A model generated the notes under the pieces. The model worked only from the letters and a program-made list of their open reading frames with translations, was not told the DNA's origin and did not search any database. 64,000 nt of DNA from Betaproteobacteria bacterium (lineage in GTDB: Bacteria > Pseudomonadota > Gammaproteobacteria > Burkholderiales > SG8-39). A program made the translations under genes and the position numbers. Position 1 is the stretch's first letter, and every line of letters begins with the position of its first letter. This document shows positions 1 to 64,000 of this stretch, piece by piece. The stretch covers positions 53,400 through 117,399 of the forward strand of contig CANIIA010000001.1 of the NCBI GenBank assembly GCA_947467435.1, given 5' to 3'.

Positions 1-385
1 CAGCAAACGGCAGAATCCAGAACGACCAGTTGTTCATGCGCGCAAACGCCATGTCCGCCGCGCCGATTTGAATCGGGATCAACCAATTTGCAAAGCCCAC
101 GAAGGCCGGCATGATCGCGCCGAACACCATGATCAAACCATGCATGGTGGTCATCGAATTAAAGAAATCCGGATTCACCAGTTGCAAACCCGGTTGAAAT
201 AATTCGGCGCGAATCACCATGGCCATGGCGCCGCCGACCATGAACATCACAAAGCTAAACCACAGATACATCGAACCGATGTCTTTGTGGTTAGTGGTGG
301 TGATCCAACGCATCAACCCCGTTGGAGTGTGATGATGATCATCATGATCGTGTGCGTGGCCGTGTGGGTCGAGGACTGCGCTCAT
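1..385 (-). CDS. ctaD: cytochrome c oxidase subunit I, N-terminal part (gene continues past window start)
   Basis: Absent from the ORF track because it runs off the window. My reverse-strand translation from ATG 385..383 gives MSAVLDPHGHAHDHDDHHHTPTGLMRWITTTNHKDIGSMYLWFSFVMFMVGGAMAMVIRAELFQPG...AFVGFANWLIPIQIGAADMAFARMNNWSFW, the conserved haem-copper oxidase subunit I N-terminus. It lies about 47 nt downstream of the subunit II gene. Confidence 0.9.
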   Translation of the reverse strand, partial: MSAVLDPHGHAHDHDDHHHTPTGLMRWITTTNHKDIGSMYLWFSFVMFMVGGAMAMVIRAELFQPGLQLVNPDFFNSMTTMHGLIMVFGAIMPAFVGFANWLIPIQIGAADMAFARMNNWSFWILPFA

Positions 386-432
386 GAGAGAGTCTCCGGA
401 AGGTAATCGTTAATCAGAATGAGGGAAGCGAT

Positions 433-1629
433 TTACTTGCGTAGCGCCGCTACGTCGGCAGGCTGCACAACACCAGCGTTGTTGCCCCAAGAATTTCGTG
501 TGTAGGTGAGCACCGAAGCAAGCTCGGTATCGTTGAGTTGTTTTCCAAATGCAGCCATCGCGGTGCCTTGCTTGCCGTTGAGCACCAGTGCGATTTGCAC
601 GTTCTTGTCACCGTTCACCACCTTCGAACCAGACAACGCCGGGAAAGCCGGCGGCATTCCTTTACCCGTGGCCTGATGGCAGCCAATGCAATTGGCCGTG
701 TAAATTTTCTCGCCCATGGTTTTCAGTTCAGCGGGCGTGTACGTTTTAGCGGCACTCGCTGCTGCAGGCGCAGGGGCGGCGGCAACGACCGTGCTCGCAT
801 CGGCGGCCGGCCCAGCTGCATCAGACACAGCCCCGGGATTTTTTTGTGAGGCGACCCACTTGGTGTAATCCTCTGCACTCACCACGCGCACCACAATCGG
901 CATAAACCCGTGGTTTTTACCGCACAACTCGACACACTGACCACGATAAACGCCGAGTTTGTTTGCCGTGAAATGCGTGTCACGAATAAATCCTGGCATG
1001 GCATCTTGCTTGGCGCCAAAGGCCGGAATCCACCACGAATGAATCACATCCGCTGCGGTCGTGAGAATGCGTACTTTTTTACCGATCGGGACGACCATTT
1101 CGTTGTCGACTTCGAGCAAATAATTTTCACCCTTGCTTTCGGTGCCTTCAATTTGCGCGTGAGGCGTTTTTAACTGCGAGACAAAGCTGATGCCTTCGCC
1201 TTCGCCTTTGACGTAGTCATAGCCCCACTTCCACTGGTGGCCGGTGACTTTGATGGTGAGCTCTGAGTTCGTGGTGTCTTTTTGTGCGATCACCAACTTA
1301 GTTGCTGGCCAAACGATCACGATCAATAGCAACAGAGGGATCACCGTCCAAATGATTTCAACGGTGGTGTTCTCGTGAAAGTTCGCCGCCTTCGCGCCTT
1401 TGGATTTGCGATGAGCAAACACCGAATAAAACATCACGCCGAACACGCCGACAAAAATCACGACGATCAGGATCATCACGTATTCGTGGATGGTATGAAT
1501 ATCGGCGCCGATCTTGGTCGCGGGTTCACGCAGATTCCATTCCAATGCCTGGGCCGCGCCGGCTAGCGTGAATGCCGCGAGCGCCATCAGTGCGATGCGT
1601 GCCAGCTTAATTATCGAAGTGCGTTGCAT
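433..1629 (-). CDS. coxB: cytochrome c oxidase subunit II with fused C-terminal cytochrome c domain
   Basis: ORF 433..1725. The likely start is the ATG at 1629 (MQRTSIIKLARIALMALAAF, signal/TM). CuA motif HSWWIPAFG...CVELCGKNHGFM and a C-terminal haem-binding CIGCH are present. Confidence 0.9.
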   Translation of the reverse strand: MQRTSIIKLARIALMALAAFTLAGAAQALEWNLREPATKIGADIHTIHEYVMILIVVIFVGVFGVMFYSVFAHRKSKGAKAANFHENTTVEIIWTVIPLLLLIVIVWPATKLVIAQKDTTNSELTIKVTGHQWKWGYDYVKGEGEGISFVSQLKTPHAQIEGTESKGENYLLEVDNEMVVPIGKKVRILTTAADVIHSWWIPAFGAKQDAMPGFIRDTHFTANKLGVYRGQCVELCGKNHGFMPIVVRVVSAEDYTKWVASQKNPGAVSDAAGPAADASTVVAAAPAPAAASAAKTYTPAELKTMGEKIYTANCIGCHQATGKGMPPAFPALSGSKVVNGDKNVQIALVLNGKQGTAMAAFGKQLNDTELASVLTYTRNSWGNNAGVVQPADVAALRK

Positions 1630-1820
1630 GCTCACCCTTTCAAAAACCATGACTTCTTTTTTGGTACGTTGTTGTCCAGCACGTTGTTCAAACGCACACG
1701 CAACGAAAGAGCGCGAATTTAACATATTGCCCCCTACGAGGACAAGGCAGGAAACCGCGCTAACACCCCGAATTCAGAGCGTTTTTTCGATACTGCGTGA
1801 CACTGACGGGGGCGCAAGCC

Positions 1821-2516
1821 TTAGCGGTGACGGCGAATCGAATCGATGTTGACCACCGCAGGCTCGCCTGCGTGACGGCGTGAAACGCCTTTCCACGCAT
1901 GGCCATAAATAATTTCAAAGGCCAGCGCTGGACGCGCATCCGTCGACATTGAGACCAGGCGCGGCGGCGCCGGCAAACGCCCGGCCAACCACTGTTCGCG
2001 CGCGAGCTGTTCGTGATCGGAATAGTTGAGATGGAAGACTTCCATGTCCATGACCGGTGCAGAAAATCCGCATTGCGTGAGTAGATCACCCAAGTCGTGC
2101 ATATCGAGGTACTGCGGCGGCTGGTCGATCTCACGCAACGTATCTGGCCCAAAACAAGAAAACATCAACAAGCCCTCTGGCTGCAAGACACGAGCAAACT
2201 CGCGCAAGACCGCGGCTGCATCCGCCAGATGCACCGCCATGTTCGACCAAACCAAACCCATACTCGCTTGGGCCAAAGGCAGAGCTGCGAGGTCTGCGCA
2301 AACACGCGAGACGCGCGGCGTACGTCGCCACGGCGCAAACCATTGCGGTAGCGCAATGTGCTGCAACATCGCGTGCGACCGATCTAACGCACACAACTTG
2401 GCGCGCGGAAATCGCGCTTGTAGCCCAGCGGCCTGCGGTGCTGGCCCACATCCGGCATCGAGCATCCAAGCTGGATCTAACTTGACATAAGCCAAGCGCT
2501 CTAACATGCGCTGCCC
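1821..2516 (-). CDS. class I SAM-dependent methyltransferase, BioC-like
   Basis: ORF 1821..2759 carries the SAM-binding motif LDAGCGPAP and a BioC-like N-terminal segment, AAALELEVGQRMLERL. The start is uncertain (GTG 2516 or ATG 2507). The upstream part of the ORF overlaps the amidase gene. Confidence 0.7.
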   Translation of the reverse strand, partial: GQRMLERLAYVKLDPAWMLDAGCGPAPQAAGLQARFPRAKLCALDRSHAMLQHIALPQWFAPWRRTPRVSRVCADLAALPLAQASMGLVWSNMAVHLADAAAVLREFARVLQPEGLLMFSCFGPDTLREIDQPPQYLDMHDLGDLLTQCGFSAPVMDMEVFHLNYSDHEQLAREQWLAGRLPAPPRLVSMSTDARPALAFEIIYGHAWKGVSRRHAGEPAVVNIDSIRRHR

Positions 2517-2563
2517 CACCTCCAGCTCGAGTGCGGCGGCAGCGAGATATTGCTTGGCGGTAC

Positions 2564-3922
2564 TCAGTGGCGTGCCGTCAATGAGGTGAGCGTCTGCTCG
2601 ATACTTTGGGCAATAGCGAGGATTTGCGCATCGCTGCCGCCCATCCCCATCACCGACAAACCAACCGGCGCCGCACCAGGACTTTGGCAGGGTACGGTCG
2701 CTTCGCATGCATCCAAAATATTTGCGATGCCGGTGTTGCGTAACAAACGCATATTCCATTGCACATAAGCCTCATCACTGGCTTGTGCTTCGCTGATACT
2801 CGGCGCGGTCGCGGCGGCCGTCGGAAACAACAACGCATCAAATGGCGCGGTGAGCGCGCGTGCTTGCTGGATCAACACCGCGCGGTCTAAACCAAGCTGA
2901 ATGTAATCGCCCGCGGCAAACTGCTGACCCAACACTACACGCGAGGACACACGGGGGTCGTACTCAGCGGCGTGTTGCGCAAGAATCCCGCGATGAATTT
3001 GCCACGCTTCTGCGCCAGCAAAACCACCGTTATTGAAGAACGTTTGCGCTTGCGTCAACAAGGGTGTGGGCACCCGTTGAATGTTCGCACCCGCCTTTGA
3101 AAGTGTTTGCAACGCACGTTCAAATGCTTGCGCCACGATGGGATCCAGTGCATCGAGCAAACTACATTCGGGCACCATGAAGCGCAGTCCACTCAACGGC
3201 AAGGCTTGGGGTAACTGCGGCGTGGCACCTGCAAGAATGGCGTCAAATATCGCGCAACACGCAACGCTGTTGGCTAAGGGGCCAACCGAATCTAAGGTGT
3301 ACGACAACGGAAACGCACCTGCCCGTGGAATGCGTGAGGCTGTGGGTTTGAAACCACTCACACCACACAACGCAGCAGGTAAGCGCACCGAGCCACGCGT
3401 GTCTGAGCCCAATGCCATCACGCACATCGCATCCGCGACCGATACCGCAGCACCCGAAGAAGACCCCCCAGGCACACGGCCCGTTTGACGATCAAACGGA
3501 TTTTTTGGTGTGCCGTAATGCGGATTCAAACCCACACCACCAAATGCAAACTCCACCATGTTGGTTCGACCAACCAACACCGCGCCAGCAGCGCGCAAAC
3601 GCGCAACCACCGGTGCGTCATGCGCCGCCGGCGATGCGCCACGCAATGCTTTCGAGCCAGCACGGGTGACATCTCCTGCAACGTCATACAAATCCTTCAC
3701 TGAAACCGGTAGCCCCTCGACTGGTGAACGGCAAATGCCTGCGGCACGTAATTGATCTGACAGCGCTGCTTCGGCCAAAGCGGTTTTTGCATAGGTGGCT
3801 GTAAAGGTGCGCGCGCCCTCGCCTTGCGGATCGGCAATGCGCTCAAGCGCAGCTTGTACAAGTTGCACGCTGGTCGTACGTCCGGCAGCCAAGTCCGCCG
3901 ATAGAGAAGCGACAGTCCACAT
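2564..3922 (-). CDS. amidase (amidase-signature family, GatA-like)
   Basis: ORF 2564..3994. The start is probably ATG 3922 (MWTVASLSADL), preceded by GAAGGA. The amidase-signature stretch GGSSSGAAVSVA and the SVKD motif are present. Confidence 0.85.
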   Translation of the reverse strand: MWTVASLSADLAAGRTTSVQLVQAALERIADPQGEGARTFTATYAKTALAEAALSDQLRAAGICRSPVEGLPVSVKDLYDVAGDVTRAGSKALRGASPAAHDAPVVARLRAAGAVLVGRTNMVEFAFGGVGLNPHYGTPKNPFDRQTGRVPGGSSSGAAVSVADAMCVMALGSDTRGSVRLPAALCGVSGFKPTASRIPRAGAFPLSYTLDSVGPLANSVACCAIFDAILAGATPQLPQALPLSGLRFMVPECSLLDALDPIVAQAFERALQTLSKAGANIQRVPTPLLTQAQTFFNNGGFAGAEAWQIHRGILAQHAAEYDPRVSSRVVLGQQFAAGDYIQLGLDRAVLIQQARALTAPFDALLFPTAAATAPSISEAQASDEAYVQWNMRLLRNTGIANILDACEATVPCQSPGAAPVGLSVMGMGGSDAQILAIAQSIEQTLTSLTARH

Positions 3923-4160
3923 AAAAAAATCCTTCGTGTGTTTGAAAGCTGTTAGAGGTGCAAACAAGCGCAAGGATGACGCATCGGGGCGCACATCTCA
4001 ACCATCAAACCGCAAGATCATCGGTAATCTAAAGTCCCAATCCGTCACGGTCCCCATGACGGTATGCCTCACAGCGCCCACAAGCGTTCATTACCGCCGC
4101 TGTCGATAACTTTTCATCCCTCCTGACCTCCATGTTGACCACCTTGAGCCTGTTACGCTG

Positions 4161-4886
4161 ATGTTTGACTCACTCAAACGCGTGCTAGCACCTGCTTGTC
4201 AGAGCGCACATCACCAATTGCAACGCATCTTTTCTGGATGTTGCGTGTTGTGTCAGGGGCACACCGATGCTGCACCGGTTTGCGCCGGTTGCGCGCGCGA
4301 CTTACCAAGGATGCCGCGCGCTTGTTGTGCGCGTTGCGCATTACCTTGGTCACCACCAGGTCAATGCGCGCGCTGCGATCGTTTACCACCGGCCTTTGAT
4401 GGCAGTGTGGCTTGTTATCGCTATGGGTTTGCCAGCGACCAACTGATTCACGCGCTGAAATTTCAAGGCCGACTCGCGCTCGGTGCTTGGCTTGGTGCGC
4501 GTCTCGCCGAGGTGGTTGGCCCCAGCTTACCTGTGGATGTGGTGGTGCCCGTTCCACTCGCCACAGCGCGTTTACGACAACGTGGTTGTAATCAAGCCCT
4601 AGAAATCGCGCGCGTTGTGGCACAAACGCACGCATTGATTCTCGATCCGCATGTAGTTCAACGTGTGCGCGATACACCGTCACAACGCGGACTGCGTTTA
4701 ACGCAGCGCCAACAAAATTTGCGTGGTGCGTTTTTATGTCGACGGCCATTGATTGGGTTGCGTATCGGGCTCGTCGATGATGTCATGACCAGTGGCGCAA
4801 CATTGCATGCGGTGGCCGCCGAATTAAAACGTGCCGGTGCACAAAGCGTGGTGAATTGGGTGGTGGCACGCACCGACGTCGATTAG
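4161..4886 (+). CDS. comF: ComF family protein (amidophosphoribosyltransferase-like)
   Basis: 241 aa with N-terminal Cys pairs (CVLCQG, CAGC, CARC, CARC) and a C-terminal PRTase motif, GLVDDVMTSGATL. Confidence 0.85.
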   Translation: MFDSLKRVLAPACQSAHHQLQRIFSGCCVLCQGHTDAAPVCAGCARDLPRMPRACCARCALPWSPPGQCARCDRLPPAFDGSVACYRYGFASDQLIHALKFQGRLALGAWLGARLAEVVGPSLPVDVVVPVPLATARLRQRGCNQALEIARVVAQTHALILDPHVVQRVRDTPSQRGLRLTQRQQNLRGAFLCRRPLIGLRIGLVDDVMTSGATLHAVAAELKRAGAQSVVNWVVARTDVD

Positions 4887-5012
4887 CCGCGGATCGCGTC
4901 TCGCCGGCCAAGCAAACACCCGGTGAATCAGCATCGTTGCAGACGGCAGGCACGCCACTTCGATTACCATCGCTGCTTTAAGTGCATCCTCTGTCTATCG
5001 ATCGCAACGCGC

Positions 5013-5477
5013 ATGTTCCATATTGTTCTTGTTCATCCAGAAATTCCACCCAATACGGGCAACGTCATTCGACTGGCCGCTAACACGGGCGCTGAATTAC
5101 ATTTAGTTGAACCGCTGGGGTATTCGCTCGATGACAAACAATTGAAGCGTGCCGGTTTGGATTACCACGAGTACACCCGTCTTCATGTTCACGCGAATTG
5201 GTCTGCATTGCGTGCGGCATTAGTCGATGCACGCATGTTTGCCTGCACCACGTCAGGCACGCAGCGTCATACCGACGTGGCATTTCGTGCAGGGGATGCG
5301 TTTGTATTTGGTCAAGAAACGCGTGGGCTACCTGCCGAAGTGATGCAAACGTTTTCTTCTGACGCACGCATTCGTTTGCCGATGCGGCCCGGCAATCGAA
5401 GTTTAAATTTATCGAATGCGGTTGCTGTGATGGTGTTTGAAGCTTGGCGCCAACACCAATTTATCGGTAGCGAATAA
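5013..5477 (+). CDS. trmL: tRNA (cytidine/uridine-34 2'-O)-methyltransferase TrmL (SpoU family)
   Basis: From ATG 5013: MFHIVLVHPEIPPNTGNVIRLAANTGAELHLVEPLGY...NLSNAVAVMVFEAWRQ, the typical TrmL sequence and length (about 154 aa). Confidence 0.9.
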   Translation: MFHIVLVHPEIPPNTGNVIRLAANTGAELHLVEPLGYSLDDKQLKRAGLDYHEYTRLHVHANWSALRAALVDARMFACTTSGTQRHTDVAFRAGDAFVFGQETRGLPAEVMQTFSSDARIRLPMRPGNRSLNLSNAVAVMVFEAWRQHQFIGSE

Positions 5478-5478
5478 C

Positions 5479-6471
5479 TCAATGCTCGGCGCGTGGATCA
5501 CGCGCCAACAATAAATCCAACGCGGCGGCCGGCGTGCGTTGCCCAGTTAACACCGCGTTGACTGACTGACATATCGGCATCTCGACTTGATATTGCTGCG
5601 CCAAGGCTTGTACTGCCGCAGCACAGGCCACACCTTCAGCCACATGACCCAGCGTGGCCAACACTTGCGCTAAGGGTTGGCCTGTGGCCAAGGCCAATCC
5701 AACGCGACGATTGCGTGATAACTGTCCGGTGGCGGTGAGTATTAAGTCTCCAGCCCCCGTTAAGCCCATCAAGGTTTCGGGTGATGCCCCCATGGCAACA
5801 CCTAAGCGCTGAATTTCAACCAAACCTCGCGTAATCAACGCAGCACGTGCGTTTTGTCCTAAACCAAGACCATCGCCAATGCCCACCGCAATAGCTAAGA
5901 CGTTTTTTGTTGCGCCACCAATCTCGACGCCGGTGAGGTCTTCAGACCAGTACACCCGCAAGCGTCCACCGTGTAATGCCGCCGCCGTATCCCGCGCAAA
6001 GGTGGTGTGATGCGACGCCAAGGTCAACGCACAAGGCAATCCTTGCGCGACTTCTTGCGCAAACGAAGGCCCAGATAACGCGCCACAGGCAGGGGGTGTA
6101 TTGGCGTACACCTCGGCCACCACTTGATGCGGTAAGCGGTTGGTGCCGACTTCAACGCCCTTGCATAACCACAGCACAGGACAATCACGCGCCGCGCTCT
6201 TAGACAGAGCGAGGCTGGTCTCACGCAAGCCCGCCATCGGTGTTGCAATGATGCACAGATCGGCTGCGTGAATCGCAACAGAAAAATCTGGCGTGATGGC
6301 AATCGACTCGGGCAACTGGGTGTCTGGCAGATAACGCGCGTTACAACGCGTGCGTTGCATTTCTTGCGCTTGCTTTGCATCACGCACCCATAAACAAACG
6401 GTGTGCCGCGCAGCTAGATTCACCGCCAAGGCGGTACCCCAGGCACCTGCGCCGAGGACGGCAATCTTCAT
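5479..6471 (-). CDS. gpsA: NAD(P)H-dependent glycerol-3-phosphate dehydrogenase
   Basis: From ATG 6471: MKIAVLGAGAWGTALA Rossmann start, plus the GATKNVLAIAVGIGDGLGLGQNARAAL signature region. Confidence 0.95.
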   Translation of the reverse strand: MKIAVLGAGAWGTALAVNLAARHTVCLWVRDAKQAQEMQRTRCNARYLPDTQLPESIAITPDFSVAIHAADLCIIATPMAGLRETSLALSKSAARDCPVLWLCKGVEVGTNRLPHQVVAEVYANTPPACGALSGPSFAQEVAQGLPCALTLASHHTTFARDTAAALHGGRLRVYWSEDLTGVEIGGATKNVLAIAVGIGDGLGLGQNARAALITRGLVEIQRLGVAMGASPETLMGLTGAGDLILTATGQLSRNRRVGLALATGQPLAQVLATLGHVAEGVACAAAVQALAQQYQVEMPICQSVNAVLTGQRTPAAALDLLLARDPRAEH

Positions 6472-6481
6472 ACGCTGTGCT

Positions 6482-6925
6482 TCAACGACCCCAAACCGCG
6501 TTGGCGCGCACAAAGCCGGTGGCACCACTATCGTGACGTACGCGCAACCATCCTGCGGTACTCACTTCCACCAACTCAAGCGCCACGTCTTGGCCAATTT
6601 GCAACACACTCGGCGCACCCTCTTCAGGACGAGCCAACACATCGATCGTTGGACTCGTGACCAACACCGAGCGCCGCTCGCTGAGTTGTTTTTTTTCAAC
6701 CCAGGATAACGCGCCCGTGTGATCACGCACCTTGACCCACGCCTCGAGGTTGACGATCACTTCGAGTGGATAGAGAGGTGAGGCAACATACAAACGTTTT
6801 GCAGATCGCGACGGTGCGTCATACATCACCACCGGCGCTGGACCAACGGAACGAAAATCTGCTGCCTGCGCCCCACCCATCATGCAGAGTAGGCTGCACA
6901 CAACGAGGGCGCCACGCATCGACAT
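6482..6925 (-). CDS. secreted SH3-like domain protein
   Basis: 147 aa with a signal peptide (MSMRGALVVCSLLCMMGGAQA) and two SH3b-like repeats (WVKVRD.., WLRVRHDSGATGFV). It sits between secB and gpsA, a position I recall as conserved in Burkholderiales. Confidence 0.6.
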   Translation of the reverse strand: MSMRGALVVCSLLCMMGGAQAADFRSVGPAPVVMYDAPSRSAKRLYVASPLYPLEVIVNLEAWVKVRDHTGALSWVEKKQLSERRSVLVTSPTIDVLARPEEGAPSVLQIGQDVALELVEVSTAGWLRVRHDSGATGFVRANAVWGR

Positions 6926-7413
6926 TAGCTTGCCAACTCGATTCGTCCGGCGGTGTCATCACGACCCGCGCCCACCGCAGCAGCTTGTGCTTGCTGCTGA
7001 CGTTGTAAGTACAAGGCTTCAAACGACATCGGCGCTAAGACGACCGGCGGAAAGCCCGCGCGAGTCACTAAATCAGAAATTGCTTCGCGTGCATACGGAT
7101 ACAACACTGTTGGGCAACCAATACCCAACAACGCATCGAGCTCGGCTTCGGGCACGCCCTGAATCGCAAAAATACCGGCTTGGGCGACCTCAACTAAAAA
7201 CTGCGTCTTTTCACCTACCCGTGCCGTCGCGGTCACAGTGATCGTCACTTCGTATAGGGTGTCAGCAAATTGTTGCGCTTGTTGACCGACTTGAATTTCT
7301 AGCTGCGGCGCCTCTGCCTGCAAAAACACATTCGGCGCCAGCGGACTTTCAAGGGAAGCATCCTTCACGTAAATTTTTTCGATGCTGAAACTTGCTTGCG
7401 CTGCGTCGCTCAT
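6925..7413 (-). CDS. secB: protein-export chaperone SecB
   Basis: 162 aa. FSIEKIYVKDASLESPLAPNVF...GCPTVLYPYAREAISDLVTRAGFPPVVLAPMSFEALY is the SecB core. Confidence 0.9.
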   Translation of the reverse strand: MSDAAQASFSIEKIYVKDASLESPLAPNVFLQAEAPQLEIQVGQQAQQFADTLYEVTITVTATARVGEKTQFLVEVAQAGIFAIQGVPEAELDALLGIGCPTVLYPYAREAISDLVTRAGFPPVVLAPMSFEALYLQRQQQAQAAAVGAGRDDTAGRIELAS

Positions 7414-7469
7414 CGCGTTCTCGCTTGAGTTGAAATGTGACGTTGAAATAAATTCTGTATGTGTTGGCG

Positions 7470-7736
7470 TTAACCCTTGAGCATCGCGTCCAACCGACCC
7501 GCGCTCTCAAGGGCGTGCAAATCGTCGCAACCACCAATGTGCGTTTCACCAATCCAAATCTGCGGAACCGTGTGACGGCCCGAGCGTTGCTGCATCTCGG
7601 CGCGACGTTCAGGTTGCAAATCGACGCGAATTTTTTCGAGTGCAGCGCCCGCCCCTTTTTTAATCAACAACGCTTCGGCAGCAATGCAATAAGGACAGGT
7701 CGCGGTGCAATACATTTGAACGGAGGGCATGCTCAT
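7470..7736 (-). CDS. grxC: glutaredoxin 3
   Basis: CPYC active site and the TVPQIWIGETHIGGCDDL motif. ATG 7736 forms an ATGA overlap with the upstream rhodanese stop. Confidence 0.9.
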   Translation of the reverse strand: MSMPSVQMYCTATCPYCIAAEALLIKKGAGAALEKIRVDLQPERRAEMQQRSGRHTVPQIWIGETHIGGCDDLHALESAGRLDAMLKG

Positions 7737-8155
7737 TTGGTCACCGGTAAACCCGCTTGCTTCCACGCGGCGACACCACCCGTCAGGCTTTGCACGTGAC
7801 TAAATCCTTTACCGCGTAACAATTTGCTCGCTTGAATACTGGGTTTAGCACCTTCGCCGCAGACTACGATAATCGGTTTGTCACGGTACGCATCCAGTTC
7901 GCTGACACGACTGTCCAAATGCATCACGGGGATATTGCGAGCGCCCAACAAATGGCTTTGCGCGAATTCCGCTGCATCACGCACATCGAGCACCAGCGCA
8001 TCTTCCCGATTAATGCTTTGCGTGGCTTGTAGCGTATTTATCCAAGGACCGCCGGCGCCTCGGCGTAGATAGGGCCAAATCAACATCAAGCCCGAGGCCA
8101 ATGCCACAGCAACCAACATAAAGTTTTTTTGGAGAAATTCCACGGGGCTCTTCAA
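7733..8155 (-). CDS. rhodanese-like domain protein with N-terminal membrane anchor
   Basis: 140 aa with an N-terminal TM segment and a rhodanese fold (LVLDVRDAAEFAQSHLLGARNIP...IIVVCGEGAKP...GGVAAWKQAGLPV). Confidence 0.8.
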   Translation of the reverse strand: MKSPVEFLQKNFMLVAVALASGLMLIWPYLRRGAGGPWINTLQATQSINREDALVLDVRDAAEFAQSHLLGARNIPVMHLDSRVSELDAYRDKPIIVVCGEGAKPSIQASKLLRGKGFSHVQSLTGGVAAWKQAGLPVTK

Positions 8156-8300
8156 CAGAGGGAAAGGAGAGTCATTATAGAATAGGTGCCGTCGGCTTTC
8201 GAAAAATCCGACACTTCTCGCGATTTATTTTGCTGGTCCTGTGTCTGCCGCGACGGCGGCTTGTTTTGCTGCTTCTTCTACCATTGGGTGTTGATCACGT

Positions 8301-9053
8301 ATGTATACCCTTGTTCTGTTGCGCCACGGTGAGTCTGACTGGAACCGTGAAAACCGCTTTACTGGATGGACTGACGTCGACCTCTCAACGCGTGGCGTTG
8401 AAGAGGCCCGCGCTGCGGGTGCCTTACTCAAGGCCGAGGGCTTTGATTTTGATGTGGCCTACACCTCCGTGTTGCGTCGTGCGATCAAAACCTTGTGGTT
8501 ATCGCTCGAAGCGCTCGATCGGATGTGGATTCCCGTGACCCACAGCTGGCGATTGAATGAACGGCATTACGGCGCACTGCAAGGGCTCAACAAAGCCGAA
8601 ACAGCAGCGCAATTTGGTGAGCAACAAGTGTTGGTCTGGCGGCGAAGTTATGACACACCGCCACCGCCGCTCGAACGCGACGATCCGCGTCGGCCCGAAG
8701 GTGACCCACGTTACGCTGGGTTATCGGCAGCCGAGCTACCCAACACCGAATGCTTGAAAGACACCGTGGCGCGGGTGTTGCCGTTTTGGCAGTCACAAAT
8801 CGCGCCCGCTATCACCAGTGGCAAACGCGTGATCGTCGCAGCGCATGGCAATTCACTGCGTGCGCTGATCAAATACCTCGATGCCGTCTCAGACACGGAT
8901 ATTGTTGGATTAAACATCCCCACGGCAGCGCCGCTGGTTTACACCTTAGATGCGCAACTGCGCCCCCTACATCATCGCTACTTAGGGGATGCCGAGGAAA
9001 TCGCACGCCGCATCGCCGCCGTATCTAGCCAAGGCAAAGCCGCCGGACATTAA
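8301..9053 (+). CDS. gpmA: 2,3-bisphosphoglycerate-dependent phosphoglycerate mutase
   Basis: [29 protein letters not shown] with the catalytic RHGE motif, and [13 protein letters not shown] further on. Confidence 0.95.
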
Positions 9054-9225
9054 CGTGCGCCCGCGGCGCCCCGAACGCCTTTGGTCAGTGCGCGGGAACT
9101 TTGCAGTCTTTGCATCGGTCCATCGGTCACGTGTGTATAGAAACCCTGCCGATCAGGCTTATACTCAGTGACCGCAAGCCGTGTCTTGCGGCGCGCACGC
9201 CGCGCATCTTCAGGAGCCAGAGCAC

Positions 9226-10644
9226 ATGAGCAGGAGAATTAAGAGTATCGGACTCGTCCTCGGTGGCGCACTCGTGGGCGTGCTGCTGAGCTTGCACTTT
9301 CAAGCGTCCGCACAACGCGAAACGCGTGGGCCGTTACCCATTGAAGAGTTGCGTGCGTTTAGCGATGTGTTCGGCGCGATCAAATCAAACTACGTTGATC
9401 CAGTCGAAGACAAAAAACTCATCAGCGAAGCCATCAACGGCATGATCACTGGGTTGGATCCGCATTCAGCGTATCTGGATGCCGAAGCCTTTAAAGAGCT
9501 GCAAGTCGGCACGCAAGGTCAGTTTGGTGGTTTAGGCATTGAAGTGGGCATGGAAGATGGTTTTGTAAAAGTGGTTTCGCCCATCGAAGACACGCCGGCA
9601 TTTCGTGCGGGCATTAAGCCGGGCGATCTGATCGTCAAACTCGATGACACACCAGTCAAAGGCATGAGCCTCAACGATGCGGTGAAACGCATGCGCGGCA
9701 AACCCAACACCAACATCACGCTGACCATTGCTCGCAAAGGCGAACCACAGCCCATCATCGTTACACTCACGCGTGCCGTGATCAAAGTGCAGAGCGTGAA
9801 ATCAAAAATGATCGAACCTGGCTATGCATGGGTACGGGTCTCGCAATTTCAAGAAGGCACCACCGAAAGCTTGGTCCGTCACATCGACACCTTGTACAAA
9901 CAAGGCGCACTCAAAGGTTTGGTGCTTGATTTACGCAATGACCCGGGCGGTTTGTTGTATGGCGCGGTAGCGATTTCTGCCGCGTTCTTACCCAACAAAG
10001 CTTTGGTGGTATCCACTGATGGTCGTACTGAGGATGCGCGTCGCAAGTATCTCGCCTCACCCGAAGATTACGGTCGTGGCACGCGTGATGATGTTTTAAA
10101 AGGCTTGCCTGCTGCAGTCCGTAAAGTACCGATGGTGGTGTTAGTCAATGGTGGTTCTGCTTCAGCCTCCGAGATCGTGGCGGGCGCGTTGCAAGATCAC
10201 AAACGCGCCACCATCATGGGCACACAAACCTTTGGTAAAGGTTCAGTACAAACCATCATGCCGCTGGGGAACAACACAGCGATCAAACTCACTACCGCGC
10301 GTTATTACACGCCATCAGGGCGCTCTATTCAGGCCAAAGGTATCACCCCAGATATTTTGGTTGAAGAACCCGGCGCAAACGCTGCAGCACGTCTTCGCGA
10401 AGCCGATCTACAGCGTCATCTTTCTGCACAGCGCGGCGAAACACCAGCCGAAGAAGCCTCCACGCCACGTACTAAATCAACGACACCAGCAACTGCAGAA
10501 GCCGAACCACCCAAGCCAATTGAGTTGGGATCGAAAGATGATTTCCAGTTATTACAAGCGCTCAATCATCTAAAGGGTCAGCCTGTCAAAGGTCAGCCCC
10601 CAGCAGAAACCGCTGCGATAAGCAGTAATAAAAAATCTGACTAA
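9226..10644 (+). CDS. carboxy-terminal processing protease (S41 family)
   Basis: ATG 9226 follows CAGGAG. A PDZ region (GGLGIEVG...PAFRAGIKPGDLIVKLDD) and the S41 catalytic region (VLVNGGSASASEIVAGALQD...GTQTFGKGSVQ) are present. Confidence 0.9.
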   Translation: MSRRIKSIGLVLGGALVGVLLSLHFQASAQRETRGPLPIEELRAFSDVFGAIKSNYVDPVEDKKLISEAINGMITGLDPHSAYLDAEAFKELQVGTQGQFGGLGIEVGMEDGFVKVVSPIEDTPAFRAGIKPGDLIVKLDDTPVKGMSLNDAVKRMRGKPNTNITLTIARKGEPQPIIVTLTRAVIKVQSVKSKMIEPGYAWVRVSQFQEGTTESLVRHIDTLYKQGALKGLVLDLRNDPGGLLYGAVAISAAFLPNKALVVSTDGRTEDARRKYLASPEDYGRGTRDDVLKGLPAAVRKVPMVVLVNGGSASASEIVAGALQDHKRATIMGTQTFGKGSVQTIMPLGNNTAIKLTTARYYTPSGRSIQAKGITPDILVEEPGANAAARLREADLQRHLSAQRGETPAEEASTPRTKSTTPATAEAEPPKPIELGSKDDFQLLQALNHLKGQPVKGQPPAETAAISSNKKSD

Positions 10645-10650
10645 GTACAC

Positions 10651-10692
10651 GCGGCACGCATTCCTGCGTGCCGCTGCTGCATTTGTATTTGT
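10651..10692 (+). terminator. putative intrinsic terminator/attenuator after the S41 protease gene
   Basis: A perfect 10-bp stem, GCGGCACGCA / TGCGTGCCGC, with a TTCC loop (10651..10674). It is followed by an interrupted T-rich stretch, tgctgcATTTGTATTTGT. Confidence 0.5.
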
Positions 10693-10715
10693 CGACGCAT
10701 CACTGCCCATACGCC

Positions 10716-11480
10716 ATGGATGATCGTCAGCTCCTTCGCTACAGCCGTCATTTGTTGCTTGATGCACTGGGCATTGAAGCACAATCACGCTTACTTGCTG
10801 CACATGTACTGATTGTCGGTGCAGGCGGGCTAGGTTGTCCGGCGGCGTTATATCTCGCGGCAAGCGGCGTCGGGCAAATCACCATCGCCGATGGTGATTG
10901 TGTAGATGCCACCAATTTGCAACGCCAAGTGTTGTATCGCGAGAGCGATATCGGTCAGCCCAAAGCACAGGTTGCACAACGCGTGCTGCAAGCCATGAAT
11001 CCAGACGTTCGCGTCAACGCGGTGGTCGAACGCTTAGCGGGTGCTGCGCTTGATACCGCGATCGCTGCAGCGGATGTCGTTCTCGATTGCAGCGACAACT
11101 TCGTCACCCGTCATGCCATCAACCGCGCCTGCGTACAACATCGCGTACCCTTGGTTTCTGGCGCGGCGATTCGTTTTGACGGGCAACTGGCGGTGTTTGA
11201 TCCGCGCCACGAAAATGCCGCGTGTTATGCCTGCCTGTTTGCCGAAGACACGCAAGCCGAAGACGTTGCATGCGCAACCTTGGGGGTGCTCTCACCGCTC
11301 ACCGGCACCATCGGTGCAATGCAGGCCACCGAAGCGATTAAACAACTCACCGGTGCTGGTAAAACTTTAAGCAGCCGTTTGCAGCTGTATGACGCACTTA
11401 GCGCCGAGTGGCGCACGATTGGTATTCCGCGTGATCCAGCGTGTGCAGTATGTGGCGCAAGCTCAACCCACCGGCGTTGA
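10716..11480 (+). CDS. moeB: molybdopterin-synthase adenylyltransferase MoeB (HesA/MoeB/ThiF family)
   Basis: From ATG 10716: MDDRQLLRYSRHLLL..., nucleotide loop VGAGGLGCPAALYLAASGVG, and Cys pairs CYACLF and CAVCG. Confidence 0.85.
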   Translation: MDDRQLLRYSRHLLLDALGIEAQSRLLAAHVLIVGAGGLGCPAALYLAASGVGQITIADGDCVDATNLQRQVLYRESDIGQPKAQVAQRVLQAMNPDVRVNAVVERLAGAALDTAIAAADVVLDCSDNFVTRHAINRACVQHRVPLVSGAAIRFDGQLAVFDPRHENAACYACLFAEDTQAEDVACATLGVLSPLTGTIGAMQATEAIKQLTGAGKTLSSRLQLYDALSAEWRTIGIPRDPACAVCGASSTHRR

Positions 11481-11517
11481 GCAGAACACGGCGCCGCCGC
11501 AAGCGTATCGTGCGTGT

Positions 11518-12111
11518 TTAACCGATGTAATGCCAGTGTGGTGCTAACTGCTCACTGGGTTTTTTCGCAAAACCACTGCGCGCAAAGACGTGTAGACAGC
11601 CTAATGCATAGCGTGTCAGTGCGGCTGCATGCGCCCCAGGATCTTCCTCGGCAGGCAAACCGCCCTGCGCATCGGCAGCAGCCAGTTTTAATGCCTGCTT
11701 GAGCGTGGCCTCAAAGCGATCAAAAAATTGATTCATGCGCGCTTGTAAGCGTTCATGCTCACCGACCAACGCTTCGCCAATCATGACGCGCACCATGCCA
11801 GGATTTTTTTCAGCAAACGCAAGCAGCAACTCCAGCATGCGTGGCGCATGGCGACGCGGATCTGTTTCGTCGGCGCTAATCCGATTGGTTAAAGTAAAGA
11901 CCGAGTGCTCAATAAATTCAATCAAGCCCTCATACATCTGCGCCTTAGAAGCAAAATGCCGATACAACGCCGCCTCAGAAACATCTAGACGTGCAGCGAG
12001 TGCTGCGGTGGTGATTTTTTCCCAACGCGGCTGCTCAAGCATTGCAGCGAGCGCCTGCAGAATCTGCTGGCGGCGTTCGCCTCGTTTAAGTTCACTTTTT
12101 TCGCGCGGCAT
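11518..12111 (-). CDS. slmA: TetR-family regulator, nucleoid-occlusion factor SlmA-like
   Basis: From ATG 12111: [72 protein letters not shown]. This parallels E. coli SlmA as I recall it (RREEILQSLALMLES...[32 protein letters not shown]). Confidence 0.7.
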   Translation of the reverse strand: [197 protein letters not shown]

Positions 12112-12175
12112 AAGGCGTAATTGTAACGAACTCCGCGGCCGGCGTTGCGTCTGGATGACGCCGACGTCTACCGGC

Positions 12176-12841
12176 TTAAGCCACGTTGCGAAACGCCAGA
12201 CCGGGCAGCTCGAGCACGCTGGCAATACGCGCATCCACAAAGCGCGGCTTACCCAAGCCGCGACTCACCCACACGGTCTCTAGGCCGAGGCGCTTGGCGG
12301 CGTGTAAATTTTCGAGTGCGTCATCAATAAACGCGCAGCGATGCGGGTCGAGCTTGTGCGCACGCATCAATACATGAAACCCGTGTAACGCCGGCTTAGG
12401 TCGATAACGGGTGTCTTCAATGGTGTAAATGGCAGAAAAAAACCGCCGTACGCCGATCGCACCCAACACCCCGTCAACGTAATGGCGCGGCGCGTTTGAA
12501 AAGATCAATTTTTTTCCGGGCAATCGAGCCAAGGCATGGCGTAAGGCGTTGTCATATGTCACGCGCGCTTCGTAATGACGAAAGTTGTGCGTTTCTTGAA
12601 TAAAGCGCTTTGGGTTCATACCGTAATGCCGTACCAAACCCGCCATCGTGGTGCCATATTTTTGCCAAAACAGGCTGCGTAGGGCATTCGCGCCAGCTTC
12701 ATCGAGATTTAAATTCACACGCAGCCATTGATTCATCTGCACATGCATTTCTGGAAAGAAATACGGTCGTGCGTCGTGCAGCGTGTTATCAAGATCGAAG
12801 ATCCACACGCGGCGCGAAGCCGGTAAGCGAGCAATGCGCAC
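12176..12841 (-). CDS. HAD-superfamily pyrimidine 5'-nucleotidase
   Basis: 221 aa with HAD motif I (WIFDLDNTLHDA) and a C-terminal FIDDALENL motif. Confidence 0.75.
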   Translation of the reverse strand: MRIARLPASRRVWIFDLDNTLHDARPYFFPEMHVQMNQWLRVNLNLDEAGANALRSLFWQKYGTTMAGLVRHYGMNPKRFIQETHNFRHYEARVTYDNALRHALARLPGKKLIFSNAPRHYVDGVLGAIGVRRFFSAIYTIEDTRYRPKPALHGFHVLMRAHKLDPHRCAFIDDALENLHAAKRLGLETVWVSRGLGKPRFVDARIASVLELPGLAFRNVA

Positions 12842-12861
12842 CGCAGCGTCGGTCTGTGTGG

Positions 12862-13812
<951 letters not shown>

Positions 13813-13878
13813 ACTGCGTGTATCGGCAGGTTCGCAACAACTGCCAAAGCGTGAACCACCCGATGCGGGTTGGGTGCT

Positions 13879-14307
13879 TTACTGAATCGTCAGACGTTTA
13901 CTCGCTACCGGTACTTTTTTGGGCAGGGTCAGCTCAAGCACCCCGTCGGTATAACGCGCTTGTGCCGTTGCTTCATCAATCTCTTGCGGCAGGGTAAAGC
14001 GTCGCGTGGATTTGCCATACACACGTTCGGCATGCAGCACGCGTTGGCCCTCTTGCGCCGTGTGTTCACGCTGCACTTCTGCAGAGAGCGTGACTTGCGC
14101 ACCATCAATCGACACGTGGATGTTTTCTTTTTTAACCCCAGGAAGTTCAGCGTGCACTTGATAGGCGTTAGCCTGCTCAGTGACGTCTACCACCATTTGC
14201 GCGCCGGTTTCTTGGTTAGAGCGATAGCCGACGGGACGCACTAAAAATCCTTTAAACAAGTCATCCAGCACAACACCGAATGGATCGTGACGCATTAGAT
14301 TTGCCAT
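13879..14307 (-). CDS. Hsp20/alpha-crystallin family small heat-shock protein
   Basis: 142 aa with an alpha-crystallin domain (DVTEQANAYQVHAELPGVKKENIHVSIDGAQVTLSAE...RFTLPQEIDEATAQARYTDGVLELTLPKK). Confidence 0.9.
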   Translation of the reverse strand: MANLMRHDPFGVVLDDLFKGFLVRPVGYRSNQETGAQMVVDVTEQANAYQVHAELPGVKKENIHVSIDGAQVTLSAEVQREHTAQEGQRVLHAERVYGKSTRRFTLPQEIDEATAQARYTDGVLELTLPKKVPVASKRLTIQ

Positions 14308-14421
14308 GACAGTCTCCTAGATCAATGAATAAATTTAGTCTTCACAAGGCGTGTGGAAAGTCCCACCACCAGCCGACTTGCGACGACGTTTGTGAGCCGG
14401 TGATGCGGCCCGATGACCATC

Positions 14422-14449
14422 AGATGGGGGACTGCGGCGGCGTTTCAAG
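14422..14449 (-). promoter_or_regulatory. sigma-32 (RpoH) type heat-shock promoter for the Hsp20 gene
   Basis: The - strand reads CTTGAAA-(13 nt)-CCCCATCT, matching the E. coli sigma-32 consensus CTTGAAA-N13/14-CCCCATNT. It lies about 115 nt upstream of the Hsp20 ATG. Confidence 0.7.
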
Positions 14450-14492
14450 TGGTGACAGATTGATCTCGCGCAAACACGCACAACGCTGCGAC

Positions 14493-16631
14493 TTAGAACG
14501 TGCCGCGCAATCCAACACTCAACGCGCGTCCACCCAGCGGAGCGCGATCTTTCAGAAATGACACGGCGTTGCGCGCCTCCACGTTACCTAAGTTGGTACC
14601 ACGCGCATATAACTCCCATTGCTCATCACCGAGCACTCGAAAGCGATAACTCAAGGCAGCATTCAACATGTTGTAACCATCAGTGGGTAAATTGGTCGGT
14701 AACGTGGTGGTATATGTTGGGATGCGTGTTTGTGCCGCGACGCGCGTGAGATCCACATTTCCGAGCCAACCGGTATTGCGCTTCCACTCCAAGCCGAGGG
14801 TCAGACGTGTCGGGGCGATACGCGGTAATGCATCGCCTTGACTTGTGGCGCGTACCGTATCGGCGCGTGTAATCAACGCCACGCTATCGCCCTGTGCGGC
14901 CCACGCATTGAAGCGTCCTTGTGCCTCCAGGCCACGAAAATACGCCGGAGCAGCAACAAAATTAAATTGCGGTGTCGCGCCGTCTGCGTCATACGCGACC
15001 GACGCACGCGATGCATCGCGGTACAGTTGTGTACCCGAAGACAGCGCGGGCGAGAGATAAATAAAATTTTCAAAGCGGTGTTGAAAAATACCGACGCTGC
15101 CAGTAAGACGGTCCGCCGTTTTACGCAACGACAAATCGATAGCGCGCGATTTTTCTAGACCCAACGTACGATCACCCACTTCAAACGCGCTGGTGGCCGC
15201 GTGCTTCCCGTTGGCATAAAGCTCGGTCACACTTGGCGCGCGCTGTGTCCAAGTGAGATTCGACGCCAGCGCCCATCCAGGTTGTATCGTCCACAACGCT
15301 CCCAGCGCACGACTTTGTGGCGCAAAGTTTTGTGCATTTGATGCAGTGGCCGCGCCGCTGGCATCCACAAATGCCCCGGCATTGACTTTGATCGCATCGC
15401 GTCGCATACCAGCGCTGAGACGTACCTGTTGAAGATCGAGTTCTTCATACACAAACCATGCAACGGCTTCGTTACGCGTGCCAGGTAAAAACGCTTCGCT
15501 TCCGTTGGCCGTGAGGTTTTGAGCACTCGATTGCAGACCAAACAAACCCTTCAACCGACCCACATCACGATGGACCAATTCCAATCGTGCATCGTGTCCG
15601 CCGCTCAGAAACGTGGTGTTGATGGTGCCGCCATCGAGTTCGTCGTGACGATAATTGGTTAAACTCCATTTGACACGCACTGTTTGAATCGGACCCGAAA
15701 GATTGCGTTGTTCAGCCGCAGCATCCCAACGCATCGATTCCATTTTGATCCGGACGTTAGGTTCGACCACGGTGCCGTAATTGCTATTGGTCATGCCAAC
15801 AGACACACCGGCATACCCATCGGTCCAAGCCACCGAACTCCCGAGTCCACCGCCTTCTGCCAATTGATTTGAGTTTGGCAAACGGCCAGACGCCGACAGT
15901 TGCGATGTCGTGAGCCCATTGGTCGATAACGCGCGTAATCGCGTTGAGATTGCATGACCTGGTATCGCTAAGTTTTGCGTGGTACGTCGGTAGGCGTCGG
16001 CATGCACCGTGATCTGTCCATCGCCTGCATCCACATGCGAACGCATGCTTTGTTCGTGAGCCGCACCACCAAGACGCGGTTCAAATTCACCGCGCACACC
16101 CAACACGGGCACCGTAGCAATACGACCATCGACAAGATTCACTACGCCACCGACGGCGTTTCCGCCAAACAATAACGCTGCTGGACCACGCACCACTTCA
16201 ACACGCTCGATTGGCGCCAGATCCACACTCACTGCATGATCGGGGCTTGCTGCCGAAGCATCGATCATCCCCACGCCGTTTTGTAACACGCGTAATCGGT
16301 CACCATCCATGCCACGGATCACCGGTCGGGCCACGTTCGGACCAAAGCCGCTACTACTGACCCCTGGCAGATCAATCAACGCATCCGCTAATCCTGGCGC
16401 GTGACGTAACGACAACGCGCGGCCTTCTAACACCGCCGCAGGCGCGACTAAGTCAAACAGCGTTGATGTTCGCCCGAATGGATCCGCGTGAATCACCACC
16501 GCATCGGTGGTTGCGTCCGTCTCAATGGGAGTGGGCACAGCAGTGCTGGGTGCGGCGGTTTGCGCACACAATGCTGTTGTAAACAAACAGGTGTTCAGGG
16601 CCACCAGACCCCGTCTCAAAACTCTGCGCAT
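14493..16631 (-). CDS. TonB-dependent outer-membrane receptor
   Basis: 712 aa with a signal peptide, a plug domain (RPVIRGMDGDRLRVLQNG...SPDHAVS...RVEVVRGPAALLFGGNAVGGVVN) and a C-terminal barrel ending ..LSVGLRGTF. AGGAG lies upstream of ATG 16631. Confidence 0.9.
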   Translation of the reverse strand: MRRVLRRGLVALNTCLFTTALCAQTAAPSTAVPTPIETDATTDAVVIHADPFGRTSTLFDLVAPAAVLEGRALSLRHAPGLADALIDLPGVSSSGFGPNVARPVIRGMDGDRLRVLQNGVGMIDASAASPDHAVSVDLAPIERVEVVRGPAALLFGGNAVGGVVNLVDGRIATVPVLGVRGEFEPRLGGAAHEQSMRSHVDAGDGQITVHADAYRRTTQNLAIPGHAISTRLRALSTNGLTTSQLSASGRLPNSNQLAEGGGLGSSVAWTDGYAGVSVGMTNSNYGTVVEPNVRIKMESMRWDAAAEQRNLSGPIQTVRVKWSLTNYRHDELDGGTINTTFLSGGHDARLELVHRDVGRLKGLFGLQSSAQNLTANGSEAFLPGTRNEAVAWFVYEELDLQQVRLSAGMRRDAIKVNAGAFVDASGAATASNAQNFAPQSRALGALWTIQPGWALASNLTWTQRAPSVTELYANGKHAATSAFEVGDRTLGLEKSRAIDLSLRKTADRLTGSVGIFQHRFENFIYLSPALSSGTQLYRDASRASVAYDADGATPQFNFVAAPAYFRGLEAQGRFNAWAAQGDSVALITRADTVRATSQGDALPRIAPTRLTLGLEWKRNTGWLGNVDLTRVAAQTRIPTYTTTLPTNLPTDGYNMLNAALSYRFRVLGDEQWELYARGTNLGNVEARNAVSFLKDRAPLGGRALSVGLRGTF

Positions 16632-16659
16632 GGTTACTCCTGAAATCCAAGGTGATCAT

Positions 16660-16676
16660 GTGAACAGCGTGTTCAC
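16660..16676. promoter_or_regulatory. perfect 7-3-7 palindrome GTGAACA-GCG-TGTTCAC upstream of the TonB-dependent receptor
   Basis: Read directly in the sequence, 29 nt upstream of the receptor ATG inside the 105-nt spacer. It could be an operator or an RNA hairpin; I did not recognise a cognate factor. Confidence 0.3.
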
Positions 16677-16736
16677 CGAATCAACGTGTCAAACAACACT
16701 CGCGTGAGTGATAGTTCGACGACCAACAACCGGATT

Positions 16737-17153
16737 TCAGCAGCGCGGTGGCGCGCGGCCGTCGTAGACGATCGGCGGCGTTGCTACCACCACGTCACGA
16801 TGCAGCGCAAGAATCGGGGCAACACCCAATGCAATCACGGGCGCAGCGCTCGCGCTCGCTGATGTGAGCAGATGACCCACATCAAATAACGCCACACACA
16901 ACAGACAGGAATGCTGCGTCGTTGGTGCATTGGTTGGCGTATCGGTTGGCGTATTCGTTGTGGCAGTGCGTTGCTCAGAGCGCTGTTCGTCAACGTGTGA
17001 AGCGGTCGATACCGCCAAACGCGTCGCCTCTTGTGCAGACGAACTCTGTTCGCGCAACAGATGCTCCAACGGATGGATCAGCGCCCCTTGCACCGCCAAC
17101 AGCACGGCAGCAGCAAGAAAAATTCCCAGCAGTTTTTTGGACATCCGCTGCAT
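16737..17153 (-). CDS. small membrane-anchored/exported His-Cys protein (possibly DUF2946-like)
   Basis: ATG 17153 overlaps the upstream stop (TAATG). The product has an N-terminal hydrophobic anchor (MQRMSKKLLGIFLAAAVLLAV), HPLEH, a Thr/Pro-rich linker and QHSCLLCVALFDVGH. The DUF2946 assignment is from memory only. Confidence 0.5.
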   Translation of the reverse strand: MQRMSKKLLGIFLAAAVLLAVQGALIHPLEHLLREQSSSAQEATRLAVSTASHVDEQRSEQRTATTNTPTDTPTNAPTTQHSCLLCVALFDVGHLLTSASASAAPVIALGVAPILALHRDVVVATPPIVYDGRAPPRC

Positions 17154-18139
17154 TATTTTGCGTTCGCTAAACACTGCTCCAAGCCAGCAATAAACAAATC
17201 TTTCGGTAATTTTTTTCCGATAAAGACCATCACCGATTCTTTTTTATCGGTCTTGGCCCAGGGTTTGCCGGTATCACCGCCCATCATCATATGCACACCC
17301 TGAAACACCACGCGGTTGGGGTTTCCCTTCATCCACAACACCCCTTTATAGCGAAGCAAATCGGGGCCATACACCTGAATCATTCCGCCTAAAAATTGCT
17401 CGAGCTTTTGTCCGTCAAACGGCTGATTGGTCCGAAACACAAACGAGTCCACTTCGTCGTGATGCTCGTGGTGGTTATCAATTAAAAATGAAGGATCGAT
17501 TTCCAGAATTGCGTTGAGATTAAAGCCACGAATATCAAAAATTTCTTGAATCGGCATCTCGCCAAAATGCACCTTTTTTATCGGCGCGCGCGGATTCATT
17601 TTGCGCAATCGCGCCGACAGTGCATTCACCTCATCCTCACCCACCAAATCGGTTTTGGAGAGTAACAAGCGATCGGCAAAGCCGACCTGCTCTTGTGCTT
17701 CTTGAAACTCATCAAGCGTCTGCGTCGCGTGCTTGGCGTCGATTAAGGTCAAGATCGAGTCGAGTAAGTAATAACCGCCGATTTCTTCGTCGGTAAAAAA
17801 TGTTTGTGCTACTGGCCCCGGGTCTGCCATGCCTGTGGTTTCAATCACGACACGATCAAACTTCAAACTGCCGGCGGTGCGTTTGGCTTTCAGTTCTCCA
17901 AGAATACGGATTAAGTCGCCGCGCACGGTGCAGCAAATGCAACCGTTATTCATCTCGACGATTTGTTCATCGCCGGTTTCGAGAATGTCGTTGTCGACAC
18001 CAATTTCACCGAATTCGTTTTCGATGACGGCGATTTTCATGCCGTGATTTTCTTTTAAGACACGATTTAGCAACGTGGTCTTACCACTGCCTAAAAAACC
18101 GGTGAGGATGGTGACAGGCACCATGGCTTGCTCCGACAT
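17153..18139 (-). CDS. COG0523/CobW-family G3E GTPase metallochaperone
   Basis: Walker A GFLGSGKTTLLN, the CxCC metal motif GCICCTVRGDL, and a His-rich stretch NHHEHHDE. ATG 18139 follows GAAGGAG. Confidence 0.85.
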   Translation of the reverse strand: MSEQAMVPVTILTGFLGSGKTTLLNRVLKENHGMKIAVIENEFGEIGVDNDILETGDEQIVEMNNGCICCTVRGDLIRILGELKAKRTAGSLKFDRVVIETTGMADPGPVAQTFFTDEEIGGYYLLDSILTLIDAKHATQTLDEFQEAQEQVGFADRLLLSKTDLVGEDEVNALSARLRKMNPRAPIKKVHFGEMPIQEIFDIRGFNLNAILEIDPSFLIDNHHEHHDEVDSFVFRTNQPFDGQKLEQFLGGMIQVYGPDLLRYKGVLWMKGNPNRVVFQGVHMMMGGDTGKPWAKTDKKESVMVFIGKKLPKDLFIAGLEQCLANAK

Positions 18140-18245
18140 AAACACTCCTTCTACAGAACGCCGCGCCGATGGGCCGGACGCGACGGGAGGCGGATTTTAG
18201 CCTGTGATCGCTCGACGGGCGATTGGTTTTAACGCCGCGTCGGTA

Positions 18246-19511
18246 TTATCGAAAGCGCCGCGGGTCAAACGGGGCGATATCGATGTCCAGCTTTGCGCCC
18301 GAAATTAATTGCGCCACCAAGCGACCCGTACGCGCCGAACTACCCAAACCAACGTGACCATGTCCAAATGCATGCACGACATCGCGACTGGCTTGCGCAT
18401 GACCGATACATGGCAGGCCATCTGGCAGACTGGGGCGATGGCCCATCCAATAACGTAGTTGTGATTGCGCCGGTGCCTGCGGCAGCCCCGGATACATGGT
18501 CAGCAGTAAGTCACGCAAAATATGCGCGCGTGCCCAATTCGGTGAAGCATCTAAGCCGGCGATTTCAACCTGTCCAGCTACGCGTAATCCCGTCTCAGTG
18601 GCATTGACGATGATCTTGCAATCCATGGCCATGGTCGAGGTGCGCGGTCCGATGGTGGTGTCGGTGATCACCGCGTGATAACCACGTTCGGTTTCTAACG
18701 GCACCGGATCGCCCGCTGCTGCAGCCAATGCTTGAGCGCGCGCGCCCGCACAAATTACTGCGTAATCACATGCAATGCGTCCGGCTTCCGTACGCACGGC
18801 TTTTAAGCGTGCGTCGACGATTTCGAAACCAAGGGCGCGCGTACGTTGTAATTCGGCGCCACGCACCAAGGCCGCGTCGACTAAGGCCGCGGTGTACGCG
18901 CCCACGTTGCGACAGCGTCCGGCTTCTGCCACCCACACACCAAAGGTATAGCGTGGGTGTAAATCCGGTTCTTGTGCACGCAGCGTATCGGTGTCCCATT
19001 CGGTCAGCGCAATGCCTGCATCACGACGTAATTTCCAACCAAAGGCGTCTGCCAGATAGTCTGCGCGTGAACGATACGCATGCAATAGACCGTGTTGTTC
19101 AACCAAGTGCGAGACCTCGGCTTCGCGCGCTAAGCGTGCATGCAACGCTGGCGCATCAAACAACATACTGCGTAAGGCGCGCGCTGTGGTTTCAACACGC
19201 GCTTGCGTGGCCCCCGAATACAAGTAGCGTGTAAGCCAAGGCAAGGCACGCGGCAAATACGTCGCACGCACTGCCAATGGCCCGAGTGGATCAGTTAAGT
19301 AACTGGGAATGTGTTTCCACGCGCCAGGCATGGCAGGTGGTGAAACTGAATGCGAAGACAACCACCCTGCGTTACCGTAACTTGCCGCTTGTTCACCACC
19401 GGGTTCGGCCGGATCAATCAGCGTGACCCGATACCCAGCACGTAAAAGTTCAAGCGCACTGGCGGCCCCGACCACCCCCGCCCCAATCACTGCGACATGT
19501 CGTCCACTCAT
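18246..19511 (-). CDS. FAD-dependent oxidoreductase (DadA / D-amino-acid dehydrogenase-like)
   Basis: ATG 19511 follows AGGAGA. The dinucleotide fold HVAVIGAGVVGAASALELLRAGYRVTLID is present and the length is about 421 aa. Confidence 0.8.
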   Translation of the reverse strand: MSGRHVAVIGAGVVGAASALELLRAGYRVTLIDPAEPGGEQAASYGNAGWLSSHSVSPPAMPGAWKHIPSYLTDPLGPLAVRATYLPRALPWLTRYLYSGATQARVETTARALRSMLFDAPALHARLAREAEVSHLVEQHGLLHAYRSRADYLADAFGWKLRRDAGIALTEWDTDTLRAQEPDLHPRYTFGVWVAEAGRCRNVGAYTAALVDAALVRGAELQRTRALGFEIVDARLKAVRTEAGRIACDYAVICAGARAQALAAAAGDPVPLETERGYHAVITDTTIGPRTSTMAMDCKIIVNATETGLRVAGQVEIAGLDASPNWARAHILRDLLLTMYPGLPQAPAQSQLRYWMGHRPSLPDGLPCIGHAQASRDVVHAFGHGHVGLGSSARTGRLVAQLISGAKLDIDIAPFDPRRFR

Positions 19512-19602
19512 CGTTGATCTCCTACCCGCCGTGATTTGCACGTCGACGCAAACAACGCAGGGGGGGTTTTCATCACACCGCACGCGGTGATTTACGCAAC
19601 AC

Positions 19603-20799
19603 TTAGGGCCGGTGAATCAATAGCCCCTTCAAGTAATCACCCTCTGGAAAGGCCAATCGTACGGGATGATCTGCGGCAGCAGCGAAATGCCCAATGATTT
19701 GGGCATCCACTTCAGCGTCGACCGCGGCACCTGCCAAAATTTTTTGAAATAAGCCTGCATCCACACCACCCGAACACGAAAAACTCGCCAACAAACCACC
19801 GGGCGCAAGCAACTTCAAGGCCAATAAATTAATGTCTTTGTAAGCGCGCGCTGCACGTTCGGTTTGCGCAGCAGTAGGCGCAAATTTGGGTGGGTCGAGC
19901 ACGATCAGGTCAAAGCGCTCGTGGCGATTGCGCAGCTCACGCAACTGCGCAAACACATCGGCTTGCGTAAACGTCACACGCTCGGCACAAGCGTTGCGTT
20001 GTGCGTTTTCACGCGCGGTGTGCAGTGCAAGCTCAGAGCTATCTAAGGCCAACACCGATTGGGCATCACCCGCTGCCGCCGCCAATGCAAACCCCCCGGT
20101 GTAACAAAAACAATCCAGCACACGACGACCATTAGCCAAGGCACGGATGCGCTGACGGTTATCGCGTTGATCTAAATAAAAACCAGTTTTCTGGCCGCCC
20201 ACCACATCGACATGAAACTGCAGGCCATGCTCATGAATCGGCGCGTGCCATACCATGTGATCGTTTGCACGCACGGCGCCGACACGTTGCGGCAGTCCTT
20301 CGAGCGCACGCACCTCAGCATCTGAGCGTTCATAGACCGACGCGCCCGTTTGCAGATGCAACGCATCAAACACCGCTTCACGCCAACGCTCCATACCAGC
20401 CGAAAGAATTTGCACGACAACAATGTCGGCGTAACGATCGACAATCAATCCAGGTAAGCCATCGGATTCGCCGTGCACCAAGCGCTGCGCGTTCGTGTGT
20501 GTCGGTGCGAGTTCAGGTAGCTTGGTACGCAACGCAATCGCCGCTTCAATTTGCGCGTGAATAAACGCTGCATCGATCACCGTATCGGTTGCAAAGCTCC
20601 ACACGCGCGCACGAATTTGCGACGACGCGCTCCATGCTGCCAACGCGAGGGCTTCACCTTCTGCACTTTCGATGCACACCGTTTCACCCGACTGCGGTGT
20701 ACCGCTTGCTTGCGCAATCGCCCCAGAAAAAATCCACGGATGACCACGTCGCAACGATTTATCGCGTCCTGGTTTTAAACGTACGCGCGTTTGTTTCAT
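19603..20799 (-). CDS. rlmI: 23S rRNA m5C1962 methyltransferase RlmI-like (PUA + class I SAM MTase)
   Basis: From ATG 20799: MKQTRVRLKPGRDKSLRRGHPWIFSGAI..., then VLDCFCYTGGFAL and DLIVLDPPKF. There is an ATGA overlap with the upstream chrA-like stop. Confidence 0.85.
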   Translation of the reverse strand: MKQTRVRLKPGRDKSLRRGHPWIFSGAIAQASGTPQSGETVCIESAEGEALALAAWSASSQIRARVWSFATDTVIDAAFIHAQIEAAIALRTKLPELAPTHTNAQRLVHGESDGLPGLIVDRYADIVVVQILSAGMERWREAVFDALHLQTGASVYERSDAEVRALEGLPQRVGAVRANDHMVWHAPIHEHGLQFHVDVVGGQKTGFYLDQRDNRQRIRALANGRRVLDCFCYTGGFALAAAAGDAQSVLALDSSELALHTARENAQRNACAERVTFTQADVFAQLRELRNRHERFDLIVLDPPKFAPTAAQTERAARAYKDINLLALKLLAPGGLLASFSCSGGVDAGLFQKILAGAAVDAEVDAQIIGHFAAAADHPVRLAFPEGDYLKGLLIHRP

Positions 20800-21320
20800 A
20801 CCCAACCCACGGCACCCAATGCCGCGCCAAGCGCGATCATCCATAACGGATGTAAGCGCGTGCGCCACGAAATCAATGCAGCTGCAATCGTTAAGATCAG
20901 CGCAATGGTATTGATATCTGCAGTGCGCGCGAGCAACACACCGGCAGAACCAAGCAACCCGGCAGCAATAGGCGCCAAGCCGTTATCTAATATCTCGCGT
21001 AAGGATTGCCCACGCGAACTGGCTAAAAATCGATCTGCACAAAACATCAAAATGCATGACGGCACAATCATGCACAACGTGCTCACGATCGCACCAGCCA
21101 CACCGGCCACTTGCCAACCAAGCGCACTCACCACCAACACATTGGGTCCGGGGGCAGCTTGCGCCAAGGCATAGAGCTGCGCAAATTGTTCGCTCCGCAT
21201 CCAACCATGCACTTCGACCAAATTACGATGCATTTCGGGAAGCAACGTGGCGGCACCGCCCACCGACAGCAGCGAGAGCATTAAAAAATCCAGCGCCAAT
21301 ATCGACAGTCGATCGTTCAT
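20796..21320 (-). CDS. short-chain chromate transporter (CHR family), second of a pair
   Basis: About 174 aa and hydrophobic. LLSVGGAATLLPEMHRNLVEVHGWM..FAQLYALAQAAPGPN is the CHR-domain signature. ATGA overlap with the upstream partner. Confidence 0.8.
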   Translation of the reverse strand: MNDRLSILALDFLMLSLLSVGGAATLLPEMHRNLVEVHGWMRSEQFAQLYALAQAAPGPNVLVVSALGWQVAGVAGAIVSTLCMIVPSCILMFCADRFLASSRGQSLREILDNGLAPIAAGLLGSAGVLLARTADINTIALILTIAAALISWRTRLHPLWMIALGAALGAVGWV

Positions 21321-21910
21321 GTGGGCAGCGGCGATTTTTTTGTGCGCTGTGACCACCACGCACTAACAATCGATAAAGGCGCGGCGATTAATAACACCGG
21401 CACAGAAGACACGCGCATCCCACTGACTGCAACAAATGCTGCCACACCAAACAAGGCACGCCACGAACGCATGCGCGGTGAGGCCGTCATACGTAACGCG
21501 GTGCCAATAATGAGTCCTGCAGACACTGCAGCCACACCTCGTAGCGCGCCAGCAACCTCGGGTGTGCTTGCAAAACTGGCGTAAAACACGCACAACACCA
21601 TCATCAGCATAAAGGGCACAAGCATTAAGCCACCTAAAGCCGCAAACACGCCACGTATACCAAACCAACGCGCACCCAAACTCACACCGACGTTAACGAT
21701 ATTGGGTCCAGGTAACGCTTGTGAGCGCGCCAACACATCGGTAAATGCATCCATGGTGAGCCAACGCCGTTTTTCAACAAGCGCGTGACGCGCCACCGGC
21801 AACACACCGCCAAACCCCTGCAACGCTAATTGCATAAAAGCTAAAAACAACACGCCTGGGGATGATGGTCCAGACGCAGGAGATGTGCTCGATGGATGTT
21901 CGGTTTGCAT
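21317..21910 (-). CDS. short-chain chromate transporter (CHR family), first of a pair
   Basis: 197 aa. FGGVLPVARHALVEKRRWLTMDAFTDVLARSQALPGPNIVN is the CHR signature. Confidence 0.8.
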   Translation of the reverse strand: MQTEHPSSTSPASGPSSPGVLFLAFMQLALQGFGGVLPVARHALVEKRRWLTMDAFTDVLARSQALPGPNIVNVGVSLGARWFGIRGVFAALGGLMLVPFMLMMVLCVFYASFASTPEVAGALRGVAAVSAGLIIGTALRMTASPRMRSWRALFGVAAFVAVSGMRVSSVPVLLIAAPLSIVSAWWSQRTKKSPLPT

Positions 21911-21966
21911 GACGTGAGTGTGCAGCCTGAATGATTGATCTGGCGTTCCGTTGGGGTGCGCTACGT

Positions 21967-22896
21967 TTACTTGCGCTTCGCGCGTGGGTGAGCAGCGTCA
22001 TACACCTTCGCTAAGGCTTGAAAATCTAGGTGCGTATAAATTTGCGTGGTCGCAATACTGGCGTGGCCAAGTAACTCTTGCACCGCACGTAGATCTTGTG
22101 ATGATTGCAAGACGTGCGATGCAAATGAATGACGCAGTACATGCGGATGCACACCATGATGCAGCTGACGCTGACGCGCCCAAGCGTTTAACCGCACCGC
22201 TAACGCCGAGGCATGCAAGCGATGTCCGCGCGCGCCGACAAATAACGCCGGTTCATCCGGTGCGGCGAGCTGTTCACGCACACCTAACCAAGCGCGTAAG
22301 GCCGTACAGGCGGGCGCTCCAACCGGGATGGTGCGCGAACGTTGTCCTTTACCCGTCACCGTTATTTCACCGGCCTGCAAATCGAGTCGCCCGTCATTGA
22401 CGTTTAACGCCAACAGTTCTGCGCGACGCAGTCCCGAGGAATACAGCAGTTCAAACATCGCGCGATCGCGAATGAGCGCAGCATCGGGTGGCGAAGCGTC
22501 TGGTGAGGATGATTCAGTCAATAGTTGCTGCGCAGCTTCGACAGACAACGCCTTAGGTAAGCCGCGCGCCGCTTTTGGCGCACGCACACCGAGCACTGGA
22601 TTGTGCTCAAGACCATGATGCCGATTTAGCCAACGAAATAAACTGCGCCACGCTGATAATTCAAGGGCCAGGGCCCGCGGGGATAACCCCTGTGCATGTA
22701 ACCGCGCCACAAAACGCCGCACTTGAACGGCGGTCAGACTAGACAATGCCGCTCCCGCCATCAGTTGCGTAAGTCGTGTGGCAGCGTGCGCGTAATTGCG
22801 TAGCGTTGGCGCAGCAAGGCGTCGTTGGTGACGCAACGACGCAAGCCATGCATCAATCAATGGCTGCGTGCTCGGGCCGGTCAGTTGCGCGGCCAT
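21967..22896 (-). CDS. xerC: tyrosine recombinase XerC
   Basis: 309 aa with catalytic residues in context (..ARGHRL.., HVLRHSFASHVL, LLGHASIATTQIYTHL). It follows dapF-DUF484, the conserved housekeeping arrangement. Confidence 0.9.
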   Translation of the reverse strand: MAAQLTGPSTQPLIDAWLASLRHQRRLAAPTLRNYAHAATRLTQLMAGAALSSLTAVQVRRFVARLHAQGLSPRALALELSAWRSLFRWLNRHHGLEHNPVLGVRAPKAARGLPKALSVEAAQQLLTESSSPDASPPDAALIRDRAMFELLYSSGLRRAELLALNVNDGRLDLQAGEITVTGKGQRSRTIPVGAPACTALRAWLGVREQLAAPDEPALFVGARGHRLHASALAVRLNAWARQRQLHHGVHPHVLRHSFASHVLQSSQDLRAVQELLGHASIATTQIYTHLDFQALAKVYDAAHPRAKRK

Positions 22897-22904
22897 TGGT
22901 TGTC

Positions 22905-23615
22905 TTACAAGCGCACGGCGAGCGCAGCGCCTAGCAGTTCACCGATACGACGCAGATACAACATGCCCATCGCCGAATGAAAGCGCTGATCGTCTTCGCT
23001 GGCCAGCAACAACACACCGAACGTGTTGGTTGTACCCAGCGGCACCACCGCCATCGACGCCAGGGTCTGAGCTTGATCGCCAAACACCGTGCGCAACGGA
23101 TTGTTGGCACTCGGGCCGCACTGCGGCCCACCGATGGTATCGATGTAGGCGCGTTGTTCGTCATTACATGCAATCGCCTCCGGTGCACCAACTGGAAGAT
23201 CACGTCCCCACAAACGCAGCGCCACGTGTTCGACCACAAAATCCTCATGCATTTGTTGATACAACACGCGCACCGCGGCTGAATAATCATCGGCCGCGAG
23301 GAGCGACACCGCCAAGCGATGCACCTTGTCGCTGATCGCGTCGTTTTCTTCGCCAAAGCTAATCAGCTCGCCGAGCTTGCCTTCTAAAACGCGCGTTTTG
23401 TCGCGCAGCGCGAGTGTTTGTCGTTCAGCCAATGAAATCGCGCTACCGGTATGCGGATGGGGTACGCGCACCGCTTCTAAAAGCGCCGGATTTTCGGCAA
23501 AGAACGTCGAAAGAAACTTAGGGTGCTCGATTAAATAGCGAGCGATATCGTCAGAGTTCAATGGATCCCTCAAAAACAGTGGCCGCTGGGCCGGTAAGTA
23601 AGACTGGATTGTCAC
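22905..23615 (-). CDS. DUF484 family protein
   Basis: Positioned between dapF and xerC with a GAF-like C-terminal half. ATG 23615 overlaps dapF by 65 nt. The in-frame TTG at 23561 ([17 protein letters not shown]) may be the true start. Confidence 0.7.
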
Positions 23616-24396
23616 CGCCTGCCCATTGAATGGTCAAACGCCCGCCGCGGGTATCGACTTGCACCGGTGAATCGAGGTGTCCTAGGCGTATCCCAGCCAC
23701 CGCCGCGGCACAAGCACCCGTGCCACAGGACAGCGTCTCGCCGGCACCGCGTTCGAAGACGCGCAAACGCAGATGGTTGCGGTTCACAATTTGCATAAAG
23801 CCCACATTCACCCGCCGTGTAAACTGCGCGTGATGTTCCATTTGCGGCCCGTGGCTGGCCACAGGCGCGGTCTCGACATCGGCCACCACGCACACGGCAT
23901 GCGGGTTACCCATCGACAACACCGAGACCTCGACACGATCGCCCGAATCCAGCGTTAAGCGATGCAGCAACGCGTGTGCATCGGCTGCATCAGCAGGCTG
24001 GAAAGGGATGCGCGTCACATCAAACACCGGGGCACCCATATTGACGGTCACTTGACCGTCGTCTTCGCGTCGTAATGTGATCAGTCCACTGAGTGTTTCA
24101 ACGCGAATTTCGCGCTGCTGAGTGAAGCCGCGATCGAACACAAACTTTACAAAGCAGCGTGCGCCGTTGCCGCATTGTTCGACTTCGCCACCATCAGCAT
24201 TAAAAATACGATACCGAAAATCGGCTGCACTCTGCGCGCGTTCAACCACCAAAATTTGATCGCAGCCCACACCGACATGCCGATCGGCCAGCCGACGCAG
24301 TTGTGCTGCGCTGAGGGTAAATGGTGTAACAGTGGCATCGATCACCACGAAATCATTTCCAGCGCCGTGCATTTTGGTGAAAGCAATTTTCATCAA
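23551..24396 (-). CDS. dapF: diaminopimelate epimerase
   Basis: [20 protein letters not shown]..., with catalytic Cys contexts EQCGNGARC and SCGTGACA. Confidence 0.95.
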
Positions 24397-24422
24397 TAGA
24401 TTCTAGCTGAGCTGCGTGCTGA

Positions 24423-25298
24423 TCAGTCCTTGGGGTAAAACGATGGCATGCCTGGTGGGCGTGTTTTAAAGCGTTTGTGCAACCAAAAATATTGCGCTGG
24501 CATTTGGCGTACTTGCGCCTCGATAAAGGCATTCACACGTTGCGTGTCAGTGGCCACATCGGTGCCCGGAAAGTCGCGCCACGCGGGTAAGAGTTGCGCA
24601 ACATAACCCTCACCACCGGGCTGCATCTTGGCCACGCACGGCAACACCACGGCCTTGGTGACGCGCGCAATCCGAGAAACGCCTGTGACAGTTGCCGCTG
24701 GGACACCAAAAAACGGCACAAAAATCGCATCGCGCGGACCGAAGTCCAAATCAGGCAAGTAGTAAAACGGCAGGCCTTCGCCCATGGCACGCAACACCGC
24801 ACGTACGCCGTCTTGACGTGACAATAATCGCTGTTGCCCAAAGCGCGTGCGTCCAGCAAGCAACAACGCGTCATAACGTGGATTTTTTTGATGCGCATAC
24901 ATCGACGCAAAATTTCCGGTGCAACTCAGTCGTGCAAACGCCGCATCCAACCCAACAAAATGGGGCGCCAAAATAATCACCGGACGACCAGCACATGCTT
25001 CTAAATGTTCGAGTCCCTCAAGCTGCACCAATTGTTCAATCCGCGCTTTTGGTGCCCACCACCACAACGCATGTTCGATAAAACTGCGCGCAAAGGCACG
25101 AAAATGTTCGCGCGCCAGTTGCTCGCGTGCTTGCGCTGACATCTCAGGAAAACACAACGACAAATTAATTTGCGTGACCCGACGACGCTCAGGAATCAAC
25201 CACCATAAGGCATCACCCACCCATGCACCCAACCGCGCCAACACCGATAACGGTAAACGGTGCACCAACCACATCGCCATAAAAATAAACGCGCTCAT
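24423..25298 (-). CDS. lipid A biosynthesis late acyltransferase (LpxL/HtrB family), copy 2
   Basis: From ATG 25298 (ATGA overlap with the upstream paralogue): ..RRRVTQINLSLCFPEMS...ILAPHFVGLD..., with a YFWLHKRFK tail typical of LpxL/LpxM. Confidence 0.8.
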   Translation of the reverse strand: MSAFIFMAMWLVHRLPLSVLARLGAWVGDALWWLIPERRRVTQINLSLCFPEMSAQAREQLAREHFRAFARSFIEHALWWWAPKARIEQLVQLEGLEHLEACAGRPVIILAPHFVGLDAAFARLSCTGNFASMYAHQKNPRYDALLLAGRTRFGQQRLLSRQDGVRAVLRAMGEGLPFYYLPDLDFGPRDAIFVPFFGVPAATVTGVSRIARVTKAVVLPCVAKMQPGGEGYVAQLLPAWRDFPGTDVATDTQRVNAFIEAQVRQMPAQYFWLHKRFKTRPPGMPSFYPKD

Positions 25299-26164
25299 TG
25301 GCTGTGTTGTTGCCCAACGGTGGCTTGTGGTTCGGAGGCCCGCGCCGGTACTTTGTAGCGGTTGTAGCCCCACAGATACTGGCCAGGACAGGTCCGAATT
25401 AAGTCCTCGAGTGCTTGATTGAGTTGTTGGGCAGGTGAGGCATCGTTTTTGGGCGGCGCGTATGGGCGAATGGAGAGCACGTAACCGCGGCCCCACGACA
25501 AACGTCGCGCAAATGCAATCAAACAAACGGTTCCTTCACGCGCGGCCAAGCGCGGCGCCAACGTCATGGTGTATGCCGGTCGACCAAAAAAATCAGCCCA
25601 TACGCCCTCGCCCTCACCAGGCACTTGATCCGGCAAGATGCCAATCGCTTCTCGACGTTTGAGTGCCGCCAATAATTCGCGAACACCCGTGCGGTCTGCG
25701 GTGGCCAGATGCACGCCTTGTCGAGCACGGCCGGCGCGCATGGCGGTTTCTAACCAACGCAAACGAGGTGCGCGATACAAAATCGCCATCGGAAAGTGAA
25801 ATGTGCCGTATTGCGCACTGATCTCAAAACACCCCAAGTGTGGCGTCAGAAACACGATACTTTGACCGGCAGCTTGCGCTTGCGTGACGTGATCCCAGCC
25901 CTCAACAGCGCGGATTAATTTGATGACCGATGGATGAGGTCGTAGCCATAACGCGGGCAATTCGGTGAGCATGCAACCGGCCGACGTAATCGCTGCATGA
26001 CGCACACGTTGATCGTCGCCGTAACCGGCTTGCGCGAGATTGTCGCGTAAATGACGGCGATAACGCGCTGATGCGCCATACATTGTCCAACCGAGCATCG
26101 CACCGACCGCATGCAATACGGGCAATGGAACATAGGCCAGCAGACGCAACAAAAAAAGCATCAA
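25295..26164 (-). CDS. lipid A biosynthesis late acyltransferase (LpxL/HtrB family), copy 1
   Basis: 289 aa. [15 protein letters not shown]...[11 protein letters not shown]...ILPDQVP...YLWGYNRYK, the same family as the downstream copy. Confidence 0.8.
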
Positions 26165-26316
26165 ACGATCAAGCTTTCATCCGACGCAACACGAATCGGC
26201 AAGAGTGGGAAGTCACGGCAAGCTCTGCTATCCTTGCAAACCTTAATGAGCGCGCGCCATTGGTTTGGTCTTTGGTGTGCGCCCACTTCGTCCACCTCAA
26301 CAGTAGGCAGCCACGC

Positions 26317-27477
26317 ATGAGCGAATATCTTTTTACCTCCGAGTCGGTCTCGGAAGGCCATCCCGATAAAGTTGCAGACGCAATTTCCGACGCGGTTCTT
26401 GATGCAATTCTAGCCCAGGACCCGCGTTCGCGCGTGGCAGCCGAAACGCTGGTCAAAGACAATCTCGTGGTCTTGGCCGGTGAAATCACGACCGGCGCAA
26501 AAAATTTAGATTTTCGCGACATCGCGCGCAAAACCATTCGACGTATTGGTTACACCGATCCGGCAATTGGATTTGATGCCGGCACGTGTACCGTCTTAGT
26601 GGCCTATGGCGAACAATCACAACACATCGCCCAAGGCGTGAACGAAGGCAGTGGCTTGGATCTCGATCAAGGCGCGGGTGACCAAGGCTTAATGTTTGGT
26701 TACGCATGTGACGAAACACCCGGACTGATGCCGATGGCGATTTATTTGTCACATCGCTTGGTCGAGCGTCAATCCGAAGTGCGTCGCGATGGCCGTTTAA
26801 AATGGCTGCGTCCAGATGCAAAATCGCAGGTCACGATCCGCTACGTGAATGGCAAACCTGATTCCATCGACACGGTGGTGCTCTCTACCCAGCACGGCCC
26901 CGGTCTAACGCACAAACAAATCGAAGAAGCGGTGATTGAGCAAATCATCCAGCCCGTGCTACCCAAAGAGCTGATCAAAGGCAAAATTAATTATTTAGTG
27001 AACCCCACCGGTGCGTTTGAAATCGGCGGTCCGAGCGGCGATTGCGGCCTCACCGGTCGCAAGATCATTGTCGACACGTATGGTGGTTCAGCACCGCACG
27101 GTGGTGGCGCGTTCTCGGGTAAAGACCCTTCAAAGGTCGACCGCTCAGCGGCCTACGCTGCGCGCTATGTCGCCAAAAATATTGTGGCCGCTGGTTTAGC
27201 CAAAGAATGTCTGGTGCAAGTCAGCTACGCCATTGGTGTGGCCAAACCCACCAGCGTGATGGTCACCACCAAAGGCACCGGAAAAATTTCGGACGAAAAA
27301 CTCTCGCAACTGGTGCAAACGCATTTTGATTTGCGTCCCAAAGGCATCGTTCAAATGCTCAACCTATTGCGTCCGATCTATGAAAAGACCTCGGCCTATG
27401 GCCACTTTGGGCGTGATGAGCCTGAGTTCACTTGGGAAGCCATCGACAAAGCTGCGGCGCTGAAATCAGCGGCATAA
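26317..27477 (+). CDS. metK: S-adenosylmethionine synthetase
   Basis: From ATG 26317: [32 protein letters not shown]..., then [12 protein letters not shown] and [19 protein letters not shown]. Confidence 0.97.
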
Positions 27478-27550
27478 CTTGTGTGTCATCGCGGTTGCGT
27501 AACACCACGTGCTGCCGCAAAAAAAATCCGCAACGCTGTTGACTTTGACA

Positions 27551-27584
27551 AAACGCCCAGCCAGTCTGGGCGTTTTGTTTATTT
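27551..27584. terminator. bidirectional intrinsic terminator between metK and the DUF1116 gene
   Basis: AAA-CGCCCAG ccagt CTGGGCG-TTTTGTTTATTT. An A-tract precedes the stem and a T-tract follows it, so a U-run follows the hairpin on both strands. Confidence 0.7.
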
Positions 27585-27611
27585 GGCGACAAAAAAGCGT
27601 TCGATCGCGCC

Positions 27612-28808
27612 TTAACCCAACGCAGCCATCGCTTCACGAAACGGCGCCATCGGCATTTCACCCAAACCGCGGCCCAACAAACCGCGACCCAAGGGATCCA
27701 CCATACCGGTTGAAAGCACCGGCGCACGCCCCGTTCGGATCACCGCCGCGGCATCGACACCGACCGCTACACCCAACACCGGATGCATGGCACACAGCAA
27801 GCTTTGTGCGCGTTGCGCATCATCTTTGGCGAGCCACGGCTCAAACGCCGTCAGCAAACTCGGTGCACGACGTAACACCTGACCACCTAAACCAAACGCA
27901 TCGATAATGCCGCTATCGCCCGTCGCGGGCGGAAACTGTGGGTCGGGGATAGTCAGTCCTTTCATGTACGGCCCCTGCACCAAACCAGCAGGGGCGGTAA
28001 ACCAACGATCCGGTAAGCCGGCCAATTGAATGCCGGTCACTTGTCCGTTGGCACACAAGCGTGTCACCACGCTTGAACCAGCCACGCCGCGCGCAGCATC
28101 CAACATCAACGCGCAAGCGGGCATCCACACATTTAAAAAATACAGCGGCGCTTCGATCAGCGTTTGTAGGGCCGCTTGTGTATCCGCGGCATCGGTTTTG
28201 CGTGTACTCAGTACCCCATGTAACACTTGCGTGGCGCTCGATAGACGATTGTGTAAATCATCACCCTCAGTCAGCGCAGAGCGCGCAATCGACAGTAAAT
28301 CGACTGGGCCCGCGCTCAACAACGCAGCAAATCCCGGCGCGAGTGTTTGTTCACGAAACTTCAGTCGCTCAACAATCACTGGGTCACACGACCCGAAGCG
28401 CATTTGTGCACCACCACCGGTACCAAGAAATCCGTGCCAACGCACTTTGTTGGCACCTTCACCCGATTCAATCAACGCCAACGTCGTGCTGGCGCTAATC
28501 ATCGCCACCAGTGGTGTTGAGGCGCGATGTGCGGCCGTCGGTTCGAAGCGCACGCGACCGGCGTCAATCAGCGCTTCAGCACCAGCGCGATCGGTTGCCC
28601 AACCTTCGGCAAGACAACTCAAGATCGCAGCATGGCGCATCGGCGGTGGTAACTGACGCGCATCCGGTAACGGTGGCCCCGCATGTAACAGCACGTGATC
28701 TTGCAGCCCCAAGGCCTCACGCGCCGATTGCACCCCAGTCCAACGCGGCACCACCGCAAGAATGCGTTGCAAAGCGTCGACGTTTGCGCTGTTTAGGTCG
28801 GAATTCAT
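27612..28808 (-). CDS. DUF1116 family protein (YlbE/AllG-like)
   Basis: 398 aa. It is collinear with E. coli YlbE as I recall it: LLHAGPP, LYFLNVWMPA (FFLNLAMA), VTRLCANG (VTAMTRNG), PDRWFTAP (GERWFTAP), GDSGIIDAFGLGG (GDSAITETFGIGG). Confidence 0.75.
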   Translation of the reverse strand: MNSDLNSANVDALQRILAVVPRWTGVQSAREALGLQDHVLLHAGPPLPDARQLPPPMRHAAILSCLAEGWATDRAGAEALIDAGRVRFEPTAAHRASTPLVAMISASTTLALIESGEGANKVRWHGFLGTGGGAQMRFGSCDPVIVERLKFREQTLAPGFAALLSAGPVDLLSIARSALTEGDDLHNRLSSATQVLHGVLSTRKTDAADTQAALQTLIEAPLYFLNVWMPACALMLDAARGVAGSSVVTRLCANGQVTGIQLAGLPDRWFTAPAGLVQGPYMKGLTIPDPQFPPATGDSGIIDAFGLGGQVLRRAPSLLTAFEPWLAKDDAQRAQSLLCAMHPVLGVAVGVDAAAVIRTGRAPVLSTGMVDPLGRGLLGRGLGEMPMAPFREAMAALG

Positions 28809-28819
28809 ACTCGAGCTCT

Positions 28820-28847
28820 TTCAAAATGTTTCACCAGCACATAGAAT
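28820..28847 (+). promoter_or_regulatory. candidate sigma-70 promoter for the ahcY leader
   Basis: -10 TAGAAT at 28842..28847, a few nt before the riboswitch. Only a weak -35 (TTCAAA, 28820..28825, 16-nt spacer) is present. Confidence 0.4.
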
Positions 28848-28851
28848 ACGC

Positions 28852-28928
28852 GCCTCTCAAGGAGCGTTGCGACGTCGGTTCACAGCCGATGCCAGGCTTG
28901 AGAGATTCCTACCGCAACGGCGCTCACG
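28852..28928 (+). promoter_or_regulatory. SAH (S-adenosylhomocysteine) riboswitch
   Basis: CCUCUCAAGGAGCGUUGCGACGUCGGUUCACAGCCGAUGCCAGGCUUGAGAGAUUCCUACCGCAACGGCGCUCAC contains the conserved SAH-element blocks AGGAGCGUUGCGAC, GCCAGGCU and CAACGGCGCUCAC, plus the P1 pairing CUCUCAAG/CUUGAGAG. It lies directly upstream of ahcY, the classic context. Confidence 0.85.
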
Positions 28929-28955
28929 AACTTTTTTCGATACTGAAAGGAGGGC

Positions 28956-30377
28956 GTGATGAACGCCGTACTACAACCCAAGACGACCCACGATTATGTC
29001 GTGGCTGACCTCTCTCTGGCCGAATGGGGCCGCAAAGAGATTTTAATCGCCGAAACCGAAATGCCTGGTTTGATGGCGATCCGCGAAGAATATGCCGCCC
29101 AGCAGCCGCTGCGTGGCGCCCGTATCACGGGTTCTTTGCACATGACCATTCAAACCGCGGTGCTCATCGAAACGCTGCAAGCATTGGGCGCTGAAGTACG
29201 TTGGGCCTCATGCAACATTTACTCTACGCAAGACCACGCCGCCGCTGCGATTGCCGCCAAAGGCACGCCCGTGTTTGCCTACAAGGGCGAAACGCTCGAT
29301 GAGTACTGGGAATACACCCATCGTATTTTTGAGTGGCCCAACGGTCGTCAATCCAACATGATTCTTGATGACGGTGGCGATGCCACATTGCTGTTGCATT
29401 TAGGCACGCGTGCGGAAAGCGATTTGGCAGTCATCAGCCACCCCACCAGCGAAGAAGAAACCTCGCTGTTTGCCTCGATCAAAGCCAAATTGGCGCAAGA
29501 TCCAAAGTGGTATTCAACCCGCTTGAAAGAAATCAAAGGGGTCACCGAAGAAACCACCACCGGCGTACATCGTTTGTACCAGATGGCCAAAGAAGGCAAG
29601 CTCGCTTTCCCGGCCATCAACGTGAACGATTCGGTCACCAAGAGCAAATTCGACAACCTGTACGGTTGCCGCGAGTCCTTGGTCGATGGCATCAAGCGCG
29701 CCACCGATGTGATGATTGCCGGCAAAGTGGCCGTCGTGGCAGGTTACGGCGATGTGGGTAAAGGTTCGGCACAAGCCCTCCGCGCACTTTCCGCCCAAGT
29801 CTGGGTCACCGAAATTGACCCAATCAACGCACTGCAAGCCGCGATGGAAGGCTACCGTGTGGTGACCATGGATTACGCGGCGGATAAAGCCGACATCTTT
29901 GTCACCGCCACCGGCAACTTTCATGTCATCACAGTCGATCACATGAAGAAAATGAAAGACCAAGCCATCGTATGCAACATCGGTCACTTTGATAACGAGA
30001 TTGATGTCGCTGGCTTAAACGATTGCAAGTGGGAAGAAATCAAACCGCAAGTCGATCACGTCATCTTTCCGGACGGCAAACGCATCATCATGCTCGCCAA
30101 AGGACGTTTGGTGAATCTGGGTTGTGGCACGGGCCATCCGTCGTATGTAATGAGCTCTTCGTTTGCCAATCAGACCATCGCGCAAATCGAGCTGTTTTGC
30201 AACACCGCCAAATACCCGATCGGCGTGTATGTGCTACCCAAGCATCTGGATGAAAAAGTCGCGCGCTTACAGCTGAAAAAGCTCAACGCGCAGCTGACCG
30301 AACTCACGGATGTGCAAGCACGTTACATCGGTGTACCCAAGGTCGGTCCGTACAAGCCCGACACCTACCGCTACTAA
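28956..30377 (+). CDS. ahcY: adenosylhomocysteinase
   Basis: AAGGAGGG RBS with start GTG 28956 or ATG 28959. [34 protein letters not shown]... and the NAD site [15 protein letters not shown] are present. Confidence 0.97.
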
Positions 30378-30395
30378 ACATCGTCGCGGCAAGCT

Positions 30396-30447
30396 CCGCG
30401 GTACACGCGTCAATGTGTGTACCGCGGCTTGATTCTCGTTGTTCGTT
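30396..30447 (+). terminator. strong intercistronic hairpin (partial terminator/attenuator) between ahcY and metF
   Basis: A perfect 11-bp stem, CCGCGGTACAC / GTGTACCGCGG (30396..30406 and 30417..30427). It is followed by a T-rich tail, cTTgaTTcTcgTTgTTcgTT. Confidence 0.5.
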
Positions 30448-30462
30448 CAGCGTACAACCGCC

Positions 30463-31302
30463 ATGCATAAAACGTTTAGTTTCGAATTCTTCCCGCCGCG
30501 CACCCCCGAAGGCAAAACCAAGCTGCAGCACACGTGGCAGCAGCTTGCGCAGCTGCAACCAAAATTTTTCTCGGTGACGTTTGGCGCCGGCGGCTCGACG
30601 CAATCGGGCACGCTCGACACCGTGCTTGAAATTGGTCGCGCAGGATTTGAAGCCGCGCCGCATCTGTCGTGTGTCGCCTCGACTAAAGCGGAGATCGCGC
30701 AAATCATTGGGCAATACAAAGACAACGGTATTCGCCATTTGGTGGCATTGCGCGGCGATTTACCCTCGGGCATCGCCATGGCTGGTGAGTTACGGCATGC
30801 CGATGAACTGGTTGCCTTTATCCGTGCGCAAACTGGTGATTGGTTTCATATCGAAGTCGGCTGTTATCCCGAGTACCATCCGCAAACACGGCATGCGGCA
30901 GATGAAGTGAAGTACTTCAAACAAAAAGTTGACGCAGGTGCAAACGCTGCGATCACGCAATATTTTTATAACGCCGATGCATATTTTCGGTTTCTAGATG
31001 AAGCCACTGCAGCGGGCGTAAATATCCCGATCGTGCCTGGCATCATGCCGATCAATAATTTTTCGCAGCTCGCGCGTTTTTCAGAAACCTGCGGCGCCGA
31101 AATCCCACGCTGGATGCGTATTAAATTCGAAGGCTATCGCGATGACAGCGCCTCGATTCGTGCCTTTGGTTTAGACGTGGTCACGCGTTTATGTGAGCAG
31201 CTATTGCAAGCCGGTGTGCCTGGTCTGCACTTTTACACGCTCAATCAAGCTGGCCTCACCACCACCATTTGGGAGCGGCTCGGCCTGTCGCACAAGCGGT
31301 AA
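30463..31302 (+). CDS. metF: methylenetetrahydrofolate reductase
   Basis: From ATG 30463: MHKTFSFEFFPPRTPEG...FFSVTFGAGGST...HLSCV...HLVALRGDLP...GVPGLHFYTLN. Confidence 0.95.
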   Translation: MHKTFSFEFFPPRTPEGKTKLQHTWQQLAQLQPKFFSVTFGAGGSTQSGTLDTVLEIGRAGFEAAPHLSCVASTKAEIAQIIGQYKDNGIRHLVALRGDLPSGIAMAGELRHADELVAFIRAQTGDWFHIEVGCYPEYHPQTRHAADEVKYFKQKVDAGANAAITQYFYNADAYFRFLDEATAAGVNIPIVPGIMPINNFSQLARFSETCGAEIPRWMRIKFEGYRDDSASIRAFGLDVVTRLCEQLLQAGVPGLHFYTLNQAGLTTTIWERLGLSHKR

Positions 31303-31305
31303 AGA

Positions 31306-32811
31306 CTAAGCCGCTTTTTTCTTGCGCTGCGCGTCTTTCACATGCATTTGAGCATACGCACCGTGTGCTGCCGATTCTGCGTCACCAACATGTACAGGCA
31401 GGCCCAAGTCTGACAACACCGAACCCAACGCCGATAAACACAACATCACGTTATCGGGGCGGCACGAGTAACCCATTAAACCAAAGCGCCAGATTTTGCC
31501 TGCCAATGGTCCAAGGCCTGCGCCGATCTCAATACCAAACTCAGCGAGCAGGCGCTTGCGCACTTCGGCTTCATTCACATCCGCTGGACACAACACCGCG
31601 TTCATTTGAGGCAGTTGATATTGTTCTTTTACCAAGAACGTTAAACCCATCGCTTCGAGGCCAGCCTTGAGCGCCACATGATGACGATGCGCGCGCGCCC
31701 ACGCGTTTTCTAAGCCTTCTTCGCGAATCAATAACAACGCTTCATGCAACGCAAATAACGAATTAGTGGGCGCGGTGTGATGGTAAGTGCGTGTGGTTGC
31801 ACCCCAATAGCCGAGCAACAAGTTCATGTCCATAAACCAGCTGCGAATTTTGTCTTTGCGCGCTTTCACGTGATCGACCACGCGCTCGCTAAATGACACC
31901 GGCGATAAGCCCGGAGTACACGACAAACATTTCTGACTGCCCGAATAAATCGCATCGATTTCCCATTCATCCACCAGCACCGGCGTGCCCGCTAATGAAG
32001 TGACCGCATCCACAATCGTGAGTGCGTTGTGGGCGTGCGCGATTTCGACCAAGGTTTTGGCATCAGATTGCGCGCCGGTGGATGTTTCAGCATGTACAAA
32101 CGCAACCACACGCGCATCCGGATTTTTTTTCAGCGCATCTTCAAGTTTTTGTGGATCGACCGGTTCGCCCCAAGTATCTTCAACCAACACCGGCACGCCG
32201 CCTGCACGAATCACGTTTTCGAGCATGCGTCCACCAAACACACCGTTTTGGCAAACCACCACCTTGTCACCCGGCGCGACCATGTTCACAAAGCAATACT
32301 CCATCCCCACCGATCCGGGGCCAGAGACCGGGAAGGTCAACGGATTTTTAGTTTGATACACATAGCGCAACAGCGATTTCAACTCTTCCATCATCTCGAC
32401 AAACACTGGGTCAAGATAACCAATCGCGGGTTGACTCATGGTGGTGAGAACACGCGGATGAATTTCGGTGGGCCCAGGGCCCATCAAGGTGCGCTGTGGC
32501 GGATGAAAAGAGTGGATGCGTTTAGCGGGTGCGTACTTAAGCATAGGGTCGTTCCCGGTTGCGGCGCCGACAAAATCGTCAGGCCTAGATTTGACGCGGA
32601 CAGGTTTTTTTTCTGCGGCTTCATTTAAAACATCGGTGGCAGCGATGCGACCGTCGGTGCGTAACTCAACCTCCATGGCCCAACGCGCCGGCACGTAGCC
32701 AGACTTGACCCAGTGGCTCACCAACGCGCGGTCCAAGGACAGCGCGCGCGCCACTTCGGCCTGACTTCCAAAAATTTCGACGAGTCGTTGTGCGCAGTTC
32801 ATCGGGGTCAT
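31306..32811 (-). CDS. fusion protein: N-terminal Cro/YdaS-type HTH domain + class-V aminotransferase (alanine-glyoxylate / serine-pyruvate aminotransferase family)
   Basis: One uninterrupted 514-codon ORF (31306..32850). The N-terminus, CAQRLVEIFGSQAEVARALSLDRALVSHWVKSGYVPARWAMEVELRTDGRI, resembles YdaS/Cro HTH. From about aa 103 it reads as an AGXT family member (LMGPGPTEIHPRVL, AFVHAETSTGAQ, YSGSQKCL with the PLP lysine). The start is ambiguous: ATG at 32850, 32811, 32802, or internal at 32544. Confidence 0.75.
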   Translation of the reverse strand: MTPMNCAQRLVEIFGSQAEVARALSLDRALVSHWVKSGYVPARWAMEVELRTDGRIAATDVLNEAAEKKPVRVKSRPDDFVGAATGNDPMLKYAPAKRIHSFHPPQRTLMGPGPTEIHPRVLTTMSQPAIGYLDPVFVEMMEELKSLLRYVYQTKNPLTFPVSGPGSVGMEYCFVNMVAPGDKVVVCQNGVFGGRMLENVIRAGGVPVLVEDTWGEPVDPQKLEDALKKNPDARVVAFVHAETSTGAQSDAKTLVEIAHAHNALTIVDAVTSLAGTPVLVDEWEIDAIYSGSQKCLSCTPGLSPVSFSERVVDHVKARKDKIRSWFMDMNLLLGYWGATTRTYHHTAPTNSLFALHEALLLIREEGLENAWARAHRHHVALKAGLEAMGLTFLVKEQYQLPQMNAVLCPADVNEAEVRKRLLAEFGIEIGAGLGPLAGKIWRFGLMGYSCRPDNVMLCLSALGSVLSDLGLPVHVGDAESAAHGAYAQMHVKDAQRKKKAA

Positions 32812-32817
32812 TTTATA

Positions 32818-32935
32818 CTGACAAAATGAATTTGACAAAACCTTGACCATACTTCACATCAGCTGTGGAACGACAGTTGACCCACCAACCACCCGGCGTA
32901 GCATGCAGGGCTTGCTAACCCAATGTTTGACAAAG
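32818..32935 (+). repeat. array of five same-orientation TTGAC(A/C) motifs in the divergent control region
   Basis: cTGACAAAA (32818), TTGACAAAA (32832), TTGACCAT (32843), TTGACCCA (32877), TTGACAAAG (32927). The start-to-start spacings are 14, 11, 34 and 50 nt. Confidence 0.4.
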
Positions 32936-32984
32936 GGATTGTGGTGCGCCGCCGCACCCAAGTCCAAGTCGAGGAGATTTCCCC

Positions 32985-34721
32985 ATGAAGCCCGCTCAGC
33001 CTGCCGAAGTGACCGCTAAAACCACCGCTGAAACCTATCTCGAACTGTTGGCCTCGCGCGGGGTGGACTACTTATTTGCCAACGGCGGCACGGATTTCGC
33101 GCCGATCGTGGAGGCGTACGCAAACGCCATGGCCAAGGGGAGCAAAGTCCCGGAGCCGGTGATCGTGCCGCACGAAAATATGGGGGTCGCGATGGCACAC
33201 GGCTACACCATGGTGACAGGTAAGCCGCAAGCCATGATGGTCCATGTCGGCATGGGCACTGCAAACTCGATCAACTGCGTGATCAACGCGGCACGTCAAA
33301 ATATTCCGATGTTATTTACCGCGGGTCGCACACCGATCACTGAATCGGGTGATGTCCCTGGCGCGCGCAATAACTATATTCATTGGGCACAAGAACACTT
33401 TGATCAAGGCGCGATGTTGCGCGAGTTCGTGAAATGGGATTACGAACTTCGTCATCCCGAGCAAATCGAAACCGTTGTAGATCGCGCCTTAGCTATTACG
33501 CAATCAGAACCGTCGGGGCCGGTGTATCTCACCTTACCGCGTGAAATTCTTGGCCTACCGCACACCGGCCGCGCGCCACGCGCCAGCACCACACAAGTGG
33601 CGGCCACACAACCTACCGCAGATGCCCACGCGCTCGATGAGATTTGTAAGCTGCTGCTCGCGGCAAAAAATCCATTACTCATTACCGCGAACGGTGGTCG
33701 GACATCCGAAGGCGCGCGTGCACTTACACGATTTGCTGAACGTTGGGCCATGCCTGTGGTGCATTACCGTCCACGTTATTTAGCGATGTCGACCGAACAC
33801 CCGCTGGCTGCTGGATGGGAGCCGCATGCGGCATTAAAGACCGCCGATGTAGTCATCGTCGTTGAATGTGATGTGCCATGGATTCCCGTGCAAGGTGGTC
33901 CGCGCGATGACGCAAAGATCGTACATATTGGTGCCGATCCTTTGTTTACGCGCTACCCATTACGCGGTTTTCGTACCGACATTGCGCTCACCGGTTTGGT
34001 GGCGCCAACACTCAACGCATTAGCAGATCGCGCACCAGAAGCCGCAACACTCAAGGCACGCTACGACAGCACGGTCAAGGCCTGCGAAGCCTTACGCGCT
34101 TCACAACGCAGCGGCTGCGACACCATGCCCAAAACACTCACCACCAAATACGTGACGGCGTGCCTCAATCAACTCATCAACGCCAAGTGTGGTGAAGACG
34201 CATTGTTTGTGAACGAATATCCCTTGGTGTTAGAAGAAATGCAGATTCGTACGCCCGGTCGATACTTTGGTTCGGCACCAGCCGGTGGATTGGGCTGGGG
34301 CTTAGGTGCAGCAGTCGGGGCCAAACTTGCCGCACGCGACAAAACGGTCATCTGCACGGTGGGTGATGGCGCCTACATGTTTGGTAATCCAACGGCCGCG
34401 CACTTTGCGTCACGCGCAATGGGCATGCCCGTACTGTTTATCGTCTATAACAACGCACGCTGGGCGGCGGTGCATCGTTCAACACTGGCGATGTATCCAA
34501 ACGGCACCGCTTCAAAAATGGCCCAACCACCGTTTGCCACACTCGAGCCTTCACCGCACTTTGAAAAAGTTGCCGAAGCCTCCGATGCGTTAGGCATACG
34601 CGTGAGTCGCCCTGAAGAGTTAATGGCTGCACTCGAGCGCGGCTTACACGCCGTGCAAGTAGAAAAGCGCCAAGCACTCATCAACGTCGAACTCGAGGTC
34701 AGCTACGTAAAAACCAGCTGA
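32985..34721 (+). CDS. thiamine-diphosphate-dependent enzyme (acetolactate synthase / benzoylformate decarboxylase superfamily, subfamily unassigned)
   Basis: 578 aa. GAGGAG RBS; N-terminal PYR domain (GVDYLFANGGTDFAPIVEA...PHENMGVAMAHGY...VHVGMGTANS); ThDP motif GDGAYMFGNPTAAHFASRAMGMPVLFIVYNNARW. Confidence 0.85.
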   Translation: MKPAQPAEVTAKTTAETYLELLASRGVDYLFANGGTDFAPIVEAYANAMAKGSKVPEPVIVPHENMGVAMAHGYTMVTGKPQAMMVHVGMGTANSINCVINAARQNIPMLFTAGRTPITESGDVPGARNNYIHWAQEHFDQGAMLREFVKWDYELRHPEQIETVVDRALAITQSEPSGPVYLTLPREILGLPHTGRAPRASTTQVAATQPTADAHALDEICKLLLAAKNPLLITANGGRTSEGARALTRFAERWAMPVVHYRPRYLAMSTEHPLAAGWEPHAALKTADVVIVVECDVPWIPVQGGPRDDAKIVHIGADPLFTRYPLRGFRTDIALTGLVAPTLNALADRAPEAATLKARYDSTVKACEALRASQRSGCDTMPKTLTTKYVTACLNQLINAKCGEDALFVNEYPLVLEEMQIRTPGRYFGSAPAGGLGWGLGAAVGAKLAARDKTVICTVGDGAYMFGNPTAAHFASRAMGMPVLFIVYNNARWAAVHRSTLAMYPNGTASKMAQPPFATLEPSPHFEKVAEASDALGIRVSRPEELMAALERGLHAVQVEKRQALINVELEVSYVKTS

Positions 34722-36859
34722 TGACACAGCCCGCCAAACACGTGGTGCGTGAAGGCGCACAAATCGCTTTAGCACCACGTAGCATCGCCATCATTGGTGC
34801 ATCAGACAACCCCGAAAAAATCGGCGGGCGTCCGATTAAATATCTGCAGCGCTTTGGTTATCGCGGTCGCATCGATCCGATCAATCCAAATCGCAGTGAA
34901 ATTCAAGGCCTCAAGGCCTACGCAGATTTATCTGCGACACCCGATGCTCCCGAGCTTGCAATTGTTGCGGTGCCCGGACAAGCGGCCTTCGATGCGGTAC
35001 GTGCTTGCGCCGTACGCGGCGTCAAAGTCGCGGTGGTGATCGCTTCGGGTTTTGGCGAGATGGGCGCAGAAGGAAAACAACAACAAGCCGAGATGGTGCG
35101 AATTGCACGTGCTGCAGGTATGCGCTTGATTGGACCCAATGTGCAAGGGGTGGCAAATTTTGCTTCAGGCGCGGTGTTTAATTTCAACACCACGTTTAGT
35201 GAAACCACGCCACTCGATGGTCCCATTGCGATCGTGAGCCAATCCGGCGCGATGAGTGCCTTGCCGTATGCACATTTACGTACGGCAGGTTTGGGCGTGC
35301 GATATGCCTGCTCCACTGGCAATGAAGCTGATCTCACCGTGGCCGATTTTATGTTGGCCGTTGCGCAAGACCCCGAGATCAAACTGCTGTTGCTCTATCT
35401 CGAAGCAATTGCTGATGTACCGCGCTTTGAACAAGCGGCACGTTTTGCCCGAGCCCGTGGTTTGCCGATCGTGGCGCTGAAGTCAGGGGTTTCTCCGCGT
35501 GGCATGCAAGCCGCCACTTCGCACACCGGTGCATTGGCCACAGAAGATCGCACCGTCGCTGCGTTGTTTCGTCAGCATGGCATTTTGCGTGTCGAGGATG
35601 TACGTGCCTTCGTCAATGCTGCGCCGCTGTATTTACAAGGTTGGCACGCACAAGCGCGCCCACTCGGTCAACGGATTGTCGCGGTCAGCAACTCGGGTGC
35701 TTCGTGTGTGATGGCCGCAGATACCGCGCATCGTTTGGGTATGCCATTGGGTGATTTTGATGTCGCAACACGCGCCGACCTTGCCAAGGTGTTGCCAGAG
35801 TTTGGCGCAGCAGCCAATCCGATTGATCTCACCGCAGCGCTACTGAACAACAATCGGATGTTTGGTGATCTGCTTAACACGTTAGCGCAGCACGATGCCG
35901 CCGATGCGGTGTACATCAGCTTGCCTGCCTCCGGTGCGGGCTACGATTTGCCGCGCTACCTCGATGACTGCATCACCTTCGTACGTCAAACAGCACGTCC
36001 CTTAGTGATGGCCAATCCATTGGCAGCATCAGCCAAAGTATTTCGCGACGGCGGTGTGGTGGTGTTTGATCATGAAGTGGCGGCGCTTGAGGCCTTGGTG
36101 CAACTGATTAAGCACGATGCATTACTGCGTCGTGCCGAACCGCCCGTCACACCGATCCAAGCACCCGCACTGCCTGCGGGCGACGCGCGCTATTTATCTG
36201 AAAGCGATAGTTTGAACTGGTTGCATGCAGCGGGCTTACCAGCGATCGAACATGTGCTGTGTCGTCATGCTGAAGATGCAGCACAAGCCCTGCAACGCTT
36301 TGGCGCACCGGTGGTGATAAAAGGCTGTTCGGCTCACGTGCCGCATAAATCAGAATACGGCCTTGTCAAACTCGGCATACAAAACGCAGCGGCTGCGCGC
36401 GAGGCGTTTACTGCAGTGATGCAGGGATTGGCGCAGTTAAACGTGCCCGATGCTGCGGTGTTAGTTGCGCCGATGCGTAAAGCGCAGCGTGAGTTTGTGG
36501 TCGGAGCGCGATTCGATCCGCGCTTTGGCACACTGGTCATGCTGGGTGATGGTGGCAAATACATCGAAGCTTTGCCGGATATTGCGTTGCTGCGTTGGCC
36601 GTTTGATGCACAAGCGGTTGAAGAAGCCTTACACAGCTTACGTATTGCCCCCTTGTTTGCAGGCGTACGTGGTGAACCACCACTGGCACTCGAGGGCTTG
36701 GTACACATTGCACTGCAACTCGGCGCGCTGCTCGACGCAGCGAAAGGTGGGATTGCTTCGATTGATGCCAACCCGGTGATGGTGGGTGCAAGTAGGGCTG
36801 ATACGGTGATTGTCGATGCGCTCATCGAGCGTGGGACACACGGTTTATCGATGCGGTAA
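34721..36859 (+). CDS. NDP(ADP)-forming acyl-CoA synthetase, fused alpha/beta (CoA-binding + ATP-grasp)
   Basis: 712 aa. CoA-binding start SIAIIGASDNPEKIGGRPIKYL, ligase-CoA region GPNVQGVAN, phosphohistidine loop ATSHTGALA, and a C-terminal ATP-grasp domain. Its start overlaps the ThDP gene stop (TGATG). Confidence 0.85.
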   Translation: MTQPAKHVVREGAQIALAPRSIAIIGASDNPEKIGGRPIKYLQRFGYRGRIDPINPNRSEIQGLKAYADLSATPDAPELAIVAVPGQAAFDAVRACAVRGVKVAVVIASGFGEMGAEGKQQQAEMVRIARAAGMRLIGPNVQGVANFASGAVFNFNTTFSETTPLDGPIAIVSQSGAMSALPYAHLRTAGLGVRYACSTGNEADLTVADFMLAVAQDPEIKLLLLYLEAIADVPRFEQAARFARARGLPIVALKSGVSPRGMQAATSHTGALATEDRTVAALFRQHGILRVEDVRAFVNAAPLYLQGWHAQARPLGQRIVAVSNSGASCVMAADTAHRLGMPLGDFDVATRADLAKVLPEFGAAANPIDLTAALLNNNRMFGDLLNTLAQHDAADAVYISLPASGAGYDLPRYLDDCITFVRQTARPLVMANPLAASAKVFRDGGVVVFDHEVAALEALVQLIKHDALLRRAEPPVTPIQAPALPAGDARYLSESDSLNWLHAAGLPAIEHVLCRHAEDAAQALQRFGAPVVIKGCSAHVPHKSEYGLVKLGIQNAAAAREAFTAVMQGLAQLNVPDAAVLVAPMRKAQREFVVGARFDPRFGTLVMLGDGGKYIEALPDIALLRWPFDAQAVEEALHSLRIAPLFAGVRGEPPLALEGLVHIALQLGALLDAAKGGIASIDANPVMVGASRADTVIVDALIERGTHGLSMR

Positions 36860-37489
36860 CTGCGCGCGCAGCGCCTCGATAAATGCATGCGCGACATCGC
36901 CAGCGGCGATGCCATGGGGCGGCTTGCCTAACTCGTGCAACGTAAAGTTTGGCAGCGGGACGCGCAGACGCTGATCTGGAAACAACGACACAGCGGCTTG
37001 CACATGCGCATCACGGACGACAATTTTCTGGATCAAAAAATGCACATCAAGATCAATTTTCGGCGGATGCTTAGTGCGATACGCTGCAATATTGCGTTCA
37101 GTCGTGTCGATATTAGATAAATGCGCGCCTCGCTCCCAAATCACATCGGGGGCAATGACATCAATGTGCCGAATCAACACCAAGCGTTCACGCACCGACG
37201 CAAGGTCAACGCCCACACGCAAGGTGTCGACGCGCAGTAAGTGCGGCGTGTGAAAACCCGCCGGATTATGAATCACGAATTGCCGCAGCGTGAGTTCACC
37301 TTGAGCGGTGTCCACGTGCACCGCACCCACCTGTACGGATGCACCAATGATGGCGCTACCATGGGTTTCGATCGCTGTTTTAACAAATGTATCGAGATGA
37401 CTGCGCATCCAAATCAACGCACCGCCAATGGCGAGCACCACACTGCACAGCACGCTAATCAATACGATCCACAGCGTGCGTCGCTTCAC
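36845..37489 (-). CDS. membrane-anchored hypothetical protein (AsmA-N/DUF748-like)
   Basis: 214 aa with an N-terminal TM segment (LWIVLISVLCSVVLAIGGALIW), followed by a pattern like AsmA N-terminal regions (VQVGAVHVD..L.IHNPAGFHTPHLLRVDTLRVGVDLASV). Its 3' end overlaps the convergent acyl-CoA synthetase gene by 15 nt. Confidence 0.5.
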   Translation of the reverse strand: MKRRTLWIVLISVLCSVVLAIGGALIWMRSHLDTFVKTAIETHGSAIIGASVQVGAVHVDTAQGELTLRQFVIHNPAGFHTPHLLRVDTLRVGVDLASVRERLVLIRHIDVIAPDVIWERGAHLSNIDTTERNIAAYRTKHPPKIDLDVHFLIQKIVVRDAHVQAAVSLFPDQRLRVPLPNFTLHELGKPPHGIAAGDVAHAFIEALRAQLPHR

Positions 37490-37507
37490 ACGTCGCTCCG
37501 AGAACGC

Positions 37508-38437
37508 CTAATCTTCGGCAAAGCGCAAGGATGGTGCGCTCACCGAAGAAAGATCCATCACGGGCGGATCAAACGCCGTATCACCCTCTTCGGAGGGCGT
37601 GCCCGTGGCCGCCAAATTCGCAAAATCAAACAGCTGGTGATCAAGTAAATGCGAGGGGCGTGCGTCGGTCAGGGCACGTGCAATCGACTCGATACGTCCC
37701 GGATGGCGACGCTGCCATTCACGCAACATCTCACCAACCACTTGTCGTTGAAGATTGCTTTGCGAGCCACACAAGGTACACGGAATAATCGGAAATTTTT
37801 TGATCTCTGCAAATGCCGCCAGATCGGCTTCGGCCACATAGGCAAGCGGACGAATCACAACGTGTTTGCCGTCATCTGAAACCAATTTCGGCGGCATCGC
37901 TTTCAATTTTCCGGCGTAAAACAAGTTCAGAAAAAACGTCGCCAAAATATCGTCGCGATGATGCCCGAGCGCAATCCGCGTCGCACCCAACTCGCTGGCC
38001 ACGCGATACAGCACACCGCGTCGCAAGCGCGAGCACAGCGCACACATGGTTTTTCCCTCGGGCACCACGCGCTTCACAATGCTGTAGGTGTCTTGGGTTT
38101 CGATATGAAACGGCACACCGCGCGCACGCAAATAATCGGGGAGCACCGTGTCAGGAAAGCCGGGTTGCTTTTGATCGAGGTTGACGGCGATCAATTCAAA
38201 ATCAATGGGTGCTTTGGCTTGTAACGACAACAAAATTTCTAGCAGACCGTAACTGTCTTTACCTCCGGACAAACACACCATCACACGATCGCCGGCGCTG
38301 ATCATCTTAAAGTCTGCAATCGCTTCACCCACTTGACGACGTAAGCGCTTGGCTAATTTACCGGCGTCGTATTGCGTTTTGCGTGGATCACGTGCGCTGG
38401 GGGGAGCAATGCGCACCGGTTGGAGGGATGAGTTCAA
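37508..38437 (-). CDS. ttcA: tRNA 2-thiocytidine(32) synthetase
   Basis: PP-loop [15 protein letters not shown], Cys motifs [10 protein letters not shown] and [10 protein letters not shown], 309 aa. Confidence 0.9.
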
Positions 38438-39192
38438 ATGTTCACCGAACGGCCACCGTCCACCGCCAAAATTTGGCCGGTGACATAAGGCGCATCATTC
38501 ACAAAAAAAGCCACGGCACGCGCGATGTCGTCGGACTCGCCTAATCGTTCGAGCAAGGTGTCAGCGATGATGCGTTCACGCTCTGTTTGCGAAAACTGTC
38601 CATCATCGGGCCACGCAATCGCCCCGGGTGCCACGCCATTCACGCGTACGTGCGGCGCGAGCTCCATGGCCAGTGACCGCGTTAATGCGGCCAAACCCGC
38701 CTTGGCTAACGAGTACACCACATAGCCACGCAATGGACGCTCTGCGTGAATGTCCACAATATTGACGATCACACCGCGTCGGTGCGCTAGGGTAGGCGCC
38801 AGTGCTTGCGCTAAAAATAACGGTGCTTTGAGATTCGTCCCAACCAAATCGTCCCATGCCGAAGCGGTAATTTCACCGATGGCTGTTGGATAAAAACTCG
38901 ACGCGTTATTCACCAACGCATCAATCTGTCCAAACTGCGCTTGCGCTTCCTTGGCGACTTGCGTGAGATTGGCTTGCAGTAAATCAGCTTGGATACATCG
39001 TGCGCTATCGGCACGCACTGCATTGAGTTGGTTTGCCAATGCTTGCGCTTCAAGCGCGCTATCACGGTGGTGCAACACCACCCGCGCACCCTGTGCGTGC
39101 AACCGTCGCGCAATCGCAGCGCCGACCCGGCGTGCCGCACCGGTAATAAACACCACCTTGTGTTGATCAATCGCGTTCAAAGGACGATCCAT
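38434..39192 (-). CDS. SDR-family oxidoreductase, pteridine/dihydromonapterin reductase-like
   Basis: From ATG 39192: ..[29 protein letters not shown].., with the catalytic YSLAKAGL motif. ATGA-type overlap with ttcA. Confidence 0.75.
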
Positions 39193-39370
39193 GAAGTGCA
39201 GCACATTGTATTTGTATCGAGATCGATGCTTGCAGGCCAACATGCAAGCGCATGCACAAGCCTTCGTGATCGATATTTTTAGCGCCGGGTGGACGCTTAA
39301 GCATTGCAGATTCTACCCAAATGAGTGAGCATGCCGGTGACCATTCGCACGCAGCGCTCGCGTATTCCCC

Positions 39371-40525
39371 ATGTCAATCTTACCCACCTTGCCCACACCG
39401 TCGGTTGAAGCACGCGCCGCGAGTGATGCGCTACACGCGCATATTTGTACCGAAATTTCTCAGGCGGGCGGGTGGATATCGTTTGCGCGGTATATGCAGT
39501 TGGCGTTGTACACGCCAGGCTTGGGCTATTACGCAGGTGGGGCGACGCGGTTTGGTGAGGCCGGTGATTTCATCACCGCACCCGGCTTAGGGTCATTGTT
39601 TGCGCAAACCTTCGCCCAAGCCATCACACCGCTGATTCAGCAAGGCCTCAACCAAGTACTTGAGTTTGGCGCAGGCACCGGTGCATTTGCGGCAGCACTT
39701 TTACTTGAACTTGAACACACGCAGGCCTTGCCTGCGCGTTACTTGATTCTTGAACCAAGCGCGGCACTGATTGCTGAGCAACGCCAAACCCTCACGCAAC
39801 ACGCGCCGCATTTAGTGCAACGCTGCATGTGGTTGGATCGTTTGCCCCAGCTAAGTGACACCGTGATCATTGCAAATGAAGTGCTCGATGCCCTGCCTGT
39901 CGAAGCGGTGCGTTGGGATGACACAGGCATTTTTTCGCGTGGCGTATCGGTGGATCAACAGGGCACGCTATGCTGGTCACTGCGTCCAGCCAGCGCCACG
40001 CTGTTACAGGGTGCGCAACGCATGACCGTACCCACGCCGTATGAAAGTGAATTGGGTCTACAGGCCGAGGCGTGGATCCACTCGCTTGGCGAATCACTAC
40101 AACGTGGCGTGATTTTTTTGATCGACTACGGTTTTGCTGCGCAGGAATTTTGGCATCCACAGCGCAACACCGGGACATTGATGTGTCATTACCGACATCA
40201 CGCACACACAGATCCGTTTTATTTGCCAGGCTTACAAGACATCACCGCGCACATCGATTTTTCAGCGTGCGCCCGCGCAGCGCAAGCCGTTGGATTAGAC
40301 ATACTTGGTTACACCACACAAGCGTCTTTTTTAATTGATGCCGGGCTATTAAACGTACTCGCGCGAACCGATCCAAACGACACACGCTATCCCTCACTCG
40401 CGGGTCAAGCGCAACGTTTGCTTTCGCCCGCAGAGATGGGCGAATTATTTAAGGTGCTGTGTTTGGGTCGGGCGATGACTGCGCCACCGGGATTTGGCCG
40501 CGGCGATCGCAGTCACACCTTATAG
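39371..40525 (+). CDS. SAM-dependent methyltransferase, MidA/NDUFAF7 (DUF185) family
   Basis: 384 aa. ISFARYMQLALYTPGLGYYAGG...FGEAGDFITAP...VLEFGAGTGAFA...ANEVLDALPV...GELFKVL. Confidence 0.8.
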   Translation: MSILPTLPTPSVEARAASDALHAHICTEISQAGGWISFARYMQLALYTPGLGYYAGGATRFGEAGDFITAPGLGSLFAQTFAQAITPLIQQGLNQVLEFGAGTGAFAAALLLELEHTQALPARYLILEPSAALIAEQRQTLTQHAPHLVQRCMWLDRLPQLSDTVIIANEVLDALPVEAVRWDDTGIFSRGVSVDQQGTLCWSLRPASATLLQGAQRMTVPTPYESELGLQAEAWIHSLGESLQRGVIFLIDYGFAAQEFWHPQRNTGTLMCHYRHHAHTDPFYLPGLQDITAHIDFSACARAAQAVGLDILGYTTQASFLIDAGLLNVLARTDPNDTRYPSLAGQAQRLLSPAEMGELFKVLCLGRAMTAPPGFGRGDRSHTL

Positions 40526-40531
40526 CGCCTC

Positions 40532-41152
40532 TTAAACGGCAGGCACCGCCATACCACGCACCACGGCGGGACGACGACTGATCGTGTCGTACCAGCGCTT
40601 CACGTTTGGAAACGCCGCTAGATCGACGTGATGCCATTCGTGACGCGCCACCCACGGATAGGTGGCCATATCTGCGATTGAATATTCTTCGGCCAAAAAT
40701 GCGGCCTCGGATAAGCGCTTGTCGAGCACACCATACAAGCGCTTGGTTTCTTCGGTATAGCGTTTAATTCCGTAGGGTACTTGCTCTGGAGCAGCACGTA
40801 AGAAATGATGCGCCTGACCAAACATTGGGCCCACGCCGCCCATCTGAAACATCAACCATTGCAGCGCGATGTATTTACCACGATCGCTTTGCGGTAAAAA
40901 TTTTCCTACCTTACCGGCGAGATAAACCAGAATCGCACCCGATTCAAACAGTGTCAGCGGCTTGCCATCCGGGCCGTGCGAATCAACGATCACCGGAATG
41001 CGGTGATTCGGGTTCATCGCTAAAAATTCCGGCTTGAACTGTTCGTTTTTTCCGATATTCACGGCATGAGCACGATAAGCTAAACCGCACTCCTCAAGCA
41101 TGACCGAAACTTTGCGGCCATTCGGTGTGGTCCAGGTGTAGAGATCAATCAT
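40532..41152 (-). CDS. yfcG: glutathione S-transferase, YfcG-like (Nu class)
   Basis: MIDLYTWTTPNGRKVSVMLEECGLAYRAHAVNIGKNEQFKPEFLAMNPNHRIPVIVD...LFESGAILVYLA closely parallels E. coli YfcG as I recall it. Confidence 0.85.
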   Translation of the reverse strand: MIDLYTWTTPNGRKVSVMLEECGLAYRAHAVNIGKNEQFKPEFLAMNPNHRIPVIVDSHGPDGKPLTLFESGAILVYLAGKVGKFLPQSDRGKYIALQWLMFQMGGVGPMFGQAHHFLRAAPEQVPYGIKRYTEETKRLYGVLDKRLSEAAFLAEEYSIADMATYPWVARHEWHHVDLAAFPNVKRWYDTISRRPAVVRGMAVPAV

Positions 41153-41218
41153 GTTTGCTTACCTCCGATGGATGAATGAGTTGTCACTGCGTAGTACGTC
41201 ATTAACAAAAGCTACTAA

Positions 41219-42580
41219 TTATTTTTTTGCCTCAAGTGCCTTGAGCTTTTTTTCCATCGCTGCTCCGATAAATAGCTGAGGCGATGATGCCGGTAAATCT
41301 GCCGCGCGTTCGGCGGCAGCAATGGATTCGCGTGCCTGTGTAAACGCGGTGAGCAACGACGTTGACTTTGCCAAGCCTTCATTAAATAACGGCGCACCAA
41401 ACGCAGTCCATGGATCGTTGGTCATACAACCCAGCGACAACTGATCGGCTGCAGCACTGGTGAGGATGAGCGTATGTTCATCTTTTAACGGCTCAATAAA
41501 TCCACCGGCATAACAAGAAGACACCACAATTATTTTCCAGCGAATACCGGCATCTTGTAACGCACGTGCAACGAGCGTTGGATTAATCGGCTGCAACGCC
41601 AACCCGGGCGCAACTGCGGGAAGCAAATAACTCGGATCCGCTTGCCCAGCAATGTAGAGCAACAGTACATCTTCATCGCTGTTCATACGCTCGCGTACCT
41701 GCGTTAAGGTCCGTCGCAAGTTCGTGGCGCTGGCCAACGGATGGGTCTGTACTACGCGCGGATCATTACTTAAGATCACTGCGCGTTGGGCTACTTGAAA
41801 ACGCTCGCTCAAGATCGCCTGTACCGCTTGCAGTTCATCAAAGAACATCGGCTGACTACCGTCAGGGGCAAAGCCGACAAAAAACAGTTCGGTTCGGCCG
41901 CGTGTACCGGACGCAATCGATTGCATCGTGCGTTCAAGTAACGCACCCTGCAAATGAAATACGTGTTCTGTGTGTAATGGTGACCGTGTTGCCTCGGTTT
42001 CCTCGGGCGCATTCAGCCAAACGGGTTGGCGTGGCATCACGCCAACCTGCAACACCAACAGTAACAACACGATACCAATCGACCAGTAAAACGGACGTCG
42101 TCGTGTCCCGCGTGCGCCAGCCAACAACCAAACGGCACGTAGTGCCGCCAACAACATCCAAAGTAGGAAAACAATCCACGCATAGGCATCCAATAACGGG
42201 AAACCAATCCAGCTCGTGGCGGCCATGATGACCTGAAAAAATGGATCGCTCGCTGTCCACGCCACCATCAGCGCCAAGGCCAAGGCCTGCCGTCGGTACA
42301 CCATGGCAATCCATGCCGCTGCACCCAGCGCTAAAGTCATTTGTGCAAAAAAACCAATCAACGATTGCGGATTAAACACCTCGCCCGGATCTTGATAAGC
42401 CGCAGAGATAACGATCCCGATCCAATCGATCAGCGTGAGCCAAATCAAATCCACAAACGACACACGAAACGCATGCGCCGGCACGGGCAATCCGAACGCG
42501 AGGCGTGTACCGGCCAGCAGATTGCGCCACAGATTGTGGCTCCACAAACCAACGTGTGCTTTGCATTGATTCCAGCTCAT
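41219..42580 (-). CDS. polytopic membrane protein with C-terminal peptidase C13 (legumain-like, clan CD) domain; catalytic His apparently substituted
   Basis: ATG 42580 forms an ATGA overlap with the cca stop. There are about 6 TM segments, followed by a clan-CD-like fold: [11 protein letters not shown]..., [14 protein letters not shown] (the usual position of the ..HG.. motif), and [13 protein letters not shown] (Cys motif). Confidence 0.7.
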
Positions 42581-43692
42581 GGGCATCCTGAGGTAATCGC
42601 AGCAAGACGCGCGGCATCTACACAGCGTGCAATCTCTGCTGGATGTGTCGCACGCGCGGCCGCTGCACCTGCATCTACTGCAGTGGCAGCATGCAACGCT
42701 TGGTTCAGTCGCGCAACGGTGGGTGCGCACAATGGCTGCGCAAATTGCATCACACACAGTAGCTGTGCAAATCGCGCCGGTCGACGAATCGCATCCGCGC
42801 GTTTCAATAAATCCAGTAACGCCCGCGCATCGGCCTGGAGCGCGCCCTCGAGCGCAACCCGACATTGCATCGCCATCAACACCAAATCTCGTGTTTCGGT
42901 CGGCACGCGTAGCGCATCGAACAAGGCAACAAAGTCACTTTCAGCGCTTGGTGCCGCAAACCACCCAAGCACGGCAAAACGTTCTTCCATGCGCGCTTGG
43001 GCTTGTGCCGCTCGTGCTAACGCTGACAACGCTGCATCGCGATGCGGGCCAACGAACAACGCGGCCAACGGTGGCATTAAGCGCTGTAAAGCACCGCACT
43101 GCGTTAAGACTTCAAACATCGCCTGTGGTCGCGCTTCGCACAATCCGCGCGAAAACTCTTGCCACACACGCTCTGCGACTAAAAAATCTGCTTCGCCTTC
43201 ACTCACCATGCGTTGCATCAGTGCCGCTGTTTCGGGCGCCACCACAAAGCCAAAACGGGCCGCAAATCGTGCGACACGCAAGATACGCACGGGGTCTTCA
43301 ACAAATGCATCACTCACATGACGCAGCACCCCTGCTTGTAAATCGCGTTGCCCACCAAACGGATCGATCAGTTGTCCATCTGCAGCACGTGCCATTGCAT
43401 TGATGGTGAGATCGCGGCGACGTAAATCTGCTTCGAGCGTGACATCGGGTGCCGCGTACACCGTAAAGCCTTTATAGCCGCGACCACTTTTTCGTTCGGT
43501 GCGCGCTAAGGCGTATTCCTCATGCGTTTGCGGATGCAAAAATACCGGAAAGTCTCGACCTACCGCGCTATATCCTGCGGCACTCATCTCTTCCGGCGTC
43601 GCGCCCACGACGACCCAATCGCGATCGCCCGCAGGTAAGCCTAAGAGTGCATCGCGCACCGCACCGCCGACCACATAGGCTTGTAATGCCAT
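42577..43692 (-). CDS. cca: CCA tRNA nucleotidyltransferase with a shortened C-terminal region lacking HD motifs
   Basis: [30 protein letters not shown]...RRDLTINAM... is the class II nucleotidyltransferase head. At 371 aa it is about 40 shorter than E. coli Cca. Confidence 0.9.
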
Positions 43693-43696
43693 GCGC

Positions 43697-44662
43697 TTAG
43701 CGCCGTGCGCCTTTGCGCAGTTGATCGTAACGCGCCCCCGGACGATGCATCGACAGATAGCTCGGTGCGATCGATTCTAAGGTGCTTGCATGTAAGCCAA
43801 AGGGCAGGCTGGCTGAGGACACATTATCGCGTTGCATAGAGCGCAGGTTATCGCGCGACATCAACGGGCCACCGGGCGCATGCTCAAGCAACCACGCTTG
43901 AACGTAACCTAAACATGGCGACAACCCGACGATAGGGCGTGCATAGCCCGCTGTGTGTATGGCGTAGCGCACCAGCTCACGCAAGGTATACACATGCGGA
44001 CCCACCAAAGAATACGTCGCTCCAATGGCCTCGCGTTCTAACAGCGATTGCACCATCACGCGCGCAACATCGCCGACAAAAATCGGTTGAAACTTGGCTT
44101 CGGCACCCGCCAAGGCCATCATCGGCACCGCTCGCGCTAACTCAGCAAACAAATTCAAAAAACGATCTTCAGGCCCAAAAATTACAGAGGGACGAAAGTA
44201 AGTGGTGTGCAATGTGGGATCGTTATGAAATACCGCCTCTCCCGCCGCTTTAGAGCGCAAGTATTCGCTCGGTGCGTTGGACGCAGCGCCAAGGGCACTC
44301 ATGTGCAACACGCGCTGCACTCCTGCTTGATGACACGCTGCACGAATACGCTCGGGTAGCGTCACATGCGCTGCGGCAAACGCAGCCCCGTAGGTTGGCC
44401 CGCCTGCACGCGCGGCGGGGCTGTGTAACACCCCGACTAAATTCACCACGGCATCACAGCCTCGCAATAACCGAACGAGTACATCTTCAGCCATCACATC
44501 GGCTTCGATCACTTCGACGGTCGGCAACAACAACAGGTGCCGCGCACGTTCGGCGCGACGCGTCGGGGCACGCACACGCACGCCTTGCGCCACCAATTGT
44601 GCAATGAGGTGACGACCAACAAACCCACTTCCACCAATCACAACAACGGTACGAGGTTTCAT
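43697..44662 (-). CDS. NAD(P)H-binding epimerase-fold protein, complex I NDUFA9-subunit-like family
   Basis: [30 protein letters not shown]..., an atypical-SDR fold, 321 aa. ATGA overlap with the slt stop. Confidence 0.75.
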
Positions 44663-46632
44663 GGCAACTCTTCATTAAATTTATCGGTCGCCGCACGTGC
44701 GGCAATGGTGTTTAAACGTTGCTTGAGCGGCATCGATCGGCCCTCAAGCAGTAACGCGTAGTAGATCGTGTTACTCATAATTTTTTTCACGTAATCGCGT
44801 GTTTCTGTAAATGGAATGTTTTCTGCATAAATCGCGCCCTCTAAAGGCTTAGCATCACGCCAACGTCGCGCACGTCCAGGTCCAGCGTTGTACGCCGCCG
44901 AGGCAAGGACTGGATGCTTTAAATCTTCTTGCAGCAATTTTAAATAGCGCGAGCCCAATGCCACATTGGTGGGTACTTCATGTAGTTTTGCCATCGAAAA
45001 ATGCGTGTATCCGGATTTACGTGCAATCCACGTTGCTGTGGTTGGCATGAGCTGCATTAACCCTTGCGCACCCACGGAAGAACGCGCCGTGGTGATAAAG
45101 CGACTTTCCTGTCGGGTGAGTCCGAGCAACCACGCTTCTTCGAGTCCGGTGGCGCTGGCTTGCTGCTGAAATTGATCGCGAAACGGCGCTAGATAGCGCA
45201 TGCGGAAATCATGTTGTTGTTGCGTGCGATCAGCCGCGCTAATAGCCCGATCGACGTGCTGTGCTTCGACCGCAATTTGCGCAGCAGCCAATAAGTCTCG
45301 GTCATCCCGATTGCGCAAGGTATGCGCCCATTCACGCACACCTTCAAGTCGTAAATTCAAACGTAGTAATTCAAACGTGCGTGCCAAGCCCGGCACAGCA
45401 CGCATACGCGATAACTCCTCTGCCGTCGGCGGCGCAGCGTAGGCCGGAACGCCAACACGTTGACCCAATTCTTCGCTGGCCAAAATGCCGTAAAACTCCG
45501 GACGTCCGGCAATGCGTAACCAATACGCCCGCGCACCGTCCATCTTGCCTTGTGCCGCTAAACCACGTGCATACCAATACGACCATGCGGCTTCATTGTG
45601 TGCGCTGACTGGCATGGCATCGATCGCGCTCATCACCATCAGCCAGTTGCCGGCGCGTAACGCGGCGCGCACTTTCCACGCCAACTGCTCTTCGTTGAGT
45701 ACTGTTTCCCCACCACGTTCAAACCAAGTGATCGACGCGGGTAAGTGTTTGCGGGCGCCCTCCACTGCAATGCGCGACCAAGCATATGCACGATCAGCGG
45801 CGCTAAAGCGTTCAGCCAACCGGCCTTGCAAACTGTTTGCCGCGTCTTGCGGTTCTTTAGCTGCTACGCGGGTGAGTGCAAGCAACAACATTTCTTGGCT
45901 TGCGCGCTGTTTTGCTTCTGGCGGATGTGCCAATAATCGCGCCGGTGCGGTCAATGCCGTATGCAATGTCGCCGGTGCAGGCGCTTCTGGTGGTGGCAAC
46001 CAACCGAGCGCACGGCGCGCCGCATTTGTCTGGCCAGCATCCATCAACAAACGGAAACGCTCCCACACGTGTCGCGAACTTAACTTTCCGCTATCGAATA
46101 ACACTTGGATCGGTGTCACACATCCTTCAGGCAGTTCGCGCGGTTCAAAAAAATATGCGCGCGCTGCCTCAAGCGCTGCGGCATCGGCGCGTGCCCAACG
46201 TGCACCAATGACCCAACAACGTGAATCGGCATCTTCGACTTGCAGATTCGCAGCTTCACTTTCCACAGTGGCCCAGTCGCCGCGTTGCGCGAGCACCTTT
46301 AACCACTCAGCGCGTAACCGATCTGCAGGGTAGGTGTCTGGCCAACGCGACAAATAGGCGCGGATCTCTGCCGGGGGCGCTTCATCCATACGCAGCTTGA
46401 GTTTCCAGAAATCCACGTAAGGCTCAAGCACATGACCACGCAGAGTGGCCGCGTATCGCGCCACGCGCGCGGCATCGTTTTTACGAAAGGCTTCGTGCGC
46501 ACCCAGCACCGCTTCATCGCTTGCATTGACGGCGGGGGCTTTGGCCTGCGCAATGCTCATGCTCATCATTACAAGCAAGCCAACCAGGAAGGAACACGTG
46601 GCGCATCGCACTCGATCGCTCGTACGGCGCAT
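44659..46632 (-). CDS. slt: soluble lytic murein transglycosylase (Slt70-like)
   Basis: Signal peptide from ATG 46632 (MRRTSDRVRCATCSFLVGLLVMMSMSIAQA), a superhelical N-terminal region, and the catalytic domain TRQESRF...GAQGLMQLMPTTA...AAYNAGPGR. Confidence 0.85.
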   Translation of the reverse strand: MRRTSDRVRCATCSFLVGLLVMMSMSIAQAKAPAVNASDEAVLGAHEAFRKNDAARVARYAATLRGHVLEPYVDFWKLKLRMDEAPPAEIRAYLSRWPDTYPADRLRAEWLKVLAQRGDWATVESEAANLQVEDADSRCWVIGARWARADAAALEAARAYFFEPRELPEGCVTPIQVLFDSGKLSSRHVWERFRLLMDAGQTNAARRALGWLPPPEAPAPATLHTALTAPARLLAHPPEAKQRASQEMLLLALTRVAAKEPQDAANSLQGRLAERFSAADRAYAWSRIAVEGARKHLPASITWFERGGETVLNEEQLAWKVRAALRAGNWLMVMSAIDAMPVSAHNEAAWSYWYARGLAAQGKMDGARAYWLRIAGRPEFYGILASEELGQRVGVPAYAAPPTAEELSRMRAVPGLARTFELLRLNLRLEGVREWAHTLRNRDDRDLLAAAQIAVEAQHVDRAISAADRTQQQHDFRMRYLAPFRDQFQQQASATGLEEAWLLGLTRQESRFITTARSSVGAQGLMQLMPTTATWIARKSGYTHFSMAKLHEVPTNVALGSRYLKLLQEDLKHPVLASAAYNAGPGRARRWRDAKPLEGAIYAENIPFTETRDYVKKIMSNTIYYALLLEGRSMPLKQRLNTIAARAATDKFNEELP

Positions 46633-46761
46633 CGCGCATCGCGGTAAGATGCGACGCAGTGTCGCCAAAAAACATGAAAAAATCATTTGCTAAGAATAGC
46701 ACGCAGGCCGTGTTTTCCCTATGAAACTCGACGTATTTCAAGCGCGCGATCTCAAGCGACC

Positions 46762-47388
46762 ATGAGCCTCGACAATCATCCTGAAGCACTACGCGCTTGG
46801 CGTCTTGCCGAACGCAAACGGTTAGTGGCACAACGCATGGCGCTGGATGCGCCGACACGGGCGCATGCGCAAACGCAATTCGATCAGCAGCTCACCGCAT
46901 TACTCGCGACGCACGCTGGCGGCGTGTTAGGTTTGTGTTGGCCTTTTCGTCACGAACACGACGCACGCCACCTCGCCTCGCTTTGGCGCGCGCGTGGTGG
47001 GATCAGCGCGCTCCCCGTAGTGCTCGCCGCAGGACAAGCATTGCAGTTTCGCGCGTGGGTGCCAGGTGATGCGATGCAACTGGGTGTGTATGACATTCCG
47101 TTTCCGGCACACGGAACGGTGGTCACGCCAACGGTATTACTCGTGCCAATGAATGGCTTTGATGCACAGGGGTATCGATTGGGCTATGGCGGCGGATTTT
47201 TTGATCGCACCCTTGCCGCGTTACGCGCGCAAGGTCATTCAGTCAGCGTCATCGGCGTGGCCTTTGAATTTTCGCGCTTAACGACGATTTATCCGCAGCA
47301 CTACGATCTTCCGATGGATTGGATCGTGACTGAAACCACCACCTACGCAGTTCGCAATCACTGCTTAGTCGCGCAGCCTGCGCGCTAA
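46762..47388 (+). CDS. 5-formyltetrahydrofolate cyclo-ligase
   Basis: From ATG 46762: ..LRAWRLAERKRLVAQRMAL..., with the C-terminal VLLVPMNGFDAQGYRLGYGGGFFDRTL motif. Confidence 0.85.
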   Translation: MSLDNHPEALRAWRLAERKRLVAQRMALDAPTRAHAQTQFDQQLTALLATHAGGVLGLCWPFRHEHDARHLASLWRARGGISALPVVLAAGQALQFRAWVPGDAMQLGVYDIPFPAHGTVVTPTVLLVPMNGFDAQGYRLGYGGGFFDRTLAALRAQGHSVSVIGVAFEFSRLTTIYPQHYDLPMDWIVTETTTYAVRNHCLVAQPAR

Positions 47389-47397
47389 TTCAGCGTA

Positions 47398-48978
47398 CTA
47401 GCCTAAAAACAATCGATAGGCTGGGTTCGCGCTTTCATCGACATGCGGATAACCCAAGGCGGCCAAAAATTTTCGGAATGCCGGCATTTCTTTTTTCGGC
47501 ACTTGCATCCCCACCAACACACGGCCCGAATCGGCACCATGATTTCGGTAATGAAATAGGCTGATATTCCAATCGGTGCGCATGGCCGATAAAAAATGCA
47601 TCAGCGCGCCGGGGCGCTCCGGAAACTCAAATCGGTACAACAACTCCACCATCGCCGCGGCATCACCTTTGGCGGTGGGCGCGTGTCCGCCGACCATGTG
47701 ACGCACATGTAGCTTGGCCATTTCGTTGTCAGATAAATCAACGGTCTCGAGGCCGTGTCGCTGCAGGCTGCGTAACAACTGCGTGGTTTCATCACGGCCG
47801 GTCACCTGCACGCCAACAAATACATGTGCGATGCGCGGATCGGCCATACGGTAATTAAACTCAGTGATGCTGCGCGCACCCAAGGTGGCGCAAAAGCGTT
47901 TAAATGATCCCGGGCGCTCTGGAATAGTCACGCCCAAAATCGCTTCGCGATGCTCACCCAGCTCGGCGCGCTCTGCCACAAATCGCAAGCGATCGAAATT
48001 GGTATTGGCACCGCACGCAATCGCGACTAGCGTATTTTTTTTGGCATTACTGCGTTCGATCCAAGCTTTAGCACCGGCAATGGCCAAGGCGCCTGCGGGC
48101 TCAAGAATCGAGCGCGTGTCTTCAAACACGTCTTTAATCGCCGCACAAATTGCATCGTTATCGACCACCACCATTTCATCGACGTATTGGCGCGCTAGCC
48201 GAAACGTTTCTTCGCCCACATGCTTCACGGCCACGCCATCGGCAAACAATCCCACCTGCGCCAAGCGCACGCGTCGTCCTGCAGCGAGTGAACGGGTCAT
48301 CGCATCGGAGTCGGTGGGCTGCACGCCAATCACACGAATCTCGGGACGCAAACGTTTCACATAAGCCGCGATTCCACTGATTAACCCTCCACCACCCACA
48401 GCGACAAAAATCGCATCGATGGGTTCGGGATGCTGGCGCAAAATTTCCATTCCAATGGTGCCTTGGCCAGCAATCACCAACGGATCATCGTACGGATGTA
48501 CAAAGGTGAGCTTGGCTTTGCGCTCAAGTAATCGTGCATGGTCATACGCATCGCTATACGAATCGCCGTGTAACAACACTTTGGCGCCGCGTGCGAGTAC
48601 CGCTTGCACTTTGATGCGCGGCGTGGTCACGGGCATCACGATGGTGGCTTGGCAGCCCAAGCGTTGTGCGGCCAGCGCCACGCCTTGCGCGTGATTACCA
48701 GCCGATGCAGCAATCACGCCGCGCGCCAGCGCCGCTGGGGACAACGAAGCCATTTTGTTGTACGCGCCACGCAGCTTGAACGAAAACACCGGCTGCATGT
48801 CTTCGCGCTTTAGCAAAATCTGATTGCCCACGCGCGCCGATAAATTCGGCGCTAACTCTAGGGGCGTTTCAATCGCCACGTCATACACTCGCGCACGTAA
48901 GACTTGTTCGAGATAATCTGCCGGTGCGATGTGCCGCTTGGCACGCGTCTTGGCACGCGAACGCTGTACTTGAGTCAC
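47398..48978 (-). CDS. ilvA: biosynthetic threonine ammonia-lyase
   Basis: 526 aa with a GTG start at 48978. The PLP site LKREDMQPVFSFKLRGAYN, SAGNHAQGVA, and two C-terminal ACT-like regulatory repeats are present. Confidence 0.95.
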   Translation of the reverse strand: MTQVQRSRAKTRAKRHIAPADYLEQVLRARVYDVAIETPLELAPNLSARVGNQILLKREDMQPVFSFKLRGAYNKMASLSPAALARGVIAASAGNHAQGVALAAQRLGCQATIVMPVTTPRIKVQAVLARGAKVLLHGDSYSDAYDHARLLERKAKLTFVHPYDDPLVIAGQGTIGMEILRQHPEPIDAIFVAVGGGGLISGIAAYVKRLRPEIRVIGVQPTDSDAMTRSLAAGRRVRLAQVGLFADGVAVKHVGEETFRLARQYVDEMVVVDNDAICAAIKDVFEDTRSILEPAGALAIAGAKAWIERSNAKKNTLVAIACGANTNFDRLRFVAERAELGEHREAILGVTIPERPGSFKRFCATLGARSITEFNYRMADPRIAHVFVGVQVTGRDETTQLLRSLQRHGLETVDLSDNEMAKLHVRHMVGGHAPTAKGDAAAMVELLYRFEFPERPGALMHFLSAMRTDWNISLFHYRNHGADSGRVLVGMQVPKKEMPAFRKFLAALGYPHVDESANPAYRLFLG

Positions 48979-49011
48979 AAATTTCCCCTATCAATAGAGC
49001 GCGAATTCTAC

Positions 49012-49485
49012 ATGCACCCTTTGCTCAGCTCCGAAGGCGGCACACTGTTTAGCACAGTGGGCGCTTATCTATTGAGTCCCGAGGGCGGACTACTAGCGAT
49101 CTTTTTGTCGAGTTTGATCGCCGCCACCTTATTTCCATTGCCCTCTGAGGTGGTGCTGTTTGGTTACACGCAATTGCACCCCGAACACACCGCGATCGCC
49201 ATCGCCATCGCCACGGTGGGCAATACCCTGGGTGGCATGAGCACCTACGCGATGGGGCGATGGATTCCTGCACACAGCGTGCAGCGGCTGACACCGCGCG
49301 CGTTGGCTTGGTTATATCGATGGGGCGCCAGCGCCACTGCGTTGGCTTTTTTACCCTTGATTGGTGACGCGCTTTGTTTGGCTGCAGGCTGGTTACGTTT
49401 AAACGCGTGGTCCGTGTTGTGGTGGATGAGCGCAGGACGCTTGGCGCGTTATCTCAGCGTTGCGGGGGCAGGGCTACTGTCGTAA
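49012..49485 (+). CDS. yqaA: YqaA family (DedA/VTT-like) membrane protein
   Basis: From ATG 49012. ..LIAATLFPLPSEVVLFG...VGNTLGGMSTY...LPLIGDALCLAAGWLRL.. parallels E. coli YqaA. Confidence 0.8.
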   Translation: MHPLLSSEGGTLFSTVGAYLLSPEGGLLAIFLSSLIAATLFPLPSEVVLFGYTQLHPEHTAIAIAIATVGNTLGGMSTYAMGRWIPAHSVQRLTPRALAWLYRWGASATALAFLPLIGDALCLAAGWLRLNAWSVLWWMSAGRLARYLSVAGAGLLS

Positions 49486-49497
49486 TTGGCAAAGCAA

Positions 49498-51828
49498 TTA
49501 AACCGCCGTGAGTTTGGCCACCCCAAGCGCCAACCACTTCACCCCGTTGCGCGAAAAGTTTACTTGTACGCGCGCCTCACTACCCGCACCCTCGGCATCC
49601 ACAATCACGCCTTGACCAAATTTTGGATGTATCACGCTTTGGCCAATACGAAAGCCACCCAGCGCGCTTGCCGGCGCCGCAAAGCGCGCCGATTGCGCGG
49701 CGGCGGCACCCGCTGAAAAATCGCTCGAAAAATGCCCACGCGCACTCGCACCAGGGTTTAGCCACGCCGCATCGTCGGCTCTCGCACGACGTTCGTTGTA
49801 ACGCGGAGTGAGCCACTTCATTAGGGTTTCGGGGACTTCATTTAAAAAGCGCGACGGCAAGTTGTAGCGCGTTTGGCCATGCAGCATGCGTGTTTGCGCA
49901 ACCGTCAAATACAACCGCGTGCGCGCCCGGGTAATGGCCACATACGCTAAGCGACGCTCTTCTTCTAACCCATCGCGTTCATTCAAGCTTTGCTCGTGCG
50001 GAAACAAGCCTTCTTCTAATCCCGATATAAACACCACCTGAAACTCCAACCCCTTGGCCGAGTGCACGGTCATCATTTGCAACGCGTCTTGCCCTTCACC
50101 GGCTTGATGCTCGCCGGCTTCGAGTGCAGCGTGCGATAAAAATGCCGTCAGCGGATCGACCACGGTGGGATCGGTGGTTTCACCCGTGGCGATATCAATG
50201 ATCGCCTCTGCAGGATCAAAACCGGTTGCTGCATTGACCAATTCGTTTAAGTTTTCAATTCGATCGGCGCCCTCACGCTCTTTGCCGTAGTGCTCGATCA
50301 AGCCGCTGTGTGCGATCACATGCGCTGCGGTTTCGCCAAGCGTGAGGCCGCGGGTTTCTTGTTGTAAGCGTTCAATCAATGCGCGAAACGCCTGCAGGCT
50401 CGTGCCGGCTTTGCCAGCCAGTTGCGGGATCGATGACCACAAACTCCCGGCCAGACGCGACAATCGCGCGTCCTCGTTATCGGGGCCCAAGCCAAACGCT
50501 GGCGTGTTGCTGTCGGTCGCGGTTGGTGCGTTGCGCGCAGCATCGACCAACGCTTCAACCGAACGCGCACCAATGCCACGTGGTGGAAAATTACACACGC
50601 GCAATAACGCATTGTCATCTTCTGGTGTAGCTACTAAGCGCAGATACGCCAACGCGTGCTTCACCTCAGCGCGCTCAAAAAAGCGTAATCCACCATACAC
50701 CCGATACGCAATGCCGGCGCCAAACAGCGCATGTTCAATCACGCGAGATTGCGCGTTCGATCGATACAACACCGCCATATCTTGATAGGGGACCCCTTCA
50801 CGCGATAGGGCTTGCACTTCGTCGACAATAAATCGCGCTTCATCCAAATCGGAGTTGGCTTCATACACACGCAACGGCTCACCTTCGCCAGCGGCTGTCC
50901 AAAGATTTTTTCCGAGACGATTTTCGTTGTGAGCGATCAGCGCATTCGCGGCCGATAAAATATTACCCTGAGAGCGATAGTTTTGCTCGAGGCGAATGAC
51001 TTTTTCAACTGCAAAGTCACGCTCAAAATCAGCCATATTGCCAACGTTAGCACCACGAAAACGATAGATCGACTGGTCATCATCGCCCACCGCAAACAGC
51101 GCGCTGTTCGGTCCGCATAACAAGCGTAACCAGCGGTATTGGAGTCGATTGGTGTCTTGAAATTCATCCACTAAAATATGTCGAAACCGCTCGGCGTAAT
51201 GCGCACGCAACACCTCATTACGGGTGAGTAACTCATAGCTACGCAGCAGCAACTCAGAAAAATCCACCACGCCGTCGCGTTGACATTGCGCATCGTAGGC
51301 GGCGTACATCTCAACGTATCGTCGCGTGATGCCGTCTTGTGCACCGACCGCTTGTGCGCGCAGACCTTCTTCTTTGCGCGCATTGATAAACCACTGCACT
51401 TCGCGTGGCGGAAATTTGTCTTCATCAACGTTCATCGATTTAACGATACGTTTCACCGCAGCCAGTTGATCGGCGCTATCCAAAATCTGAAACGTTTGCG
51501 GTAAGCCCGCGTCTCGATGATGCGCACGTAACATGCGGTTACATAAGCCATGAAACGTGCCGATCCACATACCGCGTGGATTAATCGGCAACATTGCGCT
51601 CAAACGCGTTTGCATTTCGCGCGCCGCCTTGTTGGTAAAGGTCACCGCCAAAATCTGCCCTGGCGAGGCGAGGCTGTTTTTAATCAACCAAGCAATGCGC
51701 GTTGTCAGTACGCGCGTTTTACCACTTCCCGCACCAGCCAAAATCAGGGCGTGTTGCTCGGGCAGCGTCACCGCGGCGTGTTGTTCTGGATTGAGGTGTT
51801 CGAGATAGAGCGACATCGCGGTGTGCAT
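49498..51828 (-). CDS. uvrD: DNA helicase II
   Basis: 776 aa. LNPEQHAAVTLPEQHALILAGAGSGKTRVLTTRIAWL (motif I), VDEFQDTN, TVHSAKGLEF, YVAITRAR. Confidence 0.95.
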   Translation of the reverse strand: MHTAMSLYLEHLNPEQHAAVTLPEQHALILAGAGSGKTRVLTTRIAWLIKNSLASPGQILAVTFTNKAAREMQTRLSAMLPINPRGMWIGTFHGLCNRMLRAHHRDAGLPQTFQILDSADQLAAVKRIVKSMNVDEDKFPPREVQWFINARKEEGLRAQAVGAQDGITRRYVEMYAAYDAQCQRDGVVDFSELLLRSYELLTRNEVLRAHYAERFRHILVDEFQDTNRLQYRWLRLLCGPNSALFAVGDDDQSIYRFRGANVGNMADFERDFAVEKVIRLEQNYRSQGNILSAANALIAHNENRLGKNLWTAAGEGEPLRVYEANSDLDEARFIVDEVQALSREGVPYQDMAVLYRSNAQSRVIEHALFGAGIAYRVYGGLRFFERAEVKHALAYLRLVATPEDDNALLRVCNFPPRGIGARSVEALVDAARNAPTATDSNTPAFGLGPDNEDARLSRLAGSLWSSIPQLAGKAGTSLQAFRALIERLQQETRGLTLGETAAHVIAHSGLIEHYGKEREGADRIENLNELVNAATGFDPAEAIIDIATGETTDPTVVDPLTAFLSHAALEAGEHQAGEGQDALQMMTVHSAKGLEFQVVFISGLEEGLFPHEQSLNERDGLEEERRLAYVAITRARTRLYLTVAQTRMLHGQTRYNLPSRFLNEVPETLMKWLTPRYNERRARADDAAWLNPGASARGHFSSDFSAGAAAAQSARFAAPASALGGFRIGQSVIHPKFGQGVIVDAEGAGSEARVQVNFSRNGVKWLALGVAKLTAV

Positions 51829-52003
51829 TTAAAACGGAGGCGTATTGTCGCATTACGCCGCGCTGCGTCGTCGCTTGCGTCATCATTGGGCCGGTGTTGG
51901 GCAGTAGGGCAGCACCGAAGCACGTCGCTTCCGCTATACTTTGCGGCTCTCTGATTTGTGATTCGCGCCGCGCTGTTTCTCGGCGGTACAACCCCCAAAA
52001 TCC

Positions 52004-54616
52004 ATGCAAGAACGCTACGATCCGCGCGCCGTTGAAACCGAGGCGCAAACCTGGTGGAACACCACCGGCGCTTTCCGTGTTGAGGAAGATCGCACCAAGC
52101 CAAAGTATTACTGCTTGTCGATGTTTCCCTATCCCTCTGGCAAGTTGCACATGGGACACGTACGCAACTACACCATTGGCGATGTGATCACGCGCTATCA
52201 CCGCATGCGCGGCTACAACGTGCTGCAGCCCATGGGTTGGGATGCCTTTGGTTTACCGGCTGAAAACGCGGCCATTGCCAACAAAGTCCCGCCTGCCAAA
52301 TGGACCAACGACAACATCGCGTATATGCGCAGTCAATTGCAAAGCTTGGGCTTTGCAATTGACTGGTCTCGCGAAATCGCCACCTGCGATCCCACTTATT
52401 ACAAATGGAATCAGTGGATGTTTCTTCAGCTGCTCAAGTCCGGCGTGGCTTATCGCAAGACGCAGGTAGTGAATTGGGATCCGATTGATCAAACCGTGCT
52501 CGCCAATGAACAAGTCATCGACGGACGCGGCTGGCGTACTGGCGCGTTGGTCGAACGACGCGAAATTCCCGGCTATTACCTAAAGATCACTCATTACGCC
52601 GAAGAATTACTTGGGCATTTGCATACGCAACTCCCCGGTTGGCCTGAGCGCGTCAAGCTCATGCAAGAAAATTGGATCGGCAAAAGTGAAGGGGTGCGTT
52701 TTGCTTTTACGCACGACATTTGTGGGGCTGACCGCGTTTTAATTGGCGAGGGTAAGTTATGGGTCTTTACCACGCGTGCAGACACCATCATGGGTGTGAC
52801 GTTTTGCGCGGTGGCACCAGAACATCCACTCGCGCAACATGCCGCGCAACAAAACGCAGCGCTTGCGCAGTTTATTGAAGAGTGCAAACAAGGCGGCACC
52901 ACCGAGGCCGAGCTCGCAGTCAAAGAAAAAGCGGGTATGCCCACCGGCTTGTTTGTGTCGCATCCGCTCACCGGTGAATCGATCGAAGTATGGGTCGGAA
53001 ATTATGTGTTGATGAGCTATGGCGACGGCGCTGTGATGGGTGTGCCCGCCCACGATGAACGTGACTTTGCATTCGCCAAAAAATATAACTTGCCGATTCA
53101 ACAAGTCGTGCATGTCGAGGGCCAGCACTTCAGCACCGAGGCTTGGGCCGATTGGTACGCAGATAAACAGCGCGGACACTGCGTCAACTCTGGATCGCTC
53201 GACGGATTGGGTTTGTCGGCAGCGGTCGATGCCGTGGCACGACAACTAGCAGAAAAAAATCTCGGTGAGAAAAAAACCACCTGGCGTTTGCGCGACTGGG
53301 GCATTAGCCGTCAGCGCTACTGGGGCACGCCGATTCCGATCATTCATTGCGACACGCATGGCGCCGTGCCGGTCCCGGAAAAAGATTTGCCAGTGGTGTT
53401 GCCACAAGATTGCGTGCCCGATGGTTCAGGCAACCCACTCAATAAACGCGCTGACTTTTTAAACGTGCCCTGTCCAATTTGCGGTAACGCGTCGCGTCGC
53501 GAAACCGACACCATGGACACCTTCATGGATTCGTCATGGTATTTCGCTCGCTATGCCTGCCCGGATAATGACGCCGCCATGCTCGATGAACGCGCGCGGC
53601 ACTGGATGCCGGTCGATCAATACATCGGCGGCATTGAACACGCCATCTTGCATCTGCTGTATTCGCGGTTTTTCACACGGGCGATGCGTGATGCAGGGTT
53701 ATTGCGTATTGATGAGCCGTTTACTAATTTACTCACGCAAGGCATGGTACTTGCCGAGATGTATCACCTCGACACCGCGGAGGGTCGACGTGAATGGGTT
53801 AACCCGGCCGAGGTCGATGTTGAGCGCGATGCTAAAGGTCGAATTCTGTCAGCCAAGCGCAAAGGGGATGGCGTGGACGTCGTGGCCGATGGCATCGGCA
53901 CCATGTCGAAATCAAAAAACAATGGTGTTGATCCGCAAGCGTTAATTGAAGCCTGTGGTGCAGATACCGCGCGCTTTTTTATTATCTTTACTTCACCACC
54001 AACACAAACGCTCGAGTGGTCTGACGAAGGCGTGGATGGCTCGTTTCGCTTTTTAAAGCGCCTCTGGGCTTGCGCACTGGCCATTGCCTCGCGTGGTCCT
54101 GCCAACGGTGCCGTGACACACGCCGAACTCGATGCCAATAGTAAAACTGCACGGCACGAAATTCACAGCGTACTCAAGCAAGCTACCTACGACATGCAGC
54201 GGCATCAATTTAATACGGTAGCTTCCGCTACCATGAAGATGCTGAACGTGATTGAAAAACTTCCAGCCACAGCGCATGCATTGCGTCACGAAAGTTTGTC
54301 GATTTTATTGCGTGTGCTCGCGCCGATCACGCCTCACATTTGTCACCAGCTTTGGCGTGAACTCGGTTACGGGGACGACGTGCTCAGCGCTGCTTGGCCC
54401 GAGCCTGCAGCCGAAGCGCTTGAACAAGATGAAATTGATTACGTTGTCCAAGTCAGCGGCAAAACACGCGGCACCGTGCGCGCCGCCAAGCTTGCCGATC
54501 AGGCCACACTGCAAGCGTTAGCGCTGGCTGATCCACAAATCGCGAAGCATGTTTCAAGCAGTACATTGAAGAAAGTCATTGTAGTGCCCGGTCGATTAAT
54601 CAATCTGGTGGTGTAA
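52004..54616 (+). CDS. leuS: leucine--tRNA ligase
   Basis: 870 aa. [18 protein letters not shown]...[16 protein letters not shown] (HIGH) and GTMSKSKNN (KMSKS). Confidence 0.97.
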
Positions 54617-54620
54617 AGAC

Positions 54621-55121
54621 ATGCACTTAAAACTTCTTCTGACGAGCCTATGTTTTGTTTTTCTGGCTAGCTGCGGTTTTCAACTGCGCGGCACCGCCAA
54701 CTTGCCGTTTGAAACGCTCTACATTCCGGGCACACAGGGCGGCATTCCGCTAGATCTCAAGCGGTTTGTGCAAGCCGGCACACGCACGCGTGTTGTCGAT
54801 CAGCCCGAACAAGCGCAAGCGCGTTTAGACTTTACCGAAAACACGTATACGCGCGGCAGTTTAGCAATGTCTTCCGGTGGTCGTACCCGCGAAATTCGCC
54901 TGACCTATCGCGTAAATTTTCGCGTGCACGATGGTAAAGGCGGTGAGTATCTACCAACCGCCAGCGTCGTCGTCATCCGCGATATTTCGTATAGCGATGC
55001 CGATGTGTTGGCAAAAGAAGCAGAAGAAGCCAACATTCAACGCGAAATGCAATCGGATGTGGTTCGTCAGATCTTGCGCCGCTTGGAAGCCGCCACGCCG
55101 CCCAAGCCGGTCGTTCCTTAA
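54621..55121 (+). CDS. lptE: LPS-assembly lipoprotein LptE
   Basis: Lipobox FLASCGFQLRG, 166 aa, in the conserved leuS-lptE-holA position. Confidence 0.85.
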   Translation: MHLKLLLTSLCFVFLASCGFQLRGTANLPFETLYIPGTQGGIPLDLKRFVQAGTRTRVVDQPEQAQARLDFTENTYTRGSLAMSSGGRTREIRLTYRVNFRVHDGKGGEYLPTASVVVIRDISYSDADVLAKEAEEANIQREMQSDVVRQILRRLEAATPPKPVVP

Positions 55122-55135
55122 ACGCGCGAGGACGC

Positions 55136-56146
55136 ATGCAGTTGCGTTTGGACCAATTGGCCGGGCACTTACGCCAACCTCTGGCACCACTGTACGTGGT
55201 GCATGGCGATGAACCGTTGCTCGCCATGGAAGCCGCCGATGCGATTCGCGCCGCGAGTCGTGTCCAAGGATGCACCGAGCGTGAATTACTCATGGCCGAA
55301 CGCGGCTTTGATTGGGCGGCGTTCTTACACGCCAGCGCCGCGGGCTCGTTGTTTGGTGACCGCAAATTCATCGAGCTGCGTTTACCCACGGGTAAACCAG
55401 GTACGCAAGGCAGCGCCGCAATCGAGCGTTATTGCGCGCAACTCAACCCCGACATGATCACGCTCGTGAGTGTGCCGCGCTTGGATAAAACCGGTCAAAA
55501 CAGCGCATGGTTTCGCGCCCTTATGGATGTGGGTGTGTGCGTAGATATTTGGCCCGTCGAACGCGCGCGCCTTGCCGATTGGATTGCGCAACGTTTGTTG
55601 GTAAACAAACAACGCGCCGACCGCGACACCTTAAATTTTTTAGCCGATCGCGTTGAAGGCAATTTACTCGCTGCGCATCAAGAGGTTCAAAAACTAGCGC
55701 TGTTGTTACCTGCTGGCGAGATTTCCCTCGATGCGGTGCAAGCAGCGGTGACCGATGTTGCGCGTTTTGATGTGCAGCGTTTAGCTGAAGCTTTTTTATC
55801 TGGCGATACGGCGCGCTATGCGCGTGTTTTAGAAGGCTTGCGTGGTGAAGGTGAGGCCCCCACGTTATTACTGTGGGCCTTGGCCGAGGAGTTACGTGCT
55901 TTGGGCCGCATCGTCGCTGGCACGGCGGCTGGCCGACCGATGGATCAGCTATTTCGAGAAAACCGCGTCTGGCGTAACAAAGAAGCGGCGGTGCGTGCGG
56001 CGTTACGTCGCTCAAGCGATGTCGCCATCCGCAGGGGCCTATCGCACGCAGCGCGGATCGATCGAATGGCCAAAGGGGTCGCACAAGGCAACGTTTGGGA
56101 TGAATTCCTACAACTCGGTCTACACTTCGCGCATGGCACACGCTAA
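55136..56146 (+). CDS. holA: DNA polymerase III subunit delta
   Basis: 336 aa. [29 protein letters not shown]...; synteny after lptE. Confidence 0.9.
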
Positions 56147-57428
56147 ATCACCTGCAAACACCGCCGCGTCGCAAGACATTCGCAGCTACATGCACGGGTT
56201 GGGTCGTGCCGCGCGTGCTGCATCGCGTGTGCTAGCACGCACTGATACGGCCACTAAAAACGCCGCGTTGCGCGCGATGGCCAACGCAATACGTGCGACC
56301 AAAGCAGCCCTACTCAGCGCGAACGCCATCGATATCGCGCGTGCACAGCAAGCCAATCAAGATGCCGCGTTTATCGATCGACTCACACTCGATGAGGCGC
56401 GTATTGAACAAATGGCTGCGGGACTAGAGCAGGTGGCTGCTTTACCTGATCCGATTGGTGTGGTGAGTGAATTGCAACGACAACCCACCGGCATTGAAGT
56501 GGGACGCATGCGTGTACCACTGGGGGTGATTGGTATCATTTATGAATCACGACCCAATGTTACTGCCGATGCTGCAGGGCTGTGTCTTAAATCAGGCAAC
56601 GCTTGCATCCTGCGGGGCGGCTCAGAAGCGCTCGCGTCCAATCAAGCGATCGCACAAGCAATTGTCAGCGGGCTACAACAAGCCGGACTACCCGCCAATG
56701 CAGTACAAGTGGTGGCGACAGCGGATCGCGCCGCGGTGGGTGCACTGATTACCATGCACGAATACGTCGACATCATCGTGCCGCGTGGCGGTAAAGCGCT
56801 GATCGCGCGGCTGATGCAAGAATCGCGTATTCCTATGCTTAAACATTTAGACGGTATTTGTCACGTGTATGTCGATGACGCGGCCGATCTCGATATGGCG
56901 CTCAAAATTACCGATAACGCGAAGACGCATCGCTACGGCACGTGCAACACCATGGAAACGTTACTGGTTGCGCAATCTGTTGCCGCACAGTTTTTGCCGC
57001 GTATCGCTGAAATTTATCGCGCTAAGGGCGTACAAATGCGCGGCGACGTTGCGGTACAGCGCCTTCTACCGGATGCCGTTGCGGCCACCGAAGAAGATTG
57101 GCGTACCGAGTATTTAGCACCGGTGATTGCGATACGTATCGTGGCCGGTCTAGACGCGGCGATTGAACACATCGAAACCTATGGCTCGCGTCACACCGAT
57201 GCTATCGTGACCAACAACGCCGCGCATGCGCAGCGTTTTTTGCGCGAAGTCGATTCCGCCTCAGTGATGGTGAATGCCTCAACTCGGTTTGCTGATGGCT
57301 TTGAATTTGGTCTAGGCGCAGAAATTGGTATTTCAAACGATAAACTCCACGCACGCGGCCCCGTCGGGCTTGAGGGTCTGACCTCACAAAAATATGTGGT
57401 GCTTGGTCACGGCGAGGTCCGTGGCTGA
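56133..57428 (+). CDS. proA: glutamate-5-semialdehyde dehydrogenase
   Basis: From ATG 56133 (14-nt overlap with holA). ..[36 protein letters not shown].. and [21 protein letters not shown]. Confidence 0.95.
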
Positions 57429-58119
57429 ATTGTCATCCGCTGGCGCGATCTCACACCCAGCAGTGATTGGGTTGTTCGGTGGCAGCTTTGATCCGGTGCA
57501 TTTGGGTCACCTTGCGCTTGCGCGTACCGCGTTGCAAAGCCTGTCACTGGATGCCGTGCATTGGATCCCAAGTGGTACGCCGCCGCATCGCACAGCCGCG
57601 CAAGCTTCAAATCACGATCGGGTAGCAATGCTTGAATGCGCGCTGCGCAATGAGCCACGCTTTGTCATTAATCCGCTCGAACTCGAGCACAACGCAACCA
57701 GTTATACGGTTGATACGCTGCTGCGTTTGCGTCAACAGCACTGGTCAACGCACGCCTTGGTTTGGTTAATTGGTGCCGATCAATTTGCACGCTTAGAGAC
57801 CTGGCATCGCTGGCAAACCTTATTTGAACTCGCGCATCTTGGCGTCGTAACTCGGCCAGGTTGGGATCGTCAGCAACTCACGCCAGCGGTACGCAGCGCG
57901 CTCAGCGCGCGTGAGGATGTACCCAACGGCACATGGCGCACACATGCAGCCGGCGCGATTGTGCAATTGAGCATGCCACCAATAGACATCGCGTCGACAC
58001 AAATTCGTCTACATTGTGCAGCGGGTCATTCCCTCAATGGGTTGCTCCCGCAGGGCGTCCTCGACTATATTGAACACGCAGGTCTTTACCGCAAAGGAAA
58101 AGCAACTGGACATCCGTAA
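57421..58119 (+). CDS. nadD: nicotinate-nucleotide adenylyltransferase
   Basis: A probable GTG start at 57421 overlaps the proA stop. [18 protein letters not shown] (HxGH) and ISSTxIR-like IASTQIR are present. Confidence 0.9.
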
Positions 58120-58708
58120 AAAACAGCGCACCATCGTCGACGCGCTGGAAGACATGAAGGGTCGCGATATCGTGGTGTTTAACACCGAGCATCTCACGCC
58201 ACATTTTGAGCGTGTGGTGATTGCAAGCGGTGATTCAACACGGCACGTCAAATCGCTCGCCGATCACGTGGCCCATCAAATTAAGAAATCGGGCGGCAAA
58301 GTGCATCGCCTTGAAGGTGAAGACACGGGCGAGTGGGTGCTGGTCGACTTGGGGGATGCGATTTTGCATGTGATGCATCCAACCATCCGCGCTTACTATC
58401 ACCTCGAAGAAATTTGGGGTGGCAAAACCGTACGTATCAAAGCGCAAGCCACCACGCCTCGACGCTCGAGTGATCCTTCGATCGCAGACGAAGCGCCCGT
58501 CGTGGCTAAAAAGAAAAAAGCCAAAAAGCCTGCGAAGAAAAAAACGGTGGTTCGGATCTCCACGCAGAAAAAAACTACTGCACGGGTCAGTGCAAAAAAG
58601 CCGGCAAAAAAACGCAGCGTCAGTACGGCTAAACCTGCTGTAAAACAGTCCGCCAAAACAAGCGTCGCGACGCGTAAAAAAACCAGCGCCGCCAAGCGCA
58701 CCCGGTAA
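58106..58708 (+). CDS. rsfS: ribosome silencing factor RsfS with Lys/Ala-rich C-terminal extension
   Basis: RsfS core [55 protein letters not shown]...ILHVMHPTIRAYYHLEEIW. The start is uncertain: either CTG 58106, preceded by AAGGAA at 6-nt spacing, or ATG 58037/58016, which overlap nadD. Confidence 0.8.
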   Translation: MDIRKKQRTIVDALEDMKGRDIVVFNTEHLTPHFERVVIASGDSTRHVKSLADHVAHQIKKSGGKVHRLEGEDTGEWVLVDLGDAILHVMHPTIRAYYHLEEIWGGKTVRIKAQATTPRRSSDPSIADEAPVVAKKKKAKKPAKKKTVVRISTQKKTTARVSAKKPAKKRSVSTAKPAVKQSAKTSVATRKKTSAAKRTR

Positions 58709-58711
58709 GTC

Positions 58712-59185
58712 ATGCAACGCTTGTCGATCATCGCCGTCAGCGGCAAGCTGCCGGCATGGGCGCAGCAGGCTTGTAATGATTATCTGCAACGCTTGCCACG
58801 TGGGTTTGATACGCAACTCATCGAAGTCAAAGCCGAACCGCGCACGACCGGGCGTACCGCGGCACAACTCATGGCAGCCGAAGCCCAACGCTTGCGTGCA
58901 GCAGCGCCTCCAGGCGCCCGCTTTGTAGCGCTGGATGAACGTGGTGCAGAGCACACCACGCAACACTTTGCGACGCAGCTTCGATCGTGGTTGGATTCGG
59001 GTATACCGACGGCCTTTTTAATCGGTGGGCCAGATGGACTCGATGCCGCGCTGCGTCAGTCGTGTAGCGCGCAGCTGCGCTTATCGTCGTTTACCTTGCC
59101 ACATGCGCTGGCGCGGGTGCTACTCACCGAACAGTTATATCGCGCAGCCAGCGTGTTGACTGGGCATCCGTATCATCGAGAATGA
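58712..59185 (+). CDS. rlmH: 23S rRNA (pseudouridine1915-N3)-methyltransferase
   Basis: 157 aa. MQRLSIIAVSGKLPAWAQQACNDYLQRL...FLIGGPDGL...LSSFTLPHALARVLLTEQLYRA. Confidence 0.95.
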   Translation: MQRLSIIAVSGKLPAWAQQACNDYLQRLPRGFDTQLIEVKAEPRTTGRTAAQLMAAEAQRLRAAAPPGARFVALDERGAEHTTQHFATQLRSWLDSGIPTAFLIGGPDGLDAALRQSCSAQLRLSSFTLPHALARVLLTEQLYRAASVLTGHPYHRE

Positions 59186-59278
59186 TGCGCACATCTGCTG
59201 GCCGCTTGCACGATGCCATTGGCCAAGCAGCGATACACAACGCCTCTGCTACACTCGTTGACCCGTGCGGATTTTTCT

Positions 59279-59914
59279 ATGCTCAACACCGCGTCTCCTG
59301 TGATTTATTTAGCCTCTGCTAGCCCACGACGCGGTGAGCTACTCGCGCAAATTGGCATGGACTTTCGTTGGCTCGTGCCCCACGCGGGCGAGCCCGAAGT
59401 CGATGAATCCGTTCAACGCAACGAACTCGCCGATGCGTATGTGATGCGTCTCGCGCGCGCCAAAGCGGCAGCAGGCGAAGCACGACGTCAGTTACGTCAT
59501 TTACCGAGTGGCCTCATCATCGCTGCAGATACCACGGTGGTGGTTGATACAACCATCTTAGGTAAGCCACGTGACCACGCCGATGCTGCACGCATGCTGC
59601 GACTGCTTTCTGGACGTGAACATCGTGTGCTCACTGCGGTGGCGGTACAACGCGCGGCCCACATGGAGGTCGCCTTATCTGATAGTTGTGTGCGGTTTTG
59701 CACACTCAACGACGATCAAATCAATCAATACATTGTCAGCGGCGAAGCCAACGACAAAGCAGGTGCCTATGGGATTCAAGGACGCGCCGCGCAATTCATT
59801 CAACACCTGAGCGGTAGCTATTCGGGTGTCATGGGATTGCCTCTATTTGAGACCACGCAATTAATCCAGCATGTCTGCGCCGATCGCGCCACAAAGGAAG
59901 CTGTGCATGAGTGA
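59279..59914 (+). CDS. maf: Maf-like nucleoside-triphosphate pyrophosphatase
   Basis: From ATG 59279: ..VIYLASASPRRGELLAQIG...IAADTTVVVD..ILGKP...AGAYGIQG. Confidence 0.9.
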   Translation: MLNTASPVIYLASASPRRGELLAQIGMDFRWLVPHAGEPEVDESVQRNELADAYVMRLARAKAAAGEARRQLRHLPSGLIIAADTTVVVDTTILGKPRDHADAARMLRLLSGREHRVLTAVAVQRAAHMEVALSDSCVRFCTLNDDQINQYIVSGEANDKAGAYGIQGRAAQFIQHLSGSYSGVMGLPLFETTQLIQHVCADRATKEAVHE

Positions 59915-61376
59915 AGACATTCTCATTAATGTGACGCCACAAGAAACACGCGTCGCCGTTATGCAAAACGGTGTGGCGCAAGAATTATTAATCGAACGTT
60001 CGGCCAGTCGCGGCTTGGTTGGCAATATTTATAAAGGTAAAGTCGCCCGGGTGTTGCCGGGCATGCAGTCTGCCTTTATTGAAATTGGTCTAGAGCGCGC
60101 CGCGTTTTTGCATGTAGCAGATATTTGGGATCACCGCATTAAAGATGCGCAGGGCAATGTCAGCCCGAGTAAGCCGATCGAAAAAATTCTGACCGAAGGC
60201 CAACCGATTGTCGTGCAAGTGATCAAAGACCCGATTGGCACGAAAGGGGCGCGTGTATCGACACAGATTTCGATTGCGGGGCGCTTATTAGTGTATCTGC
60301 CACAAGATCCACATATCGGTATATCGCAACGTATCGGCGATGAAGCGGCGCGCCAAAGTTTGCGTGAGCGAGTACAACGTGTCACCGCCGCCGACACCGC
60401 CGGCGGCTTTATTGTGCGCACGATCGCCGAAACCGCTGCCGACGACGAGCTTGCCGCCGATGTCGCGTACCTCAAGCATTTATGGCGAGACATTCAAGCG
60501 CGCAGTGCCACCGCGCAGCCAGCGACCTTGCTGTACCAAGATCTGTCACTCGCGCAGCGTGTGCTGCGCGATATGATGCATGTCGACGCAGCCAGTGTGA
60601 TCATCGATTCAAGAGAAAATTTTTATAAGCTCACGCAATTCGCTGAAACGTATATGCCGCAAGTGCGCGAACGTCTACAGCACTACACCGGCGAACGTCC
60701 TCTGTTTGATTTGTACAGCGTCGAAGAGGAAATCGAGAAAGCACTTGCCCGTCGTGTAGATTTAAAATCCGGCGGGTATTTGATCATCGATCAAACCGAA
60801 GCGATGACCACCATTGACGTCAATACCGGTGGCTTTGTAGGCACACGTAATTTTGATGACACGATTTTCAAGACCAATCTTGAAGCGGCGCAAGCTATTG
60901 GTCGACAACTGCGATTACGCAATCTTGGCGGCATCATCATTGCCGACTTTATCGACATGGACTCCGAAGAACACCGCGCTTCGGTGTTAGAAGAGCTACG
61001 CAAAGCACTATTACGCGACCGCACACGGATGACCGTGAGTGGATTTACACAACTTGGCTTAGTTGAAATGACTCGCAAGCGCACACGCGAATCGCTTGCA
61101 CATGTGTTGTGTGAACCTTGTCCGGTGTGCGAAGGTCGTGGACAACTGAAAACGGCGCATACGGTGTGCTATCAAATTTTGCGCGAAATTTTGCGCGAAG
61201 CGCGTGCGTTTAATGCACGCGAATTTCGAGTGTTAGCTGCACAACCGGTCATCGATTTACTGCTCGACGAAGAATCTGCGTCGGTGGCGATGCTCTCTGA
61301 CTTTATTGAAAAGCCCATTTCGATGCACGTGGAATCCAGCTATTCGCAAGAACAGTTTGATATTGTGTTGATGTAA
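59907..61376 (+). CDS. rng: ribonuclease G
   Basis: ATG 59907 follows AAGGAAG and overlaps the maf stop. MSEDILINVTPQETRVAVMQNG...NIYKGKVARVLPGMQSAFIEIG (S1 domain), IIDQTEAMTTIDVNTG, CPVCEGRG. Confidence 0.95.
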   Translation: MSEDILINVTPQETRVAVMQNGVAQELLIERSASRGLVGNIYKGKVARVLPGMQSAFIEIGLERAAFLHVADIWDHRIKDAQGNVSPSKPIEKILTEGQPIVVQVIKDPIGTKGARVSTQISIAGRLLVYLPQDPHIGISQRIGDEAARQSLRERVQRVTAADTAGGFIVRTIAETAADDELAADVAYLKHLWRDIQARSATAQPATLLYQDLSLAQRVLRDMMHVDAASVIIDSRENFYKLTQFAETYMPQVRERLQHYTGERPLFDLYSVEEEIEKALARRVDLKSGGYLIIDQTEAMTTIDVNTGGFVGTRNFDDTIFKTNLEAAQAIGRQLRLRNLGGIIIADFIDMDSEEHRASVLEELRKALLRDRTRMTVSGFTQLGLVEMTRKRTRESLAHVLCEPCPVCEGRGQLKTAHTVCYQILREILREARAFNAREFRVLAAQPVIDLLLDEESASVAMLSDFIEKPISMHVESSYSQEQFDIVLM

Positions 61377-61394
61377 CTTTTTTAAAGGTAAACG

Positions 61395-62897
61395 ATGGCC
61401 AACGCACTTGTTTTTCAATCCGCCAAAAAATTGGCGCGCATGATCGCCACACGCAAGGTTTCTGCCACCGAACTGATGCAGGCGCACATCGCACAAATTG
61501 AACGCGTCAATCCGTTGGTGAATGCGCTGGTAACTTTTTTACCAGAGCGTGCGCTCAAGGCCGCGCGCGCCCTCGACAAGCAATTAGCACAACGCAGTCG
61601 TCAACGTCATCCAGCGGCGTTGCCACCCCTCACGGGTTTACCCTTAGCCTACAAAGATCTTTTACCCACCAAAGGCATCCGCACCACGTTTGGTTCGCCC
61701 ATTTACGCCGACAATATTCCTACGCAAGACAATGTCTTGGTGTCACGCCTGAGTGCTGCAGGGGCGATCACGATCGGCAAAACCAATACGCCTGAATTTG
61801 GCGCGGGCTCACAAACCTTTAATGCCGTCTTTGGCGCCACGCGCAACCCGTACGATTTAACGAAAACCTGCGGTGGCTCTTCAGGTGGCGGCGCCGTTGC
61901 GGTGGCTTGTGGCATGTTGCCGTTTGCAGATGGCTCTGATTTAGCAGCCAGCCTGCGTAACCCCGGTAACTATTGCAACATCGTGGGCTTTCGTCCTACA
62001 CCAGGACGGGTACCCAATTGGCCCAATGCCAATGCATGGGATACACAATCCACACTCGGCCCAATGGCACGATCGGTCGAAGATGCGGCCTTTTTGTTTG
62101 CCAGCATGGCTGGCCCAGATTCACGCGCACCGGTCAGCATGAGTGAATCGGGTCAGCTCTTTTCTAAATCGTTGGCAAGAGATTTTCGTCATGTACGTGT
62201 CGCCTTTACACGCGACTTTGATGGTTTACCGATGGACCCGCAGGTGCTGGCCGTCATGGATCAGCAGAAAAAAATTCTGCGCTCGCTCGGCTGCAAAGTG
62301 GAAGACGCGTGCCCTGACTTTAGTGGTGCCAAAGAAGCGTTCGAAACCATCCGCTCGGTTTCTTTTGCTCAAAAATATGCGCCCTTACTCAAAACACATC
62401 CACATTTGCTTAAAGACACGGTGGTGTGGAATATCAAGCAAGGGTTAGCGGTCACCGGCGCCCAGATGGGTCAGGCTGAAAATTTACGTACTCAATTGTT
62501 TCAGCGCATGCGCGAATTTTTGGAGCGCTACGAATTTTTTATCGGGCCAGTGAATCAATTACCGCCGTATTCGGTGGACCTAGACTATCCACGCTCCATT
62601 GCTGGCACCCGGATGGAAAATTATCTCGATTGGATGAAGAGCTGCTACTACATCACCATCACCAGTCATCCTGCTATTTCGGTTCCAGCGGGATTTACCG
62701 ACGATGCAGGCCCGTTAGCAAAAGATGCCTTGGGTCTGCCCGTGGGCTTACAAATTGTCGGTCGTTACCGTGATGATTTTGGTGTGTTGCAGCTGGCGCA
62801 CGCGTACGAACAAGAATTACGTGCGTTAACCCCTGCGGGTCAAACACCGGTGTTGTTGCGTCGACCAAGCATCGCGCTAGCCTCAGACGCACAGTAA
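61395..62897 (+). CDS. amidase (amidase-signature family), second paralogue in the window
   Basis: 500 aa. LAYKDLLPTKGIRTTFGS, GGSSGGGAVAVACGM, SLRNPGNYCNIVGFRPTPGRV. Confidence 0.85.
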   Translation: MANALVFQSAKKLARMIATRKVSATELMQAHIAQIERVNPLVNALVTFLPERALKAARALDKQLAQRSRQRHPAALPPLTGLPLAYKDLLPTKGIRTTFGSPIYADNIPTQDNVLVSRLSAAGAITIGKTNTPEFGAGSQTFNAVFGATRNPYDLTKTCGGSSGGGAVAVACGMLPFADGSDLAASLRNPGNYCNIVGFRPTPGRVPNWPNANAWDTQSTLGPMARSVEDAAFLFASMAGPDSRAPVSMSESGQLFSKSLARDFRHVRVAFTRDFDGLPMDPQVLAVMDQQKKILRSLGCKVEDACPDFSGAKEAFETIRSVSFAQKYAPLLKTHPHLLKDTVVWNIKQGLAVTGAQMGQAENLRTQLFQRMREFLERYEFFIGPVNQLPPYSVDLDYPRSIAGTRMENYLDWMKSCYYITITSHPAISVPAGFTDDAGPLAKDALGLPVGLQIVGRYRDDFGVLQLAHAYEQELRALTPAGQTPVLLRRPSIALASDAQ

Positions 62898-62899
62898 TC

Positions 62900-64000
62900 A
62901 TGGCGTTTGCAACACAACAAAGCCTCCCCGCAGTATTTATGCGCGGTGGCACCAGTAAAGCACTGATGTTTCATCTGCGTGATTTACCCACTGATCGCGC
63001 TGCGTGGTCGCCAATTTTTCTGGCGGCGATAGGCAGTCCAGACCCTTACGCGCGTCAGTTAAATGGCATGGGTGGTGGCGTGTCTTCGTTATCCAAGGTC
63101 TGTGTGATTGGTCCGTCCACGCGAGATGATGCTGATTTGGATTACACCTTTGCGCAAGTGTTAGTGAACGAATCACGTGTCGATTACAGCGGCAATTGCG
63201 GCAACATGTCTTCTGCCGTCGGGCCATTCGCCCTGGACGAAGGTTTGTTACCGCACTTATCGACAACGACCGGTGAGGTGTGTGTGCGCATTCACAACAC
63301 CAACACAAAAAAAATTATTCACGCACGCTTCCCCGCACAACAGGGACGGGCAGTGGTCGCTGGTGCGCAAGTCATTCCTGGCGTGAGTGGTGCAGGTGCC
63401 GCCGTGCGTCTAGAGTTTCTTTCACCAGGTGGTGCAACAACAGGACAACTTTTACCGACAGGGCGTGTTTGCGATTCGATTGACGTTCCTGGGCTCGGTA
63501 CGATTGATGTGTCGATGATTGATGCAGCCAACGCCTGCGTGTTTGTTCGCGCGAACGATCTCGGCTTCATCGGTACCGAAATGCCCGACGTGATTGAACA
63601 ACGCGTTGATGTGATGCAAACGCTCGCTGCGATTCGAGCATCTGCTTCGGTTGCCATGGGAATCACACCAGACATTGCAGCCGCGCGCGCGAAAACTGCT
63701 GTCCCGTTTGTGGGCTTTGTTTCTGCACCTCAACAGGCCACCACCTTAGATGGCGCGATGATCTCTGCTGACGACGCCGATCTCACTGTGCGCATGCTGT
63801 CAAACGGGCAACCGCATCGTGCGTTGCCACTCACCGCATCGTTATGTACTGCGGTGGCCGCTGCGTTAGAAGGCAGTATTGTCCAGCAATTATGTGCGCG
63901 TTCACCGGAGGTTCAACGCGAGAGCGGCCTACGCTTAGCCATGCCCTCAGGCGTTCTCACCGTCGGTGCAGAAGTGGAACGTCATGCACAAGGTTGGCAT
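62900..64000 (+). CDS. PrpF/AcnD-accessory family isomerase (2-methylaconitate isomerase / 4-oxalomesaconate tautomerase-like), 3' end outside the window
   Basis: Absent from the ORF track because no stop occurs before the window end. My translation from ATG 62900 gives MAFATQQSLPAVFMRGGTSKALMFHLRDLP...LSKVCVIGPS...DYSGNCGNMSSAVGPFALDEGL...IDAANACVFVRANDLG...MLSNGQPHRALPLTASLC. It starts 2 nt after the amidase stop. Confidence 0.85.
   Translation, partial: MAFATQQSLPAVFMRGGTSKALMFHLRDLPTDRAAWSPIFLAAIGSPDPYARQLNGMGGGVSSLSKVCVIGPSTRDDADLDYTFAQVLVNESRVDYSGNCGNMSSAVGPFALDEGLLPHLSTTTGEVCVRIHNTNTKKIIHARFPAQQGRAVVAGAQVIPGVSGAGAAVRLEFLSPGGATTGQLLPTGRVCDSIDVPGLGTIDVSMIDAANACVFVRANDLGFIGTEMPDVIEQRVDVMQTLAAIRASASVAMGITPDIAAARAKTAVPFVGFVSAPQQATTLDGAMISADDADLTVRMLSNGQPHRALPLTASLCTAVAAALEGSIVQQLCARSPEVQRESGLRLAMPSGVLTVGAEVERHAQGWH

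Follow-up and report, generated by a model that had tools for sequence, protein, structure and literature searches.

A Cro-type helix-turn-helix domain fused to a class-V aminotransferase in uncultured Betaproteobacteria: a candidate autoregulated trigger enzyme

The window, a betaproteobacterial stretch of 64,000 nucleotides, carries on its minus strand a gene (31306..32802) of 498 codons plus stop, in which a Cro/YdaS-type helix-turn-helix (HTH) domain is joined to an AGXT-type class-V aminotransferase. Both modules truly belong to one reading frame, and purifying selection maintains the fusion. The favoured interpretation, considered probable though well short of certain, is that of an active aminotransferase of the AGXT family (glyoxylate/pyruvate type) that has domesticated a phage Cro-type HTH and represses its own gene. 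According to this model, an AGXT-like dimer would carry two Cro domains on linkers of about 30 residues, and both would bind the palindrome TGTCAAA-N5-TTTGACA at the gene's own sigma70-type promoter, repressing transcription and giving negative autoregulation. A leaderless transcript with AUG 32802 at its 5' terminus would be translated into the 498-aa regulator-enzyme, while the same message, through an internal SD with AUG 32544, would probably supply a 412-aa enzyme-only form.

The sequence-only reading had described a single 514-codon frame (31306..32850, minus strand) with ATG 32850 as its start. The frame is indeed uninterrupted, and the list of open reading frames shows no stop between the two modules, but the start has to be moved. 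Most of the 80 orthologous loci have a stop in the same frame 3–8 codons 5' of the MNCA... sequence, and the start is therefore placed at ATG 32802, giving 498 aa instead of 514; public homologues of the protein are mostly 498–503 aa long. ATG 32850 and ATG 32811 lie inside or 5' of the fusion promoter. At least 573 stretches in GTDB species-representative genomes matched the fusion pattern. The 80 loci retained each cover at least residues 2–490 of the 498 in a single tblastn segment, with 69 reaching residue 498, and the fusion is kept in all 80 species-level genomes inspected, always in one uninterrupted frame. All carriers are uncultured Betaproteobacteria/Burkholderiales from soil, groundwater and freshwater, amounting to at least several hundred species, with no cultured representative among the genomes inspected.

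Searched separately, the N- and C-terminal modules are both Pfam-positive (YdaS_toxin/P22_Cro and Aminotran_5, respectively). The first 103 aa alone score 38.1 bits against YdaS_toxin (PF15943, GA 30) and 32.0 bits against P22_Cro (PF14549, GA 30.2), so that the isolated domain passes the Cro/YdaS family threshold; the full-length protein gives 34.4 bits with PF15943. Pfam also leans faintly towards NinH and CI repressor, which are HTH families of phage type as well, while GntR gives no match in the N-terminal domain. For residues 1–66 (32605..32802, minus strand) AF2 predicts an all-alpha Cro fold of five helices and no wing, with a pLDDT of 93.6, and helices 2 and 3 (residues 14–20 and 25–34) are taken as the helix-turn-helix, on the analogy of Cro. 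The top Foldseek match of this model is the Cro protein of Xfaso-1 (3bd1; TM 0.74/0.86, rmsd 1.4 Å), followed by N15 Cro (6on0/2hin) and then P22 Cro (1rzs); a profile of the domain also finds 3bd1 in the PDB, at E 9e-4. The YdaS/Cro assignment originally proposed for the N-terminus is thus borne out by Pfam scores above GA, by AF2 and by Foldseek. Among annotated proteins the closest to it are phage Cro-like repressors that stand alone (38–44% identity). Family members are typically small separate proteins of prophage immunity regions; here the domain is fused to a 400-aa enzyme in a conserved chromosomal setting. The N-terminal 42 residues also align with the 54-position NCBIfam model NF046037 ('carph-isopro domain') at 31.8 bits, below its curated cut-off of 38; no description of that domain was found in the literature searched. 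A word-index search with the short HTH query returned short proteins only, other architectures being beyond its reach.

The HTH has a dN/dS of about 0.17 at a dS near saturation, and some twelve of its residues never vary, among them R19, R25, W31 and the PARW motif. The linker, or N-terminal arm (residues 67–96; 32515..32604, minus strand), is conserved as well (dN/dS 0.18) and contains a basic PVRVKSRP motif, in which P67, R69, K71, S72 and R73 show no variation. Two unfused homologues (P0242, P0247) begin at about the position of M87, and the linker probably derives from a former intergenic region together with the old N-terminus of the enzyme. The full-length AF2 model, built on a shallow alignment, has a pLDDT of only 64.6, falling below 50 in the linker and in part of the enzyme, and was for that reason left out of any reasoning about the arrangement of the domains.

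The remainder of the protein (residues 97–498; 31309..32514, minus strand) is an AGXT-type class-V aminotransferase with intact catalytic motifs. It matches Aminotran_5 (PF00266) with 78 bits (E 4e-22), while the class-I family PF00155 scores 21.5 bits over a partial stretch only. Against the PDB it reaches 340 bits with alanine-glyoxylate aminotransferase of Nostoc (1vjo), 296 bits with PucG (3isl) and about 250 with human AGT (1h0c). Alignment with the solved structures matches the lysine of YSGSQK, which is the PLP lysine K291 (31930..31932, minus strand), the aspartate of IVDAVTS and the arginine of KIWRFG, and so agrees with the initial view of a class-V enzyme that retains its PLP lysine. 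Seventy homologues show no variation at K291, D265, R439, S160-G161, F189 and Y340-T343; their roles, among them those of PLP lysine, pyridine-N aspartate and carboxylate-binding arginine, are presumably those of the corresponding residues in human AGT. The dN/dS of the enzyme domain is about 0.15. Taken together, this suggests that the domain is catalytically active. Every NCBIfam equivalog score falls far short of its cut-off, including those for BhcA (198/650 bits), PhnW (175/361) and pyridoxamine-pyruvate transaminase (192/600).

Immediately upstream of the gene lies an operator-like palindrome of 19 bp (32819..32837, minus strand), which in the window reads TGTCAAA-TTCAT-TTTGTCA and differs from the family consensus by one mismatch in the right half. 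It is found at no more than two mismatches in 79 of 79 orthologous loci, one copy in each, and its core carries about 2 bits per position between flanks that cannot be aligned. Related DNA amounting to 0.94 Mb contains no further copies. The sequence extends from the -35 element across the spacer of a sigma70-type promoter, whose -35/-10 pair matches at 10 of 12 positions in a scan of the window: the -35 hexamer TTGTCA (32833..32838, minus strand) is invariant in 79/79 loci and overlaps the left half of the palindrome, and the -10 hexamer TAAAAT (32810..32815, minus strand; family consensus TAGACT/TAGAAT/TAAACT/TAAAAT) follows after 17 nt, with another 7 nt separating it from ATG 32802. Such spacing predicts a leaderless transcript, and the same geometry recurs across the family, the -10 ending 5–10 nt before the start codon in 69 of the 79 loci. 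An SD-like motif is present in 4/79 loci only, as anticipated from the lack of an SD at the candidate full-length starts, and the earlier suggestion of a leaderless or near-leaderless mRNA fits well. In the 12 loci of the window's clade the right half-site is TTTGTCA and the symmetry is broken, a point against the autorepression model. This variant tracks perfectly with M43 and a non-Arg residue at position 47 of the HTH; since all 12 loci probably form a single clade, the covariation is too confounded to count. A metagenome-wide scan for the palindrome was uninformative as a search for a regulon: 75 of the 80 loci returned lack the fused gene and are mainly chance matches in unrelated, mostly AT-rich DNA, plus sites at LysR/MFS genes, and it is from these that a rival binder emerged (see below).

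A second start is likely to operate inside the gene. The SD-like sequence GGGAA (32552..32556, minus strand) stands 7 nt before the ATG of Met87 (32542..32544, minus strand) and is GGAG or GGGAG in most orthologues. An SD-like 4-mer occupies this position in 72% of loci, compared with a gene-wide mean of 14%, and the codon usage shows nucleotide-level selection for it: the Gly codon is always GGG or GGA and never the usual GGC, the Ser codon after it is AGT, a rare one, and purines are over-represented ahead of GAG. Met87 is ATG in 78 of 80 loci, and is the sole conserved Met codon preceded by an SD. These anomalies, which keep the SD in place, make a 412-aa enzyme-only isoform from ATG 32544 likely and strengthen what had been a passing suggestion of an internal start. 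Some public annotations begin at this ATG. Of the seemingly unfused 412/418-aa database entries, P0395 was checked and turned out to be a gene call that is cut short, the HTH and the operator being present in frame ahead of it, and P0396 lies on a contig equal in length to that of the 498-aa P0057. The only truly HTH-less protein among the database entries examined as 'unfused' is P0391 (431 aa).

The HTH and the palindrome are linked not only by position. A horizontally transferred copy of the gene, nested in the fused clade and 95% identical to one of its members (L052) in the enzyme domain, has lost both together and persists as an independent gene; its GC content is 64%, against 49–52% in the flanks. 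The coincidence of the two losses represents a single evolutionary event.

In most of the 80 genomes the fusion gene is located between ttcA and metF-ahcY-metK, but its immediate flanks vary, with YdjM on the 3' side in 25 loci and ttcA, MFS, DUF3750 or ThDP genes on the 5' side; the upstream neighbours fall into 23 clusters. Regardless of this neighbour, the palindrome is always at the fusion gene's own promoter. Regulator genes, of LysR or any other type, are not conserved next to the fusion loci, and neither a cI-like partner nor prophage genes were seen among the flanking ORFs of the window. An attempt to assign a pathway from operon partners failed, the flanking genes being too variable. 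In 26/80 loci the fusion gene is directly divergent from the gene for the ThDP enzyme (NCBIfam PRK08327, 671 bits).

Several other explanations can be set against the autorepression model. That a frameshift or missed stop has joined two neighbouring genes, as an artefact of assembly or annotation, now has a negligible probability. Short 'stand-alone YdaS' proteins do exist in the protein databases, but the two traced to long contigs directly precede the aminotransferase in error-rich long-read assemblies, in which metK, ahcY and murC are likewise split; these cases, adjoining the aminotransferase in frameshift-ridden assemblies, also led to rejection of the idea that stand-alone HTH genes reflect gene fission. 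With 80 of 80 independent assemblies holding a single open frame, the artefact was already refuted. The HTH could instead be a functionless relic, translation starting essentially at the internal SD and ATG 32544 only and the upstream frame being open by chance or under weak constraint. Conservation of the internal SD and ATG is in keeping with this, and so are the absence of an SD at the upstream start and the 412-aa product called by some annotation pipelines. It is nevertheless highly improbable, given that the HTH frame is open in 80/80 loci under the constraint and with the invariant residues described above, and that the position of the promoter makes the transcript begin at the upstream AUG. 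Nor would an untranslated remnant, in hundreds of species, still match the Cro profile at a level significant in Pfam.

Two further alternatives accept the HTH as functional and differ over its target. The palindrome might be the site of a different factor, for example of LysR type, with the fused HTH binding elsewhere or having some task other than autoregulation. In unrelated bacteria, the intergenic regions of divergent LysR and MFS genes contain near-identical palindromes, TTGTCAAAA-N3-TTTTGACAA (loci L089, L127, L144, L158, L164), which means that another type of regulator could recognise the fusion-gene palindrome. This is unlikely, although it deserves some weight: no regulator gene accompanies the locus through its 23 classes of upstream neighbour, and the palindrome travels with the fused gene and was lost with the HTH. 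Cro/CI-type proteins, besides, typically autoregulate at an operator overlapping the promoter. The other alternative takes up one of the two roles suggested at the outset, namely a MocR-like pure regulator in which the aminotransferase serves as a PLP/effector sensor and dimerisation module, its main job being control of the divergent operon of ThDP enzyme and acyl-CoA synthetase. MocR regulators retain the PLP lysine, so its presence here is compatible with such a role, and in five of the 26 divergent loci the palindrome is 14–58 nt from the ThDP start codon. As the main role, however, control of this operon is not supported. In 54/80 loci the fusion gene and the ThDP gene are not neighbours, the distance from operator to ThDP start ranges from 14 to 537 nt while that to the fusion gene's own start is conserved, and in the window's clade the ThDP promoter has a separate conserved element of its own, GTTCCGCA. 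The enzyme domain is better conserved than the HTH, with invariant substrate-binding Arg and phosphate-binding residues, the HTH-less copy survives alone after transfer, and the conserved internal SD/ATG implies that free enzyme is wanted. The pure-regulator reading is accordingly rated as improbable. Of the initial choice between a MocR-like regulator and a bifunctional enzyme-regulator, it is the bifunctional option that gains, through the palindromic operator at the gene's own promoter; an active enzyme is likelier than a pure sensor, because the catalytic motifs are invariant and the HTH-less copy persists by itself.

The autorepression model therefore remains the preferred one: with a conserved palindrome inside its promoter, the gene is most likely switched off by the fusion protein that it encodes. 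Palindromic operators are bound by dimers of Cro, which on its own dimerises weakly or not at all (PMC6649833), and a dimeric fusion partner would be a plausible substitute. The operators of N15 (16 bp) and lambda (17 bp) are shorter than the 19-bp palindrome (PMC6649833), which counts against the model. Binding of the palindrome by the fused HTH, repression as its consequence and production of both isoforms are inferred steps, and the least certain point is that the substrate or PLP state may modulate DNA binding. A bolder version, in which a ligand-responsive Cro-aminotransferase constitutes a new, MocR-independent class of PLP-enzyme transcription factors, with two isoforms from one mRNA and long/long, long/short and short/short dimers setting the level of repression, is a tentative proposal and more doubtful than probable.

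In having its operator in the promoter region the fusion resembles MocR, GabR and PdxR. These regulators combine a GntR winged helix with a class-I, AAT-like PLP domain (PF00155), neither of which is found here, in contrast to the all-alpha Cro/YdaS HTH, the class-V AGXT domain (PF00266), which looks fully catalytic, and the single 19-bp palindrome at the fusion gene's own promoter. The architecture, as originally suspected, is distinct from that of MocR/GabR on the evidence of Pfam, fold and PDB neighbours, and by its sequence the fusion is an analogue of MocR rather than a member. Like the trigger enzymes BirA, PutA, NadR and archaeal RbkR, it would place a metabolic enzyme and a repressor on one chain with predicted control of an own or pathway promoter; it differs from them in the classes of both enzyme and HTH, in that 0.94 Mb of related DNA yielded no target besides its own leaderless promoter, and in that it probably also makes an enzyme-only isoform from an internal start. 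At the level of sequence, a competent enzyme, a DNA-binding domain and an operator at the cognate promoter are all present, and the fusion appears to be a new variant of trigger enzyme. With phage Cro (P22 1rzs, N15 2hin/6on0, Xfaso-1 3bd1) and YdaS it shares the profile, the predicted five-helix fold, a palindrome (here a putative operator) overlapping a promoter and, by analogy, a weak intrinsic dimerisation needing help (PMC6649833); Cro and the YdaS proteins of the Rac/CP-933P prophages are stand-alone proteins of 60–80 aa from immunity regions, while this HTH sits on a chromosomal enzyme. AGXT/serine-pyruvate aminotransferases and PucG align over the whole enzyme domain, with the PLP Lys, the Asp, the aromatic stacker, YHHT and the carboxylate-binding Arg all kept, and lack the 96-residue N-terminal extension with its HTH. 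No description of a Cro/YdaS HTH combined with an aminotransferase was found in the literature searched, in line with the first impression that no such class-V combination had been described.

There are consequences for annotation, in that some public records cut the protein to 412 aa and so lose the HTH, and error-rich long-read assemblies generate spurious 'stand-alone YdaS' proteins. Consisting of a single gene with its operator and leaderless promoter, the system is compact and should be easy to test in vitro, and it might find use as a small autoregulatory module linked to a metabolite. If the model is correct, it would represent a second, independently evolved coupling of an aminotransferase to DNA binding, after MocR/GabR, this time with a phage Cro domain placed on a class-V enzyme that apparently stayed catalytic. 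Since at least several hundred species of uncultured Betaproteobacteria carry it, the fusion identifies, within an abundant lineage, a regulatory device that has apparently gone unstudied.

The fusion gene occupies 31306..32802 on the minus strand and encodes a protein of 498 aa. The ORF of 514 codons described in the sequence-only reading (31306..32850, minus strand) is present and contains no stop, but its start had been placed too far upstream, at ATG 32850. The position of ATG 32802 (MNCA...) is occupied by ATG or GTG in 72 of 80 orthologous loci, the remaining eight having an in-frame GTG, ATG or TTG start 3 or 4 codons upstream, and in most of the 80 an in-frame stop lies merely 3–8 codons upstream of MNCA.... 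Because of these stops, the conserved start position and the lengths of the public homologues listed (mostly 498–503 aa), the start is assigned to ATG 32802; the orthologue stops rule out both ATG 32850 and ATG 32811. The two modules proposed earlier are both recovered by Pfam. Scanned alone, residues 1–103 of the ORF match YdaS_toxin (PF15943, 38.1 bits, gathering score 30) and P22_Cro (PF14549, 32.0 bits, gathering score 30.2), while the rest matches Aminotran_5 (PF00266, E about 4e-22).

A scan of GTDB species-representative genomes (one genome per species) gave at least 573 matching stretches, from which 80 loci were kept for analysis, all of them MAGs or single-cell genomes labelled Betaproteobacteria or Burkholderiales; one (L003) is from the same organism as the window. 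Orthologues do keep the fusion: in all 80 loci a single tblastn segment spans both modules, covering at minimum residues 2–490 of 498 at 82–100% identity, and in 69 it reaches residue 498. Among 50%-identity representatives, P0241 is the sole full-length fused cluster, and the next relatives (≤57% identity) are ordinary 400-aa enzymes without a Cro domain, so the fusion forms one tight orthologous group. Values of dN/dS (Nei-Gojobori) are 0.17 for the HTH, 0.18 for the linker and 0.15 for the enzyme domain, and about a dozen HTH residues are invariant.

Database entries can obscure this picture. The N-terminal query retrieved short 'stand-alone YdaS' proteins; the two traced to long contigs (L001, L002) lie directly upstream of an aminotransferase in error-rich long-read assemblies (ENA), where metK, ahcY and murC are likewise fragmented, and these frameshift-rich assemblies thus generate false stand-alone proteins. 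The one 412-aa 'unfused' entry checked (P0395) comes from a truncated call that misses the HTH, which lies upstream in the same frame, and some NCBI records start the fusion gene at the internal Met (412 aa), dropping the HTH, as in L208 (GCA_016706095.1).

Compared as a profile with the PDB, the N-terminal domain matches Xfaso-1 Cro (3bd1, E 9e-4), the XPH1 hybrid Cro and P22 Cro. An AF2 model of residues 1–75 has five helices and a pLDDT of 93.6 (the full-length model of the fusion protein is poor). Its top Foldseek match is again 3bd1 (TM 0.74/0.86, rmsd 1.4 Å), followed by the XPH1 hybrid Cro, N15 Cro (including the DNA complex 6on0) and P22 Cro, with YdaS of CP-933P further down the list. 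The closest annotated relatives in phage and plasmid records (38–44% identity) are Cro-like repressors of temperate Pseudoalteromonas, Alteromonas, Pseudomonas and Klebsiella phages, which are stand-alone proteins, whereas here the Cro domain is fused to an aminotransferase. Profile, predicted fold and phage relatives together identify the domain, at the level of sequence and model, as a domesticated all-alpha phage Cro, resembling those of Xfaso-1, N15 and P22 in both profile and predicted five-helix fold. The NCBIfam 'carph-isopro' domain model scores below threshold on the N-terminus (31.8 bits, cut-off 38).

The enzyme part is closest in NCBIfam to BhcA, pyridoxamine-pyruvate transaminase and PhnW/AepZ, with scores far under all equivalog cut-offs. 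Among solved structures it matches alanine-glyoxylate aminotransferase of Nostoc (1vjo, 340 bits), PucG (296 bits) and human AGT (about 250 bits), and in the structure-sequence alignments the SQK lysine, the VDxVTS aspartate and the WR(F/V)GLMG arginine all match, so that the PLP lysine, aspartate and arginine of AGXT enzymes and PucG have aligned counterparts in the fusion. Public records name the protein only 'aminotransferase class V-fold PLP-dependent enzyme' or 'alanine-glyoxylate transaminase...'.

Anchoring the upstream sequences of the 80 loci at the start codon leaves flanks that cannot be aligned, with one exception, the element cTTGTCAAA-N5-TTTGACA-nnC-TAgAcT, which in most loci ends 5–10 nt before the start codon. 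The palindrome within it, TGTCAAA-N5-TTTGACA (window 32819..32837, minus strand), is present with at most two mismatches in all 79 loci with enough upstream sequence, in one copy per locus. Throughout 0.94 Mb of the window and loci, no further palindromes were found but the same site in L002 and one chance-level match with two mismatches (window 15657). In these 79 loci TTGTCA is invariant and lies 17 nt ahead of a TAnAnT hexamer (TAGACT, TAGAAT, TAAACT or TAAAAT). An independent promoter scan of the window recovers the same promoter with 10/12 matches, its -35 at 32838..32833 and its -10 (TAAAAT) ending at 32810, both on the minus strand, with a 17-nt spacer. As had been suspected, there is little sign of a Shine-Dalgarno (SD) sequence: the first in-frame start codon is 5–10 nt past the -10 in 69 of 79 loci, and an SD-like motif occurs at the gene start in just four. 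In some loci with a distant aligned ATG, a GTG, ATG or TTG 3 or 4 codons upstream restores a distance of 6–9 nt; ten loci retain a gap of 16–26 nt. As read from the alignment, the geometry is that of a leaderless mRNA with a putative operator spanning the -35 and spacer. An operator so placed is the classical autorepressor arrangement, typical of Cro/CI-type genes.

In the window clade (L003–L013, L064) the right half-site is TTTGTCA in place of TTTGACA (window 32819..32825), so that the palindrome gives way to a pair of TTGTCA copies at a distance of 14 bp. Where this half-site occurs, the HTH has Met43 and, at position 47, a residue other than Arg (helix 4). Perfect palindromes of the form TTGTCAAAA-N3-TTTTGACAA also lie between divergently transcribed genes for a LysR-type regulator and an MFS transporter, on metagenome contigs of unrelated bacteria (L089, L127, L144, L158, L164); these look like a conserved LysR box resembling the fusion-gene operator.

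The palindrome accompanies the fusion gene whatever the upstream neighbour, the neighbours falling into 23 clusters that include the ThDP enzyme, ttcA, MFS and DUF3750. A genuine HTH-less aminotransferase gene is found in the P0391 lineage (10 contigs; 431 aa as called), located at 3001..4296 of the JGI metagenome contigs L083–L085 beside an amidohydrolase, an RF-1-domain protein and an aldo-keto reductase. Homology starts at residue 65, with a stop upstream; no HTH was found at this gene in any frame, the palindrome is absent and the promoter differs. It nests within the fused clade, its enzyme domain being 95% identical to that of the fused locus L052, and has 64% GC in flanks of 49–52% GC. 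It looks like a recent horizontally transferred copy out of the fused clade, from which HTH and operator were lost together. The enzyme part is thus viable by itself.

The suggestion that ATG 32544 (Met87) serves as an enzyme-only start is strengthened. It is ATG in 78 of 80 loci. No other conserved Met codon has an SD-like 4-mer ahead of it; here 72% of loci carry one, compared with 14% on average over the gene. The residues before it vary (ESDPM, GSDAM, PEDPAM), yet GGAG is retained 7 or 9 nt upstream in most loci. At codon -4, four positions before Met87, all 20 loci with Gly use GGG or GGA, although 77% of the gene's Gly codons are GGC, and a Ser directly after this Gly is AGT in 11/12 (3% of Ser codons). 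Of the 55 loci with Glu at codon -4, 51 have a purine as the last base of the codon before it (14 of them A, which accounts for 5% of third positions). Such retention despite variable residues, with anomalous codons, indicates that selection acts on the nucleotide sequence, preserving a ribosome-binding site. Since the unfused homologues P0242 and P0247 also begin at roughly the position of Met87, the linker is probably the remnant of an intergenic region that once separated cro from the aminotransferase gene, its SD still being used. One mRNA would then give two products, 498 aa long when translation begins at the leaderless AUG and 412 aa long when it begins internally.

In most of the 80 loci the fusion gene lies between ttcA and a metF-ahcY-metK cluster, convergent with metF. 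The divergent pair on the plus strand (32985..36859), which the sequence-only reading had proposed as its target, is uncharacterised and consists of a ThDP enzyme (NCBIfam PRK08327, 671 bits) and an ADP-forming acyl-CoA synthetase (712 aa; CoA_binding, Succ_CoA_lig and ATP-grasp_5 domains), the ThDP stop overlapping the synthetase start at 34721. The pair is directly adjacent in only 26 of 80 loci, with 14–537 nt between palindrome and ThDP start. Co-regulation of the ThDP gene may occur at short intergenic regions (60–100 nt in five loci), but it is not the conserved role. The pair has its own candidate promoter, TTGACC-16-TAGCAT (window 32877..32904), beside which an element GTTCCGCA (TGCGGAAC on the ThDP strand) is conserved within the window clade (L003, L005–L011 and L013); the window version, GTTCCACA, has one mismatch (about 32875..32868, minus strand). 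Of the 54 loci that lack a neighbouring ThDP gene, only one has the element. It may be the site of a separate regulator for this operon.

On the other side, a SAH riboswitch (Rfam RF01057, 61.5 bits, gathering score 37) at 28853..28932 (plus strand) lies immediately upstream of ahcY (28956..30377), with metF downstream, an order expected in Betaproteobacteria. Between metK and ahcY is a 398-aa ORF (27612..28808, minus strand) with an AllG domain (oxamate carbamoyltransferase subunit; PF06545, E 1e-51); it is seen only in the closest relatives (L003, L004, L012) and is noteworthy because PucG, the second-best PDB match of the fused enzyme, belongs to the ureide pathway. The metK ORF (26071..27477, plus strand, 468 aa) carries about 80 additional residues ahead of the canonical N-terminus; the real start is probably near 26320, which would leave a long upstream untranslated region, in which no Rfam family reaches its gathering score.

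The protein had been set apart from MocR/GabR, and Pfam bears this out, HTH class and aminotransferase class both being different; the functional likeness is one of outline, and the trigger enzymes BirA, PutA and NadR are closer. A full-text literature search found no description of a protein combining Cro/YdaS with a class-V aminotransferase, and the architecture appears new to the literature searched. Cro proteins bind palindromic operators as dimers, those of N15 (16 bp) and lambda (17 bp) being shorter than the 19-bp palindrome here; their own dimerisation is weak in N15 and lambda (KD 3–5 µM) and not detectable in P22 (PMC6649833), which makes a dimeric fusion partner a sensible replacement. 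The best reading is that an active AGXT-type aminotransferase dimer would present two Cro domains to the palindrome in its own promoter, with negative autoregulation as the predicted outcome, and a mix of long and short isoforms in the dimers could, we infer, tune this repression.
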